A stretch of 64,000 nt of DNA, from NCBI GenBank assembly GCA_008633435.1, contig RKSL01000011.1, positions 905 through 64,904 on the forward strand. Direction: 5' to 3'. A program made the position numbers and the translations under genes. Below the pieces are notes generated by a model, which was given only the letters and a program-made list of their open reading frames with translations, did not search any database and was not told where the DNA came from. The DNA comes from Candidatus Desulfobulbus rimicarensis (GTDB lineage Bacteria > Desulfobacterota > Desulfobulbia > Desulfobulbales > Desulfobulbaceae). Below are positions 1 to 64,000 of this stretch, piece after piece. Position 1 is the stretch's first letter. The number at the start of each line of letters is the position of its first letter.

Positions 1-44
1 CAACACCTGCCGGGCCGTCAATTGTTACAATCTGCTGCGTTTTT

Positions 45-1157
45 TTACACATATTCGAGTTCCCGTAGACAAATTTGCAACGCCTTTACAAACCGTAAAT
101 TCTCTTCTTCGGTGCCAATGGTTATTCGAATGAATTGTGAAAAGCCATAAGCTTTCATAGATCGAATAATTACTCCTTTATAAAGCATAGCCTCATACAG
201 CGCAGTTGCATCCCCATTGACATCTATTAGAAAGAAATTTGTGCACGACGGGTAAGGCTTGCATCCAAGTTCTTTAACTCGAGCTGTCAGCCATTGCCGC
301 CCGTTGTTGGTGCCGGTTATCGTCTTTTCGTAATGCGATGTATCTTTAAGTGCGGCCAATGCGCCAATTTGTGCTGGAAGATTAATATTAAAAGGTTGTC
401 GTACTCTATGTAGTAGAGATGCTATCTCTTCATGCATAATACCAAATCCTATTCGTAACCCAGCCAGGCCAAACGCCTTTGAAAATGTTCTAAGGGACAC
501 CACTCCGGCTCTCCCTTCACTGCTGTGTATCATTTCTTGGATGTCTATTCGTTTATTCTCGTCAACAAAGTCAATATAAGCCTCATCAAGGACAACGAGT
601 ACAGTTTCAGGCAATTGGCTAAGGAACTTTGCAAATTGTTGTTTGCTGATCAATGTTGCGCAGGGATTATTTGGGTTATCCAGAAAAATGAGCTTTGTTT
701 TCTCTGTACATTTTTTAATTATTTTTTGCAGATCATGGTCTAAGTCTTGTAAGGGGATCACGGTATTGATTCCTCCCCGAACTTGAACGAATTTCTGGTA
801 CATTAAAAATGATGGATGACTGGTGATAACCTCGTCACCAGCTTGAACAAAGGCTTTAACGAGAAATTCTATAACTTCATTTGAGCCATTTCCCAGGACT
901 ATCTGTTCAGGATGAACCCCGACCCATTGAGCAATCGCATGGGTGAGATAATAACTTGAACCATCCGGATAACGGTGCAAGCCCATGAGCATACCAGTTA
1001 TCGCGGTAACCGCCTTTGGTGACGGTCCCCATGGATTCTCATTGGAAGCAAGTTTAATTGATTCAGTAATACCATATTCACGTTCGAGTTCATCCTGTGG
1101 TTTTCCGGGAGGATAGGGAACAATTTCAGCAATATTTTGTGGAATGGGGAGTTTCAT
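45..1157 (-). CDS. hisC: histidinol-phosphate aminotransferase
   Basis: 370-aa ORF. It has 'KLASNENPWGPSP' near the N-terminus and the PLP-lysine region 'RTFSKAFGLAGLRIG', both typical of HisC-type class II aminotransferases. Confidence 0.9.
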   Translation of the reverse strand: MKLPIPQNIAEIVPYPPGKPQDELEREYGITESIKLASNENPWGPSPKAVTAITGMLMGLHRYPDGSSYYLTHAIAQWVGVHPEQIVLGNGSNEVIEFLVKAFVQAGDEVITSHPSFLMYQKFVQVRGGINTVIPLQDLDHDLQKIIKKCTEKTKLIFLDNPNNPCATLISKQQFAKFLSQLPETVLVVLDEAYIDFVDENKRIDIQEMIHSSEGRAGVVSLRTFSKAFGLAGLRIGFGIMHEEIASLLHRVRQPFNINLPAQIGALAALKDTSHYEKTITGTNNGRQWLTARVKELGCKPYPSCTNFFLIDVNGDATALYEAMLYKGVIIRSMKAYGFSQFIRITIGTEEENLRFVKALQICLRELEYV

Positions 1158-1209
1158 AGTCGATGTCCGATGTAAAAGGAAATGAGGTAAAATATCGTAG
1201 AAGTAAGTA

Positions 1210-1236
1210 CCGCCAGGGGCATTGCGCCCCTGGCGG
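1210..1236 (-). terminator. GC-rich perfect hairpin downstream of gatA (possible terminator or processing site)
   Basis: CCGCCAGGGGC-attgc-GCCCCTGGCGG forms an 11-bp perfect stem about 30 nt after the gatA stop. No clean U-run follows on the minus strand. Confidence 0.35.
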
Positions 1237-1267
1237 TTGTAAGTATACGCCTGTAAGTGCAGGCCGG

Positions 1268-2725
1268 TTAGAGTGGGGGGGACATTTTTCTGATCCCAGC
1301 CTGTTGTTCAATATTCCAGGCAGCCCGGAAGAGCACCTCTTCATTGAAATGGGCAGCCTGCATTTGCATACCGATAGGTAAGCCCTCAGCAGAAAAACCA
1401 CAGGGGACAGAAATTCCTGGAATCCCTGCCAGATTAGCTGATAATGTTAGGATGTCAGAGAGATACATCGCCAACGGATCATCTGAATTTTTGCCTATCT
1501 GCCAGGCCGGAGTTGGTGTAACCGGCGACACAACAAGGTCGCAGCTGGCAAAGGCCTTTTCAAAGTCATCTTTAATGAGGGTGCGTACCTGGGAAGCTTT
1601 TTTATAATAGGCATCGTAATACCCTGATGAGAGAGCATATGTACCAATGAGTATTCTTCGTTTAACCTCATCCCCAAAGCCTTGGGAGCGACTCTGCTTG
1701 TACATATCGAGAAGTGATTCTGCCTCAAGATCGCGATAGCCATATCGCACGCCATCAAAGCGGGCAAGATTGGAACTGGCTTCTGCCGGGGCTATTAAGT
1801 AGTAGACGGCCACACAGTATTCGGTGTGGGGTAGTGATAGTTCCACAATCTCTGCACCTGCATCTTTAAGCATGTCAATGCCGTTTCTCACGACCTTGTC
1901 AACATCAGGATCAAGTCCCGCGCCAAAGTATTCTTCTGGAATACCGACACGCATCCCTTTCATACCGTCAACAAGTGCTGTTGAAAAATCAGGAACAGCT
2001 CGGTCGATTGAGGTCGAGTCCCTCAGGTCATGGCCAGAGAGAATATTCATCATCAGGGCACAGTCGGTAACATCTTTGGTCAAGGGGCCGACCTGATCAA
2101 GGGAGGAGGCAAAGGCAACCAGGCCATACCTGGACACCCTGCCGTAGGTCGGCTTCATTCCGACAATTCCGCAGAGGGAAGCTGGTTGGCGGATAGAGCC
2201 GCCAGTGTCTGAACCAAGCGAAGCAAGACACTCTCCGGCAGCCACTGCGGCAGCAGACCCACCGCTCGATCCGCCAGCGACATAGCCTGGTTTCCAGGGA
2301 TTCTCCGGCACGGTATAGGCACAGCTCTCACTGGTAGACCCCATGGCAAATTCATCCATGGCGACTTTGCCAAGTATAATCGCCCCTTCGTCTTTGAGCC
2401 GTCTGATCACGGTTGCATCATAGGGTGGAGTAAACCCTTCAAGGATTTTAGAACCGCAGGTTGTTGGCATGTCTGCGGTACAGAGGACATCTTTTACTGC
2501 CAGTGGAAGGCCGCAGAGTTCTTTAGCGTTGTCCTTGGCAAGTTGTTCGTCAGCCTGTTGCGCAGCTTGTAATGCCTGTTCTTTATGCAGGCTGATAAAG
2601 GCTTTGACCTTGCTTTCGACCTGATCAATACGTGCTAACAGAGATTGGGTTAGAGCAAGCGAGGTGATGTCACGGTTTATTAGTTTGTCTTTGGCCTGTT
2701 GTAAAGTGAGTGTATGTAATTCCAT
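1268..2725 (-). CDS. gatA: Asp/Glu-tRNA amidotransferase subunit A
   Basis: 485-aa ORF with the amidase signature '[12 protein letters not shown]' and '[12 protein letters not shown]'. It lies directly downstream of gatC. Confidence 0.95.
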
Positions 2726-2793
2726 AGGAAGATGTATATCAAAATAGATGTTTTGCAGGGATACAATGTATTCCCGGTTGGATGAACAAGGAA

Positions 2794-3081
2794 TCAGGTA
2801 ATAATCTTGGGAACAGTAAAGGCCTCTTCGTCTGCAAGAGGAGCATTGGCAAGTGCCTTGTCCTTTGGCAGAGATTCCTGGACGATATCGTCACGAAAGG
2901 CATTGGTGACAGGTTGAGTATGGGTGGTTACAGGAATATTGTCAGTATTGAGTTCATCAAGTTTTGCCACATAGCTGAGGATGGTATCAAGCTGCCTGGT
3001 CATCTGTTCCACTTCATTTTCTGTCAGTTGAAGCCGAGCCAGAGCCGCAACTTTTTCTACCTCTTCTTTGGTGATTTTCAT
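2794..3081 (-). CDS. gatC: Asp/Glu-tRNA amidotransferase subunit C
   Basis: The internal Met of the 139-aa track ORF gives a 95-aa protein, 'MKITKEEVEKVAALARLQLTENEVEQ...', which is the typical GatC opening. It is positioned upstream of gatA. Confidence 0.85.
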   Translation of the reverse strand: MKITKEEVEKVAALARLQLTENEVEQMTRQLDTILSYVAKLDELNTDNIPVTTHTQPVTNAFRDDIVQESLPKDKALANAPLADEEAFTVPKIIT

Positions 3082-3241
3082 CTGCTGTATCTCTTCTCTC
3101 TTGAAGTGTCCCCTCGTCACATACTGGTGGTGTTGAGGAGACTTGTATAGGTTGATGTAATTATTATCTCTTGCTCTATATACTGCGCCAATAGCGAAAG
3201 AACAAGTCCGCAATAGCGTGGATTACTGCACGTCCTGTGCC

Positions 3242-4306
3242 TCATAATTGCCAGAAGTTTCCTGCCAATTGTAAGGCCTGATCAAGGGGGGAGCAGGCTA
3301 TGGATGCCTCGGCAAAGGTTTTTGCGGTTTTGTCAGCCAGGTTCACAGGGTATCCGCAATCAAGATGTTTGCCGCAAAGCTCGGCCAGAACGGCAAGGGC
3401 GCCATCTCGCATTCCTGTAAGATTATATCCTCCCTCAAGTGTAACCAGCAGTTTTCCCTGGCAAACCTCTTCAGCCACGTTGACAAGCTGTCTGGTCATC
3501 CAGGCAAAACCGTCAGCGGTAACCTCCATGGCACCCAACGGGTCGCCATTATAGATATCAAAGCCACAGGAGACGAGAATAAGCTCTGGTGCATATTGGC
3601 GGGTAATTGGCAGTACCAGTTCATTGTAAAGGCGGGCAAAATCCATATCACCCTGGCCACCTGGCAGAGGAATATTGACGGTAAAGCCGTTGCCTGCACC
3701 TGTACCTGTTTCAGGGAGAGCGCCGGTGCCGGGATAATACGGAAACTGGTGACTGGAAAGATAGAGAACCTTGTCAGTATCATAAAAACTTTTTTGTGTG
3801 CCATTGCCATGGTGCAGATCCCAGTCAATGATCAATATTTTTTTAAGGCCGAGTTCCTTTTGGGCCCAGCGCGCTGCTATGGCCACGTTGTTAAACAGAC
3901 AAAATCCCATGGATTGATCCCGTTCAGCATGATGTCCTGGGGGGCGAACCAGGCAGAAGGCGTTGTCAATTTCATTGTTTTCAAGACGGATTATGCCATC
4001 GATGAGTGCCCCCGCTGCCAGACAGGCGGCGTGATAGGACTGGGGGGATGTTCTGGTGTCGCCATCAAGGAAATCATGGTCCCGCCCGCTGGTGTCAGCA
4101 ACACGTCGGCACATCGTTTCGCTGTGGTTAAGACGAATAATGTCGTGAGATGCCGCTTCAAACTGCGGGTAAAGAAAATTTTTACTGATGTGTTCCTGGT
4201 TCAGCACATCGTAAATGACCTGCAGCCGTTCCGGGGTTTCGGGATGGTCATATCCTGGTTGATGTTTCAGGAAAAGGTTATCGCGGTAGATTGCTGTTTT
4301 ACGCAT
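3242..4306 (-). CDS. histone deacetylase-family (arginase-fold) deacetylase
   Basis: Class II HDAC / acetoin-utilisation motifs are present: 'RPPGHHA', '[13 protein letters not shown]' and 'LEGGYN'. The start is placed at the second Met (4306), which has an AGAGGAA Shine-Dalgarno and an 8-nt overlap with the upstream gene. The track start at 4327 is also possible. Confidence 0.8.
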
Positions 4307-4892
4307 GGAGGTTCCTCTTACAGTCATAAAGAGTTGTTTCGGTCATTACATAGTCCATGAATTGATCGTGCGGTTCAACTGGTACGCGGGGAACCATCTG
4401 CATGGCAAATGCCAGGGCAATACGTTGTGCCTGGGGTGCCTGTTCGGCAAGAAAACGATCATAAAACCCGCCTCCATACCCCAGACGTCCTCCGCCAGGG
4501 TCAAAAACTGAGCCAGGGACGATAACAGTGTCAATGGTTTGCGGTTCTATAGTTGAGCTTGCAATGGTTTGCGAGGTTGGTTCAGGGATGCCGTAATAGC
4601 CAGGAATAAGCTGATTGTCCGGGTCATGCAGGTTCACGGCAATAATCTTTTGCTGACTGGGCAGTGTCTTTGGCACGGAAACCGTTTTCCCGGCAGCAAG
4701 CAGGGTTTGAATAACAGGTATTGTTGCCACCTCACTGCGAAAATGGACGTAGATAAAAATGTGGTCGGCAGCGGTGATGGCCTCGTGCCTGAACAGTCGG
4801 GAATGGAGTATTCCTGCCCATTTTTTTCTTTGTTCAGCCGACAGGGCATCGCGGGCAGCAAGGATTGAATGTCGAAGTGCGTGTCTGTCCAT
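4299..4892 (-). CDS. 5-formyltetrahydrofolate cyclo-ligase
   Basis: 197-aa ORF with the C-terminal '[16 protein letters not shown]' motif characteristic of the MTHFS family. Confidence 0.85.
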
Positions 4893-4901
4893 GGGCAGTC
4901 T

Positions 4902-5867
4902 TTAGATGAGAGAAAAGCAGTAGAGAAGATAGCCTAGAAAAAAAAGGAGGCCGTGCCAGCGGTTTGTGCCATTATATCTGTGCAGGATCGGAATCAGCAG
5001 AATGGTAAAGGTGAGCATCACCGGCAGGTCACGTCTGAGCAGATCCGTAGAGAGTCGGAACGGACTGATCATTCCGGTGAGTCCGAGCACCATAAAGAGG
5101 TTAAACATATTGGAGCCGATAACATTGCCAATCAACATGCCGGACTCATTGCGTCGCAGCGCAGAAATACTTGAGGCCAGCTCTGGCAGGGATGTGCCTA
5201 TGGCCGCCATGGTCAGCCCGATGACAAGCTCAGATACGCCAAAAAAACGAGCCAGATCTACAGCCCCGTTGATAAAAAGGCTTGATCCGCCTGCCAACAG
5301 CAGCAGTCCCGTACCAACAAAGATAAAGGGCAGGAGCAGTGGTTCCTCTGGTAAAGATTTTTGTTCCCGGCTTGCAGCAGAGGAGGCGGTCTTTCCCAGG
5401 TGATGACGGTAAATGAGCACTGTATAGCTGATAAGCACCAGGATAAACAGCAGGCCCAAGGCTCGTGGAAAATTTCCATATGCTGTGGCAAGGGTAAGGA
5501 TAACAGAGCCACACACGACCAGCAGCAGTTCGGTCCAGACATCCCGCAGGGGCAGAGTCAGGGGCATGATCAACCCGGAAATGCCCAGGATAAGCCCGAT
5601 GTTGGCAATATTTGAGCCCACCACATTGCCAATCATAATGTCGGGATGATTATGCAGGGATGCGGTCAGACTGACAAAGAGTTCTGGTACCGAGGTGCCA
5701 AAGGCAACAATGGTAAGGCCGATCATAAGCGGGCTTACCTTCCACCTGCGGGCAAGCCGGGTGGCTCCGCTGACCAGTGTTTCTCCGCCGCCAACCAGGA
5801 AAATCAGTCCTCCAAGAACCGCGAGGAAAGCGATAAGGGGGGACGAAAAAATAGACTGATCGTTCAT
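4902..5867 (-). CDS. CaCA-family sodium/calcium exchanger (YrbG-like)
   Basis: 321-aa polytopic membrane protein with two alpha-repeats, 'AFGTSVPELFVS' and 'AIGTSLPELASS', each followed by 'GNV(V/I)GSN(I/M)(A/F)N'. Confidence 0.8.
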   Translation of the reverse strand: MNDQSIFSSPLIAFLAVLGGLIFLVGGGETLVSGATRLARRWKVSPLMIGLTIVAFGTSVPELFVSLTASLHNHPDIMIGNVVGSNIANIGLILGISGLIMPLTLPLRDVWTELLLVVCGSVILTLATAYGNFPRALGLLFILVLISYTVLIYRHHLGKTASSAASREQKSLPEEPLLLPFIFVGTGLLLLAGGSSLFINGAVDLARFFGVSELVIGLTMAAIGTSLPELASSISALRRNESGMLIGNVIGSNMFNLFMVLGLTGMISPFRLSTDLLRRDLPVMLTFTILLIPILHRYNGTNRWHGLLFFLGYLLYCFSLI

Positions 5868-6595
5868 GGATGAACAATTGTTCGCATTTCAGGTTCGCCT
5901 TGTCGTTCAAATGCAGTGTCTATCAATGGCTTTATTTTCTGTTTGATTGTTTTGAGAGGTGGAATCTGCGGGATTTGAGGCAGGAGATCCTCTACGGCAG
6001 GGGGCGGATGAACACGCATTTTGTTTTCCAGGCTTTCGCCGGTTTTTGGTTGTAAACCACCTTCCATGGGCCCTGACTTGACATGACCGCTTCCCCCCAG
6101 CCCGCGTAAGAACCCCATGATGATCCCCAGATCATTTTTTTTATAAAAGAGCTTAATCTCTTCGCTGATGGTTTCGTGTTCCTCTCGAAGCTGTTCAATG
6201 GTATTCTGGTATTCGGTAATATTCTGTTCCAGTTCTTCATAGGTGTCAAAAATGAGGTTGCGGAACCGGCTTCTCCGGGTCATGCCGTGTACCTCCCGTC
6301 CCGCAAGGATGCGTTTTCTGATGGTCGGGGACGTCGTGATATAAGGGTCATAAAATAACCGCTCGTCCAGGCCGATTATCTCGAAAAAATTATGGATAAG
6401 CGTTCTGTCTTTAAGTAAGGTGTATAAGCGGACAAGATCAAATCCGATTTTTTGCTCCAGGCTTCTAAACGATGTAACGACCATGTCATCATAAGCCTGT
6501 ATGTCGTCTTCTATGAGTTTGCGAAACCCGAAGTAACGGTCTGCAATCTCTTTTTTGACCTCAATGGAGAGCATCTGGTCAATGTCCTGCATCAT
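5864..6595 (-). CDS. hypothetical protein (helical/coiled-coil N-terminal part, Pro/Gly-rich tail)
   Basis: 243-aa ORF with an ATGA 4-nt overlap with the downstream antiporter gene. I recognise no motif in it. Confidence 0.5.
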   Translation of the reverse strand: MMQDIDQMLSIEVKKEIADRYFGFRKLIEDDIQAYDDMVVTSFRSLEQKIGFDLVRLYTLLKDRTLIHNFFEIIGLDERLFYDPYITTSPTIRKRILAGREVHGMTRRSRFRNLIFDTYEELEQNITEYQNTIEQLREEHETISEEIKLFYKKNDLGIIMGFLRGLGGSGHVKSGPMEGGLQPKTGESLENKMRVHPPPAVEDLLPQIPQIPPLKTIKQKIKPLIDTAFERQGEPEMRTIVHP

Positions 6596-6721
6596 GGTGT
6601 CTTCTCCCTGATGTTTTCATTGGCAAACAGGAAAATTTACGAAAAGGAAACTCCCTGCACCTCTATCCAGTCTACCCGATTTACGCTGTTTTGCATAACG
6701 AAATGGCAGGAATACCCAACT

Positions 6722-8518
6722 ATGAGCCCCATTGATCAACGGGATGCAATAAAAAACAACATTCGTGACGCTGCAGATATTGTGCAGGTAATCAGCGAGT
6801 GCGTGGAACTTAAGAAAGCCGGAACCAGGTTTACCGGACTTTGTCCGTTTCATGCCGAAAAAACGCCGTCATTTTCTGTCAATCCGCAGGGGCAGTTTTT
6901 TCACTGTTTTGGCTGTGGAGAATCAGGTGATGTGTTTTCTTTTATGATGAAATATCATCATCTGAGTTTTCCGGAGGCTCTCAAAGATCTTGCCAAGCGG
7001 TATCATGTTGATCTGCCGGAACAGAAGATGAGTGATGCTGATCGGGCCAGAATGAAAAAACGTGAGCAGCTGTATCTGGTTAATCAAAAGGCAAGTGAGA
7101 TCTACCAGAAATATTTGCGCGAGTCTCAGGAGGCTGAACCTGCCCGAAAATATCTGTCTGATCGAGGGGTGCCCGAAGAGCTCGTCAGCCGCTATCAGTT
7201 GGGCTATGTGCCGTCTCCAGAAGTTGGCGGATGGAAATTTATAACCAGCAGGCTACAGTCTAAAAACATATCTGCAGTAGCCGTTGAACAGGCAGGCCTT
7301 GCTGTGAAGAAAGAGAGCGGTGGGTATTATGACCGCTTTCGGGATCGGGTGTTGTTTCCGATTTTCGATATGAGTGGCAGAGTAGTTGCCTTTGGCGGAC
7401 GTATTCTTGGCGAGGGCAAACCCAAATATATGAATTCGCCCGAGTCGATTATTTTTGATAAAAGCCGTCTGCTCTTTGGCCTGTACCAGCATCGCGAGGC
7501 TATTCGCAAGAGTCGCAGGGCCATTATTGTTGAGGGAAATTTTGATCTGTTGCTCTTGGCGGTGCATGGCATAGATAATGTGGCTGCACCCCTGGGTACA
7601 GCCCTGACCCGGCAGCATATCAAATCTTTGCGTGGCTATTGTGATGAGGTCGTTTTGCTTTTTGATGGCGATTCAGCCGGATTGAAAGCTGCCCGGAGGT
7701 CCATACCCTTTTTTCTTGCTGAACAGGTCGAGGGGAAGGTTGCTTTGCTGCCGACCGGGCATGATCCTGATTCTCTGGTACGGGAAAAGGGCAGTGGAGC
7801 TATCACAGACTTGGTTGAGAGGGCAAAGCCGCTTGCCGAGTTTGTATTTACAGCACTAGTTGAAGAGTATGGGCTGACCTTGTCCGGTAAAAACAGCATT
7901 ATGCAGGAGTTGTCCGCATTGGTGAAAGAGGCATCAGACCCGTCACAGCGGGATTTGATGATTGCGCATTTCAGTGAGAAACTCGGTGTTTCTCCGGCAC
8001 GTTTTCAATCCGGTGTTCCCCGGCAGGTTGTACGCAGAGAGAACTTTGAACCGGAGGGAAGGGTTTCTCTGCAGCAATTACCCCGGAAAGAACGCCAGGT
8101 CGTCGATTTTCTGGTGCTCTACCCTGAGTTTCTGGGTGAACTTCAACTGGCGGGGCTGGATCAGGTCATTGGTGAGCCGGTTGTTAAGGAGCTGGTCACT
8201 CATCTGGAGCAGTTGGGGAAAAGGGGGAGTTTTATGCCCGAAGAGTTGCTTTCTGTACTGACGGCAAAAAAGGATCAGCAGTATATATCTGACCTGCTGA
8301 TGCGGGGGTGTGACCCGGGGGAGGACGAAGAAAATCATGGGCGGAAACTTTGCGATCAGTTATTGGCCTGGATGGAATCCGTTCTGATGCAACGCGATGG
8401 AGCTGATCTCCAACGACAAATTCATGAAGCGCAGCAATCCGGAGATGTTGCACGGTTGGAGGCGTTATTGATACAAAAATTTGAAGTGTTGAGAAAAAAC
8501 AGGACATTGCAAAGATAA
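6722..8518 (+). CDS. dnaG: DNA primase
   Basis: Zinc ribbon 'CPFHAEKTPSFSVNPQGQFFHCFGCGESGD' and TOPRIM motifs 'IVEGNFDLL' and 'LLFDGDSAG'. The start is taken at ATG 6722 (MSPIDQRDAIK...); the longer track ORF from 6452 overlaps the divergent gene. Confidence 0.9.
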   Translation: MSPIDQRDAIKNNIRDAADIVQVISECVELKKAGTRFTGLCPFHAEKTPSFSVNPQGQFFHCFGCGESGDVFSFMMKYHHLSFPEALKDLAKRYHVDLPEQKMSDADRARMKKREQLYLVNQKASEIYQKYLRESQEAEPARKYLSDRGVPEELVSRYQLGYVPSPEVGGWKFITSRLQSKNISAVAVEQAGLAVKKESGGYYDRFRDRVLFPIFDMSGRVVAFGGRILGEGKPKYMNSPESIIFDKSRLLFGLYQHREAIRKSRRAIIVEGNFDLLLLAVHGIDNVAAPLGTALTRQHIKSLRGYCDEVVLLFDGDSAGLKAARRSIPFFLAEQVEGKVALLPTGHDPDSLVREKGSGAITDLVERAKPLAEFVFTALVEEYGLTLSGKNSIMQELSALVKEASDPSQRDLMIAHFSEKLGVSPARFQSGVPRQVVRRENFEPEGRVSLQQLPRKERQVVDFLVLYPEFLGELQLAGLDQVIGEPVVKELVTHLEQLGKRGSFMPEELLSVLTAKKDQQYISDLLMRGCDPGEDEENHGRKLCDQLLAWMESVLMQRDGADLQRQIHEAQQSGDVARLEALLIQKFEVLRKNRTLQR

Positions 8519-8776
8519 CAGCTTGAAAGAAGTATACAATCTGGTATCATTGGTGGCGAAGTATTATTTTTTATACTTTTTGTCTGTCTTCTGTTACAAT
8601 TTTTATTCTGTATATTGCTGCTGGGTAGTCCCGTTCTTCATACATGATAATTTTTCAGTCAGACGTGTTGGAGTAGAAGGGTAGGGAGTTTTGTCGAAAT
8701 AGATACTATCAGTGCAGATCGTTTTAAGTACGACGATAAAGCAGTGATACGTTCATAAAGAAAGGAGCTGGCTTGG

Positions 8777-10297
8777 GTGAGTACACTTGAAAACGATATA
8801 GACTTTGTAGAGAGTGGATTGGTAACAGCACCTATTGTTGGCGAGCGCCGTACCGTGAGTGACAGGCGCAATGGGGTCGATCGTCGTCAGGGAGCTGCAA
8901 GTGTCGATCCAATGAATATTTATCTGCGTGAAATGGGTAATCTTACCCTGCTGAGCCATGACGAGGAAATTAAACTTGCCCAGATGATAGAAGAGGGGGA
9001 ACGTCGGGTACAACGTGCAGTGCTACGCCTACCTCTGGGGTTGCCGGCGCTTCATGAGCTTGCAGCGGGGCTTGGTACAGGGAGGATGCGTATCGGCACT
9101 GTACTGAAGACAGTTTCTGACAATGATGATAATGCGTTACGGGTTATTAAAGAGGAGTTTTTAGCCACCATTGATAAGGCGGTTGAGCTTGACGAAGAGC
9201 GGCGTGTTCTGTTTGCGGAATTGCAAAAGGTTGCCGGGGATACAGAATCAGAAGATCAAATCCTCCAGCAAATTGTCGATATTGGCCTTGCAGTAGCAGA
9301 TCTTTTTGAGGAGTATCGTTTAAGCCCCAAAGGAATTTTGACCGTTGCCGATGCGGTTGAGCAGCTGAGCGACAAGTTGAGAAAAGTGTTTGTCAAGGTG
9401 CAACAGGAAGCTTTGCTGGCAGCACAAAGAGGGGAGAGTGCGGTCACGGATGAAGTTGGTCAGCAAGCACTTGAGAGGCAAATTGCCATGGAATTTGCCG
9501 AATCGATAGGGGTAAATTTCACGACATTTCAGTCCATTGTGTCTGGTATAGAGATTGGAAGAGAAACAGCAAAGCAAGCCAAAGAATCACTTGTGCGCGC
9601 GAATTTGCGACTGGTCATTTCGGTTTCAAAAAAGTTTCTCAACCGTGGCCTGCAACTTCCTGATCTGATTCAGGAGGGGAATATAGGATTGATGAAGGCC
9701 GTAGAGAAATACGACTATAATCGTGGTTATAAGTTTTCAACCTATGCCACCTGGTGGATCAGACAGGCAATCACCCGTGGCATTGCTGATCAGGGCAGAA
9801 CGATTCGTCTCCCTGTGCATATGATTGAGACTATTAATCGTATGTTGAGGTTTACACGGGATTTCAACAGGGTGGAGAGTCGAGAACCGACGCCTGAGGA
9901 AATGGCAGACCAGCTGGGCACGGATCTGGACAGGGTACATGTCGCCTTGAAAACCGCCAAAGATGCCATCTCTCTTGATGCTCCGGTCGGTGACGAAGAA
10001 GACACTATGCTCAGCGATTTTATAGAAGATCATGCCCACCCAGATCCTCAGGAGGCTTCCATTACCGAGAGTTTGAAACGCTGTCTCTGTAAAGTTATGG
10101 GTTCGCTTACTCCCAGAGAAGAAAAAGTGCTGCGGATGCGGTATGGCATAGAGGTCGGTTGTGACCATACCCTTGAAGAAGTCGGGCAGTGTTTTTCTGT
10201 TACTCGTGAGAGGATTCGCCAGATTGAAGCTAAAGCAATCCAGAAAATGCGTCACCCAACCAGAAGTGATGATTTAAAAGCCTTTATGCTCGATTGA
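8777..10297 (+). CDS. rpoD: RNA polymerase sigma-70 factor, primary-type, with a short atypical N-terminus
   Basis: Region 1.2 'IYLREMG', region 2 '[37 protein letters not shown]' and region 4 '[21 protein letters not shown]' are all present. It has a GTG start with an AAAGGAG Shine-Dalgarno and lies downstream of dnaG, as in the MMS operon. Confidence 0.9.
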
Positions 10298-10307
10298 CCT
10301 TTTACTG

Positions 10308-11432
10308 ATGGCTTCCTGCTGTTCCGGCGATATTTGCCAGTGGCTCACTCTGGTTTCCCTTCCCGGTGTTGGTTGCGCACTTGCCCATCGTTTGCTCGAT
10401 GCCTTTGGTAGTCCTGCCGCAATTCTTGCTGCTGGCAGTGAGGTTGCCCAGGTACCTGGCGTGGGGCCGCAACTTGCAGCTCTTTTTTCTGATCAGTCAT
10501 TTCTTGACCAGGCCCGTCGTCAGGCAACCCGGCATGACGAGCAACTCCGTGCCAAAAGAATTCATGTACTCACCTTTGCCGATGCTCTTTATCCTGATCT
10601 TCTTCGGGAAATCCACGATCCACCTGTTCTCCTTTACCTGAGAGGAAGCCTCGAATGTCTCGCCCAGACAGCCGTTGCCATTGTTGGTTCAAGGGCCGCG
10701 ACCAGTTATGGAAAACGAGCCAGTTATACACTCGCGGCCCAGCTTGCCCGGGAAGGTATTGTTGTCTCCAGTGGTCTAGCTCTGGGGATTGACGGCAATG
10801 CGCATGCCGGGTGCCTTGAAGCAGGAGGCAAGACCATTGCGGTGCTTGGTTGCGGCATTGATGTGGTCTATCCCCGTTCACATGCCGAGCTGTATGCGAA
10901 GATACTTGAACAAGGGCTGCTTGTCAGTGAATATCCTCCAGGTACCCGGCCTGACTCGTTTCGTTTTCCTGCCCGTAACCGGATCATCAGTGGGCTTTGC
11001 CGGGGTATTATTGTGGTTGAGGCCACCTGTAATTCCGGCTCGCTTATCACTGCCCGTCTTGCCCTTGACCAGGGACGGGAAGTGTTTGCGGTGCCGGGAA
11101 GAGTGGATTCGGTAAAGAGCGAGGGCGCCCATCTTCTCATTCAGCAGGGGGCAACCCTTGTTCAGTCCGCTGCAGACGTGCTGCGGGAGCTTCAGCTTGT
11201 TACCCGGAATGTTGGCCATGTTGCAGGACACACCGCTGCCAACACCACCTCGCAACTGACAGTTGAAGAGCAGCAAGTCATGGCGTGTCTTGATGTCTAT
11301 GCAATTGATATTGATGAGCTTTGCATTAAGAGTGCATTGCCTGCAGGAGCTTTGCATCCGCTTTTACTGGAACTGGAGCTTAAAGGGCTGATACGTCAGT
11401 TGCCAGGACAGCAGTATGAACGTATTTCTTGA
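10308..11432 (+). CDS. dprA: DNA-processing protein DprA
   Basis: 374-aa ORF with the Rossmann-like core 'IVGSRAATSYG', plus 'GLALGIDGNAHAG' and 'FPARNRIISGL'. Confidence 0.85.
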   Translation: MASCCSGDICQWLTLVSLPGVGCALAHRLLDAFGSPAAILAAGSEVAQVPGVGPQLAALFSDQSFLDQARRQATRHDEQLRAKRIHVLTFADALYPDLLREIHDPPVLLYLRGSLECLAQTAVAIVGSRAATSYGKRASYTLAAQLAREGIVVSSGLALGIDGNAHAGCLEAGGKTIAVLGCGIDVVYPRSHAELYAKILEQGLLVSEYPPGTRPDSFRFPARNRIISGLCRGIIVVEATCNSGSLITARLALDQGREVFAVPGRVDSVKSEGAHLLIQQGATLVQSAADVLRELQLVTRNVGHVAGHTAANTTSQLTVEEQQVMACLDVYAIDIDELCIKSALPAGALHPLLLELELKGLIRQLPGQQYERIS

Positions 11433-11530
11433 TTCCCCGTGCAACTTGGTGGTTGTCGGAGTATATTGCAGGTGTTGTTAAGAATGAAGCTTTATGTTGA
11501 TTGATAATGCCTGAAAAGGAATATGATACA

Positions 11531-12193
11531 ATGAAAACAATTATGATAGCACCATCTATATTGTCTGCGGATTTTTCCCGTCTGGGCGATGAGATTCGGG
11601 CAGTTGAGGATGCGGGAGCAGAAGTTATTCATGTAGATGTTATGGATGGCCATTTTGTTCCCAACATAACCATTGGGCCTCTTGTGGTAAAGGCTGTGCG
11701 AGCGGTTACTGAACTGCCGGTGGATGTCCACTTGATGATCACTGATCCAGATCGGTATTTGCAGGATTTTGCCGATGCCGGAGCCGACTGGATTACAGTA
11801 CACGTTGAAGCCTGTACCCATTTGCACCGGACATTAGGCCATATTCGTGAGCTGGGCAGGAAAGCCGGTGCCGTTTTGAATCCTGCAACTTCACTTTCAA
11901 CCATTGAGTATGTACTTGATGAGCTTGATCTTGTCATGCTGATGAGTGTCAATCCTGGCTTTGGCGGCCAGTCGTTTATTGAGTCCACTTTGGAGAAAAT
12001 ACAAACGCTGCGGGCAATGCTTGACGCAAAGAATCCTGAAGCCGGAATAGAGATTGATGGTGGGGTCAGTCCGCAAACCATTGCCAGGGTTGCCGCAGCT
12101 GGAGCCAATATTTTTGTGGCTGGTTCGGCGGTGTACGGTACCCAGGATTATGGAGCAAGTATTCGAGAAATGAAAGCACTGGCAGGGTTTTAG
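11531..12193 (+). CDS. rpe: ribulose-phosphate 3-epimerase
   Basis: The protein opens '[15 protein letters not shown]' and carries '[12 protein letters not shown]' and '[10 protein letters not shown]'. The start is placed at ATG 11531. Confidence 0.9.
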
Positions 12194-12358
12194 AAAGGGA
12201 TTCGCCGTTAGCCTTCTTTCTCTGCCCCTCACAGAACGACCACCAGGACGGGTGGCACAGGTTCGTGTCGGTTTCTTGCCCGATGCAGTTGACGATGCAG
12301 GCAAGAACTGTCAGGGTGAAGATGCGTCCCATGAAGCGATAATTTTCGGGCAGGAGGA

Positions 12359-13972
12359 ATGATGGAATTTATAGATTTTTCAGCATTACGAGCTGTGCAA
12401 ACCCTCAAGGGGCTTGCCCGGAAGCCATATTCTCTTGCTCAACAAAAAGCACTTACTGCTAAAAGAATACATCGTTACCGTGGCCATTCCTGCGGTTTTG
12501 ATCTGTTATATGCTACCCAGCGTGTCGATGAAACAACCATGGAAGGGCTGCAGAACCTTGCCGCAGAAGCAGAGCTTGTTGACAAATTCAAGGCCATGAA
12601 ATCGGGCGCAGTTCTCAATACGATTTCCGGACATGAAAGTGAAAACAGGCAGGTACTGCACACTGCCTGCAGGGATATTTTTTCAACAGAGCCCCTCGCG
12701 CCCGGGGCTACTGCCCAGGCAAAAGAACAGCTGGGTAAATTACAGTCTTTTCTGAACGATTTGCAAAACGGTACAATTACCAATAGTGCAGGTCAGCATT
12801 TCACCACCATAATCCAGGTTGGTATAGGCGGGTCAGATCTGGGGCCGAGAGCGTTGTATTATGCACTTAGACGTTATGCCCTTCCAGGCAGGAAAGCATT
12901 GTTTATTGCCAATGTTGACCCCGATGATGCGGCCGCAGTGCTTGGCGGGGTCGATCTGACCCGAACTCTTGTGGTTGTTGTTTCCAAGAGTGGTTCTACC
13001 CTGGAAACCCTGACCAATGAAGAGCTGGTTCGGCAACGGTTTGTCGCAGCCGGGTTGGAGCCGTCCCGGCATTTTCTGGCAGTGACAGGCGCCGGGAGTC
13101 CCATGGATGATCCCGCAAAGTATCTGGCCTCTTTTTATCTCTATGATTATATTGGCGGCCGCTATTCTGTCACCTCAATGGTAGGAGGCGTACTCCTTGG
13201 CTTTGTGTTGGGATATGATGTTTTCCTGGATGTCCTGCGGGGGGCAAATGCCATGGATGAGGCCGCAGAAGAACAATCCTTGGTAAAGAACCTTCCATTA
13301 TTAATGGCACTCCTGGGCATTTGGAACCATAATTTCCTCGGTTATGCTACGTTGGCAGTGTTGCCATACAGTCAGGCCCTGATAAGGTTTCCGGCACATC
13401 TGCAGCAATGCGACATGGAGAGCAACGGTAAATCAATAACCAGGCACGGTAATCCAGTGCAGTGGCTGACCGGCCCTGTTGTCTGGGGGGAGCCTGGCAC
13501 AAACGGTCAGCATGCCTTTTATCAGCTGCTCCATCAGGGGACAGAAATCGTTCCGATTGAATTTATCGGGTTCAGGCAAAGTCAATACAGAGAAGACTCT
13601 CGACTGCAGGGAACCACCTCCCAGCAGAAATTAGTGGCCAACATGTTGGCCCAGTCTCTTGCCCTTGCCCAGGGGAAGGATCATCGTAATCCCAACCGAA
13701 AATTTGCAGGGAACAGGCCCAACTCTGTGTTGATCGGCGAGCAGCTTACTCCTTATGCCATGGGCGCATTACTGGCCTTATATGAGAATAAAATAGCTTT
13801 TCAGGGATTTTGCTGGAATATAAACTCCTTTGACCAGGAAGGTGTTCAGCTCGGAAAAAGAATGGCCACGCAAATTCTTGCGGGGTTGAAAGGAAGTGCT
13901 CGTTCTTCACTGGATATTTCTTCTGACAATGCTCCGGAAACAAGCTTGTTGAGCGTTGCTGGAATGAAATGA
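12359..13972 (+). CDS. pgi: glucose-6-phosphate isomerase
   Basis: 537-aa ORF with 'DYIGGRYSVTS', 'QQCDMESNGK' and 'GEPGTNGQHAFYQL'. A strong AGGAGG Shine-Dalgarno precedes it. Confidence 0.85.
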   Translation: MMEFIDFSALRAVQTLKGLARKPYSLAQQKALTAKRIHRYRGHSCGFDLLYATQRVDETTMEGLQNLAAEAELVDKFKAMKSGAVLNTISGHESENRQVLHTACRDIFSTEPLAPGATAQAKEQLGKLQSFLNDLQNGTITNSAGQHFTTIIQVGIGGSDLGPRALYYALRRYALPGRKALFIANVDPDDAAAVLGGVDLTRTLVVVVSKSGSTLETLTNEELVRQRFVAAGLEPSRHFLAVTGAGSPMDDPAKYLASFYLYDYIGGRYSVTSMVGGVLLGFVLGYDVFLDVLRGANAMDEAAEEQSLVKNLPLLMALLGIWNHNFLGYATLAVLPYSQALIRFPAHLQQCDMESNGKSITRHGNPVQWLTGPVVWGEPGTNGQHAFYQLLHQGTEIVPIEFIGFRQSQYREDSRLQGTTSQQKLVANMLAQSLALAQGKDHRNPNRKFAGNRPNSVLIGEQLTPYAMGALLALYENKIAFQGFCWNINSFDQEGVQLGKRMATQILAGLKGSARSSLDISSDNAPETSLLSVAGMK

Positions 13973-14082
13973 ATAGAGATTCATTTGTTTGACTTAAATA
14001 GTACCCCTGACTGGAGTTAGCCGCTTTTTGGTTGACAAAATCAAAGCATCTGTTTAGTTTCATCAGCGAAATAAATGTCCGA

Positions 14083-14112
14083 TTGGGTCTATTGTGATTG
14101 AAGTGTTACAAT
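14083..14112 (+). promoter_or_regulatory. candidate sigma-70 promoter for dsrABD
   Basis: TTGGGT-N18-TACAAT lies about 75 nt upstream of the dsrA ATG, inside a 217-bp intergenic region. Confidence 0.25.
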
Positions 14113-14189
14113 GTAAAGATACGCTGATCGGCAGTTGGTACTATTTGGGTATATTTAATATATCAAAACTTTAGCGAGGAGGAACACTG

Positions 14190-15470
14190 ATGCCAAAGCA
14201 TGATACGCCTATGCTGGACGAACTGGAAAACGGCCCGTGGCCGAGTTTCGTCACTGACCTGAAGCGCCAGGCTGAGACCCACGATGAATGTTGGGATATT
14301 CTCGGTCAGATGGAGCTTTCCTACAAAGACAGAATCACTCACTGGAAACACGGCGGAATTGTAGGTGTTTTCGGATATGGTGGTGGTATTGTAGGACGTT
14401 ATTCCGACGTGCCTAAACAGTTTCCAGGTGTTGAGCATTTCCATACAGTTCGTATTAACCAACCTTCCGGTCTCTATTATTCCACTAAGAATCTTCGTGA
14501 CCTCATGGATCTCTGGGATAAGTACGGTTCCGGTATGACCAATATGCACGGTTCCACAGGTGATATGATTCTCCTTGGCACACGCACAGAAAACCTTGAG
14601 CCGTTATTTTGGGATCTGACCCATGACCTTAAACAGGATCTTGGCGGTTCCGGTTCAAACCTCAGAACACCTTCCTGCTGTCTTGGCGAGTCCCGCTGTG
14701 AGTGGTCATGTTTTGACACCCAAGATATCTGTTACGCTCTGACCATGCATTATCAGGATGAGATTCATCGTCCTGCATTTCCTTATAAGTTTAAATTCAA
14801 ATTTTCGGGTTGCGCCAATGACTGTGTTGCAGCTATCGCCCGTTCTGACTTTGCTGTAATTGGTACCTGGAAGGATGACATCCAGATTGATCAGGCCGCA
14901 GTTAAAGAGTATGTTGCCGGTAACTATCCTGCAAATGGTGGCGCCCACAGTGGTCGCGACTGGGGTGCGTTCAGTATTCAGAAAGAAGTTATCAATCTCT
15001 GTCCCACCAAATGTATGTGGATGGAAGGCGATGAGCTGAAAATCGATGACTCTGAGTGTACCCGCTGCATGCATTGTATTAATGTTATGCCTCGTGCACT
15101 TCGCCCTGGTAAAGAGAAAGGCGCGACCATCTGTATCGGAGCTAAAGCACCTATCCTTGATGGTGCGCAGTTTGCCACCATGGTTATTCCTTTTATCAAA
15201 GTTTCCAAAGAAAATGAATACGAGAACGTTATTGACGTTATTGAGCAGATTTGGGACTGGTGGATGGAAGTTGGCAAAAACCGTGAGCGCGTTGGTGAGA
15301 CTATGCAGCGTGTAGGTCTGCCTACCTTCCTCTCTGTTATGGAAGTCGAGCCTCTGCCACAACACGTTAAAGAGCCTCGTTCCAACCCGTATGTTTTCTG
15401 GAAGGAAGAGGAAGTTGAAGGTGGCTGGGAACGTGATGTGGTAGAGTTCCGTAAACGGCACGCTGCGTAA
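14190..15470 (+). CDS. dsrA: dissimilatory sulfite reductase alpha subunit
   Basis: 426-aa ORF with siroheme/[4Fe-4S] Cys motifs 'CCLGESRCEWSC' and 'SGCANDCVA', and the ferredoxin insert 'CTRCMHCINVMP'. A GGAGG Shine-Dalgarno precedes it, and dsrB follows. Confidence 0.9.
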   Translation: MPKHDTPMLDELENGPWPSFVTDLKRQAETHDECWDILGQMELSYKDRITHWKHGGIVGVFGYGGGIVGRYSDVPKQFPGVEHFHTVRINQPSGLYYSTKNLRDLMDLWDKYGSGMTNMHGSTGDMILLGTRTENLEPLFWDLTHDLKQDLGGSGSNLRTPSCCLGESRCEWSCFDTQDICYALTMHYQDEIHRPAFPYKFKFKFSGCANDCVAAIARSDFAVIGTWKDDIQIDQAAVKEYVAGNYPANGGAHSGRDWGAFSIQKEVINLCPTKCMWMEGDELKIDDSECTRCMHCINVMPRALRPGKEKGATICIGAKAPILDGAQFATMVIPFIKVSKENEYENVIDVIEQIWDWWMEVGKNRERVGETMQRVGLPTFLSVMEVEPLPQHVKEPRSNPYVFWKEEEVEGGWERDVVEFRKRHAA

Positions 15471-15528
15471 TTTTCGTTAACCGATTTTACTGAAATTGAA
15501 CTATTTGACTATATAAGGAGATTGTATA

Positions 15529-16668
15529 ATGGGTTACGATCCTAAAAATCCCATGGAAGGTCGGATTACCGATCTGGGACCGCATCCGTACACAGATATG
15601 TTACCGCCTGTCATTGCCGAGAATAAAGGTAAATGGCTTTATCATGAAATCCTTGAGCCTGGTGTGCTGTTACATGTTGCCGAAGGCGGAGGGGAATGCT
15701 ATACCGTTCGTGTAGGTTCTCCGCGGCTTATTTCTATCGAGCATGTTCGGGAAATGTGCGATATCGCTGATGCGCATTGTGAGGGCTATCTGCGATTTAC
15801 TACTCGTAATAATGCCGAATTCATGACCGACTCAAAAGAGAAGTGTGACGCTTTGATTGCTGATCTCAAGAGCCGTGGCAAAAAATTCCCCATCGGTGGT
15901 ACCGGTGCCTGCGTGACGAACATTGTTCATACTCAGGGTTGGGTTCATTGTCATACGCCAGCCACGGATGCTTCCGGCCCGGTTAAGGCTGTTATGGATG
16001 ATCTGTTTGAGTATTTTGGTTCCATGAAGTTGCCTGCACAGGTTCGTATTGCTCTTGCCTGTTGTCTGAACATGTGTGGTGCTGTTCATGCCTCTGATAT
16101 TGCTATTCTTGGTGTACATCGTAAGCCGCCAATGATTGACCATGAGCGTATTACAGGCGTTTGCGAGCTTCCTCTGGCCATCGCTGCCTGTCCGCTTGGT
16201 GCTGTTAAACCTGCCAAGGCAGAGGTGAATGGCGAGGAAGTGAAAACCGTTAAGGTTAACGCTGAGCGTTGTATGTTCTGTGGTAACTGTTATACCATGT
16301 GTCCAGCTATGCCTCTGGCTGATCCGGAGGGCGATGGTATTGCGATTCTGGTTGGCGGTAAGGTGTCTAACGCTAAATCCGAGCCTAAATTCTCTAAATT
16401 GATCATCCCCTTCCTGCCAAACACTCCTCCACGTTGGCCTGAAACTGTTGACGTTATCCATAAAATCGTGGAAGTGTACGCGAAAGACGCTCACAAGTAC
16501 GAGCGTATTGGTGAGTGGGCTGAACGTATTGGCTGGGAGAAGTTTTTCGAAAAATGTGACATTCCGTTCACCGAGAAATCAATTGATGACTATCGCCTTG
16601 CCTATGATACCTGGCGGACTACCACGCAGTTTAAGTACACAAACGCTACTGCCGCTTACACCAAATAA
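15529..16668 (+). CDS. dsrB: dissimilatory sulfite reductase beta subunit
   Basis: 379-aa ORF with '[12 protein letters not shown]', '[14 protein letters not shown]' and '[12 protein letters not shown]'. Confidence 0.9.
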
Positions 16669-16736
16669 GAAGCTGTACGCATTACCGGGTCCGATTTACG
16701 GATCCGGGTATTAAACTCAGCCAAAGAGGATATGTT

Positions 16737-16982
16737 ATGGCAATGAGTATTGAAGAAGTAGAAGCTGCAATAATTGCAAAAGCAACTAAATCGCCTAAGC
16801 CACAACTCTATATTAAAGATTTTTATAAGTGTGACCCTGATCGTAAACCACGTGAGATCAAAAAAATCGCAAACAAGCTGGTTACCAAGGGCGAGTTGAT
16901 GTTCTGGTCTTCAGGATCAACAACCATGTATGCCCGCCCTGATCGTATTAAAAATGAAGAGGGCTCAGAAGGTATCAATTAG
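16737..16982 (+). CDS. dsrD: DsrD, small winged-helix partner of DsrAB
   Basis: 81-aa ORF immediately after dsrB with the conserved segment 'KKIANKLVTKGELMFWSSGSTTMYA'. Confidence 0.85.
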   Translation: MAMSIEEVEAAIIAKATKSPKPQLYIKDFYKCDPDRKPREIKKIANKLVTKGELMFWSSGSTTMYARPDRIKNEEGSEGIN

Positions 16983-17009
16983 TTTTTTGTTGATACATTG
17001 TGTTTCAAG

Positions 17010-17048
17010 GCAGAGGCTTTCCTGGTCTCTGCTTTTTTTTTTGCTTTT
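17010..17048 (+). terminator. rho-independent terminator after dsrD
   Basis: The stem GCAGAGGCT/GGTCTCTGC (6 Watson-Crick pairs plus G-U pairs) is followed by T10-GC-T6. It lies 28 nt after the dsrD stop. Confidence 0.7.
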
Positions 17049-17071
17049 TTGATATAGGCTCTCTATTTGTC

Positions 17072-17815
17072 ATGATCCTGCATTTTACTTCTTTAGATTC
17101 AACCAATATCAAGGCTGTTCAACTTGCGCAAAAAGGTGCAGAACCTGGCACTGTTGTGCATGCTGATTATCAGACAGGGGGTAAGGGACGGGGCGGGAGA
17201 AGATTCATTTCTCCGCCAGGAGGATTGTATTTTTCGTTGATCTTTACTCCTCAACTTCAGCCTGATGAACTCCCTCTAATTACTCTGGCCGCTGGTGTCG
17301 GTGTGAGTGTGGGGATATTATCGATGACAGGCGTACGGGTTCAGCTGAAATGGCCAAATGATCTTTATGTAGAGGGGAAAAAACTTGGTGGGATTCTCAC
17401 TGAAACCGGGATGATCTCTTCGGGTTGTACTCCTCAATTTGTGGTAATAGGTATTGGTCTAAATGTACAAACAGATATGGCATGCTATCCTTCATCCTTG
17501 CAGGGCAAGGTCGTTTCATTGTATCATGTGAATGAGAATAATGCCCCGGCAGCAGACACCCTGCTTCGACCACTTGTGGAGAGTGTGAAAACTGCTGTCA
17601 AAAGTCTTGAAACAGACAGGGCGCAGATGCTTGCCCTGTGGCAGGAACGTGATTATCTTCAAGGCAGAGCTGTTGAATATAACGGACAGGATGGGCTAGT
17701 GGCAGCCACTGGGGTTGGGCTTGCTGAAGATGGACGGTATATTATTTGTGATAAGAACAACAGGGAATATGCCATTGTTGCCGGAGATATTAACCCTATC
17801 CGACTCAGTTTTTAA
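17072..17815 (+). CDS. birA: biotin--[acetyl-CoA-carboxylase] ligase (no N-terminal HTH)
   Basis: The protein opens 'LDSTN' and has the 'QTGGKGRGGRRF' biotin-binding loop and 'KWPNDLY'. The start is set at ATG 17072 because the track start (17000) would read through the dsrD terminator. Confidence 0.8.
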   Translation: MILHFTSLDSTNIKAVQLAQKGAEPGTVVHADYQTGGKGRGGRRFISPPGGLYFSLIFTPQLQPDELPLITLAAGVGVSVGILSMTGVRVQLKWPNDLYVEGKKLGGILTETGMISSGCTPQFVVIGIGLNVQTDMACYPSSLQGKVVSLYHVNENNAPAADTLLRPLVESVKTAVKSLETDRAQMLALWQERDYLQGRAVEYNGQDGLVAATGVGLAEDGRYIICDKNNREYAIVAGDINPIRLSF

Positions 17816-17835
17816 AGTAGGAAGCGATATACCCC

Positions 17836-18840
17836 ATGCAGAACACCACCTTTCGTGCGCTGGTAGTCAGTAATGATGCTGAAAAGGGCTTTACCCGGGA
17901 AATTAAGAAATTACCTCTTTCTGATCTTCCCAGGGGGCAAGTTGTCATCAGGGTACATTTTTCCTCCCTCAATTATAAGGACGCCCTTTCAGCAATCGGT
18001 AACCGTGGAGTAACAAAAAAATACCCGCATACTCCTGGTGTTGACGCGGCAGGTGTTGTTGTTTCTTCAACTGTTGAGCAGTTTTCTCCAGGCGATGAAG
18101 TCCTCTGCATGGGATATGATCTCGGTATGAACACTGCCGGTGGTTTTGCTGACTATATCAGTGTTCCAGCTGACTGGGTGATGGCAAAACCAGCCGGTAT
18201 ATCGCTCTATGAAACAATGCAGTTGGGAACCGCCGGTTTTACAGCCGCCCAATGTGTTGAGATGTTATTCAAATTTGGTTTCGAGCCTGGGCAGGGGGCA
18301 GTGCTGGTAACCGGAGCCACCGGCGGCGTCGGCACTATAGCTGTGGCCTTGCTCGCCAATCTGGGTTGTGCAGTGACCGGGGTTACCGGAAAAAATGAAG
18401 AACATCCGTTTTTAAAAAAACTCGGCTGCTGTGCAATTCTAAATCGCAAGCAGGCTACGGGCAGAAGCAGTGCGGCATTACTACGAGAACGCTGGGCTGG
18501 AGTGGTTGATACGGTGGGTGGGGAAATCCTGTCTTCTGCGGTCAAAGCCACCCGGTATGATGGCGTTGTTACCTGTTGTGGTAATGCTGCCTCTGGTGAT
18601 CTTCCCTTGACTGTATATCCGTTTATTTTACGGGGGGTGAGCTTGGTTGGTATTGATTCGGCCAGTTGCCCCATGTCCCGTAGAAAACGTATTTGGGACA
18701 AACTGGCAGGCCCCTGGAAACTCGATGTGCTTGATGTGTTGACAACGTGCATCCCCTTTGACCAGCTCAGTGCAGCTATTGACACAATGCTTCAGAGCCA
18801 AAGTCGTGGTCGGATAGTCATTGATATGAGGATAGGTTGA
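17836..18840 (+). CDS. YhdH/YhfP-family MDR oxidoreductase (acrylyl-CoA reductase/quinone oxidoreductase-like)
   Basis: 334-aa ORF with medium-chain dehydrogenase architecture, the 'VTGATGGVG' nucleotide-binding motif and 'SSLNYKDAL'. Confidence 0.75.
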   Translation: MQNTTFRALVVSNDAEKGFTREIKKLPLSDLPRGQVVIRVHFSSLNYKDALSAIGNRGVTKKYPHTPGVDAAGVVVSSTVEQFSPGDEVLCMGYDLGMNTAGGFADYISVPADWVMAKPAGISLYETMQLGTAGFTAAQCVEMLFKFGFEPGQGAVLVTGATGGVGTIAVALLANLGCAVTGVTGKNEEHPFLKKLGCCAILNRKQATGRSSAALLRERWAGVVDTVGGEILSSAVKATRYDGVVTCCGNAASGDLPLTVYPFILRGVSLVGIDSASCPMSRRKRIWDKLAGPWKLDVLDVLTTCIPFDQLSAAIDTMLQSQSRGRIVIDMRIG

Positions 18841-19811
18841 TGAGTGTAGAACAGGCGCGCAGGGTACTTACGGTTGAGGCAGAAGGTATTTATGCTGTTC
18901 GCGATGCCCTGGGGGAGGAGTTTGAACATGCAGTTGATCTGATTGTGGATTGTCCCAGTCGTCTTGTCATTACCGGGATCGGGAAATCCGGCCTGGTTGG
19001 CCAGAAGATTTCCGCAACGCTTAATTCGACCGGCACCTCATCGTTTTTCCTCCACCCGGTTGAAGCCATGCACGGGGATTTGGGGATGGTCAGTCCTACG
19101 GATGTTGTTCTGGCTCTTTCTTATTCAGGTGAGACCACGGAGCTTAATGGCCTGATGGCAAGCCTTAAAGAACGCAACGTGCCAATTATTGCCATGACCG
19201 GTGGCGCACACTCCACCCTTGCCCGTTATGCCGCAGTGACGCTTAATGTCGCTGTCCCGCAGGAGGCCTGCCCGCTGGGACTTGCCCCGACAACGTCGAC
19301 AACGGCAACTCTTGCCATGGGCGATGCTCTTGCGGTGGCGTTGTTGAAGCGTAATCAGTTTAGGGCCGAAGATTTTCGTCGCAACCATCCCGGAGGAAGC
19401 TTGGGAGAGCGTTTAAAAGTTGCGGTGAGTGAAGTTATGTTACAGGGGAACGAAATACCCCAGGTTCGCAAAGGCTCGACCATGGAGCACATTATTGCAG
19501 AACTCAATGCCAAAAATATTGGTGCGGTACTGGTCGTGGCGGATTCAGGTCAGCTCTCAGGGATCGTGACTGACGGCGACATTCGACGGTTATTGTTGAC
19601 TGGAACTGCCATCGAGAATTGTCAGGTCGAGCGGGTTATGACTCCACAGCCCGTGACCATCACTCCGGAGCTCATGGCTGCGGATGCTTTGAGTCTCATG
19701 CAGAGCAAAGAGATAACTATTCTCGCTGTTGTTGATGGGGAGGATAAACTCATTGGCATTTTGCATTTACATGATCTTTTAGGCAAAGGTGAGTTCAGAT
19801 TTCTTATTTAG
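18837..19811 (+). CDS. kpsF: arabinose-5-phosphate isomerase (KpsF/GutQ family)
   Basis: SIS domain motifs 'ITGIGKSG' and 'SYSGET', followed by two CBS repeats. It has a 4-nt overlap with the upstream gene. Confidence 0.85.
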   Translation: MMSVEQARRVLTVEAEGIYAVRDALGEEFEHAVDLIVDCPSRLVITGIGKSGLVGQKISATLNSTGTSSFFLHPVEAMHGDLGMVSPTDVVLALSYSGETTELNGLMASLKERNVPIIAMTGGAHSTLARYAAVTLNVAVPQEACPLGLAPTTSTTATLAMGDALAVALLKRNQFRAEDFRRNHPGGSLGERLKVAVSEVMLQGNEIPQVRKGSTMEHIIAELNAKNIGAVLVVADSGQLSGIVTDGDIRRLLLTGTAIENCQVERVMTPQPVTITPELMAADALSLMQSKEITILAVVDGEDKLIGILHLHDLLGKGEFRFLI

Positions 19812-19983
19812 TGCCTGTCCAGGAATGGCCCTTTCGCCCAAACTCTGCGTCATGCTCAAAAAATACTGCTTGGAGGTAAGGTAGACTCCGATATCACCTA
19901 TATGCCTGCGCTTGTTTTTTCGCAGTCTTCGGAGTCTGCGCTTACCTGATTTTGAACGAAATTGCTCATTTCTGGACAGACAC
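19811..19983 (+). mobile_element. MITE-like palindromic element, copy A
   Basis: 12-bp terminal inverted repeats GTGCCTGTCCAG and CTGGACAGACAC. Perfect 6-bp direct repeats TATTTA flank it at 19805-19810 and 19984-19989. It has long internal arm-to-arm complementarity and roughly 80% identity (by eye) to the inverted copy at 59227-59392. Confidence 0.75.
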
Positions 19984-20102
19984 TATTTAACCTGGTGATG
20001 TAACCGATGCTGTACAAGAAAAGGTAGATCATATACAGTTTGTCACTGATCCAGGATTAAAAATTCGTGCATGATTTCAAATGGGTGGCAAGGAGTAATC
20101 AA

Positions 20103-20300
20103 ATGTGTCAGATAAATGTAGTGGTTGAACGTGAAGGGGAACAGGAAGCTGTCATGGAAGCGGTGACAGGGCTTGAGATGACTGATAAAGGCATCGTGTT
20201 ATCTACTTTTTTTGAAGAGCCGATAACCATCCCCGACGTACGTATTAAAGAAATAAATTTTCTGGGTGGTTCTGTTATTCTTGTTCCTGCCAGTACATAA
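20103..20300 (+). CDS. cooT: CooT-family nickel-binding protein
   Basis: 65-aa product starting 'MC' (MCQINVVVEREGEQEAVMEAV...STFFEEP...INFLGGSVIL). Length, the Met-Cys start and the beta-rich pattern match CooT (PF10133). An AAGGAG Shine-Dalgarno lies 7 nt upstream. Confidence 0.75.
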   Translation: MCQINVVVEREGEQEAVMEAVTGLEMTDKGIVLSTFFEEPITIPDVRIKEINFLGGSVILVPAST

Positions 20301-20351
20301 GAGAGACTGGCAGGCTGCGGCAATAATGAGGTGAAGAAAAGGGGATATAGT

Positions 20352-20606
20352 ATGGATACTCTTGAGAAAATACGGGTCATGTTACCCCACTGGATAGAAC
20401 ATAATCAGGGGCATGGAAAAGAATTTTCCCAGTGGGAAAACAAGCTTGCACAAGATAATCCTGAGATTGCGCGACTTTTACACGACGCTGTGCACTCTCT
20501 CCAGGAGGTGCAAGGCGCACTCGAAGAGGCCCTGGAAAAGGCAGGAGGTGCCCTTGAACAAAAAAGTGGCACGCATTCTCATGGGGCTGGTCACCATCAT
20601 CATTGA
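20352..20606 (+). CDS. small helical protein with a His-rich C-terminal tail (putative metal binding)
   Basis: 84-aa product 'MDTLEKIRVMLPHWIEHNQGHGKEF...THSHGAGHHHH'. It lies 52 nt downstream of the CooT-like gene on the same strand. Confidence 0.55.
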   Translation: MDTLEKIRVMLPHWIEHNQGHGKEFSQWENKLAQDNPEIARLLHDAVHSLQEVQGALEEALEKAGGALEQKSGTHSHGAGHHHH

Positions 20607-22997
20607 TCAGTTATAGTAGATACTCCATTTACCGGTTGCCAGGTTGTACTGATAATTAACCTCAAGCCGGAATGAGCTGCCCCGGTTGCGTTCTACACAA
20701 CTTAAGTTAAAAAACTGTTTCCCTTTCTTTTGTTTGATAAATGTCACCTTTGGATGACTGAGTTTTGATGAACGTGATGAAGGGTATGCTTTATGGAAAA
20801 TAGTTTCAAAGTTGTTTTTCAGCCAGTCGATCCTTGCCTGCATAGAAAGAGCCGCTGTTTTCTCTCGTATTCTGGTTCTTATATTTTTTGCAATCGTTGA
20901 TATATCGTTGTCCTGGACGAACTTTGATGAGTTGATCAGGTTTCTGATTGTCTTGTAATGGTCAAGAGCTGTTCGTAAATCACCCTCTTGTTCTGCCTTT
21001 GTTGCCTCGCCCTGTTCACGGGCAATCATGATCATCTGCAGTGTTTTTTCAATTTTTGGCACATCCTGATCGTGCGATCCTGCAAAGATCTGCCTGTTTG
21101 AGTGAAGAAGCTTAAGGGATTGCTGGTATTCCCCGATTGCCTTGTCCCATTTCCGGGCTTCATACGAATGACGGGCAAGGGAGAGCAGCTGGTAGAGGCG
21201 GGAGTCGGCCAGTAACCTGTCAAGCTCTTGTCGTTCAGCCGGGGTGACTGTATTCGGGCTTTCATTGAGCAGACGTTTTGCATCTTGAAGCATTTCAATG
21301 GTTTTTTGCCATTGCGCCTCGGTAAAGGTATTCTTGGACTGATCCAGCTCATGCCTGAAGGTTGCAGCAGCAAGTTTTTTGCTGATTTCTCCGGTGCCTT
21401 CGGCATCTGAAAGCGTTTGGGCAATCTCAAGGGCACGTCTATAGGTTGCAGCGGCATGTTCCCATTGCTGGGCATCCTCGGCCTTACGGGCGCTGGCCAG
21501 AGTTTCCTCAAAGCGAAGGTTGTTAATTGTCTGAATAATTGCCTGTTCCTGTACTTCCAGTTTATTGATATGGGCAAAATCCTGCGCTTTTGAGTAGGCA
21601 GTGATTGCTTTGCGAATCTTCCCGGTTTTGAGAAGATCATCACCATTTTTGGTTAATTTATCCAGTTTATGCAGCAGCCTGACTGTCTCAATGGGAAGGT
21701 ATTGGTGATTGTAGAGAGCCTTGCCCAAGACACCTTGCTTGAATTCAGGATTATTCAGCAGTGCGGTGACGTTATCCTGTAATTCTTTTTTTCTGGTTTT
21801 GCGTATAATGACTTTTTTTAGCGGTAGAAGAGCCGATTGTGCTGCTTTTTGAGCATTTTTAAAATTTTTTGCAGCAGCGGATTGTTTGGCTTGGTGCCAT
21901 TTTTTTTCAGCCTGTTTAATGGCATTGCCATCCAGAAAATAGAGGATTCCAAAGCAGGTAACAGCAATCAGGGCGATAATTACGGCCAGAATGGGCTTTA
22001 TCGGCAGGCCGGCTGTCTTAATCTTGGCACTACTTGGTTTTAAATCTTTCTGGTTGACTTTTTTAGGTTTTCCGTCCTGCTGCTTGGCTGCGGAAGCCGC
22101 AGCTAAAGTGTCTTGTGAGGAATTGCCTTCGCCTGCAAACGATTCGGAAAGAACCTGAGCCTGTCCCAGCCGAAGACGCAAGTCGTCCAGACCGGGGGTG
22201 TCTGTTGCCATCGTGGCAATCTGTTCTACAATTTCAAGGGCTTCGTTGATTTTTCCTTGTTCTTCGAGCTTTTCAGCTTCAATAATCAGTCTGTTGCTTT
22301 CGCGCAGGGCAGAAGAAATAACATGCTCTATTTCTCCTCTATCCGTGATGTCAGCTTTTTCCGGTATTTCAGCCAGGAGTTCGCCGGCAGCAACCATCTC
22401 TTTTTGTTCAATTCGTAATCTGATGAGGTCAAGCTGTTCAGCTGTTTCGCTGGAATAGTCGAGGGTGTCATCTTCGATGTCATCAAGGCCGAGCAGGTCA
22501 AAGGTGTCTTCGACCTCGTCAAGCAGGCTGTCCGGTTCAATATCACCTACCTGTACGCTGTCTAAAGGAAGCTCATTGCGATGTTCGGCATACCAGTCAG
22601 CCGCCTCCTGATTAAAGGGGTCTGTGAGATGATAATTGCTGCCACAGATCATCTCGCCAATATGGAGAATGAGTTCAGGGAGCTTGGGAGTTTCCTGCCA
22701 GTGCGATGCAATACGTATTGCGTCCGGGTCAATATCCGGATGAAAAATCGAGGTGAGTGGTTTGACGGCCGGTGGAAAATGGGGATACCCGAACGGCAGG
22801 CTGACCCGGACTCGATGTTGAGCCCCCTGGCGAATATTCCCATCCACATCACGGACAAAACCGTTAAGAAGGTATTCAATCTCGTAATTGTCAGGAGGAT
22901 CCCCTTCAACCTGTATTATGTTGATGCTGGGGTAGAGTTCGAGGGTTTTTTGAACCTCTTGAAAATCACTGGAAAGTTTTTCAGGGCCTGAAGCCAT
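20607..22997 (-). CDS. membrane-anchored UBC-fold (E2/UEV-like, no catalytic Cys) protein with TPR-like repeats
   Basis: 796-aa ORF. Residues ~12-140 carry 'LPFGYPHFPPAVKPLTSIFHPDIDPDAIRIASHW...DPFNQEAADWY', which mirrors the E2 core (F-P-x-x-YP-x-x-PP-x-V-x-F-x-T-x-I-x-HPNI...IC...W...P-x-N-x-x-AA). This is followed by an acidic linker and one TM helix (aa ~334-355, 'PILAVIIALIAVTCFGILYFL'). After that come repeated 'W..A...Y..AL' TPR-like units and a beta-rich tail. Confidence 0.65.
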   Translation of the reverse strand: MASGPEKLSSDFQEVQKTLELYPSINIIQVEGDPPDNYEIEYLLNGFVRDVDGNIRQGAQHRVRVSLPFGYPHFPPAVKPLTSIFHPDIDPDAIRIASHWQETPKLPELILHIGEMICGSNYHLTDPFNQEAADWYAEHRNELPLDSVQVGDIEPDSLLDEVEDTFDLLGLDDIEDDTLDYSSETAEQLDLIRLRIEQKEMVAAGELLAEIPEKADITDRGEIEHVISSALRESNRLIIEAEKLEEQGKINEALEIVEQIATMATDTPGLDDLRLRLGQAQVLSESFAGEGNSSQDTLAAASAAKQQDGKPKKVNQKDLKPSSAKIKTAGLPIKPILAVIIALIAVTCFGILYFLDGNAIKQAEKKWHQAKQSAAAKNFKNAQKAAQSALLPLKKVIIRKTRKKELQDNVTALLNNPEFKQGVLGKALYNHQYLPIETVRLLHKLDKLTKNGDDLLKTGKIRKAITAYSKAQDFAHINKLEVQEQAIIQTINNLRFEETLASARKAEDAQQWEHAAATYRRALEIAQTLSDAEGTGEISKKLAAATFRHELDQSKNTFTEAQWQKTIEMLQDAKRLLNESPNTVTPAERQELDRLLADSRLYQLLSLARHSYEARKWDKAIGEYQQSLKLLHSNRQIFAGSHDQDVPKIEKTLQMIMIAREQGEATKAEQEGDLRTALDHYKTIRNLINSSKFVQDNDISTIAKNIRTRIREKTAALSMQARIDWLKNNFETIFHKAYPSSRSSKLSHPKVTFIKQKKGKQFFNLSCVERNRGSSFRLEVNYQYNLATGKWSIYYN

Positions 22998-23192
22998 AGT
23001 GTACCTTGAATAATGACAGGGTGCTGTTCAATTTGTTAATAGAAAATGACAATAATAAAGCAATCTTTTTTTACATTCTATAATATTTTATACTGTGAAA
23101 CAAGTGACTTTCGCAGAATACGAGACAGTTGTGCAAAAAAGTAGTCGGAATTTGGTCAGCATCTCGGCTACGGGGTTTTTTATAACAACACT

Positions 23193-23220
23193 TTGACATA
23201 GCAATGTTTCTGTGTACAAT
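23193..23220 (+). promoter_or_regulatory. near-consensus sigma-70 promoter facing the DUF4388 gene
   Basis: TTGACA-N16-TACAAT lies about 190 nt upstream of the ATG at 23415, in an AT-rich spacer. Confidence 0.35.
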
Positions 23221-23414
23221 GCAATACAAAGATGTAATTCTTAAGATTATCGAAAATTGTTTTTGATCGTTTTCTGCACCACCCCAAAAACACAATGGAT
23301 GTATCGTGCTTTTGTGGCGCATGTTTTGGTGTTGAGGCTATTGATCATGCTTGCAATGCACGTTATTGATAGTAGCTCTTAAGATGAGATTCAAATTTAG
23401 GTGTAAGAAGTCTT

Positions 23415-24035
23415 ATGGGTAATTTTGCAGTGACATTTGATATTACTGAAGAGAGGGCATGCCCTTTTTATTCAGTTGATAATTCTCTGGTCTTGACTGA
23501 GAATGCTGTTATTCTTCCGGTGGGTGCGCCTGCCTGTCTTATTCTGGTGCGGCAGGTTACCGAGCTGTTGTTTGAACTGTTACCCCATGCAGAATCAGAC
23601 TTTGCTGAAAAACGTAATACGGTTTTTTCCTGTGGAGGTTGTACCGGGTTGATAAAGTTTACAATTGGTGAGACTGTAGAGAATATTTCAGGATCCGGTG
23701 ATACGGGTGGAGAGGTTGTGATGAGCGGTCGGATAGATGCTATTTTACCTCCGGAACTTCTCCAGGTTTTTCATATGCATCAAAAAACCGGCAAGTTACT
23801 GATGGATATGGATGGTGGCTCAGCCAGGGTGACATTTCGGGAAGGAGGTATTATTGCTGCCCGTTATGGAGATCTGGACAATCAGGAGGCTGTTTTTGGT
23901 CTGATGGCTGAAAAAACAGGGTATTTCCGTTTTCTTCCCGGATTACCTTCTCCCCTTTTAAAGGCAAGGGAAATAGGTGATTTCATGATGATCCTCATGG
24001 AGGGGCTGAAGAGGCTGGATGAGGACGAAGAGTAA
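23415..24035 (+). CDS. DUF4388 (PATAN-like) domain protein with a Cys-containing N-terminal module
   Basis: The C-terminal half, 'PELLQVFHMHQKTGKLLMDMDGGSARVTFREGGIIAARYGDLDNQEAVFGLMAEKTGYFRF', fits the DUF4388 pattern. The N-terminal ~95 aa contains 'ACPFY', 'APAC' and 'SCGGCTG'. Confidence 0.6.
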   Translation: MGNFAVTFDITEERACPFYSVDNSLVLTENAVILPVGAPACLILVRQVTELLFELLPHAESDFAEKRNTVFSCGGCTGLIKFTIGETVENISGSGDTGGEVVMSGRIDAILPPELLQVFHMHQKTGKLLMDMDGGSARVTFREGGIIAARYGDLDNQEAVFGLMAEKTGYFRFLPGLPSPLLKAREIGDFMMILMEGLKRLDEDEE

Positions 24036-24050
24036 AAATGGTACTGCGCT

Positions 24051-24683
24051 CTATCCCTTTCCAGGGGTGAAAGGGGGAAGCTTGAGAATATCCATGAAAC
24101 AGTCCACATGATGATCTGCCTTGAGTACAGGATTGCCAAAGGCGATGAACTCCATTCCCACAGCTGCGCAGTGTTCCTGGTCAACAGTTGAATCTCCGAT
24201 ATATACCGCCTCATCGACCTTGAAACCAAAATGGTTTAAAATCATGTGTAAGCCGTCCGGGGCAGGTTTAGGGCGGGGGGCAGTCAGAGCGGTAACCACA
24301 AATTCAAACCAGTGACGAAGCGCAAAAATATCCAGCACCATATCCATGGTATTTGTTCTGTTTGTTGAAATGGCTCGGTGGTAGTTGGGGGCGATAGTCT
24401 CCAGAAACATTATTAAATCCGGTGCTATGGTCATCTTGTCCAGAAACGGCGCGTAGTCAAGACTGAGGCGATACTGGTCAATTGCATCCATGTTGACGTG
24501 ATCATGGTTTCGGAAAATATGCGTTATAGAATCAAATACATTATGGGTGTGGACATATTCCAGCTCAACCTCATCCATTCCCGGACAGCCAAATTGGTTG
24601 AGAACCTGGTTGTAATAGGCCCGGTTGGTTTCACGGGAGTCAAACATGACCCCGTCACAGTCAAAAATAACAAGTTTGAGCAT
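24051..24683 (-). CDS. HAD-superfamily hydrolase (phosphoglycolate phosphatase-like)
   Basis: HAD motif I 'LVIFDCDGVMFDS' and motif IV-like 'YIGDSTVD'. Confidence 0.8.
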   Translation of the reverse strand: MLKLVIFDCDGVMFDSRETNRAYYNQVLNQFGCPGMDEVELEYVHTHNVFDSITHIFRNHDHVNMDAIDQYRLSLDYAPFLDKMTIAPDLIMFLETIAPNYHRAISTNRTNTMDMVLDIFALRHWFEFVVTALTAPRPKPAPDGLHMILNHFGFKVDEAVYIGDSTVDQEHCAAVGMEFIAFGNPVLKADHHVDCFMDILKLPPFTPGKG

Positions 24684-24707
24684 AGTCAGTCGGGAAGGTG
24701 TGGCAGG

Positions 24708-25391
24708 TTATAATGCGTTTTTCACCTGGGCAGTAATTCCGTAAATTTCCTGGTTGAGTTGATCAAAAAAGCGCTCCATGAACAGGTGTCGCCTGCTGGC
24801 AATTTTCTGGCCAATCGGGGTCAGCATCTGGCCTTTTACCCTGGACATTTTCACCTGGAATTCACGATAAGCAGTATCTTCTGTTGAATAGGATTCGGTA
24901 GTCGCAGGGTCGACATCAGGATTGTGCAGACGTGATCCTATCTGCCCTGCAAAAAGAAAGGCTCGTCCAATGCCGATTGCACCGATGGAATCAAGCTTGT
25001 CGGCGTCAAAGAGAATTTTCGCTTCAAGGCTTTTGGGGTGGATTTTTCCCCGAAATCGATGCGCACGGATACAGTGGCATATTGCATCGATATCGTCTTT
25101 GCAATACCCGAGCTGCTCAAGCAGTGGCCTGGCCATGGCCGCCCCTTTGTCTGCATGGCAGATTTTTCCCCGGCTCGTACGCTCTTTGTTGCGACCGATG
25201 TCGTGCAGTAAGGCTGCTGCAGCCAGAATGTCAACTCTGGCTGCCATGGCCTCACCAATGGCCATGGCGGTCTGAAAAACCCGCTCGCTGTGATCGGGGC
25301 CGTGGGAGCCGCCTTCTTCGCGGCAAAATTTTTCACTTACTTGCCGTAACTGATCAATCAGGTGCTGTCCTATGGAGTTTTCCTGCCTCAT
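24708..25391 (-). CDS. HD-domain phosphohydrolase
   Basis: 'HSERV...ALLHDIGR' (H...HD) and 'DADKLD'. The start is set at the ATG that forms an ATGA overlap with the upstream gene's stop. Confidence 0.75.
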   Translation of the reverse strand: MRQENSIGQHLIDQLRQVSEKFCREEGGSHGPDHSERVFQTAMAIGEAMAARVDILAAAALLHDIGRNKERTSRGKICHADKGAAMARPLLEQLGYCKDDIDAICHCIRAHRFRGKIHPKSLEAKILFDADKLDSIGAIGIGRAFLFAGQIGSRLHNPDVDPATTESYSTEDTAYREFQVKMSRVKGQMLTPIGQKIASRRHLFMERFFDQLNQEIYGITAQVKNAL

Positions 25392-26122
25392 TCGCCGAAA
25401 AATTCCTGCATCAGCCAACGGATGCCGAGCAGGAGCAGTTCTTCATCATCCCCAGCCATTGCCTGCAATTCCATGGCAGATAATGGGCGGTTCATACTGA
25501 TTCTACCATCGGCCATTTCCTGCCTGAACATATCCAGGTTGTAGAGTGCCAGAATAAATTGATCGAGTTGATTTTTGTCAGGACGAAACCCGAAGTGAAT
25601 ACGGGGATGCTGTAGCAGTTGCATCAGTGGGTCGTTGAAGCTGTTGTATTTGCTTACGCCCTGATCTTTGAAATATCCTGGCGCAGTCTGTTCATTTTTC
25701 TCTTTAAATCCTCGGCAATGGGGTTCTTTTATGAGAACGAACTGTTCCGTGATCTTCCCTGAGCCATCCCTGGATGCACCGCGCCCAACAGGGTATGCCC
25801 GACAGGCTCCGGGCCGATTATCATAGACTTTGCAGCCTTCCCTGGTCACAAAAATACAACTGGCCCGGCCATCGTCAACCATGGTCAGATAGCAGACCGG
25901 AAAAACCATACCTTCTTCCCATTCTATAATAACAAATTGTTCCAGGAAATTTCCGGAATGGAGTTGTAAGTGGTTCTTTAAGCGCAATACATCATACGGG
26001 GTCAGCGCAAGATCCAGCTCGCGGCAGCACTCGGTAAAGCATGGAACACCAGGATGGCAGGAAAAACAAAATTTGTCTGTGCTGTCGACCTGGTGAAAAT
26101 TTTCCGGTAATTCGTTACTCAT
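25388..26122 (-). CDS. YkgJ-family (UPF0153) cysteine-cluster protein
   Basis: The N-terminal 'CFSCHPGVPCFTECC' Cys cluster is typical of the family. It has an 8-nt overlap with the secDF stop. Confidence 0.7.
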   Translation of the reverse strand: MSNELPENFHQVDSTDKFCFSCHPGVPCFTECCRELDLALTPYDVLRLKNHLQLHSGNFLEQFVIIEWEEGMVFPVCYLTMVDDGRASCIFVTREGCKVYDNRPGACRAYPVGRGASRDGSGKITEQFVLIKEPHCRGFKEKNEQTAPGYFKDQGVSKYNSFNDPLMQLLQHPRIHFGFRPDKNQLDQFILALYNLDMFRQEMADGRISMNRPLSAMELQAMAGDDEELLLLGIRWLMQEFFGE

Positions 26123-28709
26123 TGATGCCCTCTCTTTTTTTCAGGGAAAGCAGCGGACTGGCAATGAAGATTGAAGAGTACGTGCCCACAAAGACACCGG
26201 TCAACAGGGCAAAGGAAAAATCATGGATAGCCGAGCCGCCAAAGAAGAATAATGCTGCCAGCGTAAGAGCGGTTGTCAGCGAGGTCACAATGGTTCGGCC
26301 AAGTACTTCGTTAATACTGATATTAATAATGTCCGCAAAAGGTTTATCATGCAATTTCCCCATATTCTCACGGATACGGTCAAAGACAACCACCGAGTCG
26401 TTTAGGGAGTAGCCGGCTAAGGTGAGCAGGGCTGTGACCAGCAGTAGAGTAATTTCCACATTGAGTAACCAGCAGATACCCAGAACAACCAGTACATCAT
26501 GAAATGTGGCAGCGGCAGCAGCCAGTCCAAAGCTAAAATCAAATCTGATGGCCAGATAAATAAGTACACCAAGAAGTGAGATGGCAATAGCCTCTATGGC
26601 TTTGTTCCTGAGTACCGCAGAAATAGACGAGCCAATCTCAGACTGGCTTTCCAGTGCAAAGCCCTTGCCCCCTTCTGCCTGGGAGAGGACTTTGCTGATT
26701 TCATCACCAAGATGGCCAACGGTATCCTCTGATTTTTTGATTTTAATGATTAAACGGTTCTCTCCGGTAACCTCCTGGAGGTCAACTGCATCAAAATTAT
26801 TCTTCTTGAGTAATGTTCGGATTGTATCAAGCTGAAAAGGTTTGTCAGCCTTGTACTGCAGCATGGAACCGCCGGAAAAGTCAACGCCGAGGTTGGCATC
26901 ACCGCGTAAAATCTCAACAAAAGAAACCATACCGACAATAACCAGCAGGGATGAGAGTCCAAAGGCGAACTTCTTTATTCCCATAAAATCAAAATTGGGT
27001 TTTTTAACAAACCTGAGAAATTTAAGGTCTTTAAGAAGTCGAGCCTTAAACAGCCAGTCATAAATAAGCCTGGTGCAAAAGAGGACGGCAAACAGGTTGA
27101 AAATAATACCCAGGGAAAGGGTGACAGCAAAACCTTTGATAGGGCCTGTTCCAAAGAGGAAGAGTGCCATAGCAGTAATAAGGGTGGTCACCTGGGAGTC
27201 AACAATTGACCAAAACGCCTTGTTGAAACCGGAATCAACACCAGACTTGACTGTTTTGCCCAACTCAAATTCTTCCCGCATACGCTCAAAGATGAGGACG
27301 TTAGCATCAACCGCCATGCCAATTGAGAGGATGATGCCGGCAATACCGGGAAGCGTGAGGGTTGCGCCAAGCATGGCCAGCCCGGAGAACAGGAACAAAA
27401 TATTTAATGCCAGGGCAAAGTCGGCAATAACCCCGGAGAGCCTGTAATAAATGACCATGAAAATCAGCACCATCAAGGCGCCGAAAATACCTGAAGTCAA
27501 CCCTTTGTTAATGGAGTCCTTGCCAAGACTTGCGCCAACTGTCAGGTTTTGAATAATTTCAACAGGAGCAGGCAGGGCGCCGACCCGGAGAACTATGGCC
27601 AGGTCTGTGGCCTCTTCGTGGGTAAACTGGCCAGATATCATTGCAGAGCCGCCCAGAATTTTCTCATTGATATTTGGGGCTGAACGAACCACGTTATCCA
27701 GCACAATGGCCAGTCTGCGGTTGACATTATTCCCCGTTATTGTCGCAAAAACTTTTCCCCCGCGTCCGGTGAGATCGAGGCTGACGTAAGGTTCATTAAA
27801 TGTGCCACCAATGCGCACCTGGGCGTTTTTGACCATGTCGCCGGTCATCAGGATGGGGCTTTCAATGAGCAGTGGGATTTTGCGTTCTGTCTTTGTCTGT
27901 TTGTCAGTAATCTTTTCAAAGTAAATTTCTGTCCCCTTGGGCAGACTGCTTTGCAGGACACGATTAAGTTTTTTTCGTGATTCTCCTTCTTTCCACTGGC
28001 CACTGTTTATAGCCTTTTCAATCAGGGCAGGCAGGTCAACTCCGGAATCGTCGGCAACCAGTTTAAAGGCAAGTTGTGCTGTTTTTCCTATGAGATCAAT
28101 GGCACGGTCAGGATCTTTAACGCCGGGAAGCTGCACGACAATTTCATCCTCGCCCTGGCGGATAATGACAGGCTCAGCAACACCAAACTGGTCAATACGA
28201 TTTCGGATAATTTCCAGAGATTGGGCTACTGCATTAGTACGGATAAAATCAATCTCTTTGTCAGTAAGTTGTAAAATGATACGCGGGAAACTGCCCTGGT
28301 CAGCTTCTACTTTGATGTTGAGATTAGGGAAATCTTCTTTGGCAACCTGGTTAATCGTGTCCACCGCGCCGGTATTAGGCAGGGTGAAGATGATTTGTGA
28401 GGGAGTGGTTGAGTCCAGTTGCACTGCAGAAATATTTTTTTCAGCAAGGCCTTCCTTAAGGTCAGAGGCGGCAAGTTCCAGTGAGTTTTCAACAGCCTTG
28501 TCCAGGTCGACCCGGAGAACCAGATGCATCCCGCCTTGAAGGTCAAGGCCAAGTTTCAGGCCTTCGGGAGCCAGGTATTTTTGCCACCAGTCCGGTGCGC
28601 CCGGGTAAAAAGAGGGCACAATGGTCATAATGGCAAAGAGGATAACAGTGATGAGGAGACCGATCTTCAGCTTCAGGTTGGTGTTCATGGATGTCTTCCT
28701 GTGTGACAA
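26115..28709 (-). CDS. secDF: fused protein translocase subunit SecD-SecF
   Basis: 864-aa ORF with the SecD periplasmic domain and TM bundle ('GLDLQGG', 'GIAGIILSIGMAVDANVLIFERMREE'), followed by SecF ('LNDSVVVFDRIREN'). Confidence 0.9.
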   Translation of the reverse strand: MSHRKTSMNTNLKLKIGLLITVILFAIMTIVPSFYPGAPDWWQKYLAPEGLKLGLDLQGGMHLVLRVDLDKAVENSLELAASDLKEGLAEKNISAVQLDSTTPSQIIFTLPNTGAVDTINQVAKEDFPNLNIKVEADQGSFPRIILQLTDKEIDFIRTNAVAQSLEIIRNRIDQFGVAEPVIIRQGEDEIVVQLPGVKDPDRAIDLIGKTAQLAFKLVADDSGVDLPALIEKAINSGQWKEGESRKKLNRVLQSSLPKGTEIYFEKITDKQTKTERKIPLLIESPILMTGDMVKNAQVRIGGTFNEPYVSLDLTGRGGKVFATITGNNVNRRLAIVLDNVVRSAPNINEKILGGSAMISGQFTHEEATDLAIVLRVGALPAPVEIIQNLTVGASLGKDSINKGLTSGIFGALMVLIFMVIYYRLSGVIADFALALNILFLFSGLAMLGATLTLPGIAGIILSIGMAVDANVLIFERMREEFELGKTVKSGVDSGFNKAFWSIVDSQVTTLITAMALFLFGTGPIKGFAVTLSLGIIFNLFAVLFCTRLIYDWLFKARLLKDLKFLRFVKKPNFDFMGIKKFAFGLSSLLVIVGMVSFVEILRGDANLGVDFSGGSMLQYKADKPFQLDTIRTLLKKNNFDAVDLQEVTGENRLIIKIKKSEDTVGHLGDEISKVLSQAEGGKGFALESQSEIGSSISAVLRNKAIEAIAISLLGVLIYLAIRFDFSFGLAAAAATFHDVLVVLGICWLLNVEITLLLVTALLTLAGYSLNDSVVVFDRIRENMGKLHDKPFADIINISINEVLGRTIVTSLTTALTLAALFFFGGSAIHDFSFALLTGVFVGTYSSIFIASPLLSLKKREGINE

Positions 28710-28885
28710 AGTAATATTTTGCCCCTGCAGATTACGGCAAAGATGAGTAAAAATCAGCAGGGTAAAAAGTTATATAGGCGAAAACTTATTGATTATACGA
28801 CGGGAAACTTCATCCTGCAACGGGTATGGAGTTTTTTTATGTTCTTTACCTGCCAAAAGAAATATCCATGTAGATTCGACTCGTT

Positions 28886-29653
28886 TTACGAGTTTGCTCC
28901 TGTTTGTCTGTTTATGGCTGCTGCCATGCAGGCTGCGCCAAATCCATTGTCGATGTTGACAACAGCCAGCCCAGGGGCACAGCTGTTGAGCATGCCCAGC
29001 AATGCAGAGAAACCGCCGCTCCCTGTGCCATACCCGATGGATGTTGGTACAGCAATCACCGGAGCTGGGGTTAGCCCCGCGACCACTGTGGGGAGAGCGC
29101 CTTCCATGCCGGCGATCACAATAAGCACCGTGGCCTGTTGTAATAATTGACTCTTTGCTAGAATACGGTGCAGACCGGCAACACCAGCGTCATACACGGT
29201 TTGCACTGCATGACCGAAATGTTCCAGACAGAGGCGGGCCTCTTCTGCCACCGGCAAATCAGAGGTGCCAGCAGTGACAATAAGTATTGTTCCACGTCCG
29301 GTTTTTTGGGGAATAAACCTGGCGTTGCCGGTGATCATGCGTGCGGTATCGTGAAAAACAAGGTCATCCACAACACTGCAAACATGTTCTGCCTTTTCAG
29401 GAGTTACCCTGGTCGCCAGGACAACATGGTGTTGTTTGAGCATGGCCGACAGGATTTCAATGAGCTGGTCAACTGTTTTGTCAGCACCAAAAACAGCCTC
29501 GGGTAATCCGGTGCGAAGCAGACGGTGATGGTCAAGACGGGCAGAATCAAGCAGTTCCGTATCCAGGCTGCGCAATCGTTCAACTGCCTGGTTGGTGGTT
29601 ATGACTCCTGTTTGCACCTGGTTAAGCAGTTTAAGGAGAAGGTGTTCGTTCAT
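28886..29653 (-). CDS. larB: nickel-pincer cofactor biosynthesis protein LarB (PurE-like)
   Basis: 'IVTAGTSDLPVAEEA', 'AGVAGLHR', 'AGMEGALPTVVAGL', 'VIAVPTSIGYG' and 'VVNIDNGFGAA'. The start is taken at MNEHLL (29653). Confidence 0.8.
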   Translation of the reverse strand: MNEHLLLKLLNQVQTGVITTNQAVERLRSLDTELLDSARLDHHRLLRTGLPEAVFGADKTVDQLIEILSAMLKQHHVVLATRVTPEKAEHVCSVVDDLVFHDTARMITGNARFIPQKTGRGTILIVTAGTSDLPVAEEARLCLEHFGHAVQTVYDAGVAGLHRILAKSQLLQQATVLIVIAGMEGALPTVVAGLTPAPVIAVPTSIGYGTGSGGFSALLGMLNSCAPGLAVVNIDNGFGAACMAAAINRQTGANS

Positions 29654-29763
29654 GGGGCTTGTCCATGCTGAATAGAGGTTGTTGTCAGCTGATGCTGTTG
29701 GTATAAGGTATAAAAGATTACTGGCAGGGTGCAAGGGTTAATTCCCTGACCGCAACCATTGCC

Positions 29764-30807
29764 ATGGCTGCGTATCAAATATTTATGGAGAAAACAATGG
29801 CTAATGACAATCTGCCCGGCTTTATTCAAGCTTTGCAGCATACAGATATGTATCCTCATCCGGTGGGAGACATTCAGTTGATACAGACTCATATTTCCTT
29901 TGTGCTGTTGGCTGGAGATTTTGTCTACAAGTTTAAAAAGCCAGTTGATTTCGGGTTTCTTGATTTTTCCAGCCTGGAAAAAAGAAAAAGCTGCTGCGAG
30001 CAGGAACTTGTGCTCAATCGGCGTCTTTGCCCGGATATTTATTTAGGTCTGGTGACCATTAACCGCGAGGAGGATGGGTTTGCTCTCAATGGCAGCGGTG
30101 AGGTTATTGACTATGGTGTGCAGATGAAGCGAATGCCCGAAGAAAAAATGATGGTTAACCTGATTGCAGAGGGCAAGGTCGGTCGGCAACAGATTGATAG
30201 TCTTGTGGATAAACTGGTGCCTTTTTATCAGCAGGCCACGCGTAATGAAGAAATTGATGGTTATGGCAGAGCCGAAGCTGTGGCCGTCAATGTGCTGGAG
30301 AATTTTGAGCAGACACGAGGCTTTATAGATGGGGGCGCCATCAGTCGTGCCCGTTTTGATACTCTTTCCGGCTGGGCAAAGAATTTTTTAACCCGGGATG
30401 AGCTTTTTGCCAGTCGGATTGCGGGCGGGTATATTCGCGACTGCCATGGAGATCTGTACTCGGCCAATATATGTCTGGCTGACAATGTGTATATTTATGA
30501 CTGTATTGAGTTTAACCGTCGTTTTCGTTACTGTGACGTGGCAAGCGATATCGCCTTTCTGGCCATGGATCTTGATTATCACGGCTTGCAGGAACTCTCG
30601 AAGTACTGTATCGGGCAGTTCTGTACACGTTCCGGAGACAGTGGGTTAAAGGATATGTTGAATTTTTACAAATGTTACCGGGCTTATGTGCGAGGTAAAA
30701 TAGGCCTTTTTACGGCAAGTGACCCGGCAGTTGATGAAACAGTCAAGAAAAGCTGCCTGGAAGCTGCTGGTAAATATTTTGCTCTGGCAGAGGAGTACAC
30801 CCGGTAA
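29764..30807 (+). CDS. aminoglycoside-phosphotransferase-fold kinase family protein
   Basis: Catalytic-loop Brenner motif 'CHGDLYSANICL' followed by 'IYDCIEF'. An internal Met (MANDNL, 29797) is an alternative start. Confidence 0.6.
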   Translation: MAAYQIFMEKTMANDNLPGFIQALQHTDMYPHPVGDIQLIQTHISFVLLAGDFVYKFKKPVDFGFLDFSSLEKRKSCCEQELVLNRRLCPDIYLGLVTINREEDGFALNGSGEVIDYGVQMKRMPEEKMMVNLIAEGKVGRQQIDSLVDKLVPFYQQATRNEEIDGYGRAEAVAVNVLENFEQTRGFIDGGAISRARFDTLSGWAKNFLTRDELFASRIAGGYIRDCHGDLYSANICLADNVYIYDCIEFNRRFRYCDVASDIAFLAMDLDYHGLQELSKYCIGQFCTRSGDSGLKDMLNFYKCYRAYVRGKIGLFTASDPAVDETVKKSCLEAAGKYFALAEEYTR

Positions 30808-31376
30808 TGACTTCCCCGTCACTCTATGTTTTTTTTGGTTTGATTGCCTCAGGTAAGTCAACGCTTTCCGAGCTGTTTGCCAAAAGCCATAAAGCTCCCT
30901 GTTATAATACTGACAGGGTTCGTAAGGAGTTGGCTGGCATCGCGGCAAGTGAGAGCAGACCAGATGGTATGGGGCAGGGGATTTATACCCCGGAGTTTAC
31001 CGCCAGAACTTACCAGGCAATGCTTGAGCAGGCAGCTGAGGATATGGCAGGGGGGATTTTTACAGTTGTTCTTGATGGTTCTTACGCCAGAAAATCAGAC
31101 CGCGATCAGGTGCGTGCCCTGGGGGACAAGTTTAAGGCAAAAATGTTTTTCATATTCTGCAGCTGTTCAGACCGTGAGGTCAAACGTCGTCTTGAACTCC
31201 GGAAAAAAGATCCTGACGCCGTGTCCGATGGCCGCTGGGAAATTTTTGTTCATCAACAATCCGTTTTTGAATTTCCCGTTGAACTGCCCAGCGGGCAGCT
31301 GCTTGAGCTTGATACAGAGCGTCCACCTGAAGAACTGTTAAGCATAGTTGAACAGTTTTGTCTGACGAGCTCTTGA
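30807..31376 (+). CDS. P-loop (AAA/zeta-toxin-like) ATP-binding protein
   Basis: Walker A 'FGLIASGKST'. Its ATG overlaps the TAA stop of the upstream kinase-fold gene (TAATG). Confidence 0.65.
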   Translation: MTSPSLYVFFGLIASGKSTLSELFAKSHKAPCYNTDRVRKELAGIAASESRPDGMGQGIYTPEFTARTYQAMLEQAAEDMAGGIFTVVLDGSYARKSDRDQVRALGDKFKAKMFFIFCSCSDREVKRRLELRKKDPDAVSDGRWEIFVHQQSVFEFPVELPSGQLLELDTERPPEELLSIVEQFCLTSS

Positions 31377-31464
31377 CAACACGGCCAGAGCACGGTAAAC
31401 GCTTTGTAGTTAAGGTCTCTAGCGTGTATAAGGAGACCTGCAAACCTTTATCAGCAAGAGAATA

Positions 31465-31902
31465 ATGTATACAAGAATATATTTTTTACGATACCCTAAA
31501 GAGACTTCAGGTCAGCCGATAATTTACCGGCTGGTTAAACGCTATGACGTTGAATTTAATATTTTAAAGGCAGATATCAGGCCGCAGCGTGACGGCATTA
31601 TGGTGCTTGAGTTAAAAGGACATAAGGAAAATGTCGGCGAGGCACTGGAGTATTTGAAGAGCCTTGGGGTTAAGGCCGAGCGGCTTGCCGGCAAGGTGAG
31701 GCGGGATGATAAGAAATGTTTTCAATGCGGTGCCTGTACCGGGATTTGTCCGGTGGGAGCGTTATCGATCAAACGACCTGAAATGGAGGTTGTTTTTGAC
31801 CCGGAAAAATGTACGGCCTGTGGCCTTTGTGTAACCGGTTGCCCGGTGCGGGCCATGGAAGTTTGCTTTGATGCCTTGGCGGACACAAAAATGACGGCTT
31901 GA
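31465..31902 (+). CDS. NIL-domain protein fused to a 2x[4Fe-4S] ferredoxin
   Basis: The N-terminal 'PIIYRLVKRYDVEFNILKADI...MVLELKG' is NIL-like. The C-terminal part carries 'CFQCGACTGICP' and 'CTACGLCVTGCP'. Confidence 0.75.
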   Translation: MYTRIYFLRYPKETSGQPIIYRLVKRYDVEFNILKADIRPQRDGIMVLELKGHKENVGEALEYLKSLGVKAERLAGKVRRDDKKCFQCGACTGICPVGALSIKRPEMEVVFDPEKCTACGLCVTGCPVRAMEVCFDALADTKMTA

Positions 31903-31948
31903 TTCGGAAGTTCCGTTTTTATAAGAACGTATTTTGTATTTGCGTCAT

Positions 31949-31988
31949 AAAAAAAAGAGGTGAGCGGTATGCTCACCTCTTTTTTTTA
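31949..31988. terminator. bidirectional rho-independent terminator
   Basis: A8-GAGGTGAGC-ggtat-GCTCACCTC-T9, a perfect 9-bp stem flanked by A and T runs. It sits between the convergent NIL-ferredoxin and bamD genes. Confidence 0.8.
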
Positions 31989-32837
31989 TGATTTTTTATC
32001 AGGACGTTGCGGAATTGCCGGGATCTCCGGGGAAGTATCCTCAGGACGGATATCCTTATCCGATGGATCAAAATAGATCCAGTCGGGCATCTGAATATTC
32101 GGCAACCATTTACTCAGTCCCCACCGTGGCGGATCTCCGGCTTCAAGGCGGGCAAGTAATGCCTCTGCTTTCGGGATAACAGAAGATTCTGGGTACATGG
32201 CCAAGATATATTTCAATCTGTGTTTGGCCTGTTCAAACTGTTTGGTTCGTACGTAAAAAACCGCGACAAAATATTCATGGTTGACCAGAAATTCTTTGGC
32301 AGCCTCGATTCTGGCTTTGGCCTCACGGCTGTAAGGTGACTTTGGGTAGGCTCGAAGGAGCCTGGAAAAGGACTGGATGGCGTCCTGAGCCCCTGAAACA
32401 TCGCGGTCAATGCGGTCACTTCGTGAAAAATCACACATGCCGATCTGAAACATGACATAAGCCATCGCCTCATTGGTGGGATGGCGTTCTTCAAATTCTT
32501 TGTACAGCGTTTTTGCTTCCTGAAATTCGTTTTTATAATAATGGCAATCTGCTGATTTCAGCTCGGCAAGCATGGCTTGGGGGCTGAATGGATATCGAAC
32601 CAGAATTTCCTCAAAAGCCCGCAACGCCTCAGAGTAGTTATCAAGATTAAATTCTTCCATGCCTGTTTTTGCAAGTGCCTCAGCCTGTTCAAACACCTCT
32701 TCTTCAGCATCTTGTGAAAAGGGCCAGAAGTTGAACGTGCTGCCACTGGTGCTGCATCCGGACAGCGAGACCAGGCTGAACCCTAGGAGCAAAACGAGTA
32801 TGATCCGGCGTAAAGAAGAGGAGTTTGCATGTGTCAT
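31986..32837 (-). CDS. bamD: outer-membrane assembly lipoprotein BamD/YfiO
   Basis: Signal peptide with lipobox 'VSLSGC', TPR-like repeats, and 'YPxSxY' segments ('YPFSPQA', 'YPKSPYS', 'YPESSVI'). The start is at MTHANSS, which has an AGGA Shine-Dalgarno. Confidence 0.75.
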   Translation of the reverse strand: MTHANSSSLRRIILVLLLGFSLVSLSGCSTSGSTFNFWPFSQDAEEEVFEQAEALAKTGMEEFNLDNYSEALRAFEEILVRYPFSPQAMLAELKSADCHYYKNEFQEAKTLYKEFEERHPTNEAMAYVMFQIGMCDFSRSDRIDRDVSGAQDAIQSFSRLLRAYPKSPYSREAKARIEAAKEFLVNHEYFVAVFYVRTKQFEQAKHRLKYILAMYPESSVIPKAEALLARLEAGDPPRWGLSKWLPNIQMPDWIYFDPSDKDIRPEDTSPEIPAIPQRPDKKS

Positions 32838-33032
32838 GGGGTAATCCTGAAAAAGAATCAAAATAAGATTTCGCAACTATCTGCCGGGCGCCAGTACTGG
32901 TCAGGCTGCCTTATCGTGGAGTATAGTGCCTGATTGCTGCATTATGCTCCGTTTTTTCAAAAGATGGCAAGACTGTATTTAACAAAGGTTTTCCTGTTCA
33001 GGAATGTTCATTTTACCTGATACCTGAACAAT

Positions 33033-34025
33033 CTATTTTTTTATTGTGGTTGTCAGTTGCCCTAAATAATGCTCGGCTGACTGTTCCGCTGTTGCCCCCT
33101 CTCCGGCGGCATTAATGATCTGGCGGGAGCGTTTGCTCCGGATATCTCCGGCAGCATATACACCGGGGAGCCCCGTACACATCTCAGTATCTGTAACAAT
33201 GAACCCAGCGCTGTCTGCTTCGAGTTGATCCATCGGCAGAATTTCGTTGCTGGGAACTACCCCGATCAGGATAAAAATACCGGTTACCGCGAGGGTAGAT
33301 GTCGTCCCGTCTTTATGGGAAATACGTAACGATTCCACCCCGTTTTTCCCGCCGACAATTTCATCTACTTCGGCATCCCAGAGAAAATGAATTTTTTCTT
33401 CGGCAAAAGCTTTTTCCTGCAGAATTTTAGTTGCCCGTAATTCATTGCGACGGTGAATAACTGTTACTTTTGAGGCAAATTTTGTGAGGTGAATAGCTTC
33501 CTGGATGGCCGTGTTGCCCCCACCGACAACCGCAATTTCCTGGTTGCGGTAAAAGGGGCCGTCACAGGTTGCACAGTAGGACACACCTTTACCTCGGAGT
33601 TCTTCCTCGCCGGGAACGTGTATAGCACGGGGTTTTGCTCCGGTACAGAGGATAACGGCCTGGCTGGTGATTGTGTCACCGTTTTCCAGAGAGATTGTTT
33701 TTATTTCGTCGCGCAAATCAAGTGCTGCAACAGTTGCAAACCGTTTTTCCAGGCCAAAACGATCTGCGTGTGCAGTCATTTTGTCCATCAGGTCAAATCC
33801 AGTAATTCCATCTGGAAAAGCCGGGTAGTTATCAACCCAGTCAGTGACCAGCACCTGGCCGCCAGTTGCACCCTTTTCCAGCAGGAGTGTTTTTAAACGG
33901 CCTCTGGCGGAGTATAGGCCGGCTGTCAGTCCAGCCGGGCCACCACCCACAATAACGAGTTGATAATCTGCCTGTTGCATGATTTCTGACCAGAGGGCAC
34001 CTGCTTTGGGGTTCACTTGAGGCAC
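33033..34025 (-). CDS. trxB: thioredoxin-disulfide reductase
   Basis: 'VIVGGGPAGLTA' FAD motif, redox-active 'CATCDG', and 'VVGGGNTA'. Confidence 0.9.
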   Translation of the reverse strand: MPQVNPKAGALWSEIMQQADYQLVIVGGGPAGLTAGLYSARGRLKTLLLEKGATGGQVLVTDWVDNYPAFPDGITGFDLMDKMTAHADRFGLEKRFATVAALDLRDEIKTISLENGDTITSQAVILCTGAKPRAIHVPGEEELRGKGVSYCATCDGPFYRNQEIAVVGGGNTAIQEAIHLTKFASKVTVIHRRNELRATKILQEKAFAEEKIHFLWDAEVDEIVGGKNGVESLRISHKDGTTSTLAVTGIFILIGVVPSNEILPMDQLEADSAGFIVTDTEMCTGLPGVYAAGDIRSKRSRQIINAAGEGATAEQSAEHYLGQLTTTIKK

Positions 34026-34040
34026 CCTTGAGGTAAAGCG

Positions 34041-34370
34041 TTACACTGCTTTATTGATTAATTCATTGAGCTGCGCCTTTCCTACCGCGCCGGTGATCTG
34101 ATCGACAACTTCACCATCTTTGAATAATATAAGTGTAGGGATGGCACGAATACCAAATTTCCCTGGGGTTGCCGGGTTGTCATCCACATTCATTTTTGCA
34201 ATTTGTACCTTGCCGTCAAATTCCTGAGCAAGATCATCGATAACCGGGCCAATGGCTTTGCACGGACCGCACCAGGGAGCCCAGAAATCTACCAGGCAGG
34301 GGAGTTCATTCTGGACAACTTTGCTGTCAAACTCACTGTCGGATACGTGAATAACTTTATCGCTTGCCAT
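34041..34370 (-). CDS. trxA: thioredoxin
   Basis: 109-aa product from the internal Met (MASDKVIHVSD...) with the 'WAPWCGPCK' active site. The longer track ORF is an upstream read-through. Confidence 0.9.
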   Translation of the reverse strand: MASDKVIHVSDSEFDSKVVQNELPCLVDFWAPWCGPCKAIGPVIDDLAQEFDGKVQIAKMNVDDNPATPGKFGIRAIPTLILFKDGEVVDQITGAVGKAQLNELINKAV

Positions 34371-34679
34371 AATCTGTTCTCCTTTGCAGTCGTCTGTTGA
34401 TGGCGAAATTTGTAAACAAATCAAACATGTTAATTTAGATCTGGTCAACTTAAATCCTCCTATTCTACTCCGGCGCTGGAGTGGTGACAAGGAAAAATTA
34501 TCTCGATTGGTAGCGCGGTGCATTCCTTTCCTGCAAGGATTTACTTTTGACAGAAGAAAAAATGCCATGGTATAGTGTCTGATTTATGAGTGTATTACAG
34601 GCTTAACCCTTCAAGTATTTGTAATGTCAGGCATGAAGACAAGGCAAAATCAGGTAAAATTCTATCGTGGAAAGTGCAG

Positions 34680-35972
34680 ATGAAAACAGAAAAGTCATCA
34701 CAATATTTTAACAAGGCGTGTCAGGTCATTCCCGGCGGAGTGAATTCACCTGTTCGCGCCTGTAAATCTGTAGGTTGTGATCCCCTGTTTGTGGCCAGTG
34801 CAAAGGGGAGTATTATCACTGATGTTGATGGTAATGAATTTATCGATTTTGTGGGCTCCTGGGGGCCGATGATCCTTGGCCATGCCCATCCTGATGTGGT
34901 TGCAGCTCTTTCTGAAACAGCTCCACTTGGCACCAGTTTCGGTGCTCCCTGTCCGCTGGAGGTTGAGTTGGCAGAACTTGTCTGTGATTCCGTCCCTTCA
35001 ATGGAAAAAGTACGGTTTGTCAGCTCAGGTACTGAGGCTACCATGAGTGCAATCAGATTGGCGCGTGGCTTTACCGGCAGAAATAAAGTCGTGAAATTTG
35101 ATGGCTGTTACCATGGCCACGCAGACTCCTTTCTGGTTAAAGCGGGATCCGGGGTAATTACCCTGGGGATACCGGGCAGTCCCGGTGTTCCAAATGATAT
35201 AGTCAAAAATACCATTTCCATTCCTTATAATGACAGCGCGACCCTTGAGTCAACATTGCGTGATGAAACTCTTGATATTGCCTGTGTGATTGTCGAGCCG
35301 GTGGCCGGAAATATGGGGGTCGTGGTGCCGGATATGGCCTTTTTGCAGAAGATGCGTGAGTTAACCCGTGAACTGGGTATTGTCTTGATCTTTGACGAAG
35401 TTATCACCGGGTTCAGGCTGGCGCTTGGCGGTGCCCAGGAACGGTTTGCCGTGCTTCCCGATTTGACCTGCCTCGGCAAGATTATAGGCGGTGGGCTGCC
35501 AGTGGGCGCGTATGGAGGTCGAAAGGACATAATGGATAATATTGCCCCGGACGGCCCAGTATACCAGGCAGGGACTCTGTCTGGCAACCCCCTGGCCATG
35601 GCTGCCGGGCTTGCCATGCTCAAGGTGGTGCGTGAACCCGGTTTTTATCAGCGGCTTGAAGAAAAGAGCAGTTGGTTTGCTGAAAGGCTTGCCGGAATTG
35701 CCGGAGCGTCTTCTGTGCCGACGGTATTGAACCGGATTGGCTCGATGATGACCTGTTTCTTTACCGATGCGCCAGTTACAGATTTTGAATCAGCAATGAA
35801 GGCGGATACACAACGCTACGGGAAGCATTTTCGACAGATGCTTGAAAGCGGTGTCTGGCTTGCGCCTTCCCAGTTTGAGGCAGCCTTTATATCTGCTGCC
35901 CATACCGAAGAAGAGCTGGAAAATGCCCTTGTGATGACTGAATCATCATTCAAAAAACTGGCAAAATCTTAA
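34680..35972 (+). CDS. hemL: glutamate-1-semialdehyde 2,1-aminomutase
   Basis: 'IPGGVNSPVRA', 'FDEVITGFR' and 'GTLSGNPLAMAAG'. The start is at MKTEKSS (34680). Confidence 0.9.
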   Translation: MKTEKSSQYFNKACQVIPGGVNSPVRACKSVGCDPLFVASAKGSIITDVDGNEFIDFVGSWGPMILGHAHPDVVAALSETAPLGTSFGAPCPLEVELAELVCDSVPSMEKVRFVSSGTEATMSAIRLARGFTGRNKVVKFDGCYHGHADSFLVKAGSGVITLGIPGSPGVPNDIVKNTISIPYNDSATLESTLRDETLDIACVIVEPVAGNMGVVVPDMAFLQKMRELTRELGIVLIFDEVITGFRLALGGAQERFAVLPDLTCLGKIIGGGLPVGAYGGRKDIMDNIAPDGPVYQAGTLSGNPLAMAAGLAMLKVVREPGFYQRLEEKSSWFAERLAGIAGASSVPTVLNRIGSMMTCFFTDAPVTDFESAMKADTQRYGKHFRQMLESGVWLAPSQFEAAFISAAHTEEELENALVMTESSFKKLAKS

Positions 35973-36051
35973 AAAAAACATTGCGCTTGCGTCATGCTCG
36001 TGCTACGAATTGTGATGTTCAAAGTCCCGGATGGACTGAGGAGAAGTACGG

Positions 36052-36279
36052 ATGTCTAAACAAAGCAGGGAAATGTTTCGGGAACTGGCGATATACAGTC
36101 AGGCCGGAATGAACTTTGTCTTCTCCATTTTTGTTGGTCTTGGGATTGGCTGGTACCTGGATAATAAGGTGTTTGACGGACGCACGGTTCCGTATTTAAC
36201 CTTTGCTTTTTTGGGGTTGGGTATAATCGCAGGTTTTAAGCATCTGTGGGAGCTGAGCAGAAGGGCAAGTGATGACTGA
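36052..36279 (+). CDS. AtpZ/AtpI-family small membrane protein
   Basis: 75-aa ORF with two TM helices, positioned at the head of the F0 a/c cluster. Confidence 0.55.
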   Translation: MSKQSREMFRELAIYSQAGMNFVFSIFVGLGIGWYLDNKVFDGRTVPYLTFAFLGLGIIAGFKHLWELSRRASDD

Positions 36280-36721
36280 ACCGACAAACAGTGTAGACAG
36301 GCAGGCCGAAGCAGGTGTTGAACTGTTACGTATGATTCAACAGTTTAACCTGCTGATGGTTGCAGTTTTTACTGCAGGCAGTTGGTATATCATCGACTGG
36401 ACATTGGCTCAGTCGGTGTTAATTGGTGGCCTTCTGGCAAGTGGCAGCTTTTATTTACTGAAACGCGATATTGAGCAGCTCATTGATCGGGTTGCCTCTG
36501 CCGGAGATCAGGCAAAGGGTGTGAAGAAAATGGAAAAAGTTCGCTTTTTCCTGAAGTTTTATGCCCGGCTGACAGTGCTTGGGTTGTTGCTTTTTGTGCT
36601 GACCACCAAGATAAGTATTAACATGATAGGGCTAGTTATAGGACTGTCCACGGTAATGCTTAGCGTTGTTATTGTCGTGCTGGCACGTGGGCGGATGATT
36701 TTTTCTGTACAAAGTTTTTAA
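36269..36721 (+). CDS. ATP synthase subunit I-like membrane protein
   Basis: 150-aa ORF with four predicted hydrophobic helices. It overlaps the preceding gene by 11 nt and lies directly upstream of atpB. Confidence 0.55.
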   Translation: MMTEPTNSVDRQAEAGVELLRMIQQFNLLMVAVFTAGSWYIIDWTLAQSVLIGGLLASGSFYLLKRDIEQLIDRVASAGDQAKGVKKMEKVRFFLKFYARLTVLGLLLFVLTTKISINMIGLVIGLSTVMLSVVIVVLARGRMIFSVQSF

Positions 36722-36733
36722 GGAGCGTAGGTC

Positions 36734-37456
36734 ATGGAACATCCAATATTATTTATTTCGCTGATTCTTGACAAAATGGGCTTGCCGGTGCCCCATGGTC
36801 CGGTTGGAGCAACTTTACTTGAGAAGCTATGCGAACCCTATATGACTTACACTTGGCTGGTAATGGCCTTTTTGATTATTGTGCCTAAGCTGACCATCGG
36901 CAAACTTGAACTGGTACCAGGTGGCGGCCAGAACTTCTGGGAAGTTATGATTGGCGGTATGATGGATTTCTTTGCAGAGAACCTTGGTAAAGAGCGCGCT
37001 AAAATGCTCTTTCCCATGATGGCAACATTTTTTCTCTACATTGTTCTTGCCAATATGATCGGATTGATCCCCGGTTTTATGTCTCCCACCTCAAGTTTGA
37101 ATATCACTTTTGCCATGACGCTTATGGTCTGGGTTACCCACCATGTTCTTGGCTTCCGTTACCATGGTATCAATTACTACAAACATTTCATGGGGCCCAT
37201 TCCGGTAATGGCTCCCTTTATGTTTGCCCTTGAGCTGATCAGTAACTTTGCCCGACTGCTTTCACTTTCCATGCGACTTTTTGGTAATATTCTGGCAAAG
37301 GAAATTCTGCTTGCAGTACTCTTTATGCTTGCTGGTGCATTTTTTGCTCCGCTGCCAATTCTTTGTCTTGGTGTACTTGTATCACTGATTCAGGCGGTCG
37401 TTTTTGTTCTGCTCTCAGTACTGTACTGTGCATCAGCCATGGAAGACGCACATTAA
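36734..37456 (+). CDS. atpB: F0F1 ATP synthase subunit a
   Basis: Contains the 'SLSMRLFGNILAKE' motif with the essential Arg. Polytopic, 240 aa. Confidence 0.9.
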   Translation: MEHPILFISLILDKMGLPVPHGPVGATLLEKLCEPYMTYTWLVMAFLIIVPKLTIGKLELVPGGGQNFWEVMIGGMMDFFAENLGKERAKMLFPMMATFFLYIVLANMIGLIPGFMSPTSSLNITFAMTLMVWVTHHVLGFRYHGINYYKHFMGPIPVMAPFMFALELISNFARLLSLSMRLFGNILAKEILLAVLFMLAGAFFAPLPILCLGVLVSLIQAVVFVLLSVLYCASAMEDAH

Positions 37457-37537
37457 TACGTAAATACAGTTTTTAAAGTTTCCGTTCTACGGAGAAGAAG
37501 GCCAACCACTATATTTTTTATTTGGAGGAATTGAACA

Positions 37538-37798
37538 ATGGATAAGATTCATCTCGCTTTGGTTTGTATCGGTGCAGCTCACGCTATTGGATTTGCTGGT
37601 CTTGGTGCTGGTATCGGTATGGGTTCTGGTGTTGAGGGTGCATGTCTTGGTGTTGCCCGTAACCCAGAGGCAAAAGGTCAGATTACCACCACCATGATTC
37701 TTGGTATGGCTCTTGTTGAGTCTATTGCTATTTATGGTCTGGTTATTGCCTTTATCCTGCTTTATGCCAACCCCTTCAAGGCAGCACTGCTTGGTTAA
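37538..37798 (+). CDS. atpE: F0F1 ATP synthase subunit c
   Basis: 86-aa hairpin with the polar loop 'ARNPEAKG' and a carboxylate in 'ALVESIAIYGLV'. Confidence 0.9.
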   Translation: MDKIHLALVCIGAAHAIGFAGLGAGIGMGSGVEGACLGVARNPEAKGQITTTMILGMALVESIAIYGLVIAFILLYANPFKAALLG

Positions 37799-37833
37799 TT
37801 AACCAAAGCGAAAAAGGTTTTTCCTTTTTAAAA

Positions 37834-37862
37834 GGCTGCAGCTCTTGCTGCAGCCTTTTTTT
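37834..37862 (+). terminator. rho-independent terminator after atpE
   Basis: GGCTGCAGC-tctt-GCTGCAGCC, a perfect 9-bp stem followed by a T7 run. Confidence 0.85.
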
Positions 37863-37881
37863 ATTGGTATGACAGCAGACC

Positions 37882-38637
37882 ATGACAAGCTGCGTACTCA
37901 ATCCCACCCGTTTGCGAGGTGAACCACTTCTTCCGGCAACCGGTATTCTAGCTGTAAATCCATCAGATAGCCGCGTGCTTGCAACTGTTGCCAGCGAGGC
38001 TGGATTACAGCGGCATTATCTTTTTAATTCCACATTATTCAGCTCCGAAGATTTTTTTGTGGCCGGGCCTGCCGTTGGTGCTCCCATGGCGGTCATGTGT
38101 CTTGAGAAACTTATTGTCCTGGGTGCAAAACGTATACTGCTCTATGGCTGGTGTGGGTCATTACAGCCTGAACTCCGAGCCATGGACATATTGGTGCCGA
38201 CAAGTTCCCATTCTGAAGAGGGCACAAGTTGCCATTACAGTCTGGCAGAGGATCAATCTTCTGATTATGATTGTTCCCTGCGACGCGAGATTTGCCTTAT
38301 GCTTGAGAAGAAGGACATCAGCTATCAGAATGGCTCCGTATGGACAACTGATGCGCCGTATAGGGAAACTCTTGATAAAGTGAACCATTATGCTGGCCTT
38401 GGGGTCTGTGGCGTTGACATGGAGTATTCTGCGCTTAAAAGGGTTGCCATGTTTCGACAGGTTGAACTTGCTGCTGTGCTGCTTGTTTCTGATGAGTTGA
38501 GTCGGCTTCCCTGGAAACCTCAGTACCGATTCAAAACCTTTAAAAATGCCTCTGGTAAACTGCTGGAGCAGTTGTGTGGTTTTGCTGCGCATGCCAATCA
38601 TAGCATGACAAAATCTGTTGCCGCAACGGGCTGTTAA
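37882..38637 (+). CDS. nucleoside phosphorylase family 1 (PNP/UDP-like) protein
   Basis: 251-aa ORF with 'GAKRILLYGWCGSL' and 'GVCGVDMEYSAL', which resemble PNP_UDP_1 family segments. The Shine-Dalgarno is weak, so the start is uncertain. Confidence 0.6.
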   Translation: MTSCVLNPTRLRGEPLLPATGILAVNPSDSRVLATVASEAGLQRHYLFNSTLFSSEDFFVAGPAVGAPMAVMCLEKLIVLGAKRILLYGWCGSLQPELRAMDILVPTSSHSEEGTSCHYSLAEDQSSDYDCSLRREICLMLEKKDISYQNGSVWTTDAPYRETLDKVNHYAGLGVCGVDMEYSALKRVAMFRQVELAAVLLVSDELSRLPWKPQYRFKTFKNASGKLLEQLCGFAAHANHSMTKSVAATGC

Positions 38638-38670
38638 CTCTCAATTTGATCAATACTTATCGCTCTGACC

Positions 38671-40002
38671 ATGAAAAAAATGCATATTGTCAGTCTCGGG
38701 TGCGCCAAGAATCTTGTTGATTCTGAAATGATGCTTGGCTCCCTCGAACAGGAAGGATATCGCGTGGTGGAAGACCCTGCTGAAGCTGACCTGCTCTTGG
38801 TAAATACCTGCGGTTTCCTGCAGAGCGCAGTGGAAGAGGCTGTGGATGAAATTCTCACTTTGGCCGAATATACACAGGAAGTATCAGAAAAAAAATTGGT
38901 GGTGACCGGCTGCATGGTCCAACGATATGGTAAGGAGCTTGTTCGGGAATTACCAGAGGTTGATCTGTTTATCGGTATTGACGATGAGTTGCGAATTGGA
39001 CAACTGATCAACTCTGCTGAGAACGCAACAAAACTGGCATTGACGTCCATCTCGTCCAGCTCATTGGACTGTACCATGCCGCGGACGCTCTCTACCCCGT
39101 CATTTCGCAGTTATCTGAAAATTAATGAAGGGTGCGATAATCGCTGTACCTATTGCATGATCCCCTCTATTCGTGGAAATCTCCGTAGTCGATCAATTGC
39201 TGACCTTGTGTGTGAGGCCTCCAGGCTGGAACTCAATGGCGTACGTGAGCTTACTCTGATAGCCCAGGATTTGACAGCTTATGGTAATGATCTTGCAACG
39301 CATCCAGGTTTGACACAACTTCTTCAGGCGTTGCTGGCTGACACGGCTATCCCCTGGATTCGCCTTCTCTACCTTTATCCGACACAGCCAATGGATGAAT
39401 TGCTCCAGTTGATGGCTGAGCAGCCTCGGATTATGCCTTATCTTGATATTCCCTTCCAGCATGTCAGTGACCAGGTGCTGAGAAAAATGAATCGTCGATA
39501 TGGACGAAATGATCTGGAAAATCTGGTACAAACTATTCGTCACTATTTGCCTGAATGCGCCATTCGGACAACGATGCTTGTCGGTTTTCCCGGAGAACAG
39601 GAAGAGGATATCAGTGAACTACTCGATTGTCTTCAGCGGTGGCAGCTGGATCATGTGGGGGTCTTCCCGTATGAAAATGAGGAGGGGTCGGTTGCCGCTT
39701 CTTTTTCACAACAGGTATCTGCTGAGGAAAAACAACACCGTTATGAACGGGTGATGGCATTGCAGGCAGAAATCAGCCCCCAAAAGCTGGAGCAATATGT
39801 TGGAAATGTGGAATCTGTTCTGGTGGAAGGGATGAGCAAAGAAACTGATTTACTGTTGGAAGGGCGATCCCGTTTTCAGGCTCCGGATATTGATGGCTGT
39901 GTGTATATAAACGATGGGGTTGCCAACCCCGGTGATATTGTCCAGGTACAGATCACCGAGGCACACACTTACGATCTTGTGGGCGGAATTGTAGGTGATT
40001 AA
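38671..40002 (+). CDS. rimO: ribosomal protein S12 methylthiotransferase
   Basis: MTTase N-domain 'SLGCAKNLVDSE', radical-SAM 'CDNRCTYCMIP', and a C-terminal TRAM-like segment. Confidence 0.9.
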   Translation: MKKMHIVSLGCAKNLVDSEMMLGSLEQEGYRVVEDPAEADLLLVNTCGFLQSAVEEAVDEILTLAEYTQEVSEKKLVVTGCMVQRYGKELVRELPEVDLFIGIDDELRIGQLINSAENATKLALTSISSSSLDCTMPRTLSTPSFRSYLKINEGCDNRCTYCMIPSIRGNLRSRSIADLVCEASRLELNGVRELTLIAQDLTAYGNDLATHPGLTQLLQALLADTAIPWIRLLYLYPTQPMDELLQLMAEQPRIMPYLDIPFQHVSDQVLRKMNRRYGRNDLENLVQTIRHYLPECAIRTTMLVGFPGEQEEDISELLDCLQRWQLDHVGVFPYENEEGSVAASFSQQVSAEEKQHRYERVMALQAEISPQKLEQYVGNVESVLVEGMSKETDLLLEGRSRFQAPDIDGCVYINDGVANPGDIVQVQITEAHTYDLVGGIVGD

Positions 40003-40009
40003 GGAAAAG

Positions 40010-40315
40010 CTATTTTTTCTTTTTTTTGCTCTTTCTACCAGCTGCATCAACCCGTTCGCGCAAGTCTTTTCCTACTTTGAAGAACGGAAGTTTTTTTGGG
40101 GCCACTTTAATTTTTTCACCTGTTTTTGGATTCCTGCCGGTGTAGGATTCGTATTCTTTGACAACAAAACTGCCAAAACCGCGAATTTCTATTGAATCCC
40201 CGGATGCCAGAGCATCACTCATGGTTTCGATGATGGTGTTGGTGATGGACGCAGCTTCGCGAATCGGCAGGTTGATTTCTTCGGCGAGTACTTCAATCAG
40301 TTCCGATTTATTCAT
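40010..40315 (-). CDS. IHF/HU-family DNA-binding protein (IHF-beta-like) with a Lys-rich tail
   Basis: 'MNKSELIEVLAEE...IEIRGFGSFVVKEYESYTGRNPKTGEKIKV...FKVGKDLRERV' ending in 'RKSKKKKK'. The start is taken at the internal Met (40315). Confidence 0.8.
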   Translation of the reverse strand: MNKSELIEVLAEEINLPIREAASITNTIIETMSDALASGDSIEIRGFGSFVVKEYESYTGRNPKTGEKIKVAPKKLPFFKVGKDLRERVDAAGRKSKKKKK

Positions 40316-40470
40316 CCTTTTCTCTCCCTTTGACAGCAATGCCAGATACTGGTGGTTAAGGTAAGGCCACGTTCTATGAGCCTCTACATCTTGATACTGC
40401 GATGATTTCACACGTTGTTAAATAACTATTAAAAGTAAATCAGGTATATTTCTGATTGTAAAGGGGTTTT

Positions 40471-41178
40471 TCAGAAAAAGAGTTTTTTTAGGTCAATTTG
40501 GCTTAAATATCTGTATTTTCCAGATTTCAGCCCACCCAATTTGAGTCGACCATAGGCTGTGCGCTTGAGCCGTAAAACATGATGGCCAATAGCCTGAAAC
40601 ATTTTACGGACTTGCCTTTTTTTGCCCTCGTGGATAATGATCTGGATAACTGTTGTTCCTTTTTCTCTGCGCAGCACCTTTAAGGTCGCTGGCCAGGTTT
40701 TATGGGTATCAAGGAGTATGCCCTGCTCAAGACGACGAAGATCGACCTGTTTTGGTTGTCCCTGTACTGTAGCCTCGTAGGTTTTGTTCACTTCAAAGCG
40801 GGGATGAAGGATTTTATTGGCCAGAGCACCATCATTGGTTAAAAGAAGTGCTCCTTCACTGTTTACGTCCAGGCGTCCTACAGGGAAGACTCGTTCCTTC
40901 AGATCCGGAAGTAGGTCGGTAACTATTTTCCGCCCCTGGGGATCAGCCATTGTGGTGACGTAACCCACTGGTTTGTTAAGCAGAATGTATATAGATTTTT
41001 CACGTTGAATGGGCTTGCCATCAACGGTGATTCGAACATCTTGCGGGTCAACTTTGAGACCGGGTTGACTGACCACCCGGCCATCCACTGCAACCCTGCC
41101 GGAGGCAATGTAGGTCTCTGCCTTTCTTCGTGAGCAGATCCCGGCATGGGCAATGATTTTTTGCAGGCGTTCTTGCAT
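40471..41178 (-). CDS. rluB: RsuA/RluB-family pseudouridine synthase
   Basis: S4 domain 'RLQKIIAHAGICSRRKAE' and catalytic motif 'GRLDVNSEGALLLTNDG'. Confidence 0.8.
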   Translation of the reverse strand: MQERLQKIIAHAGICSRRKAETYIASGRVAVDGRVVSQPGLKVDPQDVRITVDGKPIQREKSIYILLNKPVGYVTTMADPQGRKIVTDLLPDLKERVFPVGRLDVNSEGALLLTNDGALANKILHPRFEVNKTYEATVQGQPKQVDLRRLEQGILLDTHKTWPATLKVLRREKGTTVIQIIIHEGKKRQVRKMFQAIGHHVLRLKRTAYGRLKLGGLKSGKYRYLSQIDLKKLFF

Positions 41179-41211
41179 GGCAACTGATAGTATCCCTTGA
41201 AATCAGGTGAA

Positions 41212-42984
41212 TCAGCGCCACTTGGCGGGAATAATGGCGTTGAATTTGCTGTCCACAAGAGCCTTGGTTTGAGGGTCTACCTCTAGCACATCCGTGTACC
41301 AGGGCTTCATTCTGCAGTCAAACACAATAGGCTCTTCAAGGCCGACATGGAATCGTTGTACGTGCGAAACAGCACCATGTATATCAGCAGCCGGTTCAAA
41401 ACGGGTGAAAAACGTCCATAAAAATTCCTGGAGATTGCGCGTTGTCTCAGCGGTTGAATCAACGAGTATCACCACCGGCCAGTTGCCAAGCCCCGTCCAG
41501 GATGCCAGGGTTTTTCCAAGATCAGTATCCTCTTCATACGATACCCCCTGGACAACCATGGTACCGGGGAGAAATACCCGGGGTAAAGAGCATCCTTCCG
41601 GTAAAGAACCTGAAAATGTTGATCGTAGTTCCCGTTTTTTGTCTTTGCCAAGCCCCATCATCATTGCCTTGGAGCCTTTGTTGACAGAGGGCCCAGTGTA
41701 GTCCAGAGTGTCCTGGGAGACATTGGCAAAAATAAAGAGGTCTTCCTGCCAGTTGATACGTTCTAGAACGTGTTGCCAGAGAGCCGGAAAATCTGCCATA
41801 TCAAGTGCGCCGTCTGTGAGTATCAGAAATTTGGTCAGCGAAAGCTGGCCCTCTCCCAGAATGCGCAATCCGGCAGCAAAGGCTTCTCTTTGGTAACGGT
41901 TACTGACGCGTGCTGCAGCCAAGCAGTGGAAGCCTGTCTCCCCATAGGTCTTAAGCTGGTGGACACCATTCATCACCAGAGGGAAAAGTGGCGAGAGCAG
42001 TTCCTGGAGAAAATCACCAATGTAAAAATCTTCCTGTCTGGGGCGACCGACAACGGTGGCGGGGTAGATGGCGTTATTGCGGTGATACAGATGGGTTGTC
42101 TGAAACACCGGATAGTCATGGGTCAGGGAGTCATATCCGTAATGATCACCAAAAGGCCCCTCTGGTTGACGAATATGGGGAGCAACGCTGCCTTTTACGG
42201 CAAATTCCGCCTCGGCCACCAGCCGGTGCCCTCCCAGCGGGTCGATGGCCATGTTCAGTTTTTTCCCCTGGAGCAGGGAAGCCAGCATCAGCTCCGGGAT
42301 GTCTTCTGGCAACGGAGCAATTGCTGCAAGCATTAGTGCGGGCGGACCGCCGATAAACAGGGTCATGTCCAGAGGCTGGTTACGTTTTTCAGCCTCATAA
42401 TAATGGTAGCCGCCCCCCTTGTGGATCTGCCAGTGAATACCGGTACTGGTCTCATCATAACGCTGGATACGGTACATTCCCAGGTTATGACCGCGTCCGT
42501 CGGGATGTTCGGTATAGACCAGGGGCAGGGTAACAAAAGCGCCGCCATCAGAATGCCAGGAGGTGAGCATGGGTAGCGTACTCAAACGGGAGGGGCGTTG
42601 CAGGTTTTCAAGGATTGCTGCAGATTTACTGTTTTTCAGCCCGATTTTCAATGCCTGCGTGGCAAGTGGTCTTGCCTGCCACAGAGAAGAAAGCGTTGGA
42701 GGCATGATATTTTCAACAAGATTGACCAGATCTTTGACAAAGTTCACAGGTCTTTTGCCAAAGGCCAGTTCCAGGCGATGGTTGGTGCCAAAAAGATTGG
42801 TAACCACTGGAAAAGAAGAACCTTTAACTTTGGTAAAGAGTAATGCCGGACCGCCACGTTCAATGACCCGGCGATGAATTTCTGCAATTTCAAGATGGGG
42901 ATCGACCTCATTGTCGATGGTTAGCAGAACATTTTCTTTGCGTAGAACATCGAGATAATCGCGTAGATTACATAAAACTTTCAT
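41212..42984 (-). CDS. UbiD-family (prenyl-FMN dependent) decarboxylase, menaquinone/ubiquinone-type
   Basis: 590-aa ORF. UbiD-like length and segments are present ('GMYRIQ', 'HKGGGYH', 'GPFGDHYGY'). Confidence 0.8.
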   Translation of the reverse strand: MKVLCNLRDYLDVLRKENVLLTIDNEVDPHLEIAEIHRRVIERGGPALLFTKVKGSSFPVVTNLFGTNHRLELAFGKRPVNFVKDLVNLVENIMPPTLSSLWQARPLATQALKIGLKNSKSAAILENLQRPSRLSTLPMLTSWHSDGGAFVTLPLVYTEHPDGRGHNLGMYRIQRYDETSTGIHWQIHKGGGYHYYEAEKRNQPLDMTLFIGGPPALMLAAIAPLPEDIPELMLASLLQGKKLNMAIDPLGGHRLVAEAEFAVKGSVAPHIRQPEGPFGDHYGYDSLTHDYPVFQTTHLYHRNNAIYPATVVGRPRQEDFYIGDFLQELLSPLFPLVMNGVHQLKTYGETGFHCLAAARVSNRYQREAFAAGLRILGEGQLSLTKFLILTDGALDMADFPALWQHVLERINWQEDLFIFANVSQDTLDYTGPSVNKGSKAMMMGLGKDKKRELRSTFSGSLPEGCSLPRVFLPGTMVVQGVSYEEDTDLGKTLASWTGLGNWPVVILVDSTAETTRNLQEFLWTFFTRFEPAADIHGAVSHVQRFHVGLEEPIVFDCRMKPWYTDVLEVDPQTKALVDSKFNAIIPAKWR

Positions 42985-42989
42985 AGGAA

Positions 42990-43241
42990 TCAGTGGTGGT
43001 GGTCGTGATCATTTAAAAAGAGTTCATGGTACTCTTTTTCGGTGAGATGGTTGCGTAAGACACCAGATAACTGATCAACAACTGCCGCTATTTCCTGATC
43101 GTTCATGCGGGGAATAAGGGCACGTAACAGCTGCTTCTGGCTGAAGAGCTGCAAAAATAAGGCAAGGGAATATTCGTCGGTTTCACGGCTCAGGCCAAAA
43201 CAGATTTCCCGTGCATCGATACCTGGTGGTATATTGCTCAT
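42990..43241 (-). CDS. small hypothetical protein with a C-terminal 'HDHHH' tail
   Basis: 83-aa ORF tightly packed between yjbQ (ATGA overlap) and the UbiD gene (5-nt gap). Confidence 0.5.
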   Translation of the reverse strand: MSNIPPGIDAREICFGLSRETDEYSLALFLQLFSQKQLLRALIPRMNDQEIAAVVDQLSGVLRNHLTEKEYHELFLNDHDHHH

Positions 43242-43642
43242 CCTTTGATAATCTTCCAGTTAATTTTTCGGCTCCTCGGGCCATCAAATTCACAGAAGAA
43301 TATACGCTGCCAGGTACCAAGTTGCAACCTGCCATTGCTGATAAAGATGGTTAAACTCGATCCAGTGAGGGTGGCCATCATGTGCGATGGTGAATTACCC
43401 TCGGCGTGTTGATACGGATATTTGAGGGGGATAATCTGTTTAAAGACACCTAAAAGGTCATCTTGCACTGCAGGGTCACATCCTTCGTTGATGGTCAGTC
43501 CTGCTGTGGTGTGAGGGTTAAACAGACAGCAGATGCCCTCGGCTACCGCCGAGGCATCCACGGCCTGTTGCGCCAGGCTGGTGATATCCACAAACTCCAT
43601 GAAACTGGAGGTGGAAACAGCAAAGCTACCGGCATGTTTCAT
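43238..43642 (-). CDS. yjbQ: YjbQ/UPF0047 family protein (secondary thiamine-phosphate synthase-like)
   Basis: 'NPHTTAGLTINEG' and 'EGNSPSHMMATLTGSS...GRLQLGTWQ'. Confidence 0.85.
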   Translation of the reverse strand: MKHAGSFAVSTSSFMEFVDITSLAQQAVDASAVAEGICCLFNPHTTAGLTINEGCDPAVQDDLLGVFKQIIPLKYPYQHAEGNSPSHMMATLTGSSLTIFISNGRLQLGTWQRIFFCEFDGPRSRKINWKIIKG

Positions 43643-43651
43643 TATATACGC

Positions 43652-44095
43652 CTACTGAATCTGCCAGTGGCCATAATCGTCGCGGCAGGCTGTTGCATAG
43701 GTTCGCTCTGTTTTACCATCGATAATGGCTGTTATTTCTGCCTTACGGCAGGGGCGTGAATTGCTGGTATACGCTGGTTGAGGTGTGACTTTATACTGAG
43801 TACCCTTGTCCGGGTTCACCCAGGAACTTGTCTGACCGGAAACGCCGCGTTCATAAACGTGGTTGAGTTCCTGGCGGTCGTATTTGTCCATTTCATTGCC
43901 AACGATATAGCCAATCGCCATACCAATGGCTGTGCCAATAAGGGTGGCTTCAGTGTTATGACCGATTGCCTGTCCGGCAATAGCTCCGCCTGCGGCTCCC
44001 TGTACTGCACCAAGTTGGGCTCTGTTCATATCGGCCCCCGTACAGGCTGAAAGCAGAAAAAGAGTCATGACAGCCATGATTTGTAATGTTTTCAT
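43652..44095 (-). CDS. glycine-zipper surface lipoprotein (17-kDa antigen-like)
   Basis: Lipobox 'LLSAC', glycine-zipper 'GAAGGAIAGQAIG...GTAIGMAIGYIVG', and a Cys pair in the C-terminal domain. Confidence 0.7.
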   Translation of the reverse strand: MKTLQIMAVMTLFLLSACTGADMNRAQLGAVQGAAGGAIAGQAIGHNTEATLIGTAIGMAIGYIVGNEMDKYDRQELNHVYERGVSGQTSSWVNPDKGTQYKVTPQPAYTSNSRPCRKAEITAIIDGKTERTYATACRDDYGHWQIQ

Positions 44096-44134
44096 TGTGT
44101 TCTCCTTGTAATAATATGGATGTAAATACCGGTT

Positions 44135-45487
44135 TTAATAGATGGTTGAGGGTTGCCTCTTTGCAGCTAATTTTTTTGTCGGCTGGACACCAAGTTTTTT
44201 GAGAACATTGGTGCGGGATATCAGATTGCCCTGGCCGGTTGCCAGCCGTTTTTCCGCAACATGCCAGCTCTGTGTCGCCTGGTTGAGCCGGGTACCTATC
44301 TCGTCAAATGCCTCAACAAACCCGACAAATTTATCGTAAAGATTCCCTGCCTCTTTGGCTATCTGTAACCCGTTGCTGTTTTGCTCATCAAGTCTCCACA
44401 TATGATGAATGGTACGCAGGATGGCCAGCAGCGTTGAGGGGCCGGAGACTATCACCTTTTGTTTCATTGCCCGGGTGAGTAACTCCTGGTTTGCACTGAT
44501 TGCCGCCTGGAAAGCTCCTTCCACCGGTATAAACAGCAGGACAAAATCCACTGTAGTCAGCCCGGGCAGATGCTGATACTCTTTGCCGGATAAGTCCCGT
44601 ACATGTTTCCGCACGGAGTCTGCGAGGGCGTTGACATGGTTTTGCCGTTCCTTACTGTTTTCTGCGCTACAGGCTGCAAGATAGCTGACCAGTGAAACCT
44701 TGGCATCTATGACAATATCACGTTTGCCCGGAAGATGGATAACCACATCCGGTTGTTTGAGCCTGCCATTGTCGTCGCGCAGCGTAACCTGGGTTTCAAA
44801 TTCCTGTCCGGGGCGTAAACCGGAATCTTCCAGGAGCTTTTCCAGTAACATCTCGCCCCATTGCCCCTGCAGTTTATTTTTACCCTTCAGGGCACGGGTC
44901 AGTTGAACAGCATCATGGCTGATGCGTTCGTTCAGGGATTTCAACTGTTCTATCTCATTAATCAATGAAACCCGATCCTTGGATTCACTATCGTACACTG
45001 TTTCAACTTTCTGCTTAAACCCGTCCAGTTGCTCACGCATGGGTTGCAGCAATCCCCTGAGACCATCAGCGTGCTGGTCACGTAAAACTCTGCCCTGCTC
45101 GGCCAGGGTTTTGCGGGAAAGATTGGCAAAATCCTCTTCCATCTGTTCCTTTGTTTGCTGAAACAGGGTTGCCCTTTCACGGGCAATGGTGCGGGTTTCC
45201 CGTAAGCGCGCTTCAAAATCGACATTATCTCTGAACAGCTCCCGGTTCTGCTTCTGAAGGGTTATGGTTTGCTGATCAAGATGATCAACCTCCTGCTCAA
45301 GCTGGCGCACATGTTTTTCGGCCTGTTCAAGTCGCATTGAGAGCAGTAGACGACTACGCTGCAGCTTGTTGGAAATAATCAACAAAATTATGCCCATTAC
45401 TGTCGCTCCCAAAGTCAGGCCGATGAGCAGGGAACCACCCTCTATCTGGCTGATCAGCGCTGTTGCCTCGTCCACAGGAAGCTGCAT
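44135..45487 (-). CDS. rmuC: DNA recombination protein RmuC
   Basis: 450-aa ORF with an N-terminal TM helix, a long coiled coil and a C-terminal nuclease-like core ('PDVVIHLPGKRDIVIDAKVSL', 'FVLLFIPVEGAF'). Confidence 0.85.
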   Translation of the reverse strand: MQLPVDEATALISQIEGGSLLIGLTLGATVMGIILLIISNKLQRSRLLLSMRLEQAEKHVRQLEQEVDHLDQQTITLQKQNRELFRDNVDFEARLRETRTIARERATLFQQTKEQMEEDFANLSRKTLAEQGRVLRDQHADGLRGLLQPMREQLDGFKQKVETVYDSESKDRVSLINEIEQLKSLNERISHDAVQLTRALKGKNKLQGQWGEMLLEKLLEDSGLRPGQEFETQVTLRDDNGRLKQPDVVIHLPGKRDIVIDAKVSLVSYLAACSAENSKERQNHVNALADSVRKHVRDLSGKEYQHLPGLTTVDFVLLFIPVEGAFQAAISANQELLTRAMKQKVIVSGPSTLLAILRTIHHMWRLDEQNSNGLQIAKEAGNLYDKFVGFVEAFDEIGTRLNQATQSWHVAEKRLATGQGNLISRTNVLKKLGVQPTKKLAAKRQPSTIY

Positions 45488-45789
45488 TAACGATTGCTTT
45501 GTTGACGCAGTTTTTCCAGCTCTTCAAGCAGATCAAGTACCAGTGCACATCCGGGAAGGTTTACCCTGAGATCTCGTTGCAGGTGAACGGCTGTCTGCAC
45601 CCGGCGAATCTCAGTATAGGTGAACCTCCACTGCAGGGGTGAGGACGAAGGCGCCTCAATCAACCCTTCGTCAATCATTTCATGGATCCTTTCTGCCGGA
45701 ACATTACATAATGTACAGAGCTCTTTTAAACCGCAGCGGGTGTTTTCATCCAGTACTGTACCGGTGATGTAGGTAACTGTCTTTGTCAT
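45487..45789 (-). CDS. cbpM: chaperone modulator CbpM (MerR-like)
   Basis: 100-aa ORF immediately downstream of cbpA. Its stop codon overlaps the rmuC start codon by 1 nt. Confidence 0.65.
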   Translation of the reverse strand: MTKTVTYITGTVLDENTRCGLKELCTLCNVPAERIHEMIDEGLIEAPSSSPLQWRFTYTEIRRVQTAVHLQRDLRVNLPGCALVLDLLEELEKLRQQSNR

Positions 45790-45856
45790 AATTGATTTAG
45801 CAAAAAATGTGCCAGGTAGAGTGTACCTGAAATGTTATCCGTAATGCCAACCACTG

Positions 45857-46810
45857 CTATACGCCCAGTTCTGCCCTGGGAGAGATCGGCATCTGTTCAG
45901 CCATGTCCTTGTAAATTTTTTTCTGTGCCTCAGTCTTGGGTTTGGGCAGGACGATTCGGAGAACTACATACATATCCCCACTGGCTTTTGCGCTGCACAG
46001 GCCTTTGCCTTTAAGCCGCAGTTTGCGACCGCCCTGCGACCCCGCAGGGATGCTCAGTTGCACGTTGCCGTCAAGGGTGGGCACTGTGACTGTTGAGCCA
46101 AGGGCGGCCTCCCATGGGGCAACGGGCAGGGTCAGGTATATGTCCCGTTTTTCGGCATGAAAAAAAGGGTCATCGGCAAAGGCAATTTCGAGATAAAGAT
46201 CGCCGGACTCACCTCCGCCAATGCCGGGAAGTCCTTGTCCCTCAAGGCGAATACGCTGTCCTTCAATAATCCCTTTAGGGATGGAGACATGCAGGGTGTG
46301 CGGGGTGGTTGTTACCCGCCCCTGTTCATCAACAACAGGTTTACTGAGGGTGATTGCCTGCTTGGCGCCGGTATAAGCATCGCGTAAACTAATGACGATT
46401 TTGGCGTGATGGTCTTCACCTTTCATCCGGAACGATGATTGATACGCTCGACCGTCCCCGTAGTTACGCTGCCCAAAGAGGTTCTCAAAAAAATCGCTGT
46501 GTCCGCCATGCTGATTTTGTCCGGTATATCCGGAACCGCTGAACTCGAAGCCAGCATCCCAGTGTGGCGGTGGTTCAAAATCCTGACCGTTTTTCCAGTT
46601 ACTGCCGAATTTATCATATGCAGCACGTTTTTCAGGATCCTGGAGCACCTCATAGGCTTCACCAAGTTCCTGGAATTTATTTTCTGCATTGGCTTCCTTG
46701 CAGACATCAGGATGATATTTTCTTGCGAGTTTACGGTAGCTGCGCTTGATTTCCTCCTGGGTTGCCTGCCGTGAAACGCCAAGAATGTCATAATAGTCTT
46801 TGTATTCCAT
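45857..46810 (-). CDS. cbpA: curved-DNA-binding DnaJ homologue
   Basis: J-domain '[32 protein letters not shown]'. There is no Zn-finger, but DnaJ C-terminal domains are present. Confidence 0.85.
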
Positions 46811-46841
46811 GGGTTTCCTTGTCGGTGACGTAAATATTTTG

Positions 46842-46858
46842 TACTATGTAATATAGTA
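46842..46858. promoter_or_regulatory. 17-bp palindrome upstream of cbpA (candidate operator)
   Basis: TACTAT-gtaat-ATAGTA lies 32-48 nt upstream of the cbpA ATG. Confidence 0.2.
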
Positions 46859-46998
46859 AGTTCAGTAAGGGGAAAAGCAAGAAAAAAGCGTCGCTGGTCA
46901 TGTGGAGAATTATTACCAGCTAACATGCTGAAAATGAAGATTTTTTTCTTGATCCAGCGGCGTGTTCGGGGTGAAGCTTAGAGGGGCAGGGGAAAGAA

Positions 46999-47571
46999 TT
47001 GGTTAACTCGCAATGCTTGGCAAGCCGGTTGAGCCGTATCGTGCTCACCGGTTTTCGAGCCACTGGGAAGACGGCAGTGGGTCGCAGGCTGGCTGTTGAA
47101 CTTGGCTACGACTTTGTAGATACTGATGCGCTGCTGGTCGAGCGACTGGGCAGTCCTATTGCCGATGCGGTCAGAAGCCATGGCTGGCAACGGTTTCGTG
47201 ATCTTGAGCGCAAACTGTTGCTTGAGCTTGCGGGAGGTAACAAGATGGTGCTGGCAACCGGCGGTGGCGCAGTTCTCCATGAACAAGCCTGGAAACGACT
47301 CAGGAAAGACGCATTGGTCGTCTGGCTGCAGGCAGATGTGCAGACTATTGTGGAGCGGTTATCAGCAGATCGTCACAGTGCCGGGCAGCGTCCATCACTT
47401 ACCGGCAGGGATTTCTGCGAAGAAGTTCCAGATCTTCTGGCGCAGCGGGAACCCTTGTACTTTCGCGGAGCAGATATCACTCTTTCCACAGAGGATTTTA
47501 CTCCGGATGAGCTTGCAGCGATCCTCTATGATCAGGTGACAAGCGGCAACAGCAGCAAAGAATCGGCATAG
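46999..47571 (+). CDS. aroK: shikimate kinase
   Basis: Walker A 'LTGFRATGKT', then 'DTD' and 'LATGGG'. The start is a TTG and is uncertain; in-frame TTG/GTG alternatives exist up to 47041. Confidence 0.8.
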   Translation: MVNSQCLASRLSRIVLTGFRATGKTAVGRRLAVELGYDFVDTDALLVERLGSPIADAVRSHGWQRFRDLERKLLLELAGGNKMVLATGGGAVLHEQAWKRLRKDALVVWLQADVQTIVERLSADRHSAGQRPSLTGRDFCEEVPDLLAQREPLYFRGADITLSTEDFTPDELAAILYDQVTSGNSSKESA

Positions 47572-47641
47572 CCGGGGCTGATTTTCCAACCTCAACAGAT
47601 AATGAAAGTCCGGATCAGCAGACGTCCGGCAAGGATACAGC

Positions 47642-48727
47642 ATGGCAGGAAATACGTTTGGTGCAGTATTTAAGGTGACAACATGGGGTGAATCTCATGG
47701 CACAGCCCTGGGCGCAGTTATTGACGGATGCCCTCCAGGGCTTGAACTCACTGCGGAGATGATTCAGCAGGAGCTTGAAAAACGTCGTCCCGGCAAGGGA
47801 GGGGCAACGTCACCCCGAAGTGAGCCGGATCAGGTACAGATCATGTCTGGTACCTTTAAACCTGAAGGTTGTCGTTGCGAGAAGACAACCGGCACCCCTA
47901 TTTCTCTTGTGATTTTTAACAAGGACGCACATTCCAAGTCATACAGTCATCTCCAGGATGTCTTTCGGCCGGGGCATGGTGATCTTACCTATCAGGCCAA
48001 GTATGGCATCCGCGATCATCGGGGCGGTGGCCGTGCTTCGGCAAGAGAGACTGCGGCCCGGGTGGCTGCCGGTGCTGTGGCCAAACAGCTTTTGAGTCAA
48101 TACAATATGTCGGTACAGGCGTATACTGTCGCCCTGGGAGGGATCAACACTGTAAAACGAGAGCTTTCCCAGGTGGCGGATAATCGGTTGTTCTGCCCTG
48201 ACAATGAAGCTGCAGAGCGTATGGAGGCGCGGGTAAAAGAAGTCCGTCGGCAGGGGGATACAGTGGGCGGGATTGTTGAGATTCGTGCCAGCTGTCTGCC
48301 CGGACTGGGTGAGCCTGTCTTTGATAAACTTGATGGTGAACTGGCCAGAGCGTTGATGTCCATTGGGGCAGTAAAAGGTGTGGAGATTGGTGCCGGCTTC
48401 GGTGCAGCTGCGATGCTGGGGTCAGAGAACAACGATCCCATATCACCCTCCGGCTTTCTTGGCAATAATTCAGGAGGGATTCTTGCCGGTATCAGCAATG
48501 GTGAAGATCTCGTTGTCCGGGTCGCGGTCAAGCCGATACCTTCTATTCATAAAGAGCAGCAGAGTGTCAATCTGCAAAACGAACCTGTTGAAATAAAGGT
48601 GGGCGGACGACATGATATTTCCGCCATTCCCCGGATAATTCCGGTGTGTGAGGCCATGGTGCGCCTAACCCTTGCCGATCATCTTCTCCGCCAGCTGGCG
48701 TTGCAGGAAAACCGCCAGCCAAAATGA
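47642..48727 (+). CDS. aroC: chorismate synthase
   Basis: 'TWGESHG', 'RPGHGDLTYQAKYG', 'GGGRASARET' and 'GGRHD'. Confidence 0.9.
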   Translation: MAGNTFGAVFKVTTWGESHGTALGAVIDGCPPGLELTAEMIQQELEKRRPGKGGATSPRSEPDQVQIMSGTFKPEGCRCEKTTGTPISLVIFNKDAHSKSYSHLQDVFRPGHGDLTYQAKYGIRDHRGGGRASARETAARVAAGAVAKQLLSQYNMSVQAYTVALGGINTVKRELSQVADNRLFCPDNEAAERMEARVKEVRRQGDTVGGIVEIRASCLPGLGEPVFDKLDGELARALMSIGAVKGVEIGAGFGAAAMLGSENNDPISPSGFLGNNSGGILAGISNGEDLVVRVAVKPIPSIHKEQQSVNLQNEPVEIKVGGRHDISAIPRIIPVCEAMVRLTLADHLLRQLALQENRQPK

Positions 48728-50358
48728 GTGGCCAAAAAGTACAATCTGCCCGTCGGAGCAGCGGTTTAGCTGTGCGGGACGTCCTGATGGTCAGTCGTGA
48801 GTATGACATGCTGGCAGGCGCGGGCGGGGTAAAGGATGTCTGTCGACAACTGGCAGAAGCCCTGGTTCGGCACGCTGATTGCCGGGTACGGGTGGTCTTG
48901 CCCAGGTATGGTTTTATTGATCCGACTGGCCTGGGATTTTCAAAAGTTGTTTTTGGCGCAAACCGGAGTTCTTTTGCCGTGGATATGCATTATCCGGACA
49001 GGGAAAGGCGGGAGCAGGTTTCAGTCTGGCATAACCGCCTGCAAGGGGTGGATGTTTATCTGATTGAGGCTTCCAGGTTTGCAGAAAAAAAGGGGGTGTA
49101 CACCTATACGGCTGACGATGAAACCCAAGAACCATGGCAGCGTTGCGGGATGGGGCATTACGATTATTTTGCCATGAATATTCTCCTGCAAAAGGCAACG
49201 CTTGATCTGCTCATTTTGCTTAATGACCAGCCAGATATTATCCACTGCCATGATGGTCATGCGGCGACTTTGCCGGCGTTGATGCGGGAGTTGCCGGGCT
49301 ATCGGCATTTTTTTGTCGATACCGGAGCATTGGTCACCATTCATAATGCAGGGAGGGGCTATCATCAGGAAATTGCTGATCTTACGTTTTGTCAAGCCGT
49401 TACCGGGCTGCCATCTTCGGTCATTGGTGACAGTCTGCTGGGCAACTGCTTTGATCCTTTCGTGTCTGCGGCTGGTCGGGCAGTGATGAATACGGTCAGC
49501 GAAAACTATGCAAGAGAGCTGCAGCAGACCAGTGAAGATGCCCGCACCGGTTGGCTGGGGCATGAACTGCTCAAGCGTGGAGTGAAAATATTTGGCATAA
49601 CCAATGGTATCAACCCTGAAGATTATAACCCTGAGGAGCCTGACATCTTAGGGCTTGCTGCAGGCTTTTCCCCGGCAAAGGGCGATTTAGCCGGAAAAGC
49701 TGTCTGTAAGAATGATTTGCTGGCTCTTTGCAGTAGGGATGGCCATTGGCCAGGTGTTACCCGGCATGGGTATCTGGCCAAAACCCCTGAACTTCCTCTG
49801 CTCAGTTTTATTGGCAGATTGACTCCGCAAAAAGGTGTTGATCTGTTACTACAGGCCATACCGCTATTGCTGGCAGAAAAGAAAGAAGAGACGTTTCAGC
49901 TTGTGCTTCTTGGCTCGGGAGAACCGGAACTGGAACAGCAGCTCGAAATTCTGGCTACCAGAGCATCTTTTGCCGGCCGGATTTGTTTTTTAAACGGATA
50001 TGACCCAGGGCTTGCCAACAGGGTATATGCTGGAGGGGATTTCTTTCTCATCCCCTCTCTGTATGAACCTTGCGGTCTTACCGACTACATGGCGCAGCTC
50101 ATGGGTAATCTTCCTGTTGTTCACCATGTGGGCGGGCTGGTCAAAGTCGTGGACGGAGAGACAGGGTTTGCCTATACGCAGCATGGGGCAAAGCCCCTGG
50201 CACAGACCATGCAACGGGCAGTTTCTCTTTACTTCAACCATCCGGAAAGACTCCTGGCCATGCAAAAAGAGGCTGTTCTCCGAATTCATAAAACCTCGAG
50301 CTGGAAGCAGGTGATACGAAAATATTGTAAGTTATACACCACTGCCTGCAGAGTGTAG
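48724..50358 (+). CDS. glgA: glycogen/starch synthase (GT5)
   Basis: N-terminal 'AGAGGVKDV' (a variant of KxGGLxDV) and C-terminal 'IPSLYEPCGLTDYMA'. It has an ATGA overlap with aroC. Confidence 0.8.
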   Translation: MSGQKVQSARRSSGLAVRDVLMVSREYDMLAGAGGVKDVCRQLAEALVRHADCRVRVVLPRYGFIDPTGLGFSKVVFGANRSSFAVDMHYPDRERREQVSVWHNRLQGVDVYLIEASRFAEKKGVYTYTADDETQEPWQRCGMGHYDYFAMNILLQKATLDLLILLNDQPDIIHCHDGHAATLPALMRELPGYRHFFVDTGALVTIHNAGRGYHQEIADLTFCQAVTGLPSSVIGDSLLGNCFDPFVSAAGRAVMNTVSENYARELQQTSEDARTGWLGHELLKRGVKIFGITNGINPEDYNPEEPDILGLAAGFSPAKGDLAGKAVCKNDLLALCSRDGHWPGVTRHGYLAKTPELPLLSFIGRLTPQKGVDLLLQAIPLLLAEKKEETFQLVLLGSGEPELEQQLEILATRASFAGRICFLNGYDPGLANRVYAGGDFFLIPSLYEPCGLTDYMAQLMGNLPVVHHVGGLVKVVDGETGFAYTQHGAKPLAQTMQRAVSLYFNHPERLLAMQKEAVLRIHKTSSWKQVIRKYCKLYTTACRV

Positions 50359-50513
50359 CGTTCATGTCTCAATTGTTTAAGAGCTTGATCAGCATGGAGT
50401 GACTATTATCATTTCCGGATCGGTCAGATTCTTTAGCAGTGGAATAATCTCGGCATCAAGGATGAAAATGGTAGGCTGTTGCGTTCTGCCTTGAAGCGGG
50501 CAAAAAAGCACAT

Positions 50514-51434
50514 TTGGAGAAACTCAAAGCAATGTTGCCAGCATGTTCTTTAAAAAATACATCCCATGGGGATGAAAACAGACATGACTGGTTTGAGCAG
50601 CGGCGGGATTTTTTCATACGCCAGTTGTTTGATGATTTTTTTGCTATTCTTCGCTCCTTTCAAACCCTTTATCTTCTCTATCTTGGCAGCAGGGAATCCG
50701 AAAGTGCCATGGAATTTGACCTGCTTGCCGAAAAAAATGCAGGACTGCGCTCCCAGATTTGGGACAGGCTCACCATGATGGTAGGGACTGAATTGAACAA
50801 GGGGCCATTATGGCAGCTTAAGGATTTATGTCATCGTTTATGGCCCGAGGAAGAACAAAGGGCGCAATTTGAAGGCTCGTTGATTGACTGGTTTATCGGA
50901 TCGATTTTCCATGAGGCAATGAAGCTCAAGGAGAATATCTATATTCTTGGCAGCTATGGCCCGACAGCACTGAAAAGGCGAGATTCAGGGAGCCTGGGTG
51001 GGGGGGCGCAAAATCTGGCGCATGTGCTTGACGTATCAACTCTTGTTCGGCGGGTTGTACTTGATGTACACTCGCAGCTGAATCAGCTGGCATTTCTCTT
51101 TGGCCGGACAAGTTATCTTCTGCGTACCATGTTGCCGGGGTTATCCGCCAATGTTCTGCTTGTACGGTTGCTTGCAGAACGGGAACAGATGGTTTTTGAC
51201 CTGTGGAGCGAAGAGAGAGAAGCGCTGTTCAGCGATATGTTTTCAGGCCGCCCTGAGCAGGGGTTTTGTGTTGCCGGAAAGGGCTATTTGTCCGGCCAGT
51301 GGCTTCCGCAGGCCAGGATGATGTATGAGCATGCCCTTCGCATTGACGAGCATTGCCAGGAGGCGCGCCGGCAGCTAATCAGTATTGCAGATAAGACGCG
51401 GCATATGGATGGGATGGGAGAAATGGATGCATAA
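50514..51434 (+). CDS. hypothetical protein
   Basis: 306-aa ORF with a TTG track start; the ATG at 50532 is a plausible alternative. I recognise no motif, and it appears helical. Confidence 0.45.
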   Translation: MEKLKAMLPACSLKNTSHGDENRHDWFEQRRDFFIRQLFDDFFAILRSFQTLYLLYLGSRESESAMEFDLLAEKNAGLRSQIWDRLTMMVGTELNKGPLWQLKDLCHRLWPEEEQRAQFEGSLIDWFIGSIFHEAMKLKENIYILGSYGPTALKRRDSGSLGGGAQNLAHVLDVSTLVRRVVLDVHSQLNQLAFLFGRTSYLLRTMLPGLSANVLLVRLLAEREQMVFDLWSEEREALFSDMFSGRPEQGFCVAGKGYLSGQWLPQARMMYEHALRIDEHCQEARRQLISIADKTRHMDGMGEMDA

Positions 51435-51542
51435 CATCTCGTGGTGTTAACCCAAATATTTTACACGCGGTCTGCTGCAGATAAGCGCAGACTTCGACGA
51501 CCTTTGTAGAATATCCGGGTTTACTTTTTAAGGAGAATTGAC

Positions 51543-52547
51543 ATGAGCATCAGGATAGGAATAAATGGCTTTGGACGGATTGGCAGAAATATTTTTCGGG
51601 CAATGGCCTGTGATTCCACCTTTCAGGATATTGTTGTGGTGGGTATCAATGACCTCACCGACGTGAAGACCATGGCTCATCTTCTCAAATATGATTCTGT
51701 GATGGGGGTGTACAATGCTGAGGTCGGTGCAGATGAAGAGGGATTGCTGGTCAATGGCCGGAGTATTCCCGTCTCATCGCATCGCTCTCCGGCAGATATT
51801 CCCTGGCAGGCGCTGGGTGCGGATTATGTCTTGGAATGCACAGGTTTTTTTCGTGATCTGGAAAAAGCTGCCCAGCACATTGATGCCGGGGCAGGCAAGG
51901 TGATAATTTCAGCTCCGGCCAAGGGGCAGGTGAAAACTATTGTCATGGGGGTCAATGAGGATGAATATGACCCGACAGTGCATCATGTGGTGTCCAATGC
52001 CTCGTGTACAACCAATTGTCTGGCTCCGGTTGCCCAGGTGATTCTGGATAATTTTGGTATTAAGCGCGGGTTGATGACAACAGTGCATGCGTATACCGGC
52101 GACCAGCGTTTGCTGGACTTCCCCCATAACGATCTGCGTCGGGCCAGGGCTGCTGCCATGTCGATGATCCCTACCAATACTGGGGCAGCCGCAGCCGTTG
52201 CCCTGGTTATACCTGAGCTGAAGCACAAGTTTGATGGCCTTGCCGTACGGGTGCCAACCCCTGATGTCTCTCTGGTGGATGTCGTTATGGAGGTTGAGCA
52301 GGAAGTGAGCGTGCCGGAGGTGAACCAGGCCCTGCGTGAGGCAGATGGCAGATTTCTGCGTTATTGTGAAGAGCCGCTTGTCTCTATAGACTTTCAGGGC
52401 GATCCTCATTCCTCGATAGTTGACGGACTTTGCACCAGGGTGCTTGGCACCAGCGTGAAAATTATGAGTTGGTATGATAATGAATGGGGGTACTCCAACA
52501 GGATGCTCGATCTGGTTCTCCATATGGATGCAAATAAACCGTTGTAA
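51543..52547 (+). CDS. gap: type I glyceraldehyde-3-phosphate dehydrogenase
   Basis: 'INGFGRIGR' and the active site 'SNASCTTNCLAP', plus 'WYDNEWGYS'. Confidence 0.92.
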   Translation: MSIRIGINGFGRIGRNIFRAMACDSTFQDIVVVGINDLTDVKTMAHLLKYDSVMGVYNAEVGADEEGLLVNGRSIPVSSHRSPADIPWQALGADYVLECTGFFRDLEKAAQHIDAGAGKVIISAPAKGQVKTIVMGVNEDEYDPTVHHVVSNASCTTNCLAPVAQVILDNFGIKRGLMTTVHAYTGDQRLLDFPHNDLRRARAAAMSMIPTNTGAAAAVALVIPELKHKFDGLAVRVPTPDVSLVDVVMEVEQEVSVPEVNQALREADGRFLRYCEEPLVSIDFQGDPHSSIVDGLCTRVLGTSVKIMSWYDNEWGYSNRMLDLVLHMDANKPL

Positions 52548-52651
52548 TCTCAAGGGCAAAGAGGTATGACAAAACAGGAGCAAAGAGCGGGCAGCGTACT
52601 GGTTGGCGCCTTGTCTGTAGAGCATAGAGATTTCTTACCAAGGAGACCAAG

Positions 52652-53386
52652 ATGAAAAAAATATCATTGGCTGTTGCGGCAGTTGTGGCCTTGTCGACAA
52701 GTTCCGTACTGGCTGCCGGGCATCACTGGGGATATTCCGGGGAGGGTGCACCGGAGCACTGGGCAGAGTTAAATCCGGCCTTTGAAACCTGTGCAAAAGG
52801 GGTGAATCAATCACCTGTTAATCTGAGGGGTTTTGTTGAGGCGGAACTTGCTCCATTGGATTTTAACTATACAGGCCTTGCCACTGAGATAGAGAATAAC
52901 GGACATACCATCCAGGTACATTATGCCGCAGGTTCCACCCTCAAGGCTGCCGGGAAAACTTTTATTCTCAAGCAGTTTCACTTTCATTCACCCAGTGAAA
53001 ACCAGATTAATGGCGAGCATTTTCCCATGGAAGCACATTTTGTCCATGCCGATTATCAGGGAAATCTTGCCGTTGTTGCGGTGATGTTTAAAGTAGGGGA
53101 CGAAAATAAAGCACTCAAAAAACTGTGGCGGCAGATGCCCGGAGAAGAAGGGAAAATCGGGCTTGCATCCCAGGTCAAGGCAGAGGAGTTGATGCCTGAG
53201 GATAGAGAGTATTACCGATTCAACGGCTCTCTGACCACGCCACCCTGCAGCGAGGGGGTTGTCTGGATGGTTCTGAAACAGCCGGTGTCGCTCTCAGAAG
53301 CACAGTTAAAACAGTTTACCACAGTGATGGGGCAGCCAAATAATCGCCCTGTTCAGGCGGTGAATGCGCGTCCGATTCTTCAGTGA
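52652..53386 (+). CDS. secreted alpha-class carbonic anhydrase
   Basis: Signal peptide 'MKKISLAVAAVVALSTSSVLAA', then 'HWGYSGEGAPEHW', 'QSPVNL', Zn ligands in 'FHFHSPSE...HFVH', and 'LTTPPCSEGV'. Confidence 0.88.
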   Translation: MKKISLAVAAVVALSTSSVLAAGHHWGYSGEGAPEHWAELNPAFETCAKGVNQSPVNLRGFVEAELAPLDFNYTGLATEIENNGHTIQVHYAAGSTLKAAGKTFILKQFHFHSPSENQINGEHFPMEAHFVHADYQGNLAVVAVMFKVGDENKALKKLWRQMPGEEGKIGLASQVKAEELMPEDREYYRFNGSLTTPPCSEGVVWMVLKQPVSLSEAQLKQFTTVMGQPNNRPVQAVNARPILQ

Positions 53387-53416
53387 GGGATGTTTGTAAA
53401 CAAGTGATATCGTCTC

Positions 53417-53466
53417 ATTTGCCGACATGGATGCGTCCGCATTCTGTGTCGGCAAATTTTTCTTTT
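53417..53466 (+). terminator. rho-independent terminator after the carbonic anhydrase gene
   Basis: ATTTGCCGACA ...19-nt loop... TGTCGGCAAAT, followed by a T-rich run. Confidence 0.6.
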
Positions 53467-53497
53467 TTCTTTTTTCTTTTTCTTCTGTTCTTTTCCT
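53457..53497. repeat. 41-nt polypyrimidine/polypurine tract of (T5-6 C) units
   Basis: The sequence 'ttttTCTTTTTTCTTTTTTCTTTTTCTTCTgTTCTTTTCCT' contains only one purine. Confidence 0.7.
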
Positions 53498-53709
53498 GTG
53501 AGTGATACTCTTGCCTGATCAAGGCCAAGCCTCAGGCGCAGAGGGGGATGAGGGAAAATGATGATTGACAAATACGCTAAAATACGATTAATTATTAGTT
53601 TCTATTTAGGATGAAACAGACAGTTTTGACTCAAATTGCGGCCATTTTGTCGCCTCGTAGTTATTAATCCAAAAATATACTAACAATTTTTACTTCAGGA
53701 GAGATTCCA

Positions 53710-54606
53710 ATGGCAATGACGGTAAAAGCTATCGCTGAGAGCATCAACATTATGGGAACCCGCAGTGGATCTGCCATGAAAGAGCGTAATCCCGGCCCGG
53801 TACAGGAAATGGCCAAAGAGGAAACTGCCGCCGGAGCCACCTATCTTGATCTCAATATCGGGCCTGCCCGTAAAGACGGTACAGAATTGATGCCATGGGT
53901 TGTAGAAACCGTACAGGACAGCGTTGATATTCCTCTTTGTCTGGACAGTACCAATACCGATGCCATGGCTGCCGGATTTAAAGTGGTCAAGAATAAAACC
54001 GAAGCCATTATGAACTCCATTTCAGCCCAGCCCGAGCGGATGGAAGCGTTGATCCCGGTGGCCGCAGAAGCAGGATGTGACGTTATTGCCCTGCTCTGGG
54101 GGCCGGATGGTATGCCCCGTGACTCTGCAGAACGTGCGGCCATGTCTGTTGATCTGATGATGGCACTCAACGAGGCTGGAATTCCCAATGAAAAAATTCT
54201 TTTTGATCCCATTGGAACTCCGATTACCCTTGGTGCTGACCAGATAGCTGCAGGGCTTGAGTTTATGATGATGCTTCCTGATATTGCGCCGGGAGCAGGT
54301 TCAACAGTGGGGCTCTCCAATGTCTCCAACGGCGTTGCTGAGAATTTACGGAAATATCTTGATCGCACCTACCTGATAATGTTGATGAAGTATGGTATCA
54401 GCACAGCTATTGTCAACTCCTATGATGCTGAGCTTATGGCTATCTGTAAAGGTGAGCGTCAGGATCTTGTGGATATGGTTCACGGTATGATGGATGGCAC
54501 AGACCCTGATCCGGCATCTCTTGAAGGGACTGCTCTTGAGCATTATAAAACCTATAAAGCATTATCTGGCCAGACTATTTTTTCTGAATCCTGGCTGGAG
54601 CTGTAG
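53710..54606 (+). CDS. pterin-binding methyltetrahydrofolate:corrinoid methyltransferase (AcsE/MeTr-like)
   Basis: 'ESINIMG', 'ERNPGPVQEMAKEE...GATYLDLNIGPA', 'LCLDSTN' and 'VGLSNVSNG' parallel the Moorella MeTr/AcsE sequence. It also has a ~35-aa C-terminal extension. Confidence 0.75.
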   Translation: MAMTVKAIAESINIMGTRSGSAMKERNPGPVQEMAKEETAAGATYLDLNIGPARKDGTELMPWVVETVQDSVDIPLCLDSTNTDAMAAGFKVVKNKTEAIMNSISAQPERMEALIPVAAEAGCDVIALLWGPDGMPRDSAERAAMSVDLMMALNEAGIPNEKILFDPIGTPITLGADQIAAGLEFMMMLPDIAPGAGSTVGLSNVSNGVAENLRKYLDRTYLIMLMKYGISTAIVNSYDAELMAICKGERQDLVDMVHGMMDGTDPDPASLEGTALEHYKTYKALSGQTIFSESWLEL

Positions 54607-54706
54607 TCGCTTTTGCTACTTGTTTTTGGCAAACTCGTTCATGCATTGGTTATTCTCTGAGAGGGGAGGGCGGCTCTTGACAGATGTCGCCCTGAACCAC
54701 TGATTT

Positions 54707-55282
54707 ATGGAGCGAAAAATACCAGGCCATCATCTGGTTTATGGCACCCTTCACGATTATCTCACTGGCGAAGAGCTGCCAGATACAGATGATGAACGGT
54801 TCCGCCAGAATCTTGAACGAATGCTGGTTGAAGAAAAGGGGTTTTCCAGAGACGAGTTGGAGCCCAGGCTGGTTATCGAGACAACCTTTAATAAAATTTT
54901 TGTTCGTTCTGTTATCGATTTAACCGTTTCTGTTGGTACAAAACGATTGTTTGTCCTTCGTTACGGCCCCGGCTCGCTGGTGACCAGAGAAAAACCGGCA
55001 TTGGCTGCTGCCCGGGTACTTGAGCGGGATTACTGTATTCCCCTTTGTGTCGTGACCAATGGTCGGGATGCGGAACTCCTTGAAACCTCCAGTGGCCAGG
55101 TGCTGGCAACCGGCATGGAAAGCATACCGGATCGCAAGCTTGCCGGGCAGCTGATTGAGGAGTACAGTTGCAAGCCGCTTGAAGACGAGGCTGTACGGGA
55201 ACGTACTTTGCGTGTACTGAATGCCTTTGATCTGGAAGTGTGCTGCATGAACGATTCCTGTAGCCTGCCAGAGAAAAAATAA
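54707..55282 (+). CDS. HsdR-N-terminal-like (PD-(D/E)xK fold) domain protein
   Basis: 191-aa ORF with a pattern like stand-alone 'type I restriction enzyme HsdR N-terminal domain' proteins ('...SVIDLTVSV...LFVLRY...'). No methylase or specificity genes are nearby. Confidence 0.5.
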   Translation: MERKIPGHHLVYGTLHDYLTGEELPDTDDERFRQNLERMLVEEKGFSRDELEPRLVIETTFNKIFVRSVIDLTVSVGTKRLFVLRYGPGSLVTREKPALAAARVLERDYCIPLCVVTNGRDAELLETSSGQVLATGMESIPDRKLAGQLIEEYSCKPLEDEAVRERTLRVLNAFDLEVCCMNDSCSLPEKK

Positions 55283-55356
55283 CGTGCCTCCAATGTAGAA
55301 CCTTCTGTCGGTAACTGCCGGCATTTATTAATTATAACTGATGTGAAACACGAATC

Positions 55357-56706
55357 ATGAGTAACTCGACAACGAATTGGAAAAAGACTTCCTGGCGCGA
55401 TCATCCGGTCTTGCAACAGCCTAAATGGCCGGATGAAACTCAGCTTAGTGCAGTACTGGAGTCCATTGGTCAGCTCCCCCCGCTGGTTTTTGCCGGTGAA
55501 ATTCGCGACCTTAAGGCAAGTCTTGCCCAGGCTGTGCATGGAGAAGCGTTTTTGCTTCAGGGTGGCGATTGTTCGGAAGAGTTCAGCCGTTGTACTGCCC
55601 CAAATATCAGAGATACCTTGAAGGTCTTGTTGCAGATGGCGGTTATCCTCACCTATGCCGGCGGAAAACCCGTTGTCAAGGTAGGACGGATTGCCGGTCA
55701 GTATGCCAAGCCCCGCTCCAGTGACACGGAAATGGTTAATGGCGTTGAGCTACCCAGCTATCGCGGTGATATGGCTAATTCGGTTGAGCCTGAGCTAGAG
55801 GCTCGTATTCCCAATCCCGATCGCTTGCTGCAGGGCTATAATATGTCTGCAGCTACTCTGAACCTGCTGCGCGCCTTTACTAAAGGTGGTTTTGGTGCCC
55901 TGCATCGTGTCCAGGCCTGGAATCAGGAGTTTGTTAAACAATCCCCCATGGGGCGCTCATATGAACGCCTGGCCAGGCAGATCAGTCAGGCGTTAGACTT
56001 CATGCAGACCATTGGTATAGATGTTGAGTCTCCCCAGCTTAAGCAGGCGCAGTTCTTTACCTCCCATGAGGCGTTGTTTCTGGGGTACGAAGAAGCACTC
56101 ACCCGCGAGGACTCCCTGGATGGCGGCTGGTATGACTGTTCCGGTCACATGCTGTGGATTGGTGATCGTACCCGCCAGATTGATGGTGCCCATATAGAAT
56201 TTTTGCGGGGAGTACTCAATCCTTTAGGGATGAAAGTCGGCCCCAAGCATGAGATTGACGATATCCTGGCCATAATAGAGCGGTTGAATCCAGAAAATGA
56301 GGCTGGCAGAATGACCTTGATCGCCCGTTTTGGAGCCCGTGATATTGAAAAATATTTGCCACCGCTCATTCGAGCAGTTAAGCGCGAAGGCTTGAATGTC
56401 GTCTGGAGCTGTGACCCCATGCATGCCAATATCCGCAAAGCTGAGAGTGGTCACAAGACCCGCAGTTTTGATGATATCTTGTCTGAACTGCATTGCTTCT
56501 TTGAGCTGCACTGGGCTGAAGGAACCGTGCCGGGTGGTGTCCATTTCGAGTTAACCGGAGATAATGTTACTGAATGTACCGGCGGTGCTCGTCAACTGGC
56601 AGATGATCAGCTTGGTCTTAACTACCTGACCACATGTGACCCGCGTCTTAATGCAGAACAGTCTCTGGAGATGGCTTTTCGAATTGCCGAGATGATCAGG
56701 AGCTGA
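55357..56706 (+). CDS. class II (plant/actinobacterial-type) 3-deoxy-7-phosphoheptulonate synthase
   Basis: 449-aa ORF with 'QGGDCSEEF', 'GRIAGQYAKPRSS', 'WSCDPMHAN' and 'GGVHFELTG'. Confidence 0.9.
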   Translation: MSNSTTNWKKTSWRDHPVLQQPKWPDETQLSAVLESIGQLPPLVFAGEIRDLKASLAQAVHGEAFLLQGGDCSEEFSRCTAPNIRDTLKVLLQMAVILTYAGGKPVVKVGRIAGQYAKPRSSDTEMVNGVELPSYRGDMANSVEPELEARIPNPDRLLQGYNMSAATLNLLRAFTKGGFGALHRVQAWNQEFVKQSPMGRSYERLARQISQALDFMQTIGIDVESPQLKQAQFFTSHEALFLGYEEALTREDSLDGGWYDCSGHMLWIGDRTRQIDGAHIEFLRGVLNPLGMKVGPKHEIDDILAIIERLNPENEAGRMTLIARFGARDIEKYLPPLIRAVKREGLNVVWSCDPMHANIRKAESGHKTRSFDDILSELHCFFELHWAEGTVPGGVHFELTGDNVTECTGGARQLADDQLGLNYLTTCDPRLNAEQSLEMAFRIAEMIRS

Positions 56707-56730
56707 TCTCCGCTATTCCCCAGTTGGCAG

Positions 56731-56768
56731 GCGGTTGAAGGATTGTATGACCCTCAACCGCTTTTTTT
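56731..56768 (+). terminator. rho-independent terminator after the DAHP synthase gene
   Basis: GCGGTTGAAGG-attgtatga-CCCTCAACCGC (one mismatch), followed by T7. Confidence 0.7.
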
Positions 56769-56905
56769 ATGCCCTGCTGTACCGTCTCGGTCGGTGTTTC
56801 CGGAAAAGGAAAGTTGCATGATTACTATCTCTCTATTACTATGCCCGTTTTAGAAGCGAACCCCATAAGCAAACTTCCGGTGATTACTCATACCTCTCAG
56901 CCGAT

Positions 56906-57976
56906 ATGACCCTTCTGATATTTTTTTTCTGTATGTCCATTGGTTTTTCTTTTCTCTGTTCCATCTGGGAAGCGGTGTTGTTATGCATCACTCCAGCCTT
57001 TATCAATACGCTGCTCAAGGAAAAACCTGCTCTTGGCGAGCGGGTTCAGGTGTTTAAGGCAGAAGTTGACCGTCCTCTTTCGGCGATTTTGAGCTTGAAT
57101 ACCATGGCGCATACTGTGGGCGCGATTGGGGTAGGGGTGCAGGCCGGGAAAGTTTTTGGCACCCATACACTGTCTCTTGGTTTGGTGCAGATCAGTTATG
57201 AATCAATTATTGCCGGATTAATGACCCTGGCAATCCTGGTACTCTCAGAAATAATTCCCAAGACCATTGGTGCAAATTACTGGAAAGAGTTAACCCCGTT
57301 CACCATGGCTGCCGTCACCATTCTCATGGTCGTGCTCAAACCCCTGGTCTGGTTGAGCCAGTGGATCACCAAACATTTAAAAAAGGACAAGAACCAGAGT
57401 GTGCTGAGTCGTGCAGATTTCGCGGCATTTGCCGAGGTTGGAGTCAAGAGTGGAGCAATAAACCAGAATGAATCACGGATTATTAGCAATTTGCTAGCAT
57501 TGCAGACTGTCCCGGCCTCAGCCATTATGACACCCCGATCAGTGATGGTTACGGCAGATGAAGGCTGGAGTGCAGATACATTTTGTCAGAAAAAAGGGAC
57601 AGCAGCTTTTTCAAGAATCCCACTGTACCATGAAGAACCCGACAATATTACAGGGTTTGTCCTTCGTGATGAAATCCTGCGCTGCGTGGCTGAAGATCGG
57701 GGAGAAACGCTTCTTTCAGATTTGAAACGGCCTGTTCCTGCGGTGGTTCCGGCTATACTGCTCCCTGATCTGCTGGATATGCTTCTGGAGAAGAGGAGTC
57801 ATCTTGCTGTGGTCGTGGATGAATTTGGCAGTGTCCTGGGCTTGGTCACCATGGAGGATGTGCTGGAAACTCTGCTGGGGATAGAAATTGTTGATGAAAC
57901 AGATACTGATGTCGATTTACAGGTATTGGCCCGCAGGAAATGGGAAGAACGTGCCCGTCAACATGGCCTTGATTGA
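56906..57976 (+). CDS. CNNM/DUF21 transmembrane protein with a CBS pair (CorB/HlyC-like)
   Basis: Four N-terminal TM helices with 'SEIIPKTIG', then a tandem CBS region ('IMTPRS...', 'HLAVVVDEFGSVLGLVTMEDVLE'). Confidence 0.8.
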   Translation: MTLLIFFFCMSIGFSFLCSIWEAVLLCITPAFINTLLKEKPALGERVQVFKAEVDRPLSAILSLNTMAHTVGAIGVGVQAGKVFGTHTLSLGLVQISYESIIAGLMTLAILVLSEIIPKTIGANYWKELTPFTMAAVTILMVVLKPLVWLSQWITKHLKKDKNQSVLSRADFAAFAEVGVKSGAINQNESRIISNLLALQTVPASAIMTPRSVMVTADEGWSADTFCQKKGTAAFSRIPLYHEEPDNITGFVLRDEILRCVAEDRGETLLSDLKRPVPAVVPAILLPDLLDMLLEKRSHLAVVVDEFGSVLGLVTMEDVLETLLGIEIVDETDTDVDLQVLARRKWEERARQHGLD

Positions 57977-58049
57977 AGGCTGGAGGATTGAGGGCGTGTC
58001 GTCAGTATTGAATGTATTAACAACCCTTGACGTGATGAATGGAGGAAAT

Positions 58050-59216
58050 ATGAAAAAAAGTATTGCGGTGTTGTGTCTGCTGTTGTTTTCAGCTTCGTTT
58101 TCCCTGGCTGCAGAGCCTGTAAAAATTGGCATGATTACTACTCTGTCGACCAAGGCCGGGTATCTGGGGGAAGATATCCGTGACGGCTTTAAACTGGCCA
58201 TTGCCATGGAACAGGGCAAACTTGGCGGTGTGCCGGTGGAGCTTCTGGTGGACGATGATGGCCGAAAACCGGAAAAGGGTCGTCAGATTGCCGAGCGGTT
58301 TATTAAAAAAGAACATGCTCACATCCTGACAGGAATCGTGTTCTCCAACGTGGCCATGGCTGTTGTTCCCAAGGTCGTGAAGCAGGGAGTGTATTACATA
58401 AGTCCAAATGCCGGGCCTTCTCGTCTTGCCGGTAAGGGATGTGATCCCCGTTATTTCAATGTGGCCTGGCAAAATGATAATCTCTCAGAGGTGGTTGGCC
58501 AGTATGTAAAAAACAAAGGATATACAAATGTCTATCTGCTGGCACCAAACTATCCGGCAGGAAAGGATGCGCTGGCCGGGTTTAAACGATTTTACAAGGG
58601 GAAAATTGCCGGAGAAGTGTATACCACCCTTGGTCAGTCCGATTATGCCGCTGAGCTGGCAACCCTTCGTGCAGCAAAACCAGATGCGGTATTTTTCTTT
58701 CTTCCCGGTGGCATGGGGATCAACTTTTTAAAACAGTATGCCCAGGCAGGCTTAAAAGAGAGTATTGATGTCTTTGGTCCGGCATTTTCTTTTGATGAAC
58801 GCATATTAAACGCTGTAGGTGACGCTGCCGTTGGCGTTGTCAACGGCTCTCAGTGGTCAGTGGATCTTGACACGCCTGCAAATAAAGAGTTTGTTGACGC
58901 ATTTATTAAAGCCTATGGCCGCACCCCGACCCTGTATGCCAGTCAGGGCTATGATGATGCCCGCTTGATTGGATCTGCATTGCGGGCGGTTAAGGGGGAT
59001 ATGGCAAAACTTGAAGAGTTTGGTGCAGCCCTTGAAAAGGCAGATTTTGTCTCTGTTCGAGGTGCATTTCGGTTTGGGGCGAACCATCATCCAATCCAGG
59101 ATATTTATGTCCGGCAAGTTGTTAAGGATACGACAGGCAGGATTACCAACCGTATTTTATCAAAGGTATTTACCGACCATCAGGATGCTTATGCCGCAGA
59201 GTGCAGGATGCAGTAA
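58050..59216 (+). CDS. ABC transporter substrate-binding protein, branched-chain amino acid (LivK/PF13458-like), paralogue 1
   Basis: Signal peptide MKKSIAVLCLLLFSASFSLA, then 'PVKIGMITTLSTKAGYLGEDIRDG'. A GGAGG Shine-Dalgarno precedes it. The start is taken at the internal Met of the track ORF. Confidence 0.85.
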   Translation: MKKSIAVLCLLLFSASFSLAAEPVKIGMITTLSTKAGYLGEDIRDGFKLAIAMEQGKLGGVPVELLVDDDGRKPEKGRQIAERFIKKEHAHILTGIVFSNVAMAVVPKVVKQGVYYISPNAGPSRLAGKGCDPRYFNVAWQNDNLSEVVGQYVKNKGYTNVYLLAPNYPAGKDALAGFKRFYKGKIAGEVYTTLGQSDYAAELATLRAAKPDAVFFFLPGGMGINFLKQYAQAGLKESIDVFGPAFSFDERILNAVGDAAVGVVNGSQWSVDLDTPANKEFVDAFIKAYGRTPTLYASQGYDDARLIGSALRAVKGDMAKLEEFGAALEKADFVSVRGAFRFGANHHPIQDIYVRQVVKDTTGRITNRILSKVFTDHQDAYAAECRMQ

Positions 59217-59226
59217 AGGCTGGTTA

Positions 59227-59392
59227 GTGTCTGTTCAAAAATGAGGATTTTTGTTCGAGGTCAGGTAAGCGACCGACAGGAGACTCCGAGGATTGCGAAA
59301 AAAATAAGCGCAGGCATATGGTTGATATTCCAAGCATTATTTTTTGAGCATGACGCAGAGATCGGACACAAAGACCATTTTGGGACAGGCAC
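59227..59392 (-). mobile_element. MITE-like palindromic element, copy B (inverted relative to copy A)
   Basis: The ends GTGTCTGTTCAA ... TGGGACAGGCAC match the terminal inverted repeats of copy A. Perfect 6-bp direct repeats TGGTTA flank it at 59221-59226 and 59393-59398. Shared cores include CTCTGCGTCATGCTCAAAAAATA and ATATGCCTGCGCTT. Confidence 0.75.
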
Positions 59393-59452
59393 TGGTTAAC
59401 ATGCATCTGGTCGCAGATGATCTCATCGATGTTCAAGCACAAGAGTGAACCA

Positions 59453-60622
59453 ATGAAGAATATTTACCGTGTTGTGCCTGTTTTTTTCTCTATACTTTTT
59501 TTCTGCCTGCCCGCATTGGCTCAGGAACCGGTGAAAATTGGCATGATAACCACCCTGTCCACCAAGGCTGGCTATCTGGGTGAGGAAATACGAGATGGTT
59601 TTAAACTGGCCATGGAGCTTGAAGACGGTAAGCTCGGCGGTATCCCGGTCGAGCTGATCATCGGCGACGATGCCAGAAAACCTGAGAAAGGCCGCCAGAT
59701 TGCCAAGCGGTTCATTGAACGTGATCATGTCCAGATTCTGACCGGTATTGCCTTTTCCAATGTGGCCATGGCTGTTGTTCCCAAGGTTGTCAGGCAGGGG
59801 GTCTTTTACATCAGTCCGCTTTCGGGCACTTCGTTCTTTGCCGGTAAAGGCTGCAGCGAGAATTTTTTTAATGTTGCCTGGCAGACAGATAATCTCTCTG
59901 AAGTTATTGGTCATTATGCCACAGAACAGGGGTATAAAAATGTATATATTATTGCCCCGAACTACATAGCAGGAAAGGATAATGTTGCAGGATTTAAACG
60001 GTTTTATAAGGGAAACATAGCTGCTGAGGTCTACACATCTTTGGGGCAGGCCGACTATGCGGCCGAACTGGCGGCATTGCGTGCGGCAAAACCTGATGCC
60101 GTCTATTTCTTTCTGCCAGGTGGTATGGGCATTAACTTTTTAAAGCAGTATGCCCAGGCCGGTTTGAGCGGGCATATTCCACTCATGGGGCCCGCAGCAA
60201 CAGATGAACGGCTGCTTAAGGCAGTGGGCAAAGCCGCAGAAGGCGTGATAAACTCTTCCCAGTGGAGTGCAGATTTCAATAACCCGGCAAACGTGACCTT
60301 TGTTGCGGCGTTTAAGAAAAAATATGGCCGTATCCCGACCCTGTTTGCCTCCCAGGGGTATGACGCTGCCCGCTTAATCGGTTCAGCATTACGTGAAGTC
60401 GGGGGTGATGTTGCACGCGAAAAGAAATTTCGAACAGCCCTTGAACACGCTGATTTTGCAAGCGTGAGGGGTGCTTTTCGTTTTGGGGCAAACCATTTTC
60501 CCATTCAGGATTACTATGTTCGTGAAGTGGTAAAAAATACAGATGGCGACTTTACAAACACGTTGTTGAAAAAAGTCTTTAATGATCACCAGGATGCCTA
60601 TGTGAGGGAATGTGTTCGCTGA
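59453..60622 (+). CDS. ABC transporter substrate-binding protein, branched-chain amino acid (LivK-like), paralogue 2
   Basis: About 70% identical (by eye) to paralogue 1 along its whole length. Has a signal peptide, and the start is at MKNIYRV. Confidence 0.85.
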   Translation: MKNIYRVVPVFFSILFFCLPALAQEPVKIGMITTLSTKAGYLGEEIRDGFKLAMELEDGKLGGIPVELIIGDDARKPEKGRQIAKRFIERDHVQILTGIAFSNVAMAVVPKVVRQGVFYISPLSGTSFFAGKGCSENFFNVAWQTDNLSEVIGHYATEQGYKNVYIIAPNYIAGKDNVAGFKRFYKGNIAAEVYTSLGQADYAAELAALRAAKPDAVYFFLPGGMGINFLKQYAQAGLSGHIPLMGPAATDERLLKAVGKAAEGVINSSQWSADFNNPANVTFVAAFKKKYGRIPTLFASQGYDAARLIGSALREVGGDVAREKKFRTALEHADFASVRGAFRFGANHFPIQDYYVREVVKNTDGDFTNTLLKKVFNDHQDAYVRECVR

Positions 60623-60784
60623 AAATGGCTGCTGTCTGCGTTTGAGATATCAGCACCATTGTCACTGGGATAAACCAGTATCGCTGGAGCATAATCGCCA
60701 GCCACAAAAAGCTATGAACGTCAGTCACTGCGGCGTGGCACGTTTGTAAATGTTGCGACTTTCGGACAAAGGGGTGGTCACGTA

Positions 60785-61699
60785 ATGCTTGTCCTTGAAC
60801 AAATTTTAAACGGCCTTCAGCTCGGAGTGATGCTCTTTTTGATGTCTGCCGGGTTGACCCTTGTTTTCGGAATCATGCAGGTGGTTAATCTTGCCCATGG
60901 CAGTTTCTATATGATCGGGGCTTATGTGGCTGCTACAGTTGCTCTGAAAACGGGTTCTTTCCTGCTTGGCCTGCTGGCGGCACTTCCTGCTGCAGCACTC
61001 GCCGGGATGGTGGTCGAGGTACTTATTTTACGTAAACTCTACCACAGGGATCACCTTGATCAGGTACTGGCAACCTTTGGTTTGATCTTTTTTTTTAATG
61101 AACTCATCAGGATTATCTGGGGTCGACAACCGCTGTTTATGGATGTCCCGGACTGGCTTTCAGGTTCTGTAGAGTTGTTTTCCGCCATTCATTATCCGGT
61201 CTACAGGCTGGCAATCATTGGCGTGGGCATTGGTGTGGCCCTGTTTTTGTACCTGCTCTTTTCCCGTACCCGCCTTGGCATGCAGATCAGAGCCGGGGCG
61301 ACCAACCGAGAGATGGTGGCAGCCTGTGGTGTGAATATCCGTCTCCTCTATACCCTCATTTTCGGGCTGGGTACTCTGCTTGCCGGACTGGCAGGAGTTA
61401 TGGCCGGGCCGATTCTGGCGGTTGAGGCGGGCATGGGGGAGTCGGTGTTGATTCTTACCTTTGTGGTTATTGTGATCGGCGGCATCGGATCGGTGCGAGG
61501 CGCACTCATTGGAGCTGTTCTTGTGGGGCTGGTCGACACCCTGGCTCGCTCGTTTCTGCCCGGATTTTTCCGATTTTTTCTGGAGTCCTCATCTGCCTCT
61601 GACAGAATGGGGGCAGCACTTGCCTCCATGTCTGTCTATATTTTTATGGCGCTGATTCTTACTTTCAAACCTGCCGGACTTTTCCCGGTGACTGAGTAA
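60785..61699 (+). CDS. livH: branched-chain amino acid ABC transporter permease
   Basis: 304-aa polytopic ORF that opens 'QILNGLQLGVMLFLMSAGLTLVFG', typical of LivH. Confidence 0.85.
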   Translation: MLVLEQILNGLQLGVMLFLMSAGLTLVFGIMQVVNLAHGSFYMIGAYVAATVALKTGSFLLGLLAALPAAALAGMVVEVLILRKLYHRDHLDQVLATFGLIFFFNELIRIIWGRQPLFMDVPDWLSGSVELFSAIHYPVYRLAIIGVGIGVALFLYLLFSRTRLGMQIRAGATNREMVAACGVNIRLLYTLIFGLGTLLAGLAGVMAGPILAVEAGMGESVLILTFVVIVIGGIGSVRGALIGAVLVGLVDTLARSFLPGFFRFFLESSSASDRMGAALASMSVYIFMALILTFKPAGLFPVTE

Positions 61700-61704
61700 G
61701 CAGG

Positions 61705-62694
61705 TTGATGGCTGTTAAACGCATTATCCTGGGTGCAATAGCATTGGGTTTTCTGGCGACGCTTCCTGTTCTGCTTGAATACTCTGGCCAGCAATACCTG
61801 CTGTCCCTTGCCACCAGAGTGTTAATCTATGGGCTTGCCGCATCAAGCCTTAATCTCATACTCGGCTATGGCGGCATGGTCAGTCTTGGCCATGCCGCGT
61901 TCATGGGTATTGGTGCCTATACCATGGGAATCCTCGCTTTTCACAGCTACGAAAAGCTGCCGATTATATCTATGTTTCCGCAGTTCACGGGGTCTGTGGA
62001 TGCGTTAATAGTCTGGCCGGTTGCGATGATTTTTGCCTGTCTATTTGCTCTGTGTACAGGGGCGATCAGTCTGCGTACCCGGGGGATGCATTTTATTATG
62101 ATCACCCTGGCATTTGCCCAGATGGTTTTTTTCTTTTTCACCTCCCTTGACACCTATGGTGGCAGCGATGGTATTTCCCTGTATGGCCGTAATGCCCTGC
62201 TCGGGTTTGATCTGGGGGATGATCAGCAGTTTTATTATCTCTGCCTTGGTCTGCTTCTCGGTTTTCTATACCTGATGCACAGATTGACCGGTTCACGTTT
62301 TGGCAGGGTGTTGATCGGCAGCCGGGAAAATGAACAACGTCTGGAGGTGTTGGGCTTTTCCCCTTTTGGTTATCGGCTGCTCAGTTACTGTATTGCCGGC
62401 AGCGTTGCCGGGCTGGCAGGGGCGCTGTTGGCCAATCAGGGTGAGTTTGTCAGCCCGGGGATGATTCACTGGACCCGTTCCGGTGAAATCATGGTTATGG
62501 TTTTGCTGGGCGGTATGGGAAGTCTTGTCGGGCCAACCCTGGGAGCAGCGGTTTTACTCTTCCTGGAAGAATACCTGGCCATGTACACGGAACACTGGAT
62601 GGTTATTCTGGGGCCTTTTCTTATTCTGGTCGTCCTCTTTGGCAGAGGCGGCCTCTATGGGCTGCTTTTTGACAGGGGAAAGCACCGTGGCTGA
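61705..62694 (+). CDS. livM: branched-chain amino acid ABC transporter permease
   Basis: 329-aa polytopic ORF with 'LNLILGYGGMVSLGHAAFMGIGAY', typical of LivM. Confidence 0.85.
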   Translation: MMAVKRIILGAIALGFLATLPVLLEYSGQQYLLSLATRVLIYGLAASSLNLILGYGGMVSLGHAAFMGIGAYTMGILAFHSYEKLPIISMFPQFTGSVDALIVWPVAMIFACLFALCTGAISLRTRGMHFIMITLAFAQMVFFFFTSLDTYGGSDGISLYGRNALLGFDLGDDQQFYYLCLGLLLGFLYLMHRLTGSRFGRVLIGSRENEQRLEVLGFSPFGYRLLSYCIAGSVAGLAGALLANQGEFVSPGMIHWTRSGEIMVMVLLGGMGSLVGPTLGAAVLLFLEEYLAMYTEHWMVILGPFLILVVLFGRGGLYGLLFDRGKHRG

Positions 62695-63442
62695 ACCTCT
62701 GCTTACTCTTGATAGCCTTGGCAAATCGTTTGGGGCTCTGCAGGTTTGTGACCGGGTCAGTTTTGATGTCTTTACCGGCGAGCTGCATGCCTTGATTGGC
62801 CCCAATGGTGCCGGGAAAACGACCCTGCTCAACCTGGTCACCGGGTTATTGCCTGCAAGCCAAGGCGATTTATGGTTTAACGGGCAGCGGATAACTTCAT
62901 ATTCAGTGGCTAAACGGGCCCGATTGGGGATGGCCAGATCGTTTCAGATTACTTCGCTTTTTCCAGCCTTTACCGTGCAGGAGAATGTCTCCCTTGCCGT
63001 ACAGGCGGTGCAGGGGAGCAGCTATCGATTCTGGCAGCGGGCAGCAAATAATACGACATTGCAGCAGGCAGCAGCTGCAATCATTAACCGGGTCGGACTC
63101 AGGCAGCGGTCAGAAGTCATCGCCTCAAGTCTTGCCCATGGTGAGCAACGCCTGCTCGAAATGGGGATGGCTCTGGCCACAGCGCCGGAACTGCTTTTGC
63201 TCGATGAACCGATGGCAGGTCTTGGGCCGGGCAGTTCAAGAACGCTTGCGACAATGATTCAGGGGCTGAAGGGCGATGTTACTATTTTACTTATCGAACA
63301 TGATATGGAAGCGGTTTTTTCGCTGGCGGATCGGATTACTGTGCTTGACCAGGGACGTGTCGTTGCCACTGGCACACCTGAGCAGATACGCAAGAACCCG
63401 GTGGTGCAGGATGTGTATCTAGGTACGGCATGCTTGATTTAA
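62687..63442 (+). CDS. livG: branched-chain amino acid ABC transporter ATP-binding protein
   Basis: A GTG start overlaps the livM stop by 8 nt. Walker A 'GPNGAGKTT', signature 'LAHGEQRLLEM' and Walker B 'LLLDEP' are present. Confidence 0.85.
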   Translation: MAEPLLTLDSLGKSFGALQVCDRVSFDVFTGELHALIGPNGAGKTTLLNLVTGLLPASQGDLWFNGQRITSYSVAKRARLGMARSFQITSLFPAFTVQENVSLAVQAVQGSSYRFWQRAANNTTLQQAAAAIINRVGLRQRSEVIASSLAHGEQRLLEMGMALATAPELLLLDEPMAGLGPGSSRTLATMIQGLKGDVTILLIEHDMEAVFSLADRITVLDQGRVVATGTPEQIRKNPVVQDVYLGTACLI

Positions 63443-64000
63443 CTGATATTGAAACCTGTTACGGCAATGCCCGTGCCCTTTATCGCGCTTCCCTTCATGT
63501 GGGCGCAGGAGAGGTCGTTGCCCTGATGGGAAGAAATGGTATGGGGAAAACCACGGTTATTCGGTCTATAATGGGCTTGACTCCTCCAAACAGGGGAACG
63601 GTCTCTTTTCAGGGCAGACTCATCCATACGTTGTCACCGTATAAAATCGCCCGCATGGGTATAGGGTTGGTGCCTGAGGGCAGGCAGATTTTTCCCACGT
63701 TAACGGTTCGTGAAACGTTGCTGGCAGTTGCGGCAAATTATACCGGCAGCCCTGATCCCTACACCATGGAGCGGGTGTTCGCTATATTCCCCAGATTAAA
63801 AGAGCGGGTTAACCATCTTGGCCGCGAGCTTTCCGGTGGTGAGCAGCAAATGCTTGCCATTGCCCGTGCCCTGATGATCAATCCGTCCCTGCTGCTCCTT
63901 GATGAGGCCACCGAAGGATTGGCACCTATTTTATGCCGTGAGATCTGGCAGGGGTTGAAACTGCTCAAAGAACGCGGCATGTCTCTTCTGGTGGTTGATA
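63430..64000 (+). CDS. livF: branched-chain amino acid ABC transporter ATP-binding protein (3' end outside the window)
   Basis: My own translation from ATG 63430 gives MLDLTDIETCYGN...'GRNGMGKTT'...'LSGGEQQMLAIARAL'...'LLLDEATEGL'. The frame is open to the window edge and is absent from the ORF track because no stop is reached. Confidence 0.85.
   Translation, partial: MLDLTDIETCYGNARALYRASLHVGAGEVVALMGRNGMGKTTVIRSIMGLTPPNRGTVSFQGRLIHTLSPYKIARMGIGLVPEGRQIFPTLTVRETLLAVAANYTGSPDPYTMERVFAIFPRLKERVNHLGRELSGGEQQMLAIARALMINPSLLLLDEATEGLAPILCREIWQGLKLLKERGMSLLVVD

Follow-up and report, generated by a model that had tools for sequence, protein, structure and literature searches.

A membrane-anchored pseudo-E2 of the Desulfobulbales as a probable non-catalytic scaffold beside a PATAN regulator gene

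The 64,000-nucleotide window, that is, the whole stretch of DNA that was analysed, contains a gene for a 796-aa protein in which a classical ubiquitin-conjugating (UBC, or E2) fold has lost its catalytic cysteine and is joined to a membrane anchor and a long region of helical repeats. We consider it reasonably probable that this protein is a non-catalytic, single-pass pseudo-E2 scaffold of the inner membrane, which probably docks the PATAN regulator encoded divergently beside it. To our knowledge, bacterial E2-fold proteins occur almost only within conjugation operons, either in defence systems or in Ubl-E1-JAB sets; here the fold has stayed under strong selection across a whole order despite the loss of both its partners and the catalytic Cys. 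The locus is laid out as follows.

20607..22997, minus strand: whole gene for the 796-aa membrane-anchored E2-fold protein (open reading frame with ATG start; stop codon at 20607-20609)
22548..22997, minus strand: predicted cytoplasmic UBC (E2-fold) domain, aa 1-150 (UQ_con, PDB E2s, Foldseek; pLDDT 86-90)
22698..22745, minus strand: remodelled active-site loop FHPDIDPDAIRIASHW (HPN to HPD; catalytic Cys to Arg95)
22713-22715, minus strand: Arg95 codon CGT, within the loop FHPDIDPDAIRIASHW
22455..22547, minus strand: acidic disordered linker, aa 151-181 (pLDDT <50; 14 D/E, 0 K/R)
22134..22454, minus strand: predicted cytoplasmic helical stalk, aa 182-288 (AF2 helices 181-197, 201-210, 220-246, 250-263 and 270-288)
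21999..22133, minus strand: Lys-rich disordered juxtamembrane segment, aa 289-333 (pLDDT <50; 8 K/R vs 4 D/E)
21930..21998, minus strand: single TM helix KPILAVIIALIAVTCFGILYFLD, aa 334-356 (hydrophobicity across 116 homologues)
20769..21929, minus strand: predicted periplasmic TPR-like helical repeats, aa 357-743 (AF2 helical hairpins; Foldseek)
20610..20768, minus strand: C-terminal four-stranded beta module, strands within aa 745-793 (domain model; invariant Cys767)
22998..23414, no strand: intergenic region between this gene and the divergent PatA_N gene (promoter-like sites at 23039-23010, minus strand, and 23193-23220, plus strand)
23415..24035, plus strand: PATAN (DUF4388/PatA_N) domain protein, candidate cytoplasmic partner (Pfam 63 bits)

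Homology searches returned 288 homologues, of which the best 120 are full length, and the N-terminus lies at the same position in all full-length members. The AF2 model of the 796-aa protein has a mean pLDDT of 80, and composition is ordinary for the window. An acidic linker, a helical region, a Lys-rich stretch and a beta-rich C-terminal module, all described in an earlier note made from the sequence, were each found in place. The linker carries an acidic-hydrophobic motif (D164, F166, L169, G170 and L171, each at least 90% conserved), the helical stalk gives a weak TPR_19 match (E 0.0011), and the Lys-rich segment is the least conserved part of the protein, with 19% identity among 116 homologues. 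The note had also regarded the architecture as undescribed. This holds in that no curated family covers the whole of it and that a literature check, outside which Burroughs et al. 2008 and 2011 fall, found no publication describing it, but the domain itself has already been labelled automatically in databases. Since automatic pipelines name members of the family 'ubiquitin-conjugating enzyme E2' or 'ubiquitin-protein ligase', the UBC match is not in itself new; novelty lies in how the protein is built, in the replacement of Cys by Arg and in the phyletic distribution.

The identity of the N-terminal head was established by profile, sequence and structure searches. In the whole protein, Pfam UQ_con (PF00179) matches aa 51-142 with 32.2 bits (gathering cut-off 27), and the isolated UBC domain scores 37.6 bits (E 2e-9), UQ_con being its sole Pfam match even at E<=10. 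Searching the PDB with phmmer recovered E2 enzymes only, the best at E ~2e-7 to Ubc13 and Rad6, while Foldseek aligned the AF2 model with Rad6b (2ybf_A) at a TM of 0.66 over 143 columns. The head is therefore a real UQ_con-type UBC domain. A UBC fold is what the note had proposed, suggesting a check by profile and structure searches, both of which recovered it; a chance similarity to E2s is ruled out by the above-threshold Pfam score, the PDB E-value of 2e-7 and the matching fold. Conservation within the protein also peaks in this domain, with a mean pairwise identity of 67% and 28 invariant columns among the 116 homologues, compared to 45% identity in the TPR-like region. The suggestion of an inactive UEV/RWD-type variant was right as to the absence of the catalytic Cys and wrong as to the family, because the sequence matches classical UQ_con: the isolated UBC domain gave no profile match to UEV (PF05743), RWD (PF05773) or Prok-E2 at E<=10, which rules out membership of those three families. 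Likewise, PADLOC models gave no relevant match for the window protein, P0290 or P0399 (the Aquisphaera giovannonii E2), ruling out a defence-system E2.

In E2 enzymes, the catalytic Cys carries ubiquitin or one of the ubiquitin-like proteins (Ubls) as a thioester, and the Asn of the HPN motif is needed for isopeptide formation. We placed the Cys column via Cys-bearing relatives (the Aquisphaera E2), whose Cys aligns on the catalytic Cys of Ubc13, and the residue of the window protein that aligns to this column is Arg95. Each of H86, P87, D88, D90, P91, R95 and W100 is present in 116/116 close homologues, and there is no invariant Cys elsewhere in the UBC domain, C118 being Ser in 21/116. Because Arg95 replaces the catalytic Cys and Asp88 the HPN Asn throughout this lineage, the window protein cannot carry a Ubl as a thioester. 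The loss of the Cys and the change from HPN to HPD had both been read from the single sequence; they recur in every one of the 116 homologues, and conservation of the motif among homologues, which the note had named as a test, extends to invariance of the active-site residues. Such strong conservation of polar active-site residues is also compatible with a ligand-binding role or a catalytic role of another kind.

The term 'Cys-less' applies to the Desulfobulbaceae but not to their sister family. Position 95 is R in 79 loci and C in 6 Desulfocapsaceae loci, whose orthologs retain the catalytic Cys plus a second, co-varying Cys and nonetheless have HPD, not HPN. In the wider family as a whole the site is R, K, S, H, A, Q, L, G, N, Y, F or P, and a rooted NJ tree places Cys at the root, followed by ~11 losses. 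Since both Cys residues are kept, catalysis may persist in the Desulfocapsaceae orthologs, with unlinked partners. The Arg-type proteins that bear E2 or ligase labels cannot act as E2 enzymes, which corrects those database entries. With Cys kept in one sister family and Arg in the other, and with ~11 independent losses of the Cys, nature offers a comparative test of the non-catalytic role of the fold.

Matches were found in 184 species genomes, the best 80 of which are all Desulfobulbales. Throughout this sulfate-reducing order, including the cable bacteria, the gene occurs as one ortholog in conserved synteny, within an order-wide block (dsrABD ... SecDF). Its nearest outgroup is a Planctomycete E2 (Aquisphaera giovannonii P0399; 37% identity over 145 aa, E 4e-31) encoded in an operon of YukD-Ubl, ThiF, JAB, FHA, Prok-RING and E2 genes (locus L087), and E2 representatives are related to the window UBC domain at E 1e-26 to 1e-29. 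Overall, the bacterial relatives reach 37-40% identity and E 1e-29 to 1e-31, as against E ~1e-7 for eukaryotic E2s. Since the nearest relatives outside the order sit in complete Ubl operons, the lineage is an offshoot of a bacterial conjugation system and not a eukaryotic import; it descends from bacterial E2s working in Ubl-E1-JAB-RING-E2 operons, and the partners have been shed from its neighbourhood. PMC4197634 attributes this operon class to Burroughs, Iyer and Aravind 2011. The likeness to the eukaryotic E2 core remarked on earlier thus holds as to domain type (UQ_con), but the closest relatives beyond the order are bacterial and come from complete conjugation operons.

The loss of partners was followed by tblastn of the window and 166 loci, using the Aquisphaera Ubl, E1, JAB, FHA, zinc-ribbon, RING and DUF2752 proteins as queries. 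The window, its large ORFs included, yielded no E1, Ubl, JAB or RING gene, and the partner genes were absent from 86 + 80 related loci (~2.2 Mb), in agreement with the earlier remark that no ubiquitin-system partners lie nearby. The lone hit among the 166 loci, a trypsin-like match in L071, proved to be a generic peptidase. A first metagenome scan with P0252 as the query returned no loci.

In 116/116 homologues no segment but the TM helix is strongly hydrophobic (mean Kyte-Doolittle 2.5 vs 1.0 for the next best), which bears out the single anchor seen in the window protein. Across the 116 sequences the mean net charge is about +4 on the N-flank and +1 on the C-flank, and the charge of the TM flanks favours an orientation with the N-terminus inside; this topology is read from charge bias only, and the predicted periplasmic part is itself Lys-rich, which counts against a charge-based assignment. 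The UBC head, the flexible acidic linker with its short conserved motif and the helical stalk would thus be cytoplasmic, and the periplasm would hold the TPR-like solenoid, capped by a small module of helix and sheet. The TPR-like repeats claimed earlier stand at the level of the fold, since AF2 predicts helical hairpins throughout aa 357-743 and the top Foldseek matches are LGN, designed TPR proteins, OGT and BamD (probability 1.0, low global TM), but the Pfam TPR matches in this region all fall under their cut-offs. The C-terminal beta module packs against the preceding helices (domain model pLDDT 89) and contains Cys767, present in 116/116 sequences. It has no significant Pfam or structural match, its matches to the NTF2/SnoaL-like fold being weak (best Foldseek E 0.04, TM <=0.42).

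The pairing with a divergent DUF4388 gene, noted in the window, proved to be recurrent when neighbourhoods were compared, as the note had advised: a PATAN (DUF4388) gene divergently adjoins the E2-fold gene in 107/131 loci with enough upstream DNA, comprising 37/37 Cys-type and 70/87 Arg-type loci. The 17/87 Arg-type loci that have no adjacent PATAN gene belong to the cable bacteria and a few other lineages, and compact forms of ~530 aa never have one. The small divergent ORFs upstream of two compact forms (L089 and L093) are probably not genes, because they are neither conserved nor PATAN-like. Most of the adjacency sits inside the dsrABD ... SecDF block, and the pair could therefore be carried passively; only two loci (L099 and L122) separate it from the block, and in both the pair is kept where all remaining synteny is lost. 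The sensor half of the PATAN partner varies by lineage, being cNMP-binding in several and a Cys-containing segment in the window, and GGDEF genes are present in the neighbourhoods of L004 and L122. The PatA_N protein had no match in the PDB, and the long divergent intergenic region and its flanks had no Rfam match, so that no regulatory RNA was found there. PATAN domains have been described as membrane-localised output modules, with their membrane anchor left open (bioRxiv 10.1101/2021.06.11.447907). The link between the two proteins is one of gene adjacency only, and the recurrent pairing suggests a concrete way, open to testing, by which PATAN proteins could be brought to the membrane.

In the non-catalytic role that we favour, the remodelled groove (His86, Asp88, Asp90 and Arg95) would be a putative binding site, by analogy with the eukaryotic UEV/RWD pseudo-E2s. 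Its likeliest cytoplasmic client, judging from adjacency, would be the divergently encoded PATAN regulator, which the E2-fold protein would tether or gate at the membrane and which could be coupled to something bound by the periplasmic repeats. A more far-reaching version, which we put forward tentatively and hold to be possible but not probable, is that a bacterial ubiquitination E2 was captured and, by fusion with a membrane anchor and with a TPR module in the periplasm, became a ubiquitin-independent membrane receptor for a cyclic-nucleotide-responsive PATAN regulator. If so, bacteria would have in it a counterpart of the UEV/RWD adaptors of eukaryotes, and it would supply the membrane anchor that is missing from PATAN signalling to type IV pili or cell polarity. 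The Desulfocapsaceae orthologs, which retain the Cys, would then be a halfway stage that can perhaps still be charged.

It is very unlikely that the protein works in Ubl conjugation, charged by an E1 and a Ubl encoded elsewhere and modifying membrane targets. Such a role would fit the derivation of the domain from E2s of complete bacterial operons, the two cysteines of the Desulfocapsaceae orthologs (the catalytic one and its co-varying companion) and the extreme conservation of the active-site loop. Nonetheless, Arg fills the Cys position in the window protein and in all 116 close homologues, and their domain offers no further invariant Cys. Asp stands in for the HPN Asn in the Cys-bearing orthologs too, the replacements in the ~11 Cys losses are chemically unrelated, and E1, Ubl, JAB and RING were not found in ~2.2 Mb of loci. 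We give almost no credence to a recent horizontal acquisition of a eukaryotic E2/UEV gene, which could be argued from the sole Pfam match, the classical and largely eukaryotic UQ_con, and from the best PDB matches, eukaryotic Ubc13 and Rad6. This origin is rejected because the bacterial relatives (37-40% identity, E 1e-29 to 1e-31) are far nearer than the eukaryotic E2s (E ~1e-7) and because the gene has been inherited vertically, in conserved synteny, over the entire order; its composition is ordinary for the window, and UEV/RWD profile matches are absent.

The two remaining alternatives concern the pocket and the pairing. All 116 sequences share seven loop residues, constraint on the protein is strongest in this domain, and the neighbourhood leans towards second messengers (PATAN partners that bind cNMP; GGDEF genes at L004 and L122), all of which could suggest that the pocket of His86, Asp88, Asp90 and Arg95 has gained small-molecule binding or a catalysis unrelated to thioester transfer, making the protein a sensor or enzyme instead of a passive scaffold. 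We regard this as unlikely: the residue at position 95 varies widely among lineages (R, C, K, S, H, A, Q and others) and one conserved chemistry is therefore hard to reconcile with it, Pfam gave no match to ligand-binding families, and we know of no precedent for small-molecule binding or a new catalytic activity in a UBC fold. Rather unlikely, too, is that the PATAN adjacency is passive synteny and the protein an envelope or periplasmic assembly factor, in which the TPR-like region is the key part and the E2 fold a cytoplasmic plug or oligomerisation domain. The entire region is syntenic across the order, cable bacteria retain the gene without PATAN, and the structural matches include TPR proteins of the periplasm, BamD for one; on the other hand, the UBC domain is more conserved than the TPR region (67% vs 45% identity), the pair outlasts the remaining synteny in L099 and L122, and the divergent arrangement is found in 37/37 Cys-type loci.

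The Planctomycete-type E2 of Aquisphaera giovannonii (P0399) has the motifs PxGYP...PP, FHP, W100, GEMI and EAA.W in common with the window protein. It is a soluble protein of ~240 aa with a C-terminal zinc ribbon, HPN and the catalytic Cys, and belongs to an operon with Ubl, ThiF, JAB and Prok-RING, whereas the window protein has HPD, Arg, 796 aa, a TM helix and TPR-like repeats and no zinc ribbon, and the window and all Desulfobulbales and other related loci are without such an operon. The classical eukaryotic E2s (Ubc13, Rad6/UBE2A-B, UbcH5) have the same Pfam family and fold, with YP..PP, HP. and W in register; in contrast to them, the window protein lacks the catalytic Cys, has Asp for Asn, has one residue fewer from HP(N/D) to the Cys column, is membrane-anchored with a 650-aa non-E2 extension, and has no E1, E3 or ubiquitin in the window. 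Tail-anchored E2s of the ER (Ubc6/UBE2J) are catalytically active; a short tail at the C-terminus anchors them, and no domain lies past the membrane. Like the window protein, they hold an E2 fold on a single TM helix facing the cytoplasm (as predicted for the window protein), but the window protein has no catalytic Cys and continues for ~440 aa after the helix.

Among bacterial proteins, the defence E2s (CBASS Cap2, Bil BilB) are likewise of the UBC superfamily; the window protein differs from them in having no E1 fusion and no defence island, its surroundings being chromosomal housekeeping genes. Inactive E2-like domains in bacterial polyUbl/JAB-E1 operons have been interpreted as binding modules (Iyer, Burroughs and Aravind 2006, PMC1779556); these are distant from E2s (e ~0.01 in profile searches) and always lie within Ubl/E1/JAB operons (PMC1779556). 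The window protein is similarly a bacterial, Cys-less UBC-fold protein, but it is a strong UQ_con match and has no such operon.

UEV (Mms2, Uev1, Tsg101) and RWD domains have the UBC fold without a catalytic Cys and are used for binding. The window protein is a Cys-less UBC fold as well, and a binding role may be proposed for it by analogy; it differs in having lost its Cys independently, inside a bacterial E2 lineage, and in matching neither UEV nor RWD in Pfam. Its history thus parallels the origin of the eukaryotic UEV/RWD adaptors, but independently and in a membrane protein.

The N-terminal domain of the E2-like protein has a UBC fold, as an earlier note had read it from the sequence, and the fold is of the UQ_con type. 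The full-length protein scores 32.2 bits with Pfam UQ_con (cut-off 27), the match spanning aa 51-142, and residues 1-150 alone scored 37.6 bits (E 2e-9), with UQ_con the sole family returned even at E<=10; the UEV, RWD and Prok-E2 families thus do not match. No NCBIfam model covers the protein. A phmmer search of the PDB returned E2 enzymes exclusively, the best being Ubc13-like proteins (E 2e-7). In an AlphaFold2 model of the whole protein based on 116 homologues (mean pLDDT 80), pLDDT was 86-90 across aa 1-145, the order of secondary-structure elements was that of a UBC domain (a helix, a four-stranded meander, then helices), and Foldseek found Rad6b (2ybf_A) with a target-normalised TM score of 0.66 over 143 columns. 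The gene is laid out as follows.

Features of the E2-like gene, all on the reverse strand
20607-22997: E2-like gene, ORF of 796 aa
nt 22698-22745: active-site loop
aa 151-181: acidic linker, 14 D/E and no K/R, predicted to be disordered
aa 181-288: helical hairpins in the AlphaFold2 model
aa 289-333: Lys-rich, poorly conserved stretch, predicted to be disordered
aa 334-356 (nt 21930-21998): TM helix
aa 357-743: helical-repeat region, all helical hairpins in the model, TPR-like by Foldseek
aa 744-796: C-terminal four-stranded sheet packed on the preceding helices (separate-domain model, pLDDT 89)

The active site of this fold is remodelled. In P0399, the E2 of Aquisphaera giovannonii, 'HPNIAP-HAICIG' aligns with Ubc13 'HPNIDKLGRICLD', its Cys lying over the catalytic Cys, and the family alignment of the window sequence 'HPDIDPDAIRIA' places Arg95 (codon CGT, 22713-22715) in that column, while the Asn of HPN is replaced by Asp. 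Residues H86, P87, D88, D90, P91, R95 and W100 are invariant across the 116 close homologues, bearing out the proposed loss of the catalytic Cys and change of HPN to HPD. The only Cys of the window UBC domain, C118, is Ser in 21 of these 116. Since Arg occupies the catalytic column and the domain has no other invariant Cys, the window protein cannot form an E2-type thioester. The earlier description of an inactive UEV/RWD-type variant therefore stands for the missing catalytic Cys and falls for the type, as neither profile matches. The remodelled groove presumably has a binding role.

All full-length homologues share the start Met, which is preceded at a distance of 8 nt by a weak AAGG. Within the acidic linker, D164, F166, L169, G170 and L171 form a motif, each conserved in at least 90%. 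In each of the 116 homologues the single TM helix, already proposed, is the one segment of strong hydrophobicity. Its N-terminal flank carries a net charge of about +4, compared to about +1 on the C-terminal side, and by the positive-inside rule, together with the lack of a signal peptide, the UBC head is predicted to be cytoplasmic and the C-terminal 440 aa periplasmic. The TPR-like repeats that had been suggested gain support from the predicted fold, the top Foldseek matches being TPR proteins (LGN, designed CTPRs, OGT and BamD), although the Pfam TPR matches in this region were all sub-threshold. The BamD match probably reflects generic TPR similarity only; the window also encodes an outer-membrane lipoprotein, BamD/YfiO, which is a true TPR protein, about 9 kb from the E2-like gene (31986-32876, reverse strand). 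The C-terminal module has a weak NTF2/SnoaL-like resemblance (E at least 0.04) and a Cys767 that is invariant in the 116 homologues. Mean pairwise identity is highest in the UBC domain (67%, with 28 invariant columns), the repeats reaching 45% and the Lys-rich stretch 19%, and the UBC domain is under strong constraint.

The E2-like gene is orthologous across the order. Of 288 homologues from a protein search, the best 120 are all about 790-800 aa long and, where labelled, come from Desulfobulbaceae, Desulfobulbus or Thermodesulfobacteriota; automatic annotation had called some of them 'ubiquitin-conjugating enzyme E2' or 'ubiquitin-protein ligase'. When one genome per GTDB species was scanned, relatives were confirmed at 184 places, and the best 80 of these are nearly all labelled as Desulfobulbales (Desulfobulbus, Desulfogranum, Desulfofustis, Desulfocapsaceae and the cable bacteria Electrothrix and Electronema), with a few generic labels and one MAG labelled Geobacter. 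The syntenic block runs PGI, dsrA, dsrB, dsrD, birA, ADH, KpsF, (CooT, DUF8180) and the E2-like gene, followed divergently by PatA_N, (GGDEF), HAD, HD, CxxCxxCC and SecDF. The dissimilatory sulfite reductase genes dsrA, dsrB and dsrD (14190-16982, forward strand, 3.6 kb away) travel in this block, which does not indicate a functional link. The window is ordinary chromosome of an uncultured Desulfobulbaceae-type sulfate reducer, even in composition throughout, and besides dsrA, dsrB and dsrD it carries genes for PGI, KpsF, SecDF, a BirA-like ligase, a GatA-type amidase, DnaG, RpoD, DprA, Rpe, BamD, TrxB, a MiaB-like enzyme, ATP synthase subunit a and others. A carbonic anhydrase of the alpha class ('eukaryotic-type') is encoded at 52652-53386 (forward strand; Pfam Carb_anhydrase, E 2e-45).

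Genes flanking the E2-like gene, all on the forward strand
20103-20300: CooT nickel-chaperone homologue (51 bits)
20352-20606: small His-tailed protein (...HGAGHHHH), DUF8180 in precomputed annotations
23415-24035: PATAN (DUF4388/PatA_N) gene, divergent and upstream (Pfam, 63 bits)

The CooT and DUF8180 genes converge on the E2-like gene, with stop codons that abut (20606|20607, zero intergenic bases), and the pair recurs at this position in many, not all, Desulfobulbales loci. Eleven cable-bacterial loci (L049, L051, L056-L059, L062, L063, L066, L067 and L071) keep an Arg-type gene beside DUF8180-KpsF, in some lengthened by insertions (matches up to about 2.6 kb, compared to about 2.4 kb elsewhere), and have lost the PatA_N/HAD/HD/SecDF flank.

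The catalytic column varies within and beyond the order. Arg is present in 79 of 86 Desulfobulbales loci, which come from the genome scan and from contigs found through protein look-up; one locus has HPA...A and six, all Desulfocapsaceae (Desulfofustis, Desulforhopalus), have 'FHPDFDPAAICIGDFW'. The Desulforhopalus gene with Cys has the same place in the syntenic block and is thus an ortholog. An exhaustive search with aa 1-160, clustered at 50%, gave 969 representatives, of which 498 have E<=1e-10. An architecture of UBC, TM, helical repeats and beta cap is common to nearly all the long ones, and the column holds R, C, K, S, H, A, Q, L, G, N, Y, F or P. A rough neighbour-joining tree rooted on short Planctomycete forms makes Cys ancestral and requires about 11 losses; Arg codons are mostly CGC/CGT (82/111), one transition from TGC/TGT. 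A second Cys ('PPSC'/'PPQC') at the position of Val78 (codon 22764-22766), where eukaryotic E2s carry Val, co-varies with the catalytic Cys (both in 308, neither in 158, mixed in 18), which could reflect a functional pair in the ancestral bacterial E2 or phylogenetic correlation only. In compact relatives of about 530 aa, on metagenome contigs L090-L097, the TM helix begins the second half of a shorter plan, at about aa 170, the cytoplasmic stalk is missing and the loop reads 'FHPE.D..V.PIANYW', with Glu for Asn/Asp and Pro in the catalytic column; PatA_N is not among their neighbours, and their flanks are unrelated (ClpB-like and EamA genes, for example).

The divergent DUF4388 neighbour seen in the window proved recurrent. 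Where at least 1.5 kb of upstream DNA was available, a divergent PatA_N gene lay upstream in 37/37 HPD...C loci, in 70/87 HPD...R loci and in 0/7 compact or other forms. The Arg-type exceptions are mostly cable bacteria, with a sulfur-transport gene and a trypsin-like peptidase upstream instead (seen in L071). Passive synteny could account for most of this adjacency. Two loci, L099 and L122, however, have none of the other block genes and yet keep a divergent cNMP-binding plus PatA_N gene immediately upstream. The N-terminal sensor half of the partner varies: it is cNMP-binding in Desulforhopalus, L099 and L122, and in the window its first ~100 aa (23415-23720) are a segment with cysteines (CPFY...CGGCTG) that matches a zinc ribbon weakly.

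PATAN partner genes compared
L086: 8763-9749
L099: 2645-3724
L122: 6495-7586

GGDEF genes lie beside the pair in L004 and L122. Promoter-like sites in the 417-bp divergent region face both genes, and an Rfam search of it found no riboswitch or other element. Published work in Synechocystis identifies PATAN as an inner-membrane output domain with PilB1 and PilC as binding partners; it is still found at the membrane when these are missing, and 'additional proteins' must therefore anchor it (bioRxiv 10.1101/2021.06.11.447907). The PATAN protein may be a client of the E2-like protein.

We favour, with moderate confidence, the reading that the window protein is a non-catalytic, membrane-anchored pseudo-E2 scaffold. 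Such a scaffold would dock the PATAN regulator through its remodelled UBC head, a specific step that we regard as tentative and on balance doubtful. Residual conjugation with unlinked partners is unlikely for the Arg-type protein. A rival is that the UBC pocket has been turned to a new ligand-binding or catalytic use; the invariant loop residues are compatible with this as well as with the scaffold. The protein might also be an envelope factor carrying a passenger E2 head, a reading that sits poorly with a UBC domain that is the most conserved region.

The ancestor of the family is a bacterial E2 of the operon type. Its short class, with HPN...Cys, corresponds to the Planctomycete 'ubiquitin-conjugating enzyme', which has a zinc ribbon and a length of about 240 aa (3842 hits). 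In Aquisphaera (L087, CP042997.1, 1-11200) the complete operon encodes a YukD-type Ubl (+DUF4190), ThiF, JAB, FHA, a zinc ribbon, Prok-RING_1 and Prok-RING_1+DUF4190+trypsin, is closed by the UQ_con E2 and is followed by DUF2752; a related metagenomic protein, P0265, fuses a trypsin-like module to E2. Such operons in Planctomycetes, Actinobacteria and Acidobacteria are attributed to Burroughs et al. 2011 in a review (PMC4197634). Horizontal transfer from a eukaryote is the rival source, to which the PDB matches to eukaryotic-type E2s might point; the window UBC domain is nevertheless much closer to the Aquisphaera E2 (37% identity, E 4e-31) than to any eukaryotic E2 (best PDB E 2e-7). Operon partners are absent nearby, in line with the earlier claim for the window: tblastn, which is poor on small Ubl genes, detected none there, in the 1.52 Mb of the 86 Desulfobulbales loci or in another 80 loci from metagenomes (0.73 Mb), and Pfam scans of the large window ORFs gave housekeeping genes only.

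Pseudo-E2 domains as such are already known. The architecture had been put forward as undescribed, and no curated family in Pfam or NCBIfam covers the whole of it; the literature compared, including Iyer et al. 2006, Grau-Bove et al. 2015, a kinetochore-RWD study and a 2024 review, does not describe a membrane-anchored, partner-less UQ_con lineage in Desulfobulbales, although an earlier mention in Aravind-lab work is possible. As a clean natural experiment, the family shows exaptation of the E2 fold across a whole order; its function is putative, and its partner hypothesis can be tested. The Aquisphaera E2 belongs to the ~240-aa class, with HPN...Cys and a zinc ribbon, and lies in its operon, whereas the window protein has HPD...Arg, 796 aa, a TM helix and a partner-less neighbourhood.
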